DNA of 63,735 nucleotides, counting the filler, from Collodictyon triciliatum (lineage: Eukaryota), in NCBI GenBank assembly GCA_043381765.1. It is 17 parts of 17 records of this genome, joined end to end, with 100 filler letters (N's around TTAATTAATTAA, not from the genome) between each part and the next. Parts side by side here need not be neighbours in the genome. Positions count along the whole stretch, not along the records: positions 46,535 to 50,307 come from JBHJMP010006906.1; 16 more parts are not named here. The stretch is one strand, 5' to 3'. The translations under genes and the position numbers were made by a program. Within the stretch, counting starts at the first letter, position 1. Each line of letters starts with the position of its first letter. This document shows, in pieces, positions 1 through 63,735 of this stretch. Below the pieces are notes generated by a model that did not search any database, had not been told where the DNA came from, and saw only the letters and a program-made list of their open reading frames with translations.

Positions 1-260
1 AAATTAAAATTAAAATTAAAATTAAAATTAAAATTAAAATTAAAATTAAAATTAAAATTAAAATTAAAATTAAAATTAAAATTAAAATTAAAATTAAAAC
101 TAAAATTAAAATTAAAATTAAAATTAAAATCAAAATCGAAATTAAAATTAAAATTAAAATTAAAATTAAAATTAAAATTAAAATCAAAATCAAAATCAAA
201 ATCAAAATCAAAATCAAAATTAAAATTAAAATTAAAATTAAAATTAAAATTAAAATTAAA
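1..260 (+). repeat. (AAATTA)n hexamer microsatellite with AAATCA variants
   Basis: Direct tandem repeat at the contig start. Confidence 0.97.
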
Positions 261-3200
261 ATAAATATTAATATTAATACTTAACTTGAAAAGGATAAGA
301 TAATGCTTGTTGTTGATATTAATAAATTTTTATGTTTTTAATAGTTGTAAAAAACATGAATAAAATATTACTTTTTTAATGTGTGAAATAATAATATGAG
401 AATTTCATGAATTTTTCTTTTTACATAAAAACATAATACACATTAATTAATGGTATATTGACAAGTAATATATTCGATATAAGTAAAGATCTTATAAATT
501 AATTATATTTTAAACATTATTGTTATAATTTATATAATATTTTTATATTTTATCCAAATGGCTTTTCTGAACTTTGTATGAAATAAAAATATTTTATTAA
601 AATGAGAATTATTGATATGCACATTTTGAAAATGATATATAACTGACTTTGGTATTGATTTATCTATACATAATTTTTGTCCCATATTAATTAAAAAATA
701 TCGAGTAACATAAATTATTGTTGTTAATGAAAAAATTAATTTTTTTGTCTAAATATATGAAATTGATAGAGTTATAATAATAATAATCATTTTTTTGAAA
801 ATTTTTTTATTCAAATACTACTGAATCTAGATCGTATTCGACATAAAAATGATTTAATTATCTATGAAAAAATTATGGAATATTTTCATGATATTTATAT
901 TATATTTTTGTTTATGAATGCTGTTTTTTAAATAAAAAAGAGGTAAAAATTTAATTATGAATATATCATATTAAATATGTCTTTTAAGATATTCTTCTTA
1001 TCTGAAATAAAAAATTACGGTGTCAGACATTCAATATAATAAAAAATGACTTATTGTTTTCAGCTATGATGGTTAATTTGTTAATATATTTCACGAAGAG
1101 ATACGTAGAAAAAAATCTGTTTATTTGTTTAAACAAAATAAATCTTAAGTTGAATAAATCATGTTTAATGCTGTTGAATTATAATTAAAATTTAAATTTT
1201 TAACCTAAAAATTGCAATAGTTTTAATTCCTTAAAAATTAAAAATTTATAGAGTTGCACGATCGTATAAAATTAAAGAATAAATATTATATGCTTTTCAC
1301 GGCCTTAATTATTCCATAAATAAATTGAATTATAATTTTAATACAATAAATTGATTTTCATAAATTGATAAATAAATACTCTGGTTACTTTGAATGCTTT
1401 TCTTCGTGATTAAATTTTTTTATCAATTTTATATTTTTAATTAAAAATTATAATCGAAAATGAAAACACATATTTGAAATGAAATTATTAAATTAACTCA
1501 AAATAATCACTTTATTTTTTCCTGATTTTAATAGAGTATTAATATAGATTTTTATATTTTGACTTCTCATTTCAAAAAAATTTATGTCATTTCATTATTA
1601 AGTGTTCGCACTGAATCCCACCGTCCTGCACAAAATTAAAAGGAAGAATAAAAAATATTCACACAGAATCTTCAGAATAATTATTTTGATAATAATAATT
1701 TAAGTATATAGCTGATTGGAATTTATATGTATTGTAAATGAATCGATGGCAAGCGAACAAAAGCCAACATCTTCACCATCCTGCACGAAATTGAAATTAA
1801 TAATAGAAAAATATATAAATGAATGATAGAAAGCAATCAGAATATGTCGTTGCGTTAATAATGTATTTATTTTTTCACATCACATAAGTTGATATAATTA
1901 TATATCTTAAAATTTAAAATTTCATTAGTACATCTAACAATCAAATCTAATATACCAGATTAAGAAGGATAATATTATGATTTTCGTGTTTAATTAAGAT
2001 TTTATTAAAGTATATAAAGTATTATCAAAAGAAAATTTCTTGACTATTTTGTTTTAGATATCCATGTATTTTTTAAATGTCATATAATTGATGATTATAA
2101 ATTGATTTTAACTGAATTGTTTTCAAGTCTTTGAATTCAGTCGATATATACATCGGGATATTTTTCAAGTTCTATATGTTTATTTATATTTTTATAATAT
2201 GTGACTAATGATACTTTTTTGTAAATAACATTTTAATATTCAATATCAGAGTTCTGTCACTATCTTCATTTTATTATTTTATATAGAATACTCGATAGTA
2301 CGTGGTTAACAATACCACAATAATATTATCATACTTTTTTATAATTATAACTATAATCATTTCATTTATTCTATTTTCGATTAAAGTTGTGCAAATGACG
2401 AATTATTTAAATGTTTTCTTTCCTATCCTATTCAAATCATTAGACACAAATTTATTAAACTATTTAAATCATATCTATTCCTATTTACTATAAAAATTGA
2501 CCCTTAAAACAAATAAACAAATTGGTAATATAAGCGTTCGTGAAGAACACATCAAAATAACGCATGCATTCATCATTTATAAGCTCATTTCTATCGAATG
2601 TATTACAGTGATATTAAACTATACCTTATGTAGATATGTGCTGCTCATCGTTACATGATTTGAATAATGATTAAATTTTCTTCTGTGACCCATATTAACT
2701 AGTATATAATTAGGGTACCTCTTATAAAACAACTGACCGATATCAAAACAGTAGAAAGATGCATTCTCTACATCATGTCAATTTACTTTAGGCATGAAAC
2801 AAGCTGGAAGGATATGTATCTGCGGGTTTACCCTGCATCATATGGACGGCATGATGCGTCTGTGTGTGTCGATTGCCATGGTGTGAAGTTAGCAGGAGCG
2901 CTACGATGCCGCTATTCACGGAAATAGACCGAACAGGACGAATGCTCCATACACCCAAGATGGATAAAATAATTTTTTTGTTGTGGTGCAGTTTTATCTA
3001 TAAGCGGACAGTATATATTGAATGTGTTTTGTTGGGGGAGAGTGTTGCAGCGGATGAGCGTGCGCCAGAGTGCGAGCGAGATGGCGTTGGTTGCGGTGGA
3101 AAGGATCGCCGTCTGTGGGGAGGGCTGTGTCGGTCTTGGGGGAATGCGCCCAGTGTTGTGGGGTCAGTTCTTGCTGTGCTTCTTGTTGAGCGGTCTGTGC

Positions 3201-3781
3201 GGAGTTGGCCGGAGCAAGGAGGGTGGGTGTTTGTATGGAAGTGGGGGGTTGGGAGGGGGGGGGGTTGGGAGGCGGGCAGCCAGTTCTTTTTCCTCCGCAC
3301 GCAGATATTCCACGCAACATTATTCTCTTCTTTTTTTTTGCCGTGGCGGCTTGTTTCAATAAAAAGAGTATGAAGGGACGTTTTGGGATCGCCAGTCTTT
3401 GACTTTTTAATTTCAAGGGGGTTTTTTTTTACTTTATGTTTTGTCTTGTTGGTGGTGAAAGGCTCCGAGCACCTTGAGAAGCCTGGGTGCTGTGCTTTGC
3501 TTGTGGCAGCAGCCTCGCAGTGAACCTGAGGTGTTTTTTTTTTTGTCACACGCTCGGCGACTCTAAAAACAAGCGATATTCGGGCCGTTGTACAAAGTTT
3601 GTTTCTTGGATGAACCGATTAGTGACCTACCGAGGCTGTTGTGTTGCTCACAGTGGAGCTTTTGCGTGGGTCTGAGACGAGAGAGAGAGGCTGTGTTTTA
3701 TGGTCTCTGCCTGGATCAAAGGCTGTGTGTGTTTTTATTTTGTTAGCGGTGCCCTCTGCTTTGGGGATAGCCTTGTGCAGC

Positions 3782-3881
3782 NNNNNNNNNNNNNNNNNNN
3801 NNNNNNNNNNNNNNNNNNNNNNNNNTTAATTAATTAANNNNNNNNNNNNNNNNNNNNNNNNNNNNNNNNNNNNNNNNNNNN
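3782..3881. other. Artificial contig spacer N44-TTAATTAATTAA-N44 (six-frame stop); first of 16, the others starting at 7663, 11544, 15424, 19303, 23181, 27058, 30935, 34811, 38687, 42561, 46435, 50308, 54182, 58055, 61924
   Basis: Identical 100-nt linkers separate segments whose lengths fall almost monotonically from 3781 to 3769 nt. Confidence 0.99.
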
Positions 3882-4076
3882 AAAACAAAAAACAAAAAAC
3901 AAAAAACAAAAAACAAAAAACAAAAAACAAAAAACAAAAAACAAAAAACAAAAAACAAAAAACAAAAAAACAAAACAAAACAAAACAAAACAACAAAAAA
4001 CAAAATAATGGGAATCGCACCTCCCATTGACTGACCGAACATTTCTACAATATGAGAAGCCTCTGTTTAAGGTGCG

Positions 4077-5335
4077 ATGTACCAGAAAGTCGCTCGACGC
4101 GTTGCGGGAACCGTGTTTCCATCGTCCCGCGAGCTTATGGCCCTCTCAGAGGAACACAACACGATTTTCTCAGGACGTTAGTGATTCAAAGGCGCTCTGG
4201 AAAAAATATATTCAGTTTTCATTTTATAATCGTAACTCCACTTTCGCCTCTACTCCAATATCCTCTACATGTATTTTTTTTTAAATATGCATGTGCTTGT
4301 CATACTACCCAGATGTTGAGGTGTTGAGCAGCCTTTCGCTTCAGATACTGATATACTACAACGCCCTTTTGGCGGTCGTTTGGTTTATTATTGGGGCTTC
4401 ATTGCTTCAATGGAAGGTTAATACTCACTTAGCTCTCTTGCACCAGGCAATTATGTCATTGGTATACAATTCACGGCGTTTATCGTATGTTTTAAAATAG
4501 ACAATAATAACAATAACATTAATAAAAACCCAATAAAACAAAACAGCGTGATCATCTATTCGAGGGACTTACAATCTTGCCGTACATGGGATTTTCCTTC
4601 TGGTCTATTTTCGAGCCTCTGAGGCTATATTCTGGTTATTCTGGAAATCTACAAGAAAAGGTGATGTGGTGATTTGGGGCTTAATCCCAGTTGGCATGTT
4701 CTTTCCTTTTCACACATTCTTTGCGACCTTGTCAATTTTTAAATGGTCATACTGTGTAATGTTCCCATCACGCCAATTAAATATCTCTCACAGACATCCC
4801 ATCAAAAGATGAGCCATTATGCTATATCGTTCCTCTTTTCTTTTTTTTTTTTTTTTTTTTTTTTTTTGTTTTTTTGGTTTTTTGGTTTTTTGGTTTTTTG
4901 GTTTTTTTGGTTTTTTGGTTTTTTGGTTTTTTGGTTTTTTGGTTTTTTGGTTTTTTGGTTTTTTCTTTTTCTACCTTACTTACTCTATATCAGTGTGTTT
5001 ATAGTATAAGTAAGGCACATGTATCTTCTTCCCTCCCTTTTTTTTCTTCGACCTGGGAAAACTGCATCCATCCATACCACATATTCCCTGACTCTACTCT
5101 GTTTGTGAAGGTTCCGCAAATGGCTGTTTTCTTCATCACCACGCTGCTTCCCATCTTCGAAACTATCGTTTATTTTGGCTACGTTCAAAAGAGAATTCTT
5201 CCTTTCGATGTGGCCATGAACAGCATATACATCTGCTTCTTGATTCCAGAGATATTTATTAGTTTCAAAGTAATCAAGCGCCTTATCAGAGCGCAATCCG
5301 CTCGCTTTCATCTTCCCGAGGCACCAAACCCCTAA
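4077..5335 (+). CDS. TMEM17: TMEM17/TMEM216-family ciliary transition-zone membrane protein, 4 exons
   Basis: Spliced translation MYQKVARRVAGTVFPSS...H|VEVLSSLSLQILIYYN...WK|RDHLF...EPLRLYSGYSGNLQEK|VPQMAVFF...IRAQSARFHL; GT-AG introns; the GYxGNLQEKVP motif is typical of TMEM17. Confidence 0.85.
4836..4965 (+). repeat. Intronic poly-T and (TTTTTTGG)n repeat
   Basis: Tandem T6G2 units within TMEM17 intron 3. Confidence 0.9.
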
Positions 5336-5707
5336 CGGGAGTGTCAACCACCTGTCTTTCCTTTCTTGTCTTTCTCCTACCTTTCTTTCTCCGTTGCGAA
5401 AGCATTTATATGCGCATACAGTGAATACTTCCTCCTATAAATGCGTTATAATTTCGATGACTCTTTTTCCTCAACCAGAGTATTCGCTTAATAAATAAGT
5501 CCCACTACAGCCCCATATTAGTAATGCATTTAGTTGGGTTATTAATCGTCATTTTATCTCTGGAGCAAAGAGGGCCCGATCTGAAGAGTGTTTTTTTTTT
5601 GATTCAGAATCAGACGTCTCTTGCATGTAGACCAAATGGAACATAAAATCAAAAGAAAAGACAGAAGAGGGCTTAGGCAGAAGATTGGAAGAAACGGGTG
5701 CATGATG

Positions 5708-7309
5708 TTAAGCTGCGTGATGTTCTTGAGTCTTGGCTGCAGCTTGCTTCTGGAGCTTTTCCTGGTATTTGACATAAGAGTAGTAAACACCACCAATGGT
5801 GTTCACGAGAAGACCGATATATGCTTGTGTGTCCAAGTCAGCTCCCCCAAAAGTGAAAAGGCCAATAGCAGTGGAGACAATAACTTTGAGTTGGCCTGGC
5901 AAATGAATGTAGGTGTGAATGAAAACATATCTCTCAGCATAGAAGTTAGTCATTGCATTAGCCTTATTTTAATGCAAAGAAAGCGAAATTGATGTGTACG
6001 CTATTTTCTTACCAACAATTGTGGTGGTCAGCGCAGAGTTGATTGTTGTGCAATAAAATAATGTAAAATTAAGCAGAACGCCTTGGGTTAGCGTGAATAT
6101 CAGACAGAACTATACACAATGCGACAAAGTCAGAAGAGCTCAGTTCCAGAAACCAATACTTTTTATGTGATTTGAGTATAGGGTTATCAAGTTGAATAAT
6201 AGAGGTATATGAGTAATCTAGTTTAAAAAAATTGTTTTTGGAAGAGTTCTTTAGAACCTGAAACCCGGCATCTGACCATCCTTCATAGCCTAACATTGAC
6301 TTATGCTCACCAGTCAAAATCAAGATAATAAATAAAAACGGAATAGAAATGATGCTTGTGTAATAGAGGAGATCAAAGGTCTCTAAGCCACCAGAGCCAA
6401 CCTTAGCCACCAGAATCAAATAACCTATGAGCCACAATATTTGATATATAAATGCATAATTGCTCAAAAATAATAATCAAGCACGATGCAAGAGCCCTGC
6501 CAATAATTTGACGACGAAAGATAGCCGAATATTCACATGTTTTAATCTCGTGTCTCACCTGATTGGAAAAAAATTGCCAGTCCCGCAAAAAAATATCCGG
6601 TAGCGTCGTATTCCAAGTCACCTCGACCAGTCATAAACGCACCTATGTATGCAAAGCATAAGTAAACATATGAGATTCAAATATACCGGTCTGATATTCA
6701 AGTCAGTCAGTCAAAAAATTAAAATAATCTCTAATTCAATAATGAACAAATGGTTTCTCTGTTTCATCCCTGTGAATCTAATGCTAATGATATTATAGCG
6801 TAAAAACCTATGATTGTGAGGGCGACTGCAAACTGAATCCTCTTGGATGCAAATTTAGCCATGAAATATTGTTCGGATAGGAGAACAACAAAAGTTGTCA
6901 GCCGCTTCAGGGTACTGCGATTTGTCATAATGAAAACCAGTTTAAGGATAGAATAATAAAAAGAAACACGAAATAATGGTAATAAAATAATAGAACAAAA
7001 AATTCAACCAAACAACCAAGCAGGGTATTATAGCAAAGAGAGGGACATACTTGTAAATAGGAACGGACAAATAGGACAATGAGGCTAAGCCGAAGCCAAC
7101 CGAGCCAACATAGAGTAGCGCGACTGGGAACACGCGCAAGGCTCGTTCAACAGAAACTGGCTGGAGTTTGATCCAACCAACCAAATTCATTACACACAGA
7201 AAAAAGGCAGCCGCAGTCATTTGTAGTAACAGGATTAGGTTTTCAAATTCAAAATTGTAAGTTGTGAGAACAGCCTTGTTGCAAAAAGTCATAAGGACAG
7301 AAACGGTTC
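5708..7309 (-). CDS. Nucleotide-sugar transporter (SLC35D/GONST-like), 5' end missing
   Basis: Exons MTFCNKAVLTTYNF...LLLLQM...GLASLSYLSVPIY, GLETFDLLYYTSIISIP, NSALTTTIV|GQLKVIV...GLLVNTIGGVYYSYVKYQ; TAA at 5708-5710. Confidence 0.88.
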
Positions 7310-7375
7310 CTAGAAGCCAAAGAATGATTCAAGGAAACAATTCATTAATCAGGCCATCCGTTTGAAGCAGAATAC

Positions 7376-7662
7376 AAAATAAATAGAAAATAAATAGAAA
7401 ATAAATAGAAAATAAATAGAAAATAAATAGAAAATAAATAGAAATAAGAATAGAAATAAGAATAGAAATAAGAATAAAAATAAGAATAGAAATAAGAATA
7501 GAAATAAGAATAGAAATAAGAATAGAAATAAGAATAGAAATAAGAATAAAAATAAGAATAAAAATAAGAATAGAAATAAGAATAGAAATAAGAATAGAAA
7601 TAAGAATAGAAATAAGAATAGAAATAAGAATAGAAATAAGAATAGAAATAAGAATAGAAATA
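7376..7662 (+). repeat. (AAATAGAAAAT)/(AAATAAGAATAG)n tandem repeat at contig end
   Basis: Direct tandem repeats. Confidence 0.95.
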
Positions 7663-7880
7663 NNNNNNNNNNNNNNNNNNNNNNNNNNNNNNNNNNNNNN
7701 NNNNNNTTAATTAATTAANNNNNNNNNNNNNNNNNNNNNNNNNNNNNNNNNNNNNNNNNNNNACATACATACATACATACATACATACATACATACATAC
7801 ATACATACATACATACATACATACATACATACATACATACATACATACATACATACATGCACTCATCATTCTCTACGGTA

Positions 7881-10441
7881 ATGTACATGCCTCATTGTCC
7901 CTCACACAAAACAGTATCGCTGGCCAGCCATCGCCCTCCGCCACCGCCTCCTATCCCGCAACGGACCATACCGTCCCATCACCCATCGCCCCAGCCATCA
8001 CAGCCCCCTCCACAATACCCGCCCTCATACTCATCACACGCAGCTCCTCCGCCGCCTGTGTCAGGGTCTGGGCGGCCTACTCAGACAAACGCCCCACAAA
8101 GGCCACCGTCCTCCACACCAGGATCAGGATCAGGATCAGGATCATCAGCATCAAGGCCCGCCCCATCACAAACGGCAACTCCATCGCAGCACCGCGGTCC
8201 TGTGCAAACACATTCCCAGCCACAACCTTCTGCAGCTGCTCGCGCATCTGTGGCTGCAATGGCAACAAATGCATCGCAGGAAATGAGACAGAATTACCAG
8301 GTGAAGTTGAGATACCGGAATCGCCTGCCCGAGCCGCCAGTGGACTGCAAGCTCCTGGGTTATCCATTTGACCCACAACGCCATGCGCGCTACTTTGTAT
8401 CCGTCATGGAGCGCGAAAACATCACACCTGTTCTGATAGAGCCCCTCCTTGGTATTCATGTGGAAACTATCAACAAGGATATATATCTAGATACTCCAAA
8501 AAGTAAGTTTCGTGATATTCCCCCTCTCAATCTATCTTTGAAAATAAACGCACGTCATCTCATGATTATCCCAATTTTCTTTGCTCTGTATGAACATAGG
8601 AAATGACATGATTCAACACAAATAGTAATCAATTTTTTTTTGAAATAGATGACTTGTCGAAAGACGACCCAATATTCTCGCTCGTTCCGATATCAGAGAG
8701 CAGTGAAACATCTACGAAAGGGTGGCTCCATCAACAAACTTACTACCAACCCTTTCAGGAGCCCGTTGCATCAAAAAAGTACTCTTTTTCTTTTCTTCTT
8801 CTCATTCTTGTATTTCCCGTCAACATTTCCAAGTTTTATTCTTAGTATATATGTAAATTCAGTTTTATTTGGCCTCTTCTATCTCATGAATCTTCGTGTA
8901 TGAGTTCTCGTTTCTATCACTATCAACTCTTTTGTATGCACTAATTGCTCCATGATAGAAAATCCGTGCAAAATTTGTTGTTAGCCTCATCACTTCTTTC
9001 AAACACATTCTCACCAATTTCAAATATTTTCAAAGACAACAACCAGCAGAAGATATCAAATCGATATACACCAAAATCGAAACACCTGAAGATATTCGAA
9101 AGTACTCCAATATCGACCTATATATCACTTTATATCGAATTTTAAACCAAAAAAAAACATACATATATGCATAATTGTTTGGAAAAAAAATTTCATTTTG
9201 AAAAGCACATATTTAATTCGTCTTAAATATTTACCAAAAAAAATATTATATTTATCGATTTCAATATTACAGGTCATTTGAAGACGCGCAGAAACCTCCG
9301 GTTCATCCTACCGACCCGTCCATTGAGGTTGCCAAAGTCATTCCTGTCTTTCCAGATTTCGATCGATTTCCAAACAGGTTCATCATTTATTTTCTCTCCT
9401 ACTTCCTTTATTTGATTAAAAGCCAAACATGTTTATCTTGGACTCTGCTTGTTTACAAGATTATTTTTTTTTTTAATATTTTTCTTGTATCATATTTGGG
9501 TCACGCAAAATTATCTATCTTTTCTCTTATTCTCCTATGCTTCGGATGAATCAAGCTAAAATACCTCGAAAATTGCAGTTACAGCTATGCTTATTTCACT
9601 CAAGCACCTGTCATTGACAAGGAAACTGCACTCACCACGGAAGGCGACAACTCAAGAAAGGTCACTTAAAAACATGTCTCTTCATGACTTCTTTCTTTAT
9701 TTCTTTTTTTTTTTTTTAATATCAGGTACAGTCCAACATGCTTAAAAGCATGATGATAACATACCCATTGCAGATGAACCAAGCGATAATGGTAGTACTA
9801 TCTACAACAAGTAAATCCATGACATATATGCTCCCTGAAAGATCAATCGACCCTGAGTTTGATAGAAAAGAAGCCGTACGATACATGAGGGTAAATACAG
9901 AAACAAAATCGACCAATTAGTGTACAGACAATACGCTTCAAAAACTGTCCGTACTCATACCCATTTTTCTGCAGCACTCTGACTTCAAGTATGAAAAGGA
10001 CATCGATTCGCAGGCTCAAACTCACCTCGTTCTTGTACATGATGAAAGACGGAATACGACATTTTACAACAATATCAACAAAATCATCGTGAAAAAGCAG
10101 ATTTCAAAGCCTCAAGTACGAATTTCTTTCGGCACTTATGTTATACTGTGCATCAATTCCGTGCATACCTCTCCATTTGTTTTCTAGTGTTATCTTTATT
10201 AATTTCCTCCCTCCACATTGCTATGCAGTCTTCACAAAGCATAAAGAGAAGGTTGGAAAAGGCCGAGCTCGAAACAGTAGAAATGACAGAATCCACAAAG
10301 CGTTATCATATGGAAAACATTCGAAATTCAATTTATTACAACATCGACATTCCCCAGAACATTTTGCGCGAACTTGAAGTAAAGAGTGATGATCGCGATT
10401 CTTACGATAAGGAGTCTTCTGAGTTCAACGAGGAAGATTAG
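7881..10441 (+). CDS. PAF1: RNA polymerase II-associated factor Paf1, multi-exon, Pro/Ser-rich N-terminus
   Basis: VKLRYRNRLPEPPVDCKLL...LIEPLLGIHVETIN and SFEDAQKPPVHPTDPSIEVAKVIPVFPDF match the Paf1 family; includes a probable 21-nt micro-exon near 8959-8979; TAG at 10439-10441. Confidence 0.88.
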
Positions 10442-11643
10442 GCGCAATCACTCACTTTGTGATTTTGATTCTTCGACACGGAACTGAAGCAACACTCAAT
10501 TAATAAATGAGCAAAGACCAATAAAATTCCTCAACAAATATAAAATACTATGGACATGATAATAATAATAATTCATGAGATAATGAAAATTGCAAAAGAG
10601 TACGCACAATCCATAGGATCTAAACAGCAACTTTGCAGTAGAAGAACGTATTAGGATACGAAATAAACCATCCGGTCAGGCAGCCCGGAGGTTCTATGAA
10701 AGCATTGTCTCTGGTATCATTTTACGGATTGTATTCATTTCTGCGAAACTCAATTTTCAATAGATGTTTCAAATCAAACCCATATTTTTTTCTTTGTAAC
10801 ATATTGAAAGACTATGAGCTACCTTCGATGACATAGCAATTCAAGTCTTGCGATAATTGTATTGATGAATGTATCATATGTCGCAAAGGAAACGAAAATG
10901 TATTGTTATGGGATATTAAAGAACGCTTGCTATATTAATGATGTTGCCTTGATACGGCATCCCTTGAAAATCAAAGATTTTTGTCCCTTTTATTTTTTTT
11001 ATTGTTATGTGTGTGAAACTCTTTTATATCACTGAGTGCTTTGTGGATTAAAGTAAACTGTTATGGCAGAAATGTTGTCTGAGCTCCCTTTGTTGAGAGC
11101 GAAATAGCAAAGTGTGCTCGCGGGCGTCACGTTGTGCGCGCTTTCTCGGAAGGTCAGAGCGAGGGATTCGTTGTTGAGGAACTCCCACACACCGTCACTG
11201 AAGAAAAAAGAAAGAAAAAAATAAAGAAAAAAGAGAGAAAAAAGAGAGAAAAAAGAGAGAAAAAAAGAGAGAAAAAAGAAAGAAAAAAGAGAGAAAAATA
11301 GAAAGAAAAAAAGAAAGAAGAAAAAAGAAAAAAGAGAGAATCAACATATTTAATAATGTCACCTCGGCGACCTAAAAAAATGACCGCATTGAAGGAGAAA
11401 TCGTTTTCACTAGCCGAAAATATGATAAGGTCACCTGCATAGCACAAGCCCTTCGTCATCCTCAGTAATTTGATGAACTGTTACTTCAGGGTCGCTCGTC
11501 ACCACCGGTCTCAAAAACGAGTCTCCAATCGAGCGAGTTACCANNNNNNNNNNNNNNNNNNNNNNNNNNNNNNNNNNNNNNNNNNNNTTAATTAATTAAN
11601 NNNNNNNNNNNNNNNNNNNNNNNNNNNNNNNNNNNNNNNNNNN

Positions 11644-11741
<98 letters not shown>

Positions 11742-11840
11742 TAGTGTCCCCATCTGACACTATTTTTTATTGGACTATATTACGATAGAATGGAAAGAAC
11801 AAGACCAAAAATGAGAGAAAACATAAAGTGCATGACTCAC

Positions 11841-12136
11841 GGGCAATTAAGATCGACGCCGTATTTAGACATCTCCAGAATGCAATCAAAGCGATTGGAA
11901 TCCACTGCAAGGTGAATCGCCGTTGTTCCTGATTCGCACGTTAAAGACGTGGGCGATCCCAACTGACACAGGTATCGCACAATAGAGACAGATCCAAGCT
12001 CACATGCGAAGTGCATGTATCTATCCACAACATAAAGCAAAATAAAAAATAAAAAAATGAAAGAACATAAGAACATGAATGATAATTTCGTGTACAAAAA
12101 AAATAATATAGAGACGAAATGTCGAACACAAAGACA

Positions 12137-12220
<84 letters not shown>

Positions 12221-12427
12221 CTTTTTGAGCGACTCCAAACAATGCATGACGAGCTCAGAAAGAATCTACTTACGTGTAGTCTGCTTCAAACTTTTCAGCC
12301 AACGCGCTCCTGTAGTCGGGCATTTGCGTGCTCAGCATCCATCCATGCTGATCAAAGATGACCTCACTACTGAAGAAGACTGCACGTATTGCGGATACAA
12401 TACATTTTCAAATGGACTCATGTTCAC
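11841..12427 (-). CDS. Ankyrin-repeat protein, partial (exons about 12404-12427, 12274-12347, 11841-12020)
   Basis: Spliced MSPFEN|HGWML...EADYT|YMHFACELGSVSIVRYLCQLGS...GTTAIHLAVDSNRFDCILEMSKYGVDLNCP; two ankyrin repeats. Confidence 0.75.
12138..12218 (+). repeat. Intronic (TAA)n microsatellite; similar arrays at 11644-11741, 17282-17370, 31035-31126, 38592-38686
   Basis: Perfect trinucleotide repeats. Confidence 0.95.
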
Positions 12428-13998
12428 TGGAAAGGCGAAAGGAAACGTGCGAAAAGGATTTTATTTATTTATTTTTTAGGCAGAGACCTGCGCTTTCCAC
12501 TCGCTTCTGAAAGAGGCGCCCAAATCCCACACTGTCGTCTTGTGCTATCGCCTGCCTCAAATCGCCCGGTATCTTGTTGGCCATTCCTCAGTCCTTCTGA
12601 GCGAGAAGTGAAAAAGAGTTCAAAAAAATAATAAAATAATTTGAGTCGAAGGAAGGAGGGAAGGAAAAAGGGCGCGACAGATTCTGGACTCTGCAGTGAG
12701 TAGACATGACTGGTGGACGATCTGGGATGATTCCGAAGACAAAACAACGGGCGCAGGTAGATTCCTGACGCGTTTGATTCTGCGATGAGCGGCTTCGGCT
12801 GCAATTTAATCCGCTGCGCAAAAAGTATGGATTCCATTAATCCCGGATTGAAATACTTCGGATGTAAATGGTATGGATTCAAGCGAGCAAGCCAGAACGT
12901 CAACCTCCAGCAGAACGCGTATGTATGAATAACCCCGAGATTGAAGGGCAAGAGGCCAAAGATTTTTTTCCTTTTTTCGGCATCCTGAATAGTAGATGGC
13001 TAACAACCGCAAACCTTGCTTGCATGTGCGTATGAAAAACATTCGACGGTGACTCTCGAACTCATTTGCAGATGCCAGTCCGAGTATTCAAACGGGCTTG
13101 CAAACCGCCTGATGTTTTGGTTTTTTATCTATTGTGTATTGTCCTGAATGAACCAAATCATTTTATAAAATAACCCCAAATAATCGAATATACCTGCAAA
13201 AAGCATCCTCACAATCGACTCACCTGCGCGAGCTATCTTCAACGAGTTTGTAATGGTACGCACAATGCGGGGTTCATAAGATAGCCGTGGTACTCAACCC
13301 AGTAAATGTCCTTGTCGCCTTTGGAAGGCTTGAAGCCTGTGATGCTCCACTCTTGGAGAATGTGTCTGTGCCGAGCTGAGCCACTAAAGAAATATGACTA
13401 CATTTATTGGTAGGATAATATTCAATGTCTATGTACGGTGTCGTAAACCGAGTCGTTGGCAAACAACCTTTTCGTTCTATATATCTGGTTTTTTTTATTA
13501 TAATTCTCTCTTTCAATTTTGTGCGAGTTGATGGAAGTTTTGACTTTGGTTCGCTAGACTTCGCTTGCATGGACGCTACTTGGGGTTCGGCGGCGAAGAA
13601 GTTGTCAGTAATCAGGAATTACATCCTACGGTTTGGCCTGTATGACTTGTTGAGAGAAAACAAAGCCGAGGAAACCTCCTTCGCCTCTAGGACAAAAGTG
13701 AGCTGTGGACAAGAGAGTGGAAAACCCCGGATTGTGTGGTTAGAGTTCTCGTGATTTAGTTGGAAAAAGATGAAGGAAAGAAAAAAAAAGACATAGAAAG
13801 GAGATACGGTGTTCTCACACGCAGACTATTCTACCCGAGGTGAATCAACTCCAACGCGATTTCTGGTTGTATTCGAGACTGACAGAAGAGCGGATAAAGT
13901 TGTCGGGACGATGAAAGTACGCACATGGTAGTTACTTCTCAAATCGATTCCGACGAGTTCTTTCAACCATCTATCTCAGACAAGGTTTACATCCTATT

Positions 13999-15312
13999 TC
14001 ATTCCACAGGATGAGTCTTTTGAGGGGACAGCAGGTCACTTTCCTTGCGTTTCTTGCTGGGCGACTCAGACAAAAAGCGATACATCGTTGTTTGTCTGGA
14101 GTTATCGGAAGTGGCGCTTGACCGTCCCCTGGTTTCGGAACCATGCGTAGCCGGCAGTGGACTTTGCTTAACCGGAGTATGGATACGCGTTTGTGGTTTT
14201 AGAAACATACGCTCCTGCTTGCTCGGACGGTCTTTGGTGTGCGAGTTCCAAGCTTGGATTCGACTTGTGGTATTTGCTCTTGCTTTTTGGTTCTCGGTGC
14301 GACAAGCTGTGGCAGGGTAAACGGAGTATCTTTGGTGGGCGCTGGTTCTTGTGTTGCCTTCGATTTGGAGTATCCTTTCGGATAAGTAACGAAGACTGCC
14401 TTGAGGCCTCCTATACTGACCATATTCACGTCAGTCTGAATGGGTAGTTTCAGGGGGATTTCTTTCGGGGTTTGGAGATGCGCTGCTCTTGGGTCTTGTG
14501 ATGTACGGGCTTGTCCAGTGTTGGCGTTGGATGGCTTGAGTGCGAGGATTCTGAAGAGGAACCGAGATTTCCTTCCGTGTTATCGTCGTCGCTGTCGCTG
14601 TATGCGCGTATCTGCTGTGAGTCTTGTGGACTCAGTTGTTGCCTGGCCTTGGCTTCCTTGACCCGTTGCTGCTTGTCTGCTTGGCAGGTGTATTCTTTTG
14701 CGGGGCTTTTACTTGTCATTCGTTATTTGCGGCTGGTGGACGCTCTTTGAGGATGCACTTTGGACACTTTTTGCCCATGGCCGTAAACTTTGCAGGGAGC
14801 TGGTTCTTGTGGCAAAGAAGCTTCACCTCGGCCGTGTCTGTGAGGAAGCCTTTGTCCTTTTTGATCTCCACGTGGGACGGTCTGAACGGCTTCAGCTCCT
14901 CGCGAAGGAATTGCGGCCACACGTCCAGCGGTAATTAGTAGAGCATCACCAAGGTCTCTGTTGGTTTACTTCTGCTGAAGCTGATCGTAATATCGATCAA
15001 ACTTACCTGCTTCAGCCCCAGAAGCTTTCGGTCGTTTTCTGCAGTGTGGAAGGTGATCAGGCAAAGGCCTTCGCTGTCCAGTAAGCGCAATTGGATGGAC
15101 TCTTCCCAAAGTTTGTTCGCTTTCGAGAAGGAGGCGGGCGCATCTGTGAGTCTGCGGGCCTTGTTCTTGTTGTAAGCGACTTGCTCGACCCCGTGCAAAA
15201 ATACTTTCCTATCAGACAGACTTTCAGGTGGCTTCCTTGCACTGGTCTTCCTGACTTTCGTGCAACTCGGGTTTTTCCGCACCAGCGTTGGAACCAGAAG
15301 AACTGGCTGCAA
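13999..15312 (-). mobile_element. Decayed non-LTR retrotransposon ORF1-like sequence
   Basis: ORFs 14935-15312 and 14716-14922 are in the same frame, split by one TAA: LCLITFHTAENDRKLL...TLVMLY*LPLDVWPQFLREELKPF...LPAKFTAMG, resembling the L1/Tx1 ORF1 RRM region. A frameshifted S/P/K-rich tail follows; no ORF2 recognised. Confidence 0.5.
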
Positions 15313-15327
15313 CTTGCAAAGTTTTGA

Positions 15328-15358
<31 letters not shown>

Positions 15359-16314
15359 TGTATGTATGTATGTATGTATGTATGTATGTATGTATGTATG
15401 TATGTATGTATGTATGTATGTATNNNNNNNNNNNNNNNNNNNNNNNNNNNNNNNNNNNNNNNNNNNNTTAATTAATTAANNNNNNNNNNNNNNNNNNNNN
15501 NNNNNNNNNNNNNNNNNNNNNNNCTTTTTCTCTTTTTCTCTTTTTCTCTTTTTTTTTCTTTTTTCTCCTTCCTTCTACTATATGTTCTATTCAACACATC
15601 ATCATATGTCATCAACAAGGTGTAAGTTCCATAGAAAGCAGTAGACGAATGTTCGTTTTCGGGGCAAGTAGCGAGGAAACTTACGTTTTGTCCTGTTTGA
15701 AGTCTGCTTTTGTCTGGGTTGCCTGGTCACTGGACATTCTCTCCTTCTCTCCTTCCCTGTGCTTTGCTGACCTGTTTATCAGTTTTTCAGTTATCTCCTC
15801 CTTTGTCTTTCACCTTGTCTCTGCTCCTGCCCCGCGCTTTGTACCTGCATCATGATTGGCGATCGTTGTTCGATCCGGTTCACGATTTCTTTTAGTTGTG
15901 TGGTTTCGCAGACTCCTTCACGGTCAATCGCCAGGCTTTATTAACAGTGCTGACAGCAAAAAGTGACACACATTGGCGTCATATCGAGTCAAGTTCCTTT
16001 ATTTATATAAAATATCAATTTTATACAATATTTTACATTATTTAATGAAAATTCGCACATAAAATATGAATTGTAATTATAATTACATTAAATTCCATGA
16101 ATAGAACTTCAAACACCCTTTCCCTTTGTGCCGCGAATCCAATAGAAACCTCGCTTTTCGTTGCGCTTGCTGAAGTGTTCTTATTTTCTTCCTCTCTTTG
16201 AAGAGCTGAAAATCATCACACATGAGCTTACTTAAATACGCATGTGTTCACAAAACAAACTTGACTCAAGGAGCTGTTGAATCAAGGGACGCCTGCAAAC
16301 GCCCCACCTTTGCT

Positions 16315-16639
16315 ATGGCCTCGCCAGAAAATCTTTATGAAGCCCAGAAAGCCGCTCAAGTGGCCAAAGAGGCCTTCCTTGGAAGCGACTTTGAGCGCGC
16401 ACAAAGGTTGATCGAGAAATCGCTCCGCCTGTACCCGACAGAGGAAGCAAGAAAACTATCCCAAGCGATAAAGCTTAAGATTAAGCAGACTCAGCAGCAG
16501 CAGCAGCAGATACGGGGTGAGTTTCCTTCTCTGTGTCTTTATTTCTTTTTCTTTCTTTTTCTTTCTTTCTTTCTTTTCTTTCTTTTCTTTCTTTTCTTTC
16601 TTTTCTTTCTTTTCTTTCTTTTCTTTCTTTTCTTTCTTT

Positions 16640-16718
<79 letters not shown>

Positions 16719-17278
16719 CTTATTTTTTGTTAATTTTTCTTCCATTCATTATGTACAAAATGGTAGAGGATTTGGCTTTTCTTTTTGTTGACTTAATTTA
16801 ATTATTAGTTGTTTTTGTTTATTTTTGTGTATTTAATTGTTTAACTCCAAACGTAATATGTCTGTTAACTTCTAACCGCTAAAATCCAACTAACACAAGC
16901 CAACCACTATGTTTATTTGATCCTTTCATTACCAACTGATTTCACGCATATTAACTTTTACAAAAGAGGATGAAAAAAAGGCAGAATCTGCAAACAGAAT
17001 CTCTAAAGAGGAGGATAAACCAGGCTTTTCGAAGGATCAGTTGGATGCTGTGGCCAAAATTAAAAGCAGTCGTTCTTTTTATCAAGTCCTAGGAGTGAAC
17101 TCCGATGTCGATGACACTGAAATCAAAAAAGCGTACCGCAAAGTATTGAAAATGATTGTTACATTTTTCTCAACTTTACTTCCTTCGCTAATTTCGAACT
17201 ACTCTAACGAATCAAGTTAAATAAGTATTTATTGCAATGTTAACAAATCAGAGTTATTTTGTTATGTTCTTGCTGGTG

Positions 17279-17372
<94 letters not shown>

Positions 17373-19194
17373 AAAAATTACATATTTAGTTAGCTCTATC
17401 CTTTCATCCTGATAAGAATCGAGCCCCTGGAGCAGAGGATGCGTTCAAACGTATCGTCATTTATAATCATGATACATTACTTATTAAATTAATGCATTAC
17501 TCGATCATGTACTATAACCCAATATAATAACCTTTTAATTTCACAATAAAAAAAACCAGTAATATCTTCGGCATATGATACCCTTGGTAATGCGACGAAG
17601 CGCAAGATGTACGATATTCGTGGCGGTGTTGGGCTGACCGAAGACGGAACAGACCGAGCACCTCCTGACCCTGATCTGCCTGAAAAATATCAAGTAGAAA
17701 ACCTCGCCGAGGAGGAAGTTTTGGCGTTATTTAGAGAATTGTCTGAGCTTTTCGGTTTGTCTAGTCATGATTAAAGTAAGGAAAGAAAAGTTTTCCATTC
17801 ATCAACAATCTTGGAATATCACCTAGTGCACTAACCCTTGGCCTGATACGGATGTATTATAGAGAAAGCAACGGACGAGATTCGGAAAAAGTTAAAAAAC
17901 CAGAAAGTCACCAACCAGTCAGTTTTATATGAAGACCCCAACAGGTATGGTTTCTTTATAGTCATTGGAGACAAGTGCGCAGTTGTTTTTTCTTTTCTCC
18001 CTTTTCTCCTTCACTTTTCTTTTTCTTTTTCTTTTTCTTTTTCTTTTTCTTTTTCTTTTTCTTTTCTTTTCTTTTTCTTTTCTTTTTCTTTTTCTTTTCT
18101 CTTCTTTTCTCTTCTTTTCTCTTCTTTTCTCTTCTTTTCTCTTCTTTTCTCTTCTTTTCTCTTCTTTTCTCTTCTTTTCTCTTCTTTTCTCTGCTTTTCT
18201 CTGCTTTTCTCTGCTTTTCTCTGCTTTTCTCTGCTTTTCTCTGCTTTTCCCTTCACTTTTCTTTTTCTTTTTCTTTTCTCTTCTTTTCTCTGCTTTTCTC
18301 TTCTTTTCCCTTCTTTTCCCTTCTTTTCTTTTCTTTCCTTTTTCCATTCTTTTCCATTTAAAAAACAAGCACATAGTAATAATATTATAAATTTAAGACT
18401 CCTGTATGTTGTCGTCCAAGTTCTGCCCATATTCTTCATTTATTTCGTGGCATACGTTTGCTCCGTTTCCATCGAGTATCCACGAGTCAGTTTCGAATTA
18501 ACGCGAGAGTTCCCAATTGAAGTAAAAGTAGGTAAACTAATGATGACTCGTAATAGATATATTGGAGGATGTCTTAACACAGTTGATTATAATTCCTTTT
18601 TAAATCCGTTCTAGGGGATTACGCGTGAGTTCACATATTATGTTCCGACCGATTATGATATACCAGACGACTCGCGATCTATATACTACATTGAAAGATC
18701 TTTGAGGGAAAAGTATGTTTCATTTCTAAGAGACATAAAGCAACAACCATATCCTGGGACACAGACAGTTTATGAGTAGCACGTTCAAAACACAATCATT
18801 TAGGTACGCAGAATACCTGAAAGGAAAATGCCAGAATGACAAACAGATATTTGGTCAGTCAAACAAGGTATTTACTTCATTATATTTGATAAATGGAAGT
18901 CTCACACATATTAATTCTGTAATTTTTTATTCACCAGTTTATTTATTTTAAATTATTTATTTTACATATTTACATATTTGGATTATTGATTTATTGATGA
19001 TTTTTTTTCTTTTTCATAGAAAGGACCGGCGATTGGTGTCTCTCAGATCGAATCTCAGGTAACCTCTTTTGGTTTGCCATAATCAAGAGCATTTTCAAGT
19101 TCTATTATGAAAGCATAATCAAAGCTAGCTTAACGAACTAAAATTTTAGATACCATCCTGTGCTCAGTATGAGAAGTGGATTCATGGAAAATAA
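16315..19194 (+). CDS. DNAJB12: DnaJ subfamily B member 12/14-like ER membrane J-protein
   Basis: N-terminal AQRLIEKSLRLYPT; J-domain FYQVLGV...EIKKAYRK|LALSFHPDKNRAPGAEDAFK|LISSAYDTL; TM segment VVQVLPIFFIYFVA; C-terminal PSC motif; all splice phases consistent. Confidence 0.85.
18008..18355 (+). repeat. Compound pyrimidine microsatellite (CTTTTT)n/(CTTCTTTTCT)n in a DnaJ intron
   Basis: Tandem repeats; source of spurious K/R/E-rich and F/S/L-rich ORFs. Confidence 0.93.
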
Positions 19195-22100
19195 TCATTA
19201 GGATTATTTCAAACATAAGAAACCACTGGCAGATTAATTGCAAAAAAAAAAAAAAAAAAAAAAAAAAAACCCAAAAAAAAAAAAAAAAAATAGAAGGAAA
19301 ATNNNNNNNNNNNNNNNNNNNNNNNNNNNNNNNNNNNNNNNNNNNNTTAATTAATTAANNNNNNNNNNNNNNNNNNNNNNNNNNNNNNNNNNNNNNNNNN
19401 NNTACATACATACATACATACATACATACATACATACATACATACATACATACATACATACATACATACATACATACATACATACATACATACATACATA
19501 CATACATACATACATACATCCATTTTGGAACACGAATAAAAAAAGATCATTTATCTAATAGCCCGAAGATAGTCGTTCGTACCATCTGACATATTTATCA
19601 CAGGGCCACAATCCGATAAATCGGGATTAGGTATAGTACACCATGTAAGACTTAATCTACATGAATTTTGATAATATGTCAAATATGTGAACTAATATTT
19701 TTGGCTATCTTGAAAATTTCTAACATTTACTCTTCATGAAGCATAGAGGAGACTGGGTAATGTATGACTTAAAAGAAACGATGTTCAAAAAAACAAGGTA
19801 ATTGAATTAAACGGAATTAAAGGATTTTTCATATAAATAAAACAACAGAAATCTTTTTAATCATACAAAATTCCGGCTACTGGAATAAAAGAATGATCTC
19901 TCAGGGTGGACCCTAACAAAAGATTTTTATAGTAGTACACCACAAACTTTGAGGAAAGGCTCATATTTCACTCTAATTCATCACACAAGGGACTTTTATG
20001 CCCACATTTTTTTTGGTAATAAACAACTCATATTGGAACTATACCCGAACAACTATTTCTTTTCATAAAATAGAGTATCAATTCAATTCTAAGGTCTCAA
20101 TAATTTGAAACAAAAAATTAAATTTCGAAAAACCTATAATGAAATTATTTGTCGTACATCTCATAGGAGAGTGGAAAAAATTTAGGCCAAATTTCACCAG
20201 CATTGTGTTAGTAGGACAGTATAGTTCTGATCAAATTCTATCATAATACAACAGATTTGGTATGTTTTACTCCTAATAAAAAATATGATTAGAAAAATAA
20301 ATTTCAAGACAGAAAATTGATCACATGATTAATATTCAACAATAGAATATTAATTACACACACAGTTAGTTTCAATCCACAACATAAATATTAGCAAAAT
20401 GATTATCAATTAAACTTGATTATATGTGCTGAAGGTCTTCTTTCGGTAAATGGTTCATCCTGGCTACTTCAAGGACCAATCTAAAAAATCGAATTATTAA
20501 TTCAATATACCCTATTTAACATGATTTATTCATCTTCAATCGGAAACTTTCCAAACTAAAGTCATGGACAAAACTCAGATACAGTTGAAAATGGAAGGGA
20601 CAAAAGACAAAATCCGTGGGAAAGGGAACTGTTTCGATCTACTACTTGGAGGAAGTGGAAGGGGCGGTGGATTGGCGACTCCTAGTTTTCCTGATGGTCT
20701 GAAGTAAAGGTCTAAGAACGTACAGCGAGGGTTTTGGGTTGTGTTGTGTGTGTAAGTAAGTACGTCTTTGTCCAATCATTCAAAAAAAAACCAAAAAAAA
20801 TATTCACAAAAGCATAATTTTCAAATCTAAAGACACTGAGAAGTGACTTTCTCGCGACTCCTACATATGTAAGGCACATACGAATATGTAATTGAGAGTT
20901 TACACAAGAGATTAAGATGGGTACTTGGTCACCAAATTAATTTTTCTCTACTACACAATTCAAGAATCATGTGGAAAAAGTCTTTGGTTTGAATTGGGGG
21001 AACATGCATCTAAGCTACAATTACGCGTTAAAAGAAGCCAATAAGTAATCTAAATGTTTTACAGATAAAGATGAATGTCTTTGTTCGTTTACTAAATTCA
21101 CATAATGCAGTCTCAATTCTCTATGTTAGGAGTTCACCTTGACAGTGAAGCAACTCCATATGACGCCTCTAGATTTTCATACATTTTATGCAAAGTTTAA
21201 ATATTTGAAAATATACTGGAAAAAGCCTAGCTTGGACCTGCACCACGCCGTCCGAATTTGTATCAGGAATCATATTTAAATATGTATATGATACTGAGTT
21301 TTAGCGGTAACTGTTAAGAGAGCGGGCCAACGCTATTGTTAATGTCATGAACCCGCACCAAAAAGAGATACGTCAGACACCACCCCTCCCCCGGATATGT
21401 GAGACCGCAAACAACACACTGGTACTTTCTATTCACCACCACTGCCCGAGGCCTTTTTACGAACGTATGAAGGTTTATTACATGGTGAGCTTTGTACTCA
21501 TGTTTACATTATGTTTTCTTTCCTTTGGATTGAAGGAAAAGGTTTTCCATTCTCATTCTACCCAAGTTAAAATAAGTTCATTTTTTGCAAGATATATATA
21601 TATATTTGAAGATTTTCAAATAATCCACACGCACCTCCCCTCCAACTCAACATGTGTGGTAATAGTGTATATTTTCACGTCTGGGATTGATGACTGAACT
21701 GCCATTTTTTCAGATAGATCACAACATTTTCTTCTGTGAGTATTTATTATATGTACGCCGACATTACTCATGTTTCAACAGCGATTATATAAGATAAAAG
21801 TATTTTTTTAAAAAATGATTGAATCATGGGGAGTTGATTCGATCTGCGTCCACTGCCTATGCTTCAAACTCTGACAATACGGTCCATCTGAAAACGTGCC
21901 TGTATTGAAAGTTAGACTGTTTTATGGGTCATGAAGTCACCTATCCTCTATCGTATGTTAAACAATTAAAATACAATTCCATATTTTTTAAATTTTTACT
22001 TGAGCCACATTCATATAAGGCAATTATTCTACATCACATTAATTTTTTCCCCTTTATTCGATTCAAGATATCGCCATATCGATTTTATCTGAATTGATGT

Positions 22101-22912
22101 AACAAATGTGCAGATTTGTCGAACCGTTTTCAAAATCTACTGAATTATGATTGACCAAGTCTCATAGTTATTGCAATCGAAAATTTCATTTGTAGGTATT
22201 AATAATTTGTAAAATATGTGCTTGTTTTTTTTTTCGGCTCAGATTATGTCTTTGTATTATTTACGATTCGAAATTACAGAAAGGTTTCACTAATAAGACT
22301 GTTCCATTTACAGTTTGATACCATTCCTTGAGGCTAAGCAAGTATGTAAGGGAATATGGAGGGCTTTCGCATTGGCCTCAGCCTGGATTATTTGAGATGC
22401 ATTTTTTTGTATAAATGATTGTTTAATAAAATGAGAATGATTTTTATCAGGAAAATTCAAGCATGATTTGGCTAATGGGTCGAAATGACAAAGACTTATG
22501 ATTTCTTTGCTCTCAGATTATTTTTTAAAAAAACCATGCATAATCTAAAAGCAACTACTGCTATCAAAAAGCCTCATCTTTCATGATTCACACATTATTT
22601 TACCTTTTTTTACTTTCAAATATGGGCTTAGTTTAAGATTCATAATTTTATAGTAGAAAAACAAGATTTTAATCAAGAGTGGAGTTTAGCCCTCACTATT
22701 ATATCAACCAAATATATTTATCCGAGAAATTCTATCAATAATAATTCCTTTTAGTGGAGTTATCATGAAAATCAAAAATGAGAGGAATTTTACGAGTCGA
22801 TTAATCTTATTGAATCAATCAAGGTGGTCAAACAAAGAGAATATCATATGAATATAGTATATTATGAAGTCATCTTAATCAAATGAATTATTCGCATTCT
22901 ATCAATAGGAAG

Positions 22913-23175
22913 ATGTCCGAGCCATCAACAAGAAAGCAACCTGACGCCACTAAACAGCGAGAATCTGGAGACCAGAAGCAGATGGAACCAACACGAGAAC
23001 CCGCACCAGCTAGTGAGAAAATCCACAGAGGATTAATTACAGGCGCAGTTTATTCTGATGGCAAAGGGAGATGGACAGTTGTCTATGACTCCAGAGTCTT
23101 GAGAATCTTCATGTCCTCCACGTTTCGAGACATGCAAAGAGAAAGAGACGAGTTCTTTGCAAATGCCGAAAAAAA
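22913..23175 (+). CDS. DUF4062-domain protein N-terminus (NPHP3/TEP1/NWD-like STAND NTPase family), truncated by contig end
   Basis: RVLRIFMSSTFRDMQRERDEF matches the DUF4062 signature RxFISSTFxDMxxERD; GT donor at about 23176. Confidence 0.8.
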
Positions 23176-23477
23176 GTAACNNNNNNNNNNNNNNNNNNNN
23201 NNNNNNNNNNNNNNNNNNNNNNNNTTAATTAATTAANNNNNNNNNNNNNNNNNNNNNNNNNNNNNNNNNNNNNNNNNNNNAAAAAAAATTTTAAAATTTT
23301 TTTTTTTTATTGAAAAAAAAGAAAAAAATATAAAAAAAAAAAAAAAAAGAACGTATTAGAAACATAAATAATGAGAAAATAAATAAATTTTGAAAAGGAA
23401 TAAATCAAAATCAAAATTGGAATTAAAAGTTAAAGAGACAAGAAATAAATGGCCTCAGTTCGATGAAAATAATTTAC

Positions 23478-26277
23478 ATTACAATGGCTGACATTCAACG
23501 ACTTTAGCATCGTTAACTCGGACATTTTTTCTGGCAACTCACGTATCTATTATACTATTATTAGGACTCGGTGTAATTCCATATTTAACAATATTTATAC
23601 CATATTTTTGGATAGGTTGATTGATTCCAAGGCTTGCAAATCACAAAACCATCCCGGAATTTCTGAAATCTAAAGGAGAGGTGTATAAATTTTCTTTTTT
23701 AAAAATTTATAGAGCTCAAATAACGGTATACTGTATCATTCACCTCATTCAACGACAAATCAAGCTTCCATGGTCTATTTGGTAAAAAGCCTATTTCTTC
23801 GGGTATGGTTGTAGTTTTTAGCCCAGAATAATTTATCTCGTTGGTTTTTAAGTCGAAGGATTCCATAAGCCTCTGTATGTCCACTGAAAAATTGTTTTGT
23901 CCCAAATTGAGAAAAGTAAGATTCGTCATAACTCTCATGTTTGCAATTGTGCTGAGCTAATTAAAGATAAATGTAAAACAATGAATCAATCAATCAATCA
24001 ACCAATCAACCAATCAATCAATCAATCAACTGATGAAATTAGACAAATATTGATTCGTATTTTAGGTCTTTAACCTTATTATTTGATAGATTCAAGTGCC
24101 TGAGGCATGTCATGAACACAATTTCTAGAGGGATGTGCGTAATCTAAAAATAATTAAATAAATAAACTTTTTTGGTTTGATAAATTGAACATTTATCCAA
24201 TAAATTAGACGCAGTTTATAATTTCTGGATTCACCAACCAAATTATTGGAGAAATCTATTTTCACGGGATCTATTGGCAGAAAAAATAAGCTTTTTGGGA
24301 TGAGGGTTAAACCACGTCCAGAAAATGATATTTCCTGGTCATCCATAAAAATTGATTCTAAAAGCAGTGTCTCTTCATATGAAAACATATTCTGAGATAT
24401 TTTTATATTTTGTAGCATAACCATATGACGTAGATCTACAAGGTCTGATATCTAATCAAGGGTTCTTTTTAAAACAATCCAATGTCCAATTGAAGATAAT
24501 TATGATTTATGGTATAGTAGTATGTCGTAATTAGTAATTGATTAAAGAAAAGAAAATAAGCATATTACCGAAGTATGGCCAATGATGCATAAGAAAAAAT
24601 AAAAAAATAGAGGAAAATAAATGAAATAAAATGAAAAGCGAAAGAACCCCAGAAATGGAAAAAGAGAGAGGAAACAGAGAAAAATAACAGATCAGAAAAG
24701 AAAAGAAAATAGAGAAGAAGAATAAAATAAGAGAAAAGAGAGATAAATGAAGTAGTGATAATATAAAAAAGAAGGGAAAGGGACAAAGGTGCTACCTTGT
24801 TGGAAGATATGTCAAAGGACGTTAGGGTTGTGAGATTTCTTATAGCTGTCGGAAAAATGCACAACTGTGCATTCGTGGACGTGCAATTAATATTGATATT
24901 TGCTTCATACGGTGGCAACAAATTATTTGTAAATGTCCAACTGATAAAATCATGACAGTACCTTATTATGAGACAGATTAATATGTAGAAGCCTAGTGAG
25001 CATCGTTATGTGCTGTGGGACACTGGTAAGATTTTTTCCAGAAATGTGTAAATTCTCCCACTTTTGTATATTGCCATCACTAGGTTTCCACGCATCATCG
25101 ATTATTTCCTGGTCCTGTGTAAGTGTATTTCATTATTTAATTTATGTTCGTATTTCCTTCACAAAATTATTCTTTAAAACATATAATAGGAAGGAATGCA
25201 ATGATTCAACTAAAAAGAAATGGAAGAAACAAATATTATTTACGATAGTATTGTAGAGTGTGAATACAGTCATAATATTCGGGGTATTTTGTCCTGCTTT
25301 TTGATGTTTCTTTCTCCAAAAAGGAAGAGAAGTTATGCCTACAGGTGCCATGATATTACGGCCGTGGGTTCTGTTGTAAATATTAAGCGTTTCAAGACGA
25401 CGTAAGATGGTAATCCACTCGGGTAATTCCTAATGTGGATAATCCATGAGTATTCATCCAAAATGCAATTTACTTTCGATTAAATCTAAGGAGATGAATT
25501 TTTTTTGATGATTTTATTGATGTTGAATGATACTATTTTATTTAGAAAATACATGAATTCCTCTTATGGAGAGTTCTGAGAGGACAGTTAATGTTGAAAC
25601 AGGAGACGGTAGAACCAAAAAATCGTTTTCACTTATATCAAGCCTATTCAGGCGCGTCATACCGCAAATATTTGGTGGAAGATTACTTATATGATTTTCA
25701 TGAACATCAAGATCTTTAAGATCTCTTATTTCCAGTAATCCAGAGGGAATATTTCTAAAATTATTGGAGCTTATACTTAACTTCTCAAGATTTGACAATT
25801 TTGATATTTCATGGGGTAGATCACAAAGCTCGTTGCTCTGAATATCGAACTCTACCAAGCTAGTCATCCTCGAAATGCCCGGTTGCACGGATGGTATTTT
25901 GTTTTCGCCGATTTCAAGAACTTTAACCCAATGGAGAGCAAACAACTCTGTAGGAAACGTACTGAATCGATTTTTGTATATGCAAATGCGTGTTAGGTTT
26001 CCTAACTTTGATATATTAAGAGAAATCAATGGTAATTTGTTTCCAGAGAGATCCAGGTCGGCCAGTTTCGGAAGATCACATATGTAAAAAGGAAATGAGG
26101 TAAGTCCCTTGAACGTGACACTGAATGCTGTGCAGGATTCGATGGGCTGAGGGGAGTAAATGGGGCTCAGACTCTTTAACAATTGAACAAAAAGTTCTTT
26201 CTGTCCCTTCTCCATTTTATTCTGGGTCTTAGGCGGCTCTACCCTGTAACTATCCTTGTGATTGGTGAATAAAGCAA
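23478..26277 (-). CDS. Leucine-rich repeat protein, multi-exon, both ends uncertain
   Basis: Many LxxLxLSxNxL/IxxLP repeats in ORF 25538-26215; further phase-0 exons at 24796-24864, 24239-24451, 24075-24143, 23744-23956, 23601-23669, 23478-23546. Confidence 0.88.
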
Positions 26278-27981
26278 CCTTATGGTTTAATAAGAGTACA
26301 TTTTGGATTCAAACATACGTTATAAAATAAACTATAAAGACCCCAGATACTGTGATAAAAAAGGAGATGAAGAATAATAATGAAATAATTCAAAAGTGAT
26401 AAGAAAATGAAGTGGCGGATAGCAAAGGAAAGGAAAAAGGGGAAAAATAAATAGAGAAAAAGGCAAAAGAAAAGACAATATAAAAGGCAATATAAAAGGG
26501 AAAAAGAGAAAGAGAAAAGAACAGAATAGAATAGAAACGGACAATATACGAGCAACGAGTTGTCGCTGGCCATCAAGGGCACTTTAATGAGACGGGAGGC
26601 GCAGGAGGATCAACAACAGCGCTGGTTTCAAACCCATTAGCCGCTTTTAGCACCGAAATCGTTCACAGATTCCGTTAATTCCTAAAGAAGAAATGTTATT
26701 TTCCACATTTTATTTACAAATGCGGAAATAATATATATTTCTGTTTTCATAATAAATGATAGATTGTCATCACCTCACCTTACAAGAAGCACATCTATAC
26801 ATCACGATTTCATTTTAATGCAAAATATCGCCACCGACACCCTACAAAAAGTCAAAACATCAACGGTGGGGAGAAACACTGGGCATCACCCACACCCCGC
26901 TCACCGCAAGCTGGAGACAAGCACGAACCCCGCAAGTCCTTCCAAATTACCGCACTCTAATGCTTAATATCACCAATAGGGAGCTATGGATAGGCACACG
27001 CGTGGCAAAAGCTGGCAAAGTCTCCCAACAATGCACACTTTGCAGCAACGGTGATGANNNNNNNNNNNNNNNNNNNNNNNNNNNNNNNNNNNNNNNNNNN
27101 NTTAATTAATTAANNNNNNNNNNNNNNNNNNNNNNNNNNNNNNNNNNNNNNNNNNNNTTTTTTCTTTTTTCTTTTCTCTTTTTTCTTCTTCTTCTTCTTC
27201 TTCTTCTTCTTCTATTTTCCTTCCTTGCTGCGTCCTAGCTGCGACTTAGGGTGTTGGATTATAAGCGTCAAGAATCCAAAAAAAAAAATACATACGGCTA
27301 ACAAGAAACACTACACAAAATCTTATTACTCAAGGAAATCTAACAAAAGTCACTGCACAAAAAAAAAATCATTTATTCGATTCAAAATCAATGCACAAAA
27401 TTAAAAAGAATAAAAAAATGGAAATCTAACAAAAAGCTCATAATACGGCAAAGCAGGCGGTGGTTCAAAAAGTACGCAAAATTTATGTTCTTTGTTTGTC
27501 ATTAAAAAAAAAAAAAGACGAAATTAAGTCTGCAACATCCTTGGGCGATTATATATCCCCACATATCCATGCCTTTTGATTTACGATGGGCCCAGGGAAA
27601 AGAAAAGTTCCGTGATTAGTTTCGTCATTGCTGTGGAGCAACCGCTAGAGTTTTCAAACACACTTAACTCCAGCCCGTCGCTGTTCTTTTTTTTTAAAGA
27701 AAGTTTGCGCTCATGACAGAAACAAGCTGTCTCACATCTTTTGTTTCGCTTCATTCATCGCCGAGTTTTGTGTTATATAGCAAGAATTCTCCTAAATATA
27801 TCTTTTCATTCTCGGGGGTCGCTTGGTACTTTGCCAGGAGCTCTTTAGTAAATCTTCCACTATTTTAACAAGCAGCCACAAGATCTTCAGTATCATTTTG
27901 CTTTGGTTTTATTCCAAATCCATGAGATGCTATCCATTCCTCAGTGAGGTAGCAAGGATATCTTGTGGTTCCACGAGAGTC

Positions 27982-29787
27982 TTATTCAGGCTTCAGTTCG
28001 AGCCCCAGAGCAGCGGCGATGCGAGCACCGTAGTCAGGGTCCACCTTTCGGAACAGCGCCACTTGGCGGGCCTGGATTTCCTTCTTGGCACCCTTCATAT
28101 GCTCAGCGATGTTGGATATCAACCTACCTTTCTCTTCGGCGCTCATTATGCGGTAAAGGTTCGCAGCTTGCTCAAAGTCAGAGTTTGAGTGATTCCTTGG
28201 AGCCTGAACAACGCTTCCGTGCAAAGGAGCAGCATGCCACAGGTGGGCTCTATTCTCAGTTGGTCCACCGAGAGAGTTAGGTTCGTAATGCGGCACGCGA
28301 GGCTGGTTTCCGTTCACGGTCATGAAGCCGTCGCGGAGGCCATTCTGCACCGTCGCTCGATACGGGCAGTTGACCGGGATTTGGGTGTGGTTGATGCCAA
28401 GGCGGTAGCGCTGCGTATCCGGGTACGAAAACAGCCTACCTTGCAGCAGTTTGTCCTCGGATGGCTCGATGCCGGGGACCAAATTGCCTGGCGAGAATGC
28501 CACCTGCTCGATTTCAGCAAAGTGGTTGTCAGGATTGCGGTCCAAGACCAACCTTCCAATGGGAATCAACGGATAGTCCGCATGCGGCCAGATCTTGGTG
28601 ATATCCAGGACGTCCCACTTGTATGTGGCAGCCTCGTGGATGGGCATCACCTGCATGGACACATTCCAAGCTGCAACACCGCCAGCCGCAATATGATCAA
28701 ACAGATCGCGAGTGGCTTGGTCGGGGTCTGTCCCGGCAAGGCGGGTTGCTTCCTCGTCCGTGTGGTTCTTGATTCCAGTCTCAGACACGTAGTGGAACTT
28801 CCAGTAAAAATACTCATTTTCCTTGTTAAACAACTTGAACATGTGTCCAGCATATCCGTGCATATGGCGGTAGGAGGCTGGGGTTCCGCGGTCAGAGAAA
28901 AGGATGGTCACTTGATGAAGAGACTCTGGGGTTAGAGAAAGGAAGTCCCAGAACATGTTCGCATCCTTCAGATTTGATTGAGGGTGTCGCTTCTGGGTGT
29001 GCACGAAGTCGGGAAACTATTGTGGGCGAAACGATTTCGAAAGTGTTTTTTTTAGGGTTCCAGTGCCGAAACGTTCCCTTGCTATTTATTTCATCTTCAA
29101 TTATATTTAAATTCATTTTAACATGAGGAGCATGTGCCAAAAGCTGTTCGCTAGTTAGAATCAGAATATATGCTCAATAAAGATAGTTACCTTGATGGGG
29201 TCACGAATAAAGAAGACCGGCGTGTTGTTCCCAACCATGTCGTAGTTTCCTTCCTCTGTGTAGTATTTCACTGCAAACCCACGTGGGTCTCTTACAGAGT
29301 CGGCGGATCCTTTTTCTCCTCCAACAGTCGAGAACCTGGCTAGAACGGGAGTCCTCTTGCCGACAGCCTCCAAGAACTTGGCTTTCGTATATGCTGTCAC
29401 GTCATTTGTGACCTCAAAGTATCCATGGGCTCCAGTTCCTGGGATTAAGCGGTAGCTCAGTCGAAAAAAAAGTTGAAACAAAAAAAACACAAATGGGACA
29501 GGCGAATTCACAGGGAATCTGTACTAAAATACAAATGTAGTAGCACATTCCGGGTGAGCTGTACAAGAATGAAATACGTGTGATAGTTGAACAAGGCAGG
29601 CGATTGAGAGAAGAAAAAAGGTTACCCTTAGCATGCACCACTCTCTCAGGAATCCTTTCGCGGTCAAAGTGAGCAATCTTGTCCAGGAAGTAGAGGTCTT
29701 ACAACAGGAGAGGACCGCCCACCCAGCGCTCATTGTCTGTTGGTTGTTGGGCACAGGATTTCCTGTCGAGGTCGCCAAGTACGACAT
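27982..29787 (-). pseudogene. CAT: Monofunctional heme catalase (exons 29626-29787, 29191-29438, 27982-29016) with a frameshift and nonsense codon in exon 1
   Basis: [44 protein letters not shown] and RLFSYPDTQ are present. Exon 1 lacks 1 nt near 29718-29724 and reads GPLLL-TAA-D (TAA at 29699-29701) where GPLLLQD is expected. The family call is firm; pseudogene status is less certain. Confidence 0.7.
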
Positions 29788-30542
29788 TGCAGCTTCTGTG
29801 TGATAGGTCAGCGAGCAATCAAAGGCTTTAGAGGTTGATTCTATACATCTCTTGGTGAGTGACGGAGTGCTCTGTCTTACATTATAATTGCATTGGGTGC
29901 TGCCATGGATGAAAAGAAAAAGTCTTTAAACAGCATATAGTTAATCGACGAGTGGATGGTTGGCTCATTCGTTTTCTTGGTTATGAACTTGATTTTTGTT
30001 TCAAGAGCGCTTTGCTTCAGTGGCTTATTAAGTGGTGACCGCCGTTTCATATTCGCTATCCAGAGTTGTGATATGTGTGAAAAGATTGCTCTGGTGGATA
30101 ACGTGCCTGTCACTACGCAGTTCCGAAGTCGTTCTTGATTCCTGGTGGCCAATTTATATTCGCAAGGGAAAAAACCACACGAATCCTGATTTGGTATTTC
30201 TACCGGACTCCTTCCTCTATTAGTTAAAAGTGATCTGGAAGCTTTTTGTGATTGAGATGATGACTCTAGAAGCTTCTGGTTCCAGATATGTCGCTTTTAT
30301 TTTCCAGAATAGAATATTTGTACAGAATGTTTCGTGCTGGAAATTAGCACACGATAGTCTATCAGCTAAAATTTGCTAAGCTTCTGCAAAATACCAGATG
30401 AAGGAAATTTCACTGAAAATCTATCAGTCTAGCGGGGCTCGACTCGCATGTAGCGAGGTTTGCTATTGACCCTTCTAGAAGCCGACCACATCTTCATAAA
30501 TTCCGCCCTCTTATATGTGGGAAAATGCTTGGCCTCGTTGTG

Positions 30543-30551
30543 TATATAAAA
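30543..30551 (+). promoter_or_regulatory. Putative TATA box upstream of the Kv-beta/AKR gene
   Basis: TATATAAAA about 270 nt upstream of the ATG in the divergent catalase/AKR intergenic region. Confidence 0.3.
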
Positions 30552-30811
30552 CCCGTCATCCCCTTGGAAAAGGCCTCTACAATGCGAACAATGGAACAAT
30601 TACTCAAGCCAAATGTGGCACACGGACATCTAACAAGACTTGACACCTGGAGTGAAAGAACGACTTTGGAACGAAAAAGAAGGGAATAAAAAAAAACAGT
30701 TTGTTCCAACATCTCGAGTGAAGGCACACGGCAAGTTCAATGTGTCGCTGACTCTGGCACCTAACACACTCTCACCCAAAACGCAGCCACCCGACAACAC
30801 AATCTGCGCAG

Positions 30812-30934
30812 ATGAGCACCACCCCAAAGATGCCGTACCGCCTGCTCGGCCCCACTGGCCTGAAAGTCAGCGCCCTGTCCTTCGGCTCCTGGGTCACCTT
30901 CAAGAGCCAAGTCGACGTGGAGAACGCCTACGAC
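30812..30934 (+). CDS. Voltage-gated K+ channel beta subunit / aldo-keto reductase, 5' fragment
   Basis: [41 protein letters not shown] matches the Kv-beta (KCNAB/KAB1) N-terminus; not in the ORF track. Confidence 0.85.
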
Positions 30935-31034
30935 NNNNNNNNNNNNNNNNNNNNNNNNNNNNNNNNNNNNNNNNNNNNTTAATTAATTAANNNNNNNNNN
31001 NNNNNNNNNNNNNNNNNNNNNNNNNNNNNNNNNN

Positions 31035-31127
<93 letters not shown>

Positions 31128-31517
31128 CTTTTCAATTTGCGCCAGGCGATTGTGGATGTTTTAGCTGTGATTCGCTAGCCATCATTTTTACGGGCGCTAT
31201 TTGGTGGCTGGGTGACTTGAAAGTAATCAAGAATCACGGTTTGCGGCCTGGGTCTTGTGCGTTCATAAGAGAGGCGGGCCGAGGATTCATCCCTTTTTCG
31301 GTTTCCTTTCCACATATGGCTACAGCAATTAGACACCGCGCAATGATACCGCAGAAATATCGAGAAAGGCGCTTTCCTCGGGCCATCGTCCTAAGCGCGG
31401 GCCTCAAATGCTCGGCAGTCGCGATTCCTTCGCCTGCGGCACGACGAAAACTCTGCGCAAAGTCCTTTGCCAAAAACTACACCGACCTAAGTGCAAACTC
31501 TATCCAGAGAGAAGCAG

Positions 31518-34227
31518 ATGAGCCTGGAGAGACATCTGTTTGAGGATCTGCCGGAATGGCGGCGATCCTCCGAACTCCCTAAAGAGGAGCTCAGCCGCCT
31601 CTCAGCCGAGCTCTTCGAAACGCAAAAGTCTGATCAGCGCGTGTATCGCCGTATTATTCGAAGCACACTCAAGCATGAACCTGCACAGGCTGCTGCACCT
31701 GTAGGCTTTTATTTGGATCAATAATTCATCATTGTGCTATCTTTTTTTTTTTGATTTTGTCACTTTATTTTATTGTATTTTATTCTAGGCATATTCTATT
31801 TTGTTCTATTTTCCAATAGTGTTTTTTATGTTTTTTTTATGTTTTTTTATGTTTTTTTATGTTTTTTTTATGTTTTTTTATGTTTTTTATATGTTTTTTT
31901 ATATGTTTTTTTTATATGTTTTTTTTATATGTTTTTTATATGTTTTTTATATGTTTTATATGTTTTATATGTTTTATTATATTCAATTTTCTGGACGAGA
32001 CAACCCCTACTAAACTACTTTCTTCTCCCTATGCTTGTTTTCTCCTCTGTATGGATAAAATATCGTCCCTTCTAGCAACGACATCCGCCGACCCCCTCTG
32101 CTTTCCAACCGCCCATGGTCCACTCAACACCTCCCGTATTTCGCGAGTCAAGGCCGTTCGAAGCCCCACAGAACGCAAATGGAACAAACTGGCTCAAGAC
32201 TCCGCTTCCTTCTAATCCGAGAGTTACCAATACTACGGCTGAGCAGTCACCTTTCTCTGCGGTTGTCTCTCCAATTACAAGACCCCATAAGACAAAAGCT
32301 GCATCCCCTGTGGATGAAGTGAGAATTGGGCGTTATGTTATCCCTTTCGGAGACGAGCCACTTGCAAATAATGTCAACCCTACTCAATACGAAGATAATG
32401 TAGAGGCCCCGAATATTGTTCTAGATTCTAGTACATCGGCCCAAGATTTCCCAACTGCATTATCACGTAATTTCATATAAGCTTTCCTAAATACCTCTGT
32501 AGCATGTGCTCTCACAATTCTATCACTGATTTTTTTTATTTTGATAGATTATTTCCAAGAGATCTAAATAATTGTTGTTTTTATGTTTTATCTTGAAGGA
32601 GCGCAATTTCAAACCCCAAATATGAACCCGAAAATTCGTCGCACTGAAACTATGGAGGCCAAAATAATCAAAATTAACTCAAGTGACCAGGGGACATTTT
32701 CGTTTGGACCTAATCCTTCTCAATTATCCGTATATCATGTAAGCATTCATTCTAATATTTTCTTTTTTCTTTTTTAAATTTTTAGAGAATTAGTGGAGAT
32801 GCTATCACACACCTTTTATTTTTACTGTCGCTTGTCCTTCACTCATATTCTCCGCTTTTATCATTTTTTATTAGCTTTTTATTGACTTTTCATTTTTCAT
32901 TTTTGGTTTTATTTATATATAAAGGTTAAACCTGCAGAGAATTTTGATATGTTGGAAAAGTCCTGTTTGTCAAAAGGACTATCCATTGCCCAATCTGAAA
33001 TGCTTCACATGGAACAAGCTATCAAACAAAAAGAACAGCAGGAGATAATTGAGAAGGAAAGGCTTAAAAAAATACAGGAGCAAAACCGGGAGAATATTGA
33101 TAGAAGCAAAATAAAATCCATACACTCTATATTTGGTCAAAACATCAAACAAATGATTGATGGTATTCGTGAGCAATTAGGCAGGAATCTACATCCTCAC
33201 CATGCGGCCGTATCTGATATTATCAACCGCGAATTTCAAAAAATGACATTTGATTGCTGGACTCCAGTTAATGTACCATCAAACGCTGCAAACAGTAGAA
33301 GTTCAAGCTATTTAGAAAGTACTCAATCCGCTCCACTAACTTTTAAAACTGTAATTGAAGTTGATGGCAATAAAGTCAAAAAGCTAGAGCATTCAATTGA
33401 TTCTATTCGCTCTGCAGTCCACTTTCAAATCAATCTAAATGACGAAATGAGTAGACATTTTTTCTACATCCAAATATGCAACAAAATGTATTATGATGTC
33501 ATACTTACACAAATGATGCACACCCCTGAAGTCATGGTTCATTTCATTCATAAAATTGCCTCTTGGGCCAGCGATAAGACATTTTTAGGTATGAGAATCT
33601 ACAATCTTGCTTGTCTTTTATTTTATTGTGATGTCATGAATTAATATGTTATCCTCCTCTTTCCTTTTTGTCGGTATACTATGTGGTCAACAAAATCGAA
33701 ATTCTGATTTAAACTCACATCTCTTCCGGCTTAAAAAATATGTAGATATAGTGCTATATACGGTGGCGCCCCTTCTTTTTCAATCTTTACCTCGTCCAGA
33801 AAAAATGTCTGACTTATTTAATAAACATACAACACTTGGTTCTTTCCTGGCACTTTTCTTGCTTGTTCCAAAGGCTATGGAATCGATACCGACACTCGGA
33901 ACTTTTGATATCTTGTGGATGATTGCAGCACATATCTCAAGAACTCAAACCCCAACAACTATTCCTTTCCTCTATGGATTCCTCCTGATGGCTGGCCCTT
34001 TTATGGCGTCTGTTAACAGAACACAGCACCAGAAACTCGTGAATTTAATCATCCAAATGGAGCCTGGAGCCCATGTGACCGCACGAAGGCTAAAAAACTT
34101 GACTAATCTTAAGCGAGTTTTGGAAAATGACGTAGATACCAGGGACATGAAATTGTTGCTGCTTCGCACAAGATTCTACACGATAGCGAGTTTGAATTAT
34201 TTAAACATGCTTGAACCACCTTCATGA
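31518..34227 (+). CDS. GLE1: Divergent GLE1-like mRNA export factor
   Basis: Disordered N-terminus, coiled-coil segment, then a C-terminal ILWMIAAHISR...FLYGFLLMAGPFM...QHQKLVNLI...RRL pattern resembling the GLE1 domain; TGA at 34225-34227. Confidence 0.55.
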
Positions 34228-34708
34228 GAATAAATGCATCGACCAAATCTTCTCAAACAATAAATAAATAAAGTTTACTTTTAATTGTTCAGGTTTCTTT
34301 CACTCTTTTGGTTTGGTTTGTTTTATTTTGGACGCCCCGAGACTGATAATTAAGGCCCCTCGCAATCTGTTCCATTTTCTATAACTGGGGACACGTCAAA
34401 AGACCTTGGAATATCCCGTGGCCATCGAGAATTGTGGAGAGCCAGGTGTAATTCACCGCCTTTGGTTCTTCAGGCAAAAGAAAAATGGAGACGGCGCTCT
34501 GTATGAGATGGGACGAAGTTAGCGCCATTCTCCTTTGTTGTTCAGGATGGCTGTAGTTGGGGTTGCATTCGTAGAGTGGAGTATTGTGCAAGTTGGAAGA
34601 AGAAAAAAGAAGAAAAGGGCATGGCGATGTATTAAAGTAGAGACGGACGGCTAGATGGATGCCACTGGAGATTATTTGGCGAAATCTGCGCGGGTGAAGG
34701 AATGAGGT

Positions 34709-34767
<59 letters not shown>

Positions 34768-35632
34768 TTTATTTGTTTTTTTTTTGGTGAAGGAATGTGA
34801 GTGAAACAACNNNNNNNNNNNNNNNNNNNNNNNNNNNNNNNNNNNNNNNNNNNNTTAATTAATTAANNNNNNNNNNNNNNNNNNNNNNNNNNNNNNNNNN
34901 NNNNNNNNNNTATATGCAACATCATTGTGAGGGAAGCGCAGGCAAGCCCAGCTTTGATTTTCGTAATGAGACGAGTTTCTGAAGATGTACTTACATTCTC
35001 TTTGCAGTAACGGCAGGGGATCGGGACAGAAGTTCGTGCGAGTTTTACTAGTTGTCTGATTTTTGTTGTTGCGATTGTCCACAGGAATAAGAACGCAGCG
35101 CTGGCTTCTGGAAGCATCCAGACCACAGATTTGCTTCTTCTGGAAGTGAGAATCCGAGGGAGGAATCAGGACGCTATATCTCTGCCACATGCCTTTCCAA
35201 CGCCATCACGTGTTGGCCAGAGCAGAGGAGTGAGCAGGGCGATGCCAAAAGCATGGCGTTAGAGCGACCGCGAAGAGCCTCCTAAAAAATTTATTTGTGT
35301 GTTTGATATCCACAGGGTTTGTTAGATATTTCAATCTTTTTGGCCAGATTATCAGCTATCGGCATTATGACAGCTAGTTCGTTGATAGATTAAAATGGGG
35401 GTTTTTTTTATTTCCTTATATCATTTTTAAAAAACATTTCAAAATCTATCGAGATGACATCGCTTTTCACAACGCGCCATATGCGTTATTTGCACTGTTA
35501 AATTTATACCTATTTTTCTTCAGTTTTTTTTTTTGTTAACATCATAATTATTCATCTTTTCCTAGCGATGCTTCACAATTATTGGTCTCAATATTCCTTT
35601 ATCTAGACTCATTTCGCGGTTTGTATGCCATT

Positions 35633-38539
35633 TTAAGAGAGCTTTTGAAAGATTGGAAGTGCGTGGAGATTCCAGTTATCATGCCACTTGACCCTCTGAA
35701 ACAACCGCGTGTTTCTTTTTAGGGAATCAAGTTCATCGCTCTTTGTAGGGAAGTCTTGGAATAGGCGCTTCGAAATGAAGTTTCAGAGGTATATTAGAGG
35801 CAACTGCTTAAGGCGAGTATTCCAATTAAACTTCCATTTGGTCAATCCATAAGCAAAGAGTCACTTACATAAATATGATCCGACAACTCATGCGATGAGT
35901 CAAATAGATAACCATTATGTCTGTCTTGTACGAGTTCTGGAAGGCTGTTTCCACCGAGGTTATCATAAAAAAAAAAAAAAAGGACTGTTAGTATCGAAGT
36001 TTAGTAATATATTGTTAATGGATAAACGGTGGAAAACATGCTTTCCTGTTGGCTAATTCAAAATTGGGTAAAAATAGTCAACAAAAAGGAGACTTTCTCT
36101 CAAAACACAAGATCCTATTTGTAGATGCACAGTTTAAAACAGATTAACTAACCAGGGAAAATTAACAGCACAGACAGGAACCCCACAGCCAAACATATCA
36201 ACAACTTTCATGGGGAGGTCAAGACCAGATGAAGATGTGTGTAGACTGATTCCCAAGTCACATGATGCTATGATTTTATGTGTGGCAACAGGTTGAATAT
36301 CATAAATTTTGAAATGCAAGAGAATGTCTAGTGTTTACCAACACAAATACGCAAAAAGAAAGCAGAAGATTTCCTCTTTGTAAAGAGAATAATACGAACC
36401 AATCAACTTGGGATAATCTTCAGCAGAGAGCCATGCTGTAACAACGCATATTCCGCAAAGATTTGACTTTCTTATCAGCTCTTCGTAATATTCTTTCATA
36501 GGACCCTTTCCTAGGAATGAGTTAGATTTATAGAGAGAAACACGCGTGAAAGATTGTATTAATTGCACACTCATTTTACTTTTATATACTCATATATTTT
36601 TCTCATATTAGATATTTAATGGGTTGTGTACCAGTAATTATAACGACAAGTCTACATTTGTTTAGGTGGCTTGTCTTTCCATCTGTTGAAAATTTTTCGG
36701 ACACCAGTTGAAGGGCTTTCAATAATATACCAAAGTCCTCGTCTTTTGTCCATGAAGTTGAGCTTACCACTAGCCCTGGTCGGTCACTTTTCGGTAAAAA
36801 AATGGCCTGTATATTTGTAAGAGGATGGAAAAAAAAGGAGAGGAACAAAACAAAAGATAAATGAAAGAGACAGTACGGCTGGTGATAGTGATGAAATAAT
36901 AATCATAATCATAATTAAATAACAATAACAATAACAAAAAATAGCCAAGACCTACATCATCTTGCGCATATTTATTGGGATAATAAAAAAGCCCAAAAAC
37001 AATAATACTAATGCTTATTCCAATTATAATATCGAGTTTTTTTTTATATAAAACCGCTCAATTTCTTTTAAAAAACCTTTTAAAACATTTTAAAACATAA
37101 ATGAACCTCATCGTATGATACAGATACGCGGGGTTTGATACCAGAAGCGTTTGATGCCAAAAGATTTCTAATCGAAAGGATCAAATTCATTTCAAATAAA
37201 TGATAACCCAGCAACGTATTTCGGGAGATAACAAAAAAAATCTACAATTACTTCTTTATTTGTGTTTTTCACTCATGCTAATTACCTGAACCTTCGTTCA
37301 GTAAATAGCGTGCCCTCCACACTTGAGTCTGCGGCACTACTAGTCTCATGGGTTGGAAATAAATATTCTATTTTTCTGAAGAGCTATTTGATATTTAGAG
37401 GAGGAAGAAGCCAGGTATCTTAGTAATGTAAATATTTAACCAACTGTATTCGGTCAATATCAATTCAATCAGAATAAATCCATAACGTGGTATGGTTTAA
37501 TTGCTTAAAGAATGTGCAACACATTAATGTATATAATATGTCATAAATTCTATTTGGAAAGGAACTTCATGAGACTCCTGGGTAGACACATTCCTAAAAA
37601 ACTTTGGAGGGCGGTCATAGAGGACATAAACTTCCCTAAAAGCAAAATACATAAGTTTGCGAATATATAATGGTTACACAGCTTAAAATAAACTGAAGAA
37701 ATATTGCGCCGGGCATCAGGAGGAATTCTTACTTTAGGCCCCAAACATTCTCCAATTCCTTTTTCATAGCTTTTGTTACACAAAAGTGCGCATGGGCCGT
37801 TTTTGCATAATATTTTTCGATTCTATTAAATAATCATTCAGTTCAGCATAGTGTGATACAAAATGCCTTAATTTCAAAAAAATATTACAAAATAGAAAAA
37901 ATTAAGGTTAGCATGCATAAAGAATGCCTTTAAAAATGAATCAAGCCTGATGATGAAAATAAGTTTATATATCGTAGTCACTTCTCTGATAATCTCACAA
38001 CTGGATGAGATTTCCCCATATTTATACCCATGAGGGTGAATGCAAAGTTATGCCAATCAACGATCATTTTAGCTCGAGTAATAAAGCAATAGAAACGCAC
38101 AAGAAAGAGGGTCGGTATAGCTGGCGGGTTCTAATGGATAAAACCAATGCCAAAAACCATTAGAAGGAACCAAACTATGCATCTTTATTCTCTATTTTTA
38201 AACAAAATAAAACTAAAATTGCATAAAAAATTAATCCATGCGGCGCACATTAATTCAAATTAACATATGCATTTATAGTCTTATTGATTTTGAAAAAAGG
38301 TATAAAAAATTTAAGCATCACAATTCTGGGGTAATGAACTAAAAGAAAAAAAACCTGCATCAAAACAGATTCCACAAAGCCGACAGAGACAAACATAAAC
38401 CACAGGAGCTGGATCAGCTGAAGCAGGACTTTTAATGGTGCATATAAAAGAAATAATGAACGTGGCCCAGAAATTGGGGGACTAATTAAGTGCTGTCGGA
38501 TGCTGGGGTGTTGCTGAACGCTTTGATGGGGCTGGCTTC
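35633..38539 (-). CDS. ALG1: Chitobiosyldiphosphodolichol beta-1,4-mannosyltransferase, 5' end missing
   Basis: [77 protein letters not shown]. Confidence 0.95.
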
Positions 38540-38588
38540 CTGCATGACAATATGTAAGGGCTATTGCACGCGCACTTTAATTTATGCC

Positions 38589-38686
<98 letters not shown>

Positions 38687-38789
38687 NNNNNNNNNNNNNN
38701 NNNNNNNNNNNNNNNNNNNNNNNNNNNNNNTTAATTAATTAANNNNNNNNNNNNNNNNNNNNNNNNNNNNNNNNNNNNNNNNNNNNAAA

Positions 38790-38876
<87 letters not shown>

Positions 38877-38886
38877 AAAAAAAAAA

Positions 38887-38928
<42 letters not shown>

Positions 38929-39059
38929 AAAAAAAACATAAAATAAAACTATTATATTCAACCGCCTGCATTCATCCAAGCATGATATTCCTGGTATATC
39001 AATCTCGTTATAGCATAATTATTCTCATTCAACTTTACAATCAATTAATGCGTGCATAG

Positions 39060-42053
39060 ATATTCTCCGCATCAACCATCTGGTCGGCTTTGCTCGCTTG
39101 AAGAAGCTCCAATTGGATAACAACGTCATCGAGAAGATTGAAAACCTGTCGCATTTAACAGAGTTGGAATGGCTTGGTGGGTTGATGTCTCCTTTTATTC
39201 TTATCTGCAAACTTTTGTTTGTTTCAAGCAAAAAATAAAAATAAAATAATAAATTAAAATTAAAATGTATAAGACAGAAGGATAAGCATACTATTATCTA
39301 TCAGGTTAACACTGTAAAGTTTACAATTACCTTATTCAAGACATCCTTTTCAAAAAAAGTGGGGAGAGCGAAATGAAAGAAATATATAAACTATTATCAT
39401 CTACCTTACTGATTCTAATATCCTCCTGCAGATTTGTCTTTCAACAACATTTCGAAAATCGAAAACCTCGAGACCCTGACAAAATTGACTGATCTATCGC
39501 TCTACAACAACAAAATATCCACATTGGAGAACATGGATACGCTCGTCAATATACAAATATTTTCCATAGGAAATAACAAAATCAACACATTAGACGCGGT
39601 AAATAGCCACTCATTCATTCATATATTGCAATCGATGTAAGCCAACCGACTCTCAAATACGAAACAGCCCAAACAATTAATGATTTTCCGCCGCTTCACA
39701 GTTCATGTATCTAAGGAAGTTCCGTCAACTACGTGTTCTTAACGTCGCTGGAAATCCCATATGCATCGACCCCGAACATACTCAATTTATTTTGGCCCAT
39801 ATACGTGACTTGAGATACCTGAACTATAGACTCATTGAGGAATCTACAGTATGCGTCCACATTTATAAGCAAAGCACTAATTAACAAGGAAAAAAAAATA
39901 CACTTAGTCATGTTTTATCGCGTTTTTTTTCTCTTAAGAGGGAACTCTATTGAAACTTATTTGTGTGTGCACCATTTTCGGTTCATTTTTTATCGCATGA
40001 AATCTCCAGATATCCAGTGCAAAAGAGCAGTATCAAGAGGACCTTTTAGTTCTGAAAGAGAAAGAAGAGATTGAAGACGCCATGATGGAAGAACAAAAGC
40101 AGAAACAGGAACTGGTCGATTCGTTTAAGGTCCTATGTCTCTCTTTTTCAATTTTATATCGATTATGTGGCCGCTGAATCAACCATTGAAACGCCATACG
40201 GTACTGTAAGATATCCTTAGACAATTATTCATAGCGTCAATATATCAGAAAGCAAACATAGATGGTATCGTCAATTTGTATGATGACCTTTTCAAAGAGG
40301 ACAGAGAGTTTACCAGAATCACAATCGTGAGCGCCCTCTCAGAGCCTATGGGGAGGTATTTACCACTTGGACCAATATGTGCACGCATTACAGACATCTT
40401 GTGTTATGTATTATCTTAGTGGGTTGTAGCCACTTACGATAGCGTGACAAAATCAGATACCGCGAGGATATCAACTTAACCATCGATGAGCTCAAGAAGC
40501 CTGTTCTCGAGCGATACGACCGCAAAATGAGGGAAATTGAACTGGTGAGGCTTTATGTCAATCAATCACCAAGCGAGATGACACCAATCACCCCTTAAAT
40601 ACTGTACCGATTTATATTCTAAAATGCAGAGCTCAATACATGGTTGGTAAAAACTGCTCGCTCTATTCATTAATGATGCTGTAAATAAAGTTTATGACAG
40701 CAATCCAAGAGGCACGTGAAATGAATGAAAAGGAGGCATCTGATTTGATAGAAAAGCTGAGTTCTAAAAAGAAGAAAATCATCCGTGAGCTCAAAGGACA
40801 GGACATAGTGGACAATACTAGTCTGAGGGGCTTGCTGATGGGTTCGCTGCTTATTGCATAGTTTTCGTTCTAGATTCTTTCAATCGTTGAAGGCAAATAT
40901 TACGTACACGAATTTGGTTTCCTCAAAGACATTATCATACATTCCTCAACAAGATTACGACGATCTCTCCGACCAACTTATGGAGCTTGAAATGCATCAA
41001 GTTGAGCAATTCGAGGTCAAAACCAACTTCTAACTCGCATTAAAAATGAAACGGACTCACCAAAAACTCTCCCTTTTTTTTTTTTAAGCTCTGTTTTGTA
41101 TACTCACATTCAGGAAATGTTCTCAAATTCCCTGAAGTCTGGAAGTCACTGACCAAAAGTTCATATCATAGGAAGTAGTGAAGGATTTCGAGCGCACAAT
41201 GCAAGAAATCGTTAGGTCCAACATTGAAACAGTTCAGGGCCAGTGAGTGAATTTACTGCTTCTCGTATCCATTTTTAATATATTTTTATGAGCTCCGGAG
41301 ATTTTTGTATTTCATGATATGTTTGAATGGCTACTCAACAAACCCCCACTCCCCAAGAAGAAAAAAAAGTCTCAAATAAGTATATTTAATTGGAAGCTTA
41401 TCCTCTTATACAACTTGAATTATTACTGGCACTGGCAACTCGAATAATTTTTCCTTTCTTCAATTTTTTTTTTTAAAAAAAAAAGCTTCACACGCCTCCG
41501 AGACGTGGAAAATGACTTCCATGAAGCTGCTTCAAATGTCATGCTGAATGAATGGGAGAAGTTAACGAAGGCTCATCAAGATGACACTAATCTGGATGAG
41601 AACTTGCAGGTTTTGCAACTTTCTATCAAGAGGCACTTTTCTTCTCATGTCATTTATACTGCATCCTCTTTGGCCCATGTATTCAACTAATAATGAGTAA
41701 CTACGCACTAGCTACTAACTGATAAGGACGCAATCACCAATATCCTCAACACTTCCCACGACACTCGCACAGGAAAAATCGATGCACTGGTAAATATCTT
41801 TTAGCCTCATAAAAATACAAAAAGTTTACTTGCGTGCGCACGTAGCCTGAAAGGAGTCCATCTATCAACCCAATCTTGCGACGCATAATAGGATGATGAC
41901 ATTACAACGCGGGAGCAAAAGAGCCTGGACGATATGATTCTCGACCTAAAGACCAAAGAGACAGAACGTAACCGCCAGCGAGTCTCTGAAATCTGGGGAC
42001 TTGTGGAAAGAAACAAGGACGACTTGAATGACCTTATCCAAGATGACAGTTAA
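39060..42053 (+). CDS. DRC3: Dynein regulatory complex subunit 3 (LRRC48), 5' end missing
   Basis: [17 protein letters not shown]...[82 protein letters not shown]. Confidence 0.9.
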
Positions 42054-42461
42054 ATAGAAAATGACGCAAATAAATAGGATTATGCACACAACATCTAAAA
42101 TATCCACTCAAATACTTTGCAATACACTATTTTAATATATACGTATCATATCCACATATGAGCACATCTTCTTTCTAATTGGCTACCACCATTCGCTTTT
42201 GACTCATTTTGCTTAAGACTGCAGTTTGACAGCCCGATTGAATAATTTGCTTTAATACAAAGAAGAAAGGCGGCAGTTGTGGCATGAATAATTGCGTAAT
42301 TGAGTGACAATATGTTTTTACTGCTCGAGGAAAATCCTTCGAAGAAAACTACTGAATCCTGCAAGTATGCCTGTGGCCTCATTTACAGATACATAGAGTA
42401 CCATTCTATTCTAAAAAATAAAAAAAATAAAAATAACGTTCCTGTGTATGTTATCTTTGCC

Positions 42462-42560
<99 letters not shown>

Positions 42561-42660
42561 NNNNNNNNNNNNNNNNNNNNNNNNNNNNNNNNNNNNNNNN
42601 NNNNTTAATTAATTAANNNNNNNNNNNNNNNNNNNNNNNNNNNNNNNNNNNNNNNNNNNN

Positions 42661-42721
<61 letters not shown>

Positions 42722-42810
42722 AAAAAAAAACAAAAAAAACAAAAAAAAAACAAACAAAAAACAAGAGTCGAATGATAAAAGCAAATCATTCTCGCGCATG
42801 ATTGATCAGT

Positions 42811-45800
42811 ATGAGCGAACCGACACCATCCATCCCACCAACCCCCTCAATCGTGGACAGTCTTGACCAGATCTATGTCGACGTTGAATCTGCCGCGAAA
42901 AGGTTTGTCCTTGCAGACCAAACAGTCTTCCATACAACCCTTGCAACCACACATGAAGGCGAAGCTACCTTGCTTTAAGCCTCTCAAGTGCATCACAAAG
43001 GAACGGTTGTGTAACAGAAGCAAAGACAGAAAGACAAGTATCGCTGCCTCCTTGCGATATCCCCCATGCACTTTTCTATATATCTCGCAAGGCTATGCGA
43101 CTGACTTATCCCTTCCCAGTGAACAAGTGTATAAAAAAGATTGTTTGCTCAGGTACCAGAGGATCGCATCGGCCTTTTCTGACCTGCACAAAACCACCCC
43201 CGACTTTTTTGTGCGCGCACCTGGAAGAGTCAATCTTATTGGTAATAAGACATATGCATAGCCAACTATTTGCTCATGGAAACACTCGCTGGTCGTTGTG
43301 TTATCGATGGGATATCTATGTCCATATGTGCACCATCCAGAATCTCACCTGATGCAATATCCCCTATGAATTACATGTGTGGATACACTCTTATGTTTTC
43401 ATGTAGACTCTTATGGTCGCTTTATTCTTTTTTTTTTTTTGATATTTATTATTGCGCTGCAAAATGACATCTTGTGGAACTACTTTATCATATTTCTTTT
43501 CTTGCAAACTCATTATTCTTGTTGTGTCTATCCAGGCGAACATGTGGACTACAGTGGATACCCCGTCTTGCCCATGGCGCTGGAGAGAGACATCGTCATT
43601 GCTGTGAAAGTGGATGCAGATTCGTCCAAACTGCACATTGCCAGTCTCGAGCCTGAGCGCTTCCCCTCCAAAGAATACGAAGGCTCACCAGATATCTTCA
43701 TTGACAGTTCCCGAGCAGAGTGGACAAACTATGTCCTGTGTGGTTACAAGGTTTTTTTGTTGTTGTTGTTGGTTATTTGTCTTTTTGTCTTTTTGTCTAT
43801 TTGTCTATTTGTCTATTTGTCTTTTTGTCTTTTTGTCTTTTGTATCTGTGGTAGGCGTGTAGAGATGCTGATGCCTTTTCCTTTGTAATAATCTATCAGT
43901 CCTTGATGTATTGGATCCTTGTAAACCGATATATTTTTTCTCTGTAAACTAGGGAACGCTGCTTACTGCAGAATACAACACTCCGGTGGGAATGAAAATG
44001 ATGATTCACGGAACAGTGCCCGCCGTACGTGAAATAATTTTTGCTTCTAAAAATGCTATATGTGGACTATGTGAAAGGTTGCATTTTTACCACGACAAAC
44101 TGCACAGTCAATAATCACCAACATTTTTCCAAATAATAATGATAATAATAACGATGTCGGTAGAGGTCGGGATTGTCGAGTTCATCTGCTCTTGTATGTG
44201 CCTCTGCCTTGGCCACTACCTTTGCTAATAAGCTCACCCTGTCAAAGGTTCGTTCTTGAATCACAAAACATTCTCTAAATATGCTTAAGCTATATTATTA
44301 TAACTATGGTAGACTTTTGGACTATTTCTTTTTCTTTTCTTCTTTTATTTTCTTTTTTCTTTTTTTTTTAAAAAAAAGCTTTTAGTTTCTTTCATTATAC
44401 TTATTTGGTATGCCATAATCTATTTATCCTTTACCCAGGTTCAACTTGCAACAATTGCAGCCAAAAGTGAAAAATATGTTGGCGTTGAAGGAGGCGGGTT
44501 AGTGATTCAAACAGTTCTCAATAATCAGTCCTCTCTATTCCTCAGAAAATTCAATCCTTTTCCACTTTTTTGATCCAGAATGGACCAGGCCATCTCTATG
44601 CTTGGGGAAAAGGATGTCGCTAAACTTATCGAATTTGACCCCATTCGTGCACACGACGTTCATTTACCAAAAGGGTGGGCGCTTTGGTCTCAAGCATAAA
44701 AATGAAGCATATCCCAGTAATTTATGCGATGCAGAGTGTTTTTTTCTTATCTGTTCCTACTTTTTAATACATTCTTTTTTCTTTCTCTTCTATTAGCTAT
44801 CATTGAAATCCTTGCCTGATTTCTTTCTCCCTTTTTATTGTGCTCATAGTTTTGCAGTTGTGATTAGCAATACATGTGTTGCTGCTGACAAGTATGTCAC
44901 ATCAGACCATAACTACAATTTAAGGTATGTTTTTTTTTTTTTTGAGGTATGCCTCTTCTGTCTCGTTTATTATTGAGATTATTATATATATATATATAAA
45001 ACAATTCGATTTATGAACCATTATATTCTCACATAGAGTTGTTGAGTGTCGACTGGCTGCTGTTCTTCTTGCAATGAAAATGGGACTGGATTACAAGACT
45101 GTTCGAACATTGATTGATGTTCAGGTTAGGCATAAATGTATCTTTATTTAATGTTGTCTTATTTCTTTATCATTTTATGAACAGTAAATTCAGTGGGCGT
45201 ACAAGAGTAGAAATATAATCTTGTCTAGACTCATTATGGCCTGACGTTTTCCTCTCGTTACAAAGACCAGCGGAATAAAGCATGTATTTGATTATAGAAA
45301 CTCTCGAATTTGAGCCTGAAAGAGTTGGAGGAAAAAGTCAACGAGCATATCAATCGAGAGCCTTACAGCAGAGAAAATATTGCTGAAATCCTGTCCCTTT
45401 CCGTAAGTCGAATGCGTGATTTGCAAAATAGATCCATATGATTACTTTTCGCTGAATGCTATTAATTCCCTGTTCAATCTATCGTCAGTTACTTATGTAT
45501 TATCTTCTACAGCTGCCATTACGAAAATACTTTTATTCAATTTTTTTTTTTTTGCTTTCTCTCCGCCAATGCATTTAATTTCGTGGGTGGTTATTTGCTC
45601 CTTACTATTATACTTTAATAAATGGATATTTACCATTTACCCGATTTTGCCCTGTTTATATCAATCAGGTGGAAGAGCTTGATGCCCAGTACGGCCGTGG
45701 GAATGTGATGAAAGCCAATCCTACCTATGAGCTCCACAAAAGAGCACTGCACGTTTACACTGAATCGCAGGTGTATTAATCGAAATAACCATATGTCGAA

Positions 45801-46330
45801 AAATGTTTGAATATTTCCGCCAAGCCCCAGAAAATATACAAAAACCTAACTGGATACACTCGTGATAATAACTTCGTTATATGTATGTGTGAATTATAAT
45901 AATAATAGATAAATGTGATTTTATGGGAGAGACCCTCACGAGCTGTATATACGCGCAAGTCCCACAATTTGCTTCTCATGCTGATTTATATGAATATATT
46001 GTTCCAGAGGGTGCAGGAATTCCGTCGTCGTGCGCAGGAGTCTCCCGACGCGACGCAATTCAGTGACTTGGGCAATCTCATCAACCATTCGCATTATGGA
46101 AACAGAGACCTTTTCAATGTGAGCTGCCCTGAGCTGGAGGAAATGACCACCCTTGCACGGTAAAAATCTTGCCTCAAACCATTTCTGTACTGGAAGGAAC
46201 TGAAAGACTCACTTAATCATACACCCGCATCATCCGAATAACCCGTTTACTTTCCTGACCAAAATCACAGCTCTTTGGGTGCATACGGCTCGCGCCTCAC
46301 CGGTGCGGGATGGGGCGGTTCTGTTGTCAG
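42811..46330 (+). CDS. Galactokinase / N-acetylgalactosamine kinase (GAL1/GALK2 type), 3' end missing
   Basis: [84 protein letters not shown]. Confidence 0.93.
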
Positions 46331-46854
46331 GTTTCCTCATATCATATCATATCATATCATATCATATCATATCATATCATATCATATCATATCATATCAT
46401 ATCATATCATATCATATCATATCATATCATATCANNNNNNNNNNNNNNNNNNNNNNNNNNNNNNNNNNNNNNNNNNNNTTAATTAATTAANNNNNNNNNN
46501 NNNNNNNNNNNNNNNNNNNNNNNNNNNNNNNNNNGAAAGAGAAAGAGAAAGAGAAAGAGAAAGAGAAAGAGAAAGAGAAAGAGAAAGAGAAAGAGAAAGA
46601 GAAAGAGAAAGAGAAAGAGAAAGAGAAATAAAACAATAGGCATAAAATAGCCGTGTTTTTATTTTTTTTGTTTTATTCTGTCTTCTTCGGGCATCCTTCA
46701 GGAAAAAGCGGTCAGAATTGATGGCAGAAAACTCAGAAAATCTCTACCTAAAATGATGGCTATTAAAGAACACATACTATTACACTTTGAATCGAATAAA
46801 GGAAAAAAAAGAACACATACTATTAAAATGAATTTTTTTACATTCCTAACCTCG

Positions 46855-49800
46855 TTAAGTTGTAACTTTCTGCCTCCACTCAGCTGCTATCTCGATGTCT
46901 TTTTCAACACCCCATCCATTTTCATAGCATTCAATAACAATAGAAAAAGCCTGTGGATACTTGACGGTTTCGCTAGTTTCACCATATCTATTGAGGACAC
47001 CTTCTTTCATGCAAGCCATTTCTTTCAGAGCGTTGAATGCCATCTTTGAGCCTTGTTGTGCTAGCTGCTTCAATTTTTCAAAGTTTCTTGCACCGCTATA
47101 CCATTCAGCAGCTTTATTAGCATCCTTTTCAACACCCCATCCATATTCGTAGCACTCAGCAACAATAGAAAAAGCCTGCGGATATTTGTACTTTCCAAAT
47201 TTTTTTAATTCAGTCGTTTCTTTCAGAGCGTTGAATGCTGTCTTTGATCCTTGTTGTGCTAGTTGCTTCAATTTTTCAAAGTTTTTTGCATTCTTGCACC
47301 ATTGGGCGACTTTTTCGTTGTCCTTCTCAACACCCCATCCATTTTCATAGCACTCAACCATCATCTGAGCTTGGTACTTTGTAAAATTACCCTGCTCACA
47401 ATAGGAAACAAAGTCTACATCAAACGAAGCAGCACCGATTGAAAGTAGGAGGGATTTGTTGAATTGACTCAATCCTTGGGCATTTCTGATTTGGATGCTT
47501 CCCCCCTCCAACTTTCTTGGACCCATAATCTGAACTGTCCTTGCATCACTTTTTCTGTTGAATACTGCGATAGTTTCATCAGAAATTACTCTCTTGACGA
47601 GGTATTTTCCTTCGGTGTATGTTGCCTCTGATTTTTGCAGACTGTGTGTTTGATTTCTTGTGGCTACATCCCAAATATCAATTGTGTTATCATGAATTCT
47701 CGATGCCAACCAGTTTTCACCATTCGGCCCTTGAAGACTACAAATGCTACTAACATCACCTTGATGTCCTTCTAATGTTTTGATGTGATTTCCTGTGGCT
47801 ACGTCCCAAATACGTATTGTTTTATCGAGACTTCCAGAAGCCAACCAATTTTCACCATTGGGTCCTTGAAAACTGCAAAAATTATTAACTATATATTTAT
47901 GTCCTTTTAACATTTTTATTTGTTTTCGTGTGACAACATCCCAAATACGTATTGTTTCATCACCACTTCCAGAAGCCAACCAGTTTTCACCATTCGGCCC
48001 TTGAATACTGCAAACGCTAGTAACACGTTCTGTGTGTCCATATAGTGTTTTGATCTGGTTTCCTGTCACTACATCCCAAATACGTATGGTTTTATCACGA
48101 CTTCCAGAAGCCAACCAGTTTTCACCATTCGGCCCTTGAATACTGCAAACACTACTCACATGTTCGGTATGTCCCTCTAATTTTTTGATTTGATTTTCTG
48201 TAGCTGCATCCCAAATACGTACTGTTTCATCACCACTCCCAGAAGCCAGCCAATTTTCACCATTTGGTCCTCTAATACTGCATATACTCATAATAGCACT
48301 TTTATGGCTCTCTAGTTTTTTGACTTGGCTTCCCGTGGCTACATCCCAAATACGTAGTATTTTGTCACTGCTTCCAGAAGCCAACCAATTTTCACCATTT
48401 GGTCCTGGAATGCTGCAAATACTAGTGACAATATCTTTCGTATCTACCTCTAATTTATCATGAGGAATTCCGAATTTCACATTATTCATATTTGCATTGT
48501 CAAATACACAATCACCAAGCATCGAATTCGAGAAATCAACACCATCCAAGTTGGCACCAGCGAAGTTTACACCATTAAGGATTGACTTATTAAGATTAGC
48601 ATATGGAATTTTGATGTTTGATAAATCCATTCCACTGAACGAAATATTCATAAAATTCAAAAGCGTGATGGCATCAGATGCAGCCTTTGATTTACTTTCA
48701 TCAGTCTTTGACATGTATACAATTCTGAATAATGATGATATGATTAGCTCACGATTCCATTCTTCATCCAGTTTTGCATCATCAAGAGTTTGATTGATGA
48801 ACTTCTTGACTCTTGTAAACTCGACAGGCTCTTTGTTAATTCCAATTTCTTTTGAATGGAGGGACAAGTATTCGCATGAATTTAATGTTCTGGCGTGAAT
48901 CCATCCGAGTTTATTAGCGAATTTGTCTCTCATGTTACCCCAAAATGCCACAGCTTGATTATACTGCTTCAGTTCCTTGTAATTCTTGTTGATTTCCTCG
49001 CAGCTATTCCATATTCCAAGATAATCCATGGAGTAAAGCTTCCCCAATAGATGAGTTAGTGCCACGTAAAGTTCAATGACGGCTTCGTGCTGTTTCTTGT
49101 CCTTAATCAGTCGAATAATATTATCGATTTGATGAGTGTCTTTCAGTGACATGATTGTCTTTGTCTCCTTCCTGATAACAACTGCCTTCTGGAAGTATTC
49201 AACGACTTGGTCCAATCTAAATGCATAAAAGGAAGAGATACTTTATTTTTATTGGGATTAATCCAAGTATTTGATTTTGTAATGTGAAAGTAAAAAAAAT
49301 TAATACCTTTCAAGCTCAAAATTTGTTCTGCCAACATTCTCAAGAGAAGTTGCATAATGAGTATGCTTTTCGCCCACTGTTCTTTTGTGAATATCCAGCA
49401 TCTTTGCATAGGCCTCCAAAGCACCCTTAAAGCTAGTACAACATGAATAAATGTATTGTTGCTTCAATAAAAAATAATAAAAAAAATTAATAAAGAGATA
49501 CTCCTTCAAATCGTGGCTGATATCTCCAATCATTTCATAGCAGGCCACAACATTCGGATGATTTTCGCCTAGGGCAGATACAAAAATATCCAATCATTGC
49601 TTAAATGAGAACAGGGCTTCAATTTTCCTGTAATTTAAAATGATTGAATATTAAATCATTAAAAATTATTTTAAGCAAATATGTCGGCTCTAGTAGCATC
49701 GATGCGATGGACATTAAAAAAAAAAACCAAAATACTCATGCTGGAAAAATTACGAGGAAGAACAAAAAAATATGAAAGAATCTAAAAACTTGAAATTCTA

Positions 49801-50130
49801 ACCTTCCACTGGCAAGATGAGCGTTTGCAATAAACTGGATTGTCGAGGCAACATATGCATGCTTATATCCCAGCGATTTTTCAATGATTGATTTCGCTTT
49901 TTCATAGTTTTCGATAGATTCCTTATTCCTTAAATTTATATTAGATCAATATTGTAAAATAAGTAATAGCCATATTTGATTCAGATGAATCAAATGAAAA
50001 GTAACTTATTTTCAGCCAGAAAGAGATGGCCATAGTTTCGATATGATATCGCAACAAAGGGATGCTCATTTCCGACTTTTTTTGGCGTATTTCCATGGCC
50101 TTTGTGTACTCAGCCAAAGCTTGCTCAATC
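46855..50130 (-). CDS. TPR-cassette / pentapeptide / WD40 / Sel1 multidomain protein; 5' end missing; two TPR exons disabled
   Basis: TPR exons at 50006-50130, 49803-49928, 49502-49627, 49307-49432; last exon 46855-49216 encodes pentapeptide repeats, six 45-aa WD40 repeats (GPNGENWLAS) and Sel1-like repeats (ECYExGWGVEKD). Confidence 0.85.
47640..48440 (-). repeat. Six 135-nt tandem coding repeats (WD40)
   Basis: The motif GCCA(A/G)CCA(A/G)TTTTCACCATT recurs at about 47705, 47840, 47975, 48110, 48245 and 48380. Confidence 0.93.
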
Positions 50131-50189
50131 CTGTGATATAAATTATTCAGTATACATACACTTTCAAAAAGAAGCAGAAAATAAGGAGT

Positions 50190-50307
50190 GAAATAAAATA
50201 CCATAAAATACCATAAAATACCATAAAATACCATAAAATACCATAAAATACCATAAAATACCATAAAATACCATAAAATACCATAAAATACCATAAAATA
50301 CCATAAA
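50190..50307 (+). repeat. (CCATAAAATA)n decamer repeat in the intron upstream of the TPR exons
   Basis: Direct tandem repeat at contig end. Confidence 0.95.
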
Positions 50308-50577
50308 NNNNNNNNNNNNNNNNNNNNNNNNNNNNNNNNNNNNNNNNNNNNTTAATTAATTAANNNNNNNNNNNNNNNNNNNNNNNNNNNNNNNNNNNNN
50401 NNNNNNNGAAGTCCCTCCATCGGCTTTTCTGTTGATGGCGCTTGATTAAACACCGCTTTCTCTTTCTCTTGCCTTTTTTTTTTTTTTTTTTGATACCCTC
50501 ATACTATCTGAAATGCATATTTTACTAAATCAAACACTGAGATGTTCCAATCATAGAAATAAGAAAATTGGGCGTAC

Positions 50578-52010
50578 CATGTGGATGCGGACAAGCTCTT
50601 TCAGCTCGTATTTTGCTCGGTAACGGTCCATCGAGTGATTCGAAAGAACAATCGCAGCCCCGCCGACACGGAACAGTGTATTGGACAGGAGCATTGCCTG
50701 TATGTTTAAGAAACACATAAAATTAAAAATAAGAATAAAAAAATCAGAGTAAAGTTGCGTGAATGAGAAAAACAATGGAATGGTGATCGGAATTGAATAG
50801 ATAAAAGACCTTGTCGTTGCCAAGGTACCAGTTCTGTGTGATGTTTTCCGTGCTCACAACAAGTGCGTATTTCCTGCGCTTCAGTTGCAGTTGCTCACGC
50901 GCCAGTGCGATGGCGATCAGTCCCGCGCTGCATCCCATTCCTGACAGATTGTAGCTGGAAATGTCCTTTCGCATCTTGAACTCGTTGATAATCTGAGAGG
51001 TCGGTTAAACTTCAGTACTTGTGATGGTTGTGATATGTGGAATTACACATCGATAAACATCCCTTCCACTCATCGTTTCTTAGTTTTCTCTCCATCTCAT
51101 TCACTAACCATGGCGCTGAGAGAAGGCGTGGGGTTGAAGAGACTGCAGTTTACGACAAGGATTTCAATGTCCTTTGGCTTCAGTCCACATCGCGCAAGTG
51201 CGTCCTTCACGATGGGGAACATCACATAACGGGCCTCATCACGCGCACTCTCCATATCGAACTTCTTTTCAATACTGGTGAGGGCTACATTCAAGCATAG
51301 AACTGTTAGTGAATAGAAACAAAGAGGGGAAAGGTGTATTAGCATGTACCCGAGAAATAGGGAGAAATAGAAGAGAAGAGTTGTTTATGAATGTATATGC
51401 TGACTGAACAGTAGGAAGGAGCATAATATTAAGTGTACTCACTCTTTGGAAAGTAGGTCTCCTCTCCAACACCATTTCGGTCCAGGGTGCGGAACTGAAA
51501 GTCAAGCGAATCCTTGTCGAAAAACTCTGTGATAATGGAGTGCTCGATGAAGCGTTTCTTTGGGACCTTGTGTTCGTCACCAATCCCGTGAAGAACAGAG
51601 AAGTTGAGAAGGTAGACGGAAGGCGCCGACGAGGCCCACCAGTAGAAAGCAATCACAAACACAAAGGCCGCAAGGGCAAGCAAAGGCTGCTGATTCTCAA
51701 GGACGAGGGTCTCATAGGAAGCTTTTTCTTCGGGAGTCATGTTTTGGAAAACATACACAGCGGAAGCCACAATTGGGACACACAGAGTCAGAGTCTTGGC
51801 GAAGCTTTTCAGGTGGAAAAACTTGTACGACAGGCGCTGATCGAGCTTGTTGGGTTCCCACGGATAGTCGTAGTGCGGATTCAGATTGTCAGTCGGGTAT
51901 TCGTACTTTGGAGGGTTTGGCAGCTGCTCAATTCCAGCGTTTGCGCGGCGGGCGTTTTCGGTCTCTGCTGCCACGGGGCGCTTTTTGGGGGCGGGGGCGG
52001 TCGAGGACAT
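50578..52010 (-). CDS. FAE1/CUT1-type 3-ketoacyl-CoA synthase (very-long-chain fatty acid elongase), 3' end missing
   Basis: [73 protein letters not shown]. Confidence 0.93.
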
Positions 52011-53022
52011 CTAACGGACGAAAAGTATAATGATAAATACATAAATCGATCAAGGAAAGGCTAACATAAAAAAGAGAGAAGAAATAAGCCAAAGAGTTTG
52101 TTCTGCTTTTGTTCATGAACAGGTGCAGAAACAAAAGGATCTTAACGGCACACCTCTTATCTTTTCTTTTCTTAAAGCTATGAAGGAAAATAGATCGTGC
52201 GAGGTGGCTTGTATGTACGTGGATAATGAATATAAACGCATATACGTAGTTTGCTAGAGTAACCCTTGCTGGTTTGTTTGCAAAAGCCCTTACCAAAATG
52301 AAAAGAAAGATAACCTTCAAGTGATTAACACATAGTTTGTCAATAGATCATAGCATCAGAAAAAAAAAAAAGAGTGCGCCGTTTTTAAAGCCCTCTTTTC
52401 TGCAGTATTAAAAAAAGAAGAAAAAAAGGGAAAAACATAGACAGAGACGAATATTCATCAAGGGACTGGCCAGCTCCTGGAATTTGATTTACTGGCAGAG
52501 AAGGAATAACTGGTTTGCTTCTATTGCCATGCGTCCCAACCTTAGATTTACCTCACAATGTTATTGCAAGCGCCATATCCAAAACCTCGACTGAGAAAAG
52601 GTGACTCAATCAGGTGATGGCAAGTGTTTTATACGACGGTTTGTGGTTTTGTGGTTTTGCTACATACTACCATGACGCAATGCGTGTGGCTGTGTGATGG
52701 GGTGCCAATTTAAGCTGAAGATGCCGCCTTTTGACATATTTGTATACTATTTATATATTTTGTGATTAAATTATATGTAAAATAGATATCAAGGATAATT
52801 AATGAGTGTAATTTTATATTATATCATATATTCCACAAATAAAATGGTATCAACAAACCGGTTTTTTTTTTTTTGGGTATTATTTACATTTTTACAAGGC
52901 CTCAAAATCCAAATCACATCCGACTCGAGGTTCCTTTCCTTAGCGCTTGGCTTTGGCAGGCAGCCTCGTGCGAGTGGCGCTGAAGACTCAGACGCGCATC
53001 TTCATCTCAAAATATCCTTAGC

Positions 53023-54181
53023 ATGGTTCGCAGACACTTCAACGCAGCCGCCGATCGCACAGCAGAATCCCCGAAACCGGCAACAGTTACACGGAGACGA
53101 ATCTCCGACGACGATGAGGACGAGGAAGAAGACAACAGAGCAGGATATGTGGAAGGAGAAGGCCATGGCCGATTGTCTGGGAGACAAGAGCACGATTCGA
53201 GAGCGAGCGAGAGGGAAAATACGCTGGAAGAAAGGCTGCTCGTGAGAGAGGCAGAAATGGTGTTGCTTCGCGATATTGGGCTGGCCGCAAACGAAGAGGA
53301 ACATGATAATATGGAGGCTGATATGGACATTGTTGAGGATGAAGACGAAGACGAAGACGAAGACGAAGGCGAAGAATATGATGAAGACAAAGAGGGTAAT
53401 GATAAAGAAGAGGTTGATAATCGGGAGGAAGAAGATTCCAGCGGAGGAGAGAGTGCTAGTCCTGTTCAAGATAATGAGCAAGATGGTGATAAGGAGGATG
53501 AAAGTGAAGCCTCCTTAGAGCGCGGCGATTATTCAGCAAAGAAGCGTGCCTCGTCGCCGCAAAAGCTCTCTAGACCTGTGGAGAATGCACATGACGCAAA
53601 TGCCATGAAGCTTATTGATGCCGAAAAATCGAGTAAGGGGATGGCCAATCAGCTAATCAGCCCATCACCCAACTTTAATGATGATAATGATATTTATTAA
53701 TATTTATCAAAACATTTACTTGTTTACTTATGACTCATGTCATTTTTCTACCGATGTCCCCTTTAAGCACTTTCTCTTCTTTTTTTCTCCCCTTTCTTGA
53801 ACATTTAATGACCAAATCAAAGTATGCAAAGCACTATATTATATGTCAACAGTCGTGTTGAATTTGCCCCCGAATCATAGGCTATGTGATTGCTGATAGA
53901 TCCGTCATGTCTCAAAATCGAGGTGCAGTGGGTGAACAAGAAGACGAAGACGAAAGCGATATGCCATTCACGTTGAAAAACAGAAAGAAACAACGCCGAG
54001 TACTGAGTGACGAAGATGAGCATAATGAGATAGTTGATCGTAATACGAGTGTGCCAAAGACCGCAAAGTATAAGGAACAAGGCAACAGCGAAAGGTTGGA
54101 TGAAAGATTGGGCCTATATTCATTACCCTCTGGAACCGACAACGTCTCTTCAAAAACAGATATATCTCCATCAGCACAACA
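53023..54181 (+). CDS. Hypothetical acidic low-complexity protein, 5' part
   Basis: 225-codon D/E-rich ORF with a GTAAG donor near 53633 and a second D/E-rich ORF; no family recognised. Confidence 0.55.
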
Positions 54182-54285
54182 NNNNNNNNNNNNNNNNNNN
54201 NNNNNNNNNNNNNNNNNNNNNNNNNTTAATTAATTAANNNNNNNNNNNNNNNNNNNNNNNNNNNNNNNNNNNNNNNNNNNNAGTG

Positions 54286-54409
<124 letters not shown>

Positions 54410-54491
54410 AGTGAGAGTGAGAGTGAGAGTATCAGAGAGCAGTATAATTATTTACAGAAACCACAAATGGATAAGCAAGTCGCCTATTAAC

Positions 54492-57728
<3,237 letters not shown>

Positions 57729-59628
57729 TCAAGATGTGGGTTGTTTGTGACCTTTGTGTTTTTCTTTGCTCGCTGCAGCGTGCTGGCGATGGGTCGCTCG
57801 CCAAAGCGTTTTCTATGTTTCGGCTTTGCATCATATTTTCCACATGTGTTTATTGCTTATGAAAATAGATCGTTTCGTCTTTCGCCGAAATTTCAGCACA
57901 GAACGGAACCACATAAATTTCCTTGCGTTTCATTCCCATGATCAGCCAGGATTCCAAAACACAATAAAACACAATAAAACACAATAAAACACAATAAAAC
58001 ACAATAAAACACAATAAAACACAATAAAACACAATAAAACACAATAAAACACAANNNNNNNNNNNNNNNNNNNNNNNNNNNNNNNNNNNNNNNNNNNNTT
58101 AATTAATTAANNNNNNNNNNNNNNNNNNNNNNNNNNNNNNNNNNNNNNNNNNNNTTCTTTTTCTTTTTCTTTTTCTTTTTCTTTTTCTTTTTCTTTTTCT
58201 TTTTCTTTTTCTTTTTCTTTTTCTTTTTCTTTTTCTTTTCTTTTTCTTTTTCTTTTCTTTGAGCCTTGGAATGTCATCGAAAATCCACCGAGTGGTGGTG
58301 TACCTTGGCAAAAGTAGTTGTTCGCAGAAGTCCCAGTTCGCTGTCTCTGGCTCCCATCGGGTGGAAATGTAAACGTGCAGCCTTGCCATCTTCTCGAGTC
58401 CTTTTAGCTTTCTCCAGCCTATGTCGCGAGGGTGAGTACACCACTGGACTTTTGTTTCTCTTACTGCTTATCTCTCTCTCTCTCTCCCTCTGTCTGTCGG
58501 TGTGTTGTTTGGCCTCCCTCTCAATCACCTGATGCTTTCAATTATTTGTTGGTTTATTTTGGCTCTAAAAACCCTGGGCTGCGAGGGAAAGAAAGGTGGG
58601 GGAGGGATGAGCAGCCTCAGGTGGTCGACGAGGTGAGGCGACAGGGAGGGGGGATAATGGGGCGGGTGAGCTCTTATCTGTTCAGAGTCGCTGTCGGAGA
58701 GTGGGGTGGGAGGTCCGTGAGGATACCTTCGAAGGGGCTATCATGCGGAATAATATCAAACGATGAAGATTTTCCCGTGTTTTTTTTTTCTTTCTTGTTT
58801 TGTGGTGGGTGGTTTTCGTCTGGTATGTAGGGAAGGCTGGAGGAGAACGTGAATGGGTGTGGAGCAGAAGGTGTTAAAGGGTTTTGGGATGGTCGGGGGT
58901 GTGGAGCGGCAGGGACGGAAGCGGCTACGGTCTTGGGCGTGGTGAATGCTAGTCCGGAGACAGACATCTGCGAGAAATGCCTCAGCTATGATGTCTCGGT
59001 ATAGACCTGGCGGTGGGACGTACTCGCAGGGACTGATAAGATATGTGTATCTTCATATGAAATCTATCGAACCTTCCAGTCCCTTGCGTCAGATTCTCAT
59101 CTCGCAGGCAATCAACAGTGGGGAGAGATTCGACGTTTCTTTGCTGATAATGCCCCTCCCCCCAGAACAAGGCAGGGTCTTTGGTATTATTGATAACGAG
59201 GAGCAAATGAAAAAGAGAAGAAAAGAAAACGAGAGGGGGATAAAGAACGGGACTGAAAGAAAAGTAGATTGGGCAAAAAAAAAAAAAACGGCTTATATGT
59301 AAACGATGTATGCATGGAGATAGATAGGGGTTTAGCAGCTGCAGAGTTATCGTCTATTGACCCATAGAGAGGCCCTGAAAATCATTGTCTGTTTCAGGAT
59401 TTGACTGCAAAAAATCTGCACTTCTTCCATCTCTATCTACGAAATGGGCTACATCGTGCGGTGTCATGGCGGCTGGGCGACTTGAATAGGAAAGAGGGGG
59501 GCGATTGTGATGCGGAGAAAATGTTTGAATCTATAGGAGAAAAAACTCGTGGTTATTTTTCTCTCCGTTTTTTTAGATGGATAGAGACCATCCAACTCAT
59601 GTTGGTATGGAATCAATAACCATACACT

Positions 59629-61320
59629 CTAAGAGATGCGTACCCTTTTTGATATACTACTCAAATGTTGAATATGAACGCCACTGACCTGGTGGGCCTG
59701 ATGGGGGTATTGCGCCTGTGTTTGTTGGGTGTTGGGATGTAGGTAGCTACGAGGGGCATCGTAACTTCCTTGTTGATGCCCGTTGTGTGACCGACTCTCG
59801 GAGAACCCTGAGTCCGAAGTGGTGCCCTGGTGGGGCTCCTGCTCTTGTTCTCGTTCTTGCTCGCGCTCACCTTCTTGCCTTTCACGAGGAAGGGCCATGA
59901 CTGTATTGAGCATTTTCATAACAGCTTGGTTTTGCTCCACCCAGACGACAAACTTCGCTTGTTGTTGAGGGGTAAATAGGGTTCGAATTTCATTCACACA
60001 TCGCTGCAGTGAGTCGAGTCTCAAGCATATTTCATCGCGAAGGAGGTCGAACTTGTGGATGCAGGAAGTTAGCTCCTTGTTTTGTGCGCGAATGAAGTCC
60101 CTATACTGAATTAACCGCTGGCGCTGCTCATCAGTCCAGCCTAGTTCGTCAGACAACATACTCCATATGGTCCCTCCTGATGATTTTGACCCCATGTCAT
60201 AGAACTCATCGTGTTGGTCAAGGCCCCACAGAATGAACTTGACTTGCTGTGCAGGAATAAGCAAATCTTTAATTTGCTCTAGGTGGTATAGAATGGCAGA
60301 TTGGCCTTGTTTGTAGCAAATATCAGAGAACCGGGCAAGTAGAACAGCACAGTCCTTTTCTGTGTCTTTCCCATTCACTAGACCCTCCAGGGCGATGGCT
60401 ACTTTACGCTGTTCATCTCTAAGCTTCTCCTTGGTGTACCAATATTCTTGCTGAAGCTCCTGGATTCGGCTCGACAGGCGCCCAACTTTTTCTTCCAATG
60501 ATTGTATGTATGCTTTCTTCCTACGTCTGCACAGACGTGCTGACTCTCGATTCTTTTCAAGCCTTTTTTTAAATGAATAGTTAGCATCCAAATATACAGG
60601 CATTTTCAAGTGTGGGTGAGTTTGTATAAGGATGGTATGGTATAGTAATGAGTAATGGAACTGCGATGTTATCAAGTATATTATTGATTCACATGTATTG
60701 AAATGTATGGTCTTAGAAAAGTGGAGAGATATAGAATTAGTGATTATGGTGGTTTCGGGAAGGGAGGATTACGACTCTACTTTTTGGAACGCTTAGATTC
60801 ATCTGCCACAGATTCCGTCATATCATCAAACCCTGAAAAACCTTTGGTGTCGTAAGATGAGACTGTTGCGAGGGGGGACATGCTAGGCTCGCTATATTCG
60901 AAGGATGATGACGCTGGAAACTTTGGATACGGACTTCGCTGCTGCGTTTGGTGGGAGTGCGATATCGCGTGCGAGTGTGCATTTGTATGGGTGTGTGAGT
61001 GTGAATGCGGGTAGGAGTGGGGCTGGGGCTGCGAAAACCCTGGTTGTTTGCGTTTCAAACGTATGTTAAAACATATGGGTGACCCAGCTAATCAGCGTTT
61101 CTGATGTTCTCTCGTGGAGAAATGATTTGGAAATAGTAATAAAAGAAAAAATATGTTAATAATAGACGTCTGGATAAAGGCTCGTATGAGCCAAGTGGAT
61201 GAAGGTAAATTCTAGCTGCCTCTGTCTAGTACCTTGCACGTTGGAAGGAAAGGCTTGTTCGAAATTGTCGAAGGTAAAGGGATCCACTCGTCTTCTAGGT
61301 GGCTGGCCGTTAAGGGGACT
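59629..61320 (-). CDS. bZIP transcription factor with a C-terminal DOG1-like helical region; ends uncertain, with probable further exons to about 58274
   Basis: KRSK|KLEKNRESARLCRRRKKAYIQSLEEKVGRLSSRIQEL, followed by a helical region ending FTPQQQAKFVVWVE. Confidence 0.82.
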
Positions 61321-61494
61321 GCAAGTTACAGAAAGCAAAAGGAGCGCGTAGGTTCCAGTCAGCGACATATCAAGAGAAAGAGAAAAAGGGAGAAATGTAA
61401 AGAACAGGTACAGATAGACAAAGGATCACGTAGGTTTCTGTCTCCAAAGAGACGTGGTTGGCGGAGATGGCGAACAAATTGAACGATTTCTCAG

Positions 61495-61923
61495 TTGTTT
61501 TGTGTTGTCTTGTGTTGTCTTGTGTTGTTTTGTGTTGTTTTGTGTTGTGTTGTTTTGTGTTGTGTTGTTTTGTGTTGTTTTGTGCTGTTTTGTGTTATTT
61601 AGTTTTGTTTTGTTTTGTGTTGTTTTGTTTTGTGTTGTTTTGTTTTGTGTTGTTTTGTGTTGTTTTGTTTTGTGTTGGTTTGTTTTGTTTTGTGTTGGTT
61701 TGTTTTTTGTTGTTTTGTGTTGTTTTGTTTTGTGTTGTCTTGTGTTGTTTTGTGTTGTGTTGTGTTGTGTTGTGTTGTGTTGTGTTGTGTTGTTTTGTGT
61801 TGTTTTGTGTTGTCTTGTGTTGCCTTGTGTTGTTTTGTGTTGTTTTGTGTTGTTTTGTGTTGTTTTGTGTTGTTTTGTGTTGTTTTGTGTTGTTTTGTGT
61901 TGTGTTGTGTTGTTTTGTGTTGT
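61495..61923 (+). repeat. (TGTGT/TGTTT)n pentamer microsatellite
   Basis: Tandem repeat; source of spurious C/V/L/F ORFs. Confidence 0.95.
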
Positions 61924-62886
61924 NNNNNNNNNNNNNNNNNNNNNNNNNNNNNNNNNNNNNNNNNNNNTTAATTAATTAANNNNNNNNNNNNNNNNNNNNN
62001 NNNNNNNNNNNNNNNNNNNNNNNCTTTTTCCTTTTTCCTTTTTCCTTTTTCCTTTTTCCTTTTTCCTTTCTCCTTTTTCCTTTTACCTTTTACCTTTTAC
62101 CTTTCTCCTTTTATCTTTTACCTTTTACCTTTCTCCTTTTATCTTTTTCCTTTTTCCTTTTTCCTTTCTCCTTTTTCCTTTTACCTTTTACCTTTTACCT
62201 TTCTCCTTTTATCTTTTTCCTTTTTCCTTTTCCTTTTTCCTTTTTCCTTTTTCCTTTTATCTTTTTACTTTTTCTTTTTCTTTTTCTTTTTCTCTTTCTT
62301 TATCTTTCTCTCATTTCTTTCATTTCTTTCATTTCTTTCATTTCTTAATTGTAATTACAGTCGCTTCTGTCAATCGTTTTCATGCTACGTTATGTTATGT
62401 TATGTTATGTTATGTTATGTTATGTTATGTCATGTCATGTCATGTCATGTCATGTATTGTGTGTTTATATCCTCTGCGCTCCGTTGTTCGCAATGTTTGA
62501 AGAATTTTTTTGCCTATATCATCGTTCTTGCTTATTTCGTTCCTCCGTTTGGGGGCCATTGGCTTCTAAGCATGTTTCTCTGGGCATTTTGTCGCACTTC
62601 TTCCCCCACTATTTACTCCTCTAATCATATCTTTATTTACACGCACTGTATCTGGTACCATCATTTCTTTTGATGTCATTTTTGCAAGGTTGATCTAGAG
62701 CAATATGCAACACTTTCATTTCTCATATTTGTAGTCTCCCTATTTTTATCCATTGGTATTGTCCTACATTATCACCAATCCTTCTTATCCTCATAATATC
62801 CTTTATTCTACCTTTTTATTTATTCATTTAATCTTACAATCCTCTACCAACGAATCAACCGAAAACATGGCTTATCAATCATCCAG

Positions 62887-63646
62887 GACTTTCCGGTTTG
62901 GACGCCGACCCAACAAAGTCGATGCGCTTGTGGGACTTGCTTTTGGAAAGTCGTACGAAGTTCTTAAGGATGGTTCACAGTTTGTAGAGGCCGAACTCCC
63001 AGACTCTGAATCAGTTTTGGCTGGTATATACAATACCGATTTATTCTTACAAATATGCATAGATACAACACTATTCTTATGTATAATGAAGTATTTGATT
63101 TGTTTATTTATCAATAGTATTGTCTTTTATATACAATCTTTTTTTTTAAAAAAAAAAAACAAAACAATTTACACTGACGTTTCAAATGTTAATTTTTAAA
63201 TACCGTTTTTTCTCATAGAGGATGCAGGGGAAGGTACCAATCAATTTATTGTGGATGACAACCAGTCGCAAAAGTTAACGTCTGAAGATATCAAAAAGAT
63301 GAGAGAAGACGGTGCCAGCGGAACGCAGATCATCCAGGCTTTGGTCGAAAACAGTGCTAGTTTTCAGAGTCGTTCAGAGTTTTCTCGAGAGAAATATATT
63401 CGCCGTAAACAAAAAAAGTAAAATAGATAAAATTAAATTACTATCCCTTTTACATATAGTTTTCTATAAGAGAAAAACAACGTATCAAAAAACCTAGGAC
63501 CCTAACTTCGACACAACCTCAGTTAAGTAATATTCTATACCTGGATCTATAAAACCGCACAGATATTTGAACATGGTCACTATCCTGCGTCCTACAGTGC
63601 AGCTGGTCCAACAAGTCTACTTTCTGAAGAACCCAGCCCGAATTAT
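62887..63646 (+). CDS. TRM6: tRNA m1A58 methyltransferase non-catalytic subunit (Gcd10), internal exons
   Basis: TNQFIVDDNQSQKLTSEDIKKMR...IIQALVENSASFQSRSEFSREKYIRRKQKK|YL. Confidence 0.9.
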
Positions 63647-63735
63647 GTAAGTCTTAACTACTTACATCTACAAAAAAAAAAAAAAAAAAAAAAATCTTCC
63701 ACCTTTTTCTTTTCTTTTTTTTTTTTTTTTTTTTT

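Follow-up and report, generated by a model that had tools for sequence, protein, structure and literature searches.

Exons that each encode a single TPR are known from the NB-ARC-TPR genes of the brown alga Ectocarpus. The published description counts 124 TPR exons, 126 nt (42 aa) in length, at 13 loci (Zambounis et al. 2012, PMC3341825), and reports inactivated TPR exons and pseudogenes in the family (5/24 loci; PMC3341825). For brown algae it has been proposed that symmetric single-repeat exons in NLR-like genes help to generate diverse receptors. Among the literature records, partial in content, that match TPR-exon and NACHT-TPR designs, only the brown-algal work treats TPR exons, and none describes by title or abstract the domain combination presented below in a protist. 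We describe a Collodictyon triciliatum gene with the same exon design, compare it with its relatives and weigh how two lesions in its TPR exons should be read.

The window, a stretch of 63,735 nucleotides from assembly GCA_043381765.1, consists of 17 contigs of about 3.77 kb chained artificially via 16 linkers, each N44-TTAATTAATTAA-N44. The TPR gene occupies a 3773-nt piece (46535-50307); because the chain is artificial, the FAE1/KCS-like gene beyond 50408 is not its genomic neighbour. Both contig ends are microsatellites, for which no strand is given: (GAAAGA)n at 46535..46628 and, at the opposite end, (ATAAAATACC)n in 11.5 copies at 50193..50307. The assembly breaks off in the latter, at a point within the intron that precedes the first TPR exon in view. 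The 3′ flank on the minus strand (46629..46854) is a probable 3′ UTR, and an Rfam scan of this contig gave no match.

As the earlier note had described, four minus-strand exons encode one 42-aa TPR apiece (125, 126, 126 and 126 nt), each with AG before it and GT after it, and all are phase 2 on both sides, offset 1 comprising 1 nt, 41 codons and 2 nt. Reading along the minus strand, the 3′ end of the upstream intron (50131..50192), terminating ...TATCACAG, leads into exon 1 (50006..50130; 125 nt, with a frameshift in an A7 run), the positional match of unit 305 of relative P0006 and unit 1206 of relative P0139. An intron of 77 nt follows (49929..50005; GT..AG, 21% GC), then the intact exon 2 (49803..49928; 126 nt; P0006 unit 347, P0139 unit 1248), an intron of 175 nt that holds no relic TPR exon (49628..49802; GT..AG, 26% GC), exon 3 with an in-frame TGA (49502..49627; 126 nt; P0006 unit 389, P0139 unit 1290), an intron of 69 nt (49433..49501; GT..AG, 19% GC) and the intact exon 4 (49307..49432; 126 nt), which shares 23/41 residues with its positional unit in P0006 and P0139 alike. 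A last intron of 90 nt (49217..49306; GT..AG) separates the array from the terminal exon. The gene call of an environmental relative, P0287, runs through the junction homologous to this intron, which suggests the same intron position. The intact exons 2 and 4 match Pfam TPR_12 on their own (E 7.9e-5 and 9.6e-5; 23.2 and 22.9 bits), below the cut-off of 30.1 bits as expected for a single repeat. Exons have 38-42% GC and introns 19-26%, and a computational splice of exons 2-4 with the terminal exon aligns collinearly with P0006 by blastp (276/644 identical, 43%; 2 gaps; E 5e-176). The GC contrast and this alignment together indicate that the pattern of exons is not due to chance.

The terminal exon (46855-49216, acceptor AG at 49217-49218) has 786 codons, ends in TAA and is free of lesions, again as described before. 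On the minus strand it begins with a helical linker (48649..49216) that is conserved in P0006, P0139, P0138 and P0287, and continues with a pentapeptide-repeat segment (48469..48648), six WD40 units of 135 nt each (47623..48432), three Sel1-like units with the motif GWGVEKD (46858..47403) and the TAA stop (46855-46857). The six WD40 units are 53-78% identical to each other in protein and 63-84% in DNA, with pairwise dN/dS of 0.17-0.62, and by this measure they appear to carry no overall sign of diversifying selection. In a relative-rate count over terminal-exon sites where P0006 equals P0139, 4 unique changes fell to the window and 9 to P0287; with three outgroups the counts were 1 and 5. Lineage-specific changes are therefore not in excess in this exon, so that the gene would be alive or only just inactivated. 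The earlier note had suggested that it is alive; these counts give no sign of decay, and a gene that is only just dead would fit them as well. Over 215 nt in the WD40 part, the exon agrees without a single difference with a contig from a polyA metatranscriptome, a weak hint that the gene is transcribed.

Query residues 2-256 matched P0138 (E 2.2e-56), P0139 (E 1.5e-50) and P0006 (E 3.4e-47), the last being transcript-derived; P0139 (2619 aa, full-length) matches the linker and pentapeptide part. Upstream, P0139 has DUF4062 (43.8 bits against a cut-off of 24.7) and NACHT (26.7 bits, equal to its cut-off of 26.7); NPHP3_N (24.3 bits against 24.8) and nSTAND1 fall just below theirs. It additionally carries TPR_12, TPR_10 and WD40. 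NB-ARC was not found in its upstream part at E <= 0.01, so the NB-ARC-type parallel drawn earlier gives way to a NACHT-like NTPase in the relatives. The family order in this full-length relative is DUF4062, NACHT-like NTPase, TPR, pentapeptide, WD40, Sel1; the family is thus NLR-like without being of the NB-ARC kind. The relatives P0287, P0140 and P0224 are 76-79%, 76% and 51% identical, and environmental contigs hold many variants of the WD40 part at 90-99% identity, with 18 of 31 coding differences synonymous; the TPR gene thus appears to belong to a multi-copy family. Two scans of metagenome contigs for related loci gave 153 and 245 pattern matches, of which tblastn confirmed 0. A search by word index with residues 1-250, among proteins of near length, gave 17 matches, pentapeptide proteins only, and missed P0006.

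The one-TPR-per-126-nt-exon design matches that published for Ectocarpus NB-ARC-TPR genes (PMC3341825). The two share an NLR-like STAND context, TPR units on their own 126-nt exons, and symmetric exons through which units can be gained or lost in frame. They differ in that the NTPase of our gene's relatives is NACHT/NPHP3-like with an N-terminal DUF4062, that the TPRs of our gene lead on to pentapeptide, WD40 and Sel1 modules, that repeat order is fixed across its relatives, and that its broken exons stand in the array with their splice sites, not within introns. Like the Nephrocystin-3-like NACHT-TPR STAND proteins, the family has 42-aa TPRs of the kinesin-light-chain type downstream of a P-loop STAND NTPase, although its scores do not exceed the curated cut-offs (P0006 against TPR_NPHP3, 89.7 bits, cut-off 100). 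NPHP3 is not known to carry a pentapeptide-WD40-Sel1 extension. The WD40 part is also 34-48% identical to cyanobacterial NACHT/NB-ARC pentapeptide-WD40 and fungal HET-E/NWD NACHT-WD40 proteins; coverage there is only 31-50% of the query, namely that part, and, unlike these matches, our gene has introns. Cyanobacterial matches with pentapeptide PF00805 include P0033, P0034 and P0083, and the nearest protein Atlas clusters are cyanobacterial TPR plus pentapeptide (score 0.80, to be taken as a lead only).

Two exons carry one lesion each, as read from the assembly sequence alone, and both lesions are where the earlier note had placed them. Exon 3 has an in-frame TGA at 49594-49596, opposite which P0006 has Ala in the blastp alignment; P0139 also has Ala, as judged by eye from its listed units. 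The frame of exon 1 shifts at the A7 run at 50077-50083 (T7 on the plus strand), around which the exon reads 'IEQALAEYTKAMEIRQK' in offset 1 and '..VGNEHPFVAISYRNYGHLFLAEN' in offset 0. The splice sites of both exons are intact. Besides this run, the coding sequence has just one other homopolymer of >=7 nt, and the frameshift is 224 nt from the contig end, where the microsatellite lies, a setting that fits an error; the TGA is 711 nt from that end, outside the typical end-of-contig error zone. Identities with P0006 per 41 residues are 16 and 12 in the broken exons and 14 and 23 in the intact ones, and the GC of the broken exons is exon-like (0.42, 0.40), so the exons with lesions are no more decayed than the others. 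The chance that both lesions fall within the 503 nt of TPR exons among 2862 coding nt is (503/2862)^2 = 0.03, a post-hoc figure that assumes random placement. Among the read pieces listed, those matching the gene exactly lie in the terminal exon only (4 of 13 sequencing runs), and not one of the listed pieces crosses a lesion; the word share of the 13 runs is 0.05-0.08 each, none having half or more, and read depth in TPR-exon bins is <=1.02 (run X1) and <=1.84 (run X3), in single bins.

We regard an ordinary TPR exon array of fixed order, in which the lesions are incidental, as the probable explanation. The contig would carry the final 3.7 kb of a large STAND gene of NLR-like type, whose predicted protein runs from DUF4062 and a NACHT-like P-loop NTPase through ~6-7 kinesin-light-chain-type 42-aa TPRs and the helical linker to the pentapeptide segment, WD40 propeller and Sel1-like units; the layout upstream of the visible TPR exons is taken from the relatives, the contig itself being without the NTPase. 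The TPR domain would be made of symmetric 126-nt phase-2 exons, one repeat apiece, in an old array of fixed order, and the repeats, by analogy with what is known of STAND NTPases, may be sensors that bind ligands or partners and control oligomerisation of the NTPase. The lesions would be base-call or assembly errors, or else this member of the multi-copy family would have been inactivated very recently. Within this explanation, the odds are about even between at least one lesion being an artefact and both being real, in a young pseudogene or null allele. Counterpoints are the concentration of lesions in the TPR exons, the distance of the TGA from the contig end and the intact frames of other genes in the window.

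What speaks for a fixed order speaks equally against the active shuffling or swapping of cassettes that the earlier note had proposed, by which recognition would be diversified as put forward for Ectocarpus. The four exons have as counterparts the last four TPR units of three distant relatives, and the best BLOSUM62 score falls on the positional diagonal in 12/12 comparisons (4 TPR exons by 3 relatives). Since distant relatives hold a separate counterpart, position by position, for every exon, the array is not a pool of interchangeable cassettes, and it appears to be old, with its order fixed. The units share just 7-12 of 41 residues with each other (17-29%) and are merely 39-51% identical in nucleotides. 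The search for further 126-nt TPR exons that had been suggested was run within the window and yielded none beyond the four: tblastn (E < 0.08) found no further or relic TPR exon on either strand in the introns or the other 16 contigs, a result that covers one locus. Shuffling draws support from the 126-nt, 42-aa single-repeat exon design held in common with the Ectocarpus NB-ARC-TPR genes, for which inactivated TPR exons are also reported (PMC3341825); we consider it very improbable. Less credible still is readthrough of the lesions, in which an amino acid would be inserted at the TGA and the A7 run would act as a programmed frameshift site. Only the intact context points that way. The 786 codons of the terminal exon include 22 TGG and 0 TGA, so TGA does not serve as a sense codon in this gene; the Ala at the stop position in the two relatives is unlike a Trp or Sec site, and the Rfam scan showed no element on the contig.

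Skipping of exons 1 and 3 by the spliceosome has more in its favour. The gene would be alive, both lesions real and the product a shorter TPR sensor joined to the pentapeptide-WD40-Sel1 part. Since both borders of every TPR exon are phase 2, the loss of a whole exon keeps the frame; the broken exons retain their splice sites; and the lesions are confined to TPR exons, with the 786-codon exon intact and not decaying. Alternative splice sites that avoid the lesions number 0 for exon 3 and 5 for exon 1, all leaving truncated half-repeats, and whole-exon skipping would thus be the sole rescue. The tandem single-repeat LRR exons of brown-algal ROCO genes are alternatively spliced (PMC11378527), and the metatranscriptome match again hints weakly at transcription. 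Against this, three relatives, one of them transcript-derived, hold all four units in the same order, which argues that the canonical product includes them. Exons skipped for long would be expected to decay further, so single lesions, in exons as similar to their counterparts as the intact exon 2 is, speak against long-standing skipping. The position of the A7 frameshift, near a contig end, fits an error. On balance we hold skipping to be unlikely, and a shade more so the full proposition that this protist makes a working NACHT-type receptor by omitting its lesion-bearing symmetric TPR exons, with both lesions real and the gene in use. Less probable again, and to be doubted strongly, is that the terminal exon alone is used, in a 5′-truncated duplicate with a downstream start whose TPR exons are non-coding relics beginning to decay. 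The lesions do lie solely before the terminal exon, the contig ends a short way upstream of the TPR exons with no attached NTPase exon in view, and the P0287 call begins near the junction, albeit as a prokaryote-style call across an intron. Yet TPR exons 2 and 4 are undamaged and have good splice sites, all four have exon-like GC and positional similarity to the relatives, and those relatives are long fused proteins.

With the fixed-order array as the preferred reading, the interest of the locus lies in meeting the 126-nt design of TPR exons again, in a gene with NACHT-type relatives and with pentapeptide, WD40 and Sel1 modules, so that the design may extend beyond one algal lineage. It also counsels caution: a single repeat on every exon is not in itself a sign of shuffling, given an array that appears old and fixed in order. 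Were the exons in fact skipped and the lesions real, the gene would offer a straightforward natural experiment on whether dropping exons in frame buffers an immune-like receptor family against mutation. In that case, having one repeat on each exon would make an NLR-like family more tolerant of nonsense and frameshift mutations and permit sensors of variable length, paralleling brown-algal repeat-exon splicing in another NTPase class and, apparently, another lineage.

Long ORFs end in 12 TAA, 6 TGA and 5 TAG, a tally that tells nothing, since an ORF may end within an intron. Frames are unbroken across contiguous Pfam matches in other conserved genes of the window (catalase, profile 27-382; FAE1/KCS, profile 8-225), and the assembly is therefore not generally error-ridden.

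The 32 runs of N in the 63,735-nt window form 16 linkers, N44-TTAATTAATTAA-N44 (3782-3881, 7663-7762 and so on to 61924-62023), each a six-frame stop spacer with TTAATTAATTAA as its core, between 17 pieces of about 3.77 kb. Most pieces terminate in microsatellites or homopolymers. The piece bearing the TPR gene (46535-50307, 3773 nt) starts in (GAAAGA)n and ends in (ATAAAATACC)n, and the assembly break truncates the gene 62 nt upstream of its first visible TPR exon. Since the window consists of joined contigs, genes that face each other across a linker are not genomic neighbours; this holds for the TPR gene and the FAE1/KCS-like gene just past 50408.

Four minus-strand TPR exons, numbered in the direction of transcription, lie at 50006-50130 (exon 1, 125 nt), 49803-49928 (exon 2), 49502-49627 (exon 3) and 49307-49432 (exon 4), the last three of 126 nt each. 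All four have AG before and GT after, and read as 41 codons with one base ahead and two behind. The terminal exon, of 786 codons, runs on the same strand from 49216, with its acceptor AG at 49217-49218, to a TAA at 46855-46857. GC content is 38-42% in exons versus 19-26% in introns. Exon 3 contains an in-frame TGA (49594-49596, minus strand) and the frame of exon 1 shifts at an A7 run (50077-50083, minus strand). The exons, splice borders, phase, both lesions and terminal exon were rechecked, and every detail observed in the earlier note was borne out. The intact exons 2 and 4, taken by themselves, match TPR_12 (E ~1e-4). The exon model is best supported by the computational joining of exons 2-4 to the terminal exon, which aligns with the transcript-derived relative P0006 at 276 of 644 residues identical with two gaps (E 5e-176).

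In the terminal exon a helical linker is followed by a pentapeptide-repeat segment, then by six 135-nt WD40 units and three Sel1-like units. Relatives were sought by searching the linker and pentapeptide part (259 aa) against 1.84 billion representative proteins. Four proteins were found at E <= 1e-30, with full query coverage in P0138 (2520 aa), P0139 (2619 aa) and P0006 (1219 aa). P0139 is full length: N-terminal to its TPRs are DUF4062 (43.8 bits) and a P-loop region matching NACHT at cut-off (26.7 bits), with nSTAND1 and NPHP3_N slightly under theirs, and its C-terminal part has TPR_12/TPR_10 and numerous WD40 repeats. Profile matches upstream of the TPRs in this protein did not include NB-ARC. 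P0006 begins inside the helical region that follows the NACHT-like P-loop in P0139, and its module order is identical. By this comparison the window gene is the 3′ portion of an NLR-like gene of the NACHT-type STAND class, whose NTPase, as judged from the relatives, would lie outside the contig. Closer by identity are the shorter proteins P0287 (392 aa, 76-79%), P0140 (132 aa, 76%) and P0224 (77 aa, 51%). The P0287 gene call first reads the end of TPR exon 4 out of frame and then crosses the intron to reach the terminal exon; this read-through suggests that its locus has the same intron position.

In P0006, P0139 and P0138 the TPR stretch was divided every 42 residues, in register with the window exons, and each exon was scored against every resulting unit. 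With positions numbered from the linker, the best-scoring unit was the one in the corresponding position in all 12 comparisons (four exons, three relatives). Compared with each other, the four window units agree at only 7-12 of 41 residues and at 39-51% of nucleotides. A tblastn search with the four units as queries found no additional TPR exons in the introns or the other 16 pieces (best outside match E 0.08). These three results contradict the earlier proposal that cassettes are swapped or shuffled. The TPR array at the one locus examined is old, with an order retained since the split of these lineages, now ~40% identical.

We consider the gene to be probably a member of an NLR-like family with an ordinary array of TPR exons in fixed order, its two lesions being incidental. 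Each broken exon has exactly one lesion, exon-like GC and both splice sites intact. Identity to the positional units of P0006 is 16 and 12 of 41 in the broken exons, against 14 and 23 in the intact pair; for P0139 the values are 16 and 17, and 14 and 23. Long-skipped exons should be worse decayed than exons 1 and 3, so the lesions are recent or else not real. At least one could be a base-call or assembly error: the coding sequence has just two homopolymers of 7 nt or longer, and the frameshift falls in one of them, 224 nt short of a contig end that is a microsatellite. Against this, the TGA is 711 nt away from the contig end, and consecutive Pfam matches are contiguous, with no frame breaks, in the intron-containing genes for catalase (27985-29698, minus strand; profile 27-382) and the FAE1/KCS-like condensing enzyme (50554-52010, minus strand; profile 8-225), both on other pieces. 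Each of 13 sequencing runs held at most 8% of the sampled words; the four compared gave exact pieces (292, 184 and 215 nt, no difference) over parts of the terminal exon only, and none of the pieces listed spans either lesion.

The concentration of lesions in the TPR exons is the chief point for exon skipping in a living gene, as the earlier note had proposed, or for a copy that uses its terminal exon alone; by post-hoc arithmetic, the chance of two random lesions both falling in these 503 nt is ~0.03. No in-frame alternative splice site would avoid the TGA in exon 3, and alternatives in exon 1 yield truncated half-repeats only, so rescue would need whole-exon skipping, which we regard as improbable. 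Reading TGA as a sense codon is also unlikely: the terminal exon has 22 TGG and no TGA in 786 codons, and the stop position is occupied by Ala in P0006 (alignment) and in P0139 (unit listing read by eye).

Over 344 aligned terminal-exon residues, with P0006 and P0139 as outgroups, unique changes where the outgroups agree number 4 in the window and 9 in P0287 (1 and 5 with P0138 as third outgroup); the window copy has evolved no faster than P0287. Environmental contigs differ from the terminal exon by 18 synonymous and 13 non-synonymous changes, an excess that shows constraint on the gene family, not on the window copy itself. A polyA metatranscriptome contig equals 47735-47949 with zero differences (215 nt), a weak hint of transcription that an identical paralogue or library DNA could also explain. 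Exact environmental matches occur in 47298-47949 and other terminal-exon parts (292 nt, soil metagenome; 184 nt, freshwater metagenome), and many variants, 90-99% identical, pile up on the WD40 part. Together they suggest that the gene belongs to a multi-copy family and that its host is a free-living inhabitant of fresh water or soil.

The six WD40 units (47623-48432, minus strand) are 63-84% identical in nucleotides, with pairwise dN/dS of 0.17-0.62; TRF also reports a 405-nt period. Relatives are richer in WD40, with 7 stretches in P0006 and 14 in P0139. The sixth unit no longer carries the 'SGS.D.T.R' motif. Where the first unit begins (~48424-48456, minus strand), the window reads 'LEVDTKDIVTS' against 'LEGHTSAVI-S' in P0287 and 'LQGHQDWVR-T' in P0006, the GH dipeptide being gone and one residue added. 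The three C-terminal Sel1-like copies (..ECYENGWGVEKD..; 46858-47403, minus strand), 81-82% identical in DNA and spaced 198 and 225 nt, look like a lineage-specific tandem expansion within the terminal exon; P0006 and P0139, read by eye, each end in a single such unit.

NB-ARC-TPR splicing is reportedly the subject of a 2023 Plant Journal paper cited in the 2024 work of Teng et al. The earlier analogy to brown algae is real at the level of gene design: exon design and NLR-like context are common to the window gene and the Ectocarpus NB-ARC-TPR genes. The Ectocarpus study describes 13 NB-ARC loci whose TPR domain is built of 42-aa exons (124 in all, 126 nt each), inactivated TPR exons within introns, and pseudogenes at 5 of 24 loci (Zambounis et al. 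2012, PMC3341825). The window gene differs in its probable NTPase class, as judged from relatives, in carrying additional pentapeptide, WD40 and Sel1 modules, and in the constant order of its repeats, which at this one locus is contrary to what is described for Ectocarpus. ROCO genes, according to Teng et al. (2024, PMC11378527), have phase-2 single-LRR exons that are alternatively spliced, and the Acanthamoeba genome paper mentions one NB-ARC-TPR homologue (PMC4053784). We found no description of such an exon design outside brown algae in the non-subscription literature searched.

Other contigs carry a methionyl-tRNA synthetase (55556-57728, minus strand), a galactokinase signature (42815-43885, plus strand) and a bZIP protein (59632-60768, minus strand). 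A 256-aa open frame at 25541-26308 (minus strand) with LRR_8 and LRR_14 matches (E 1e-16 to 1e-18) may be another gene of repeat-receptor type.
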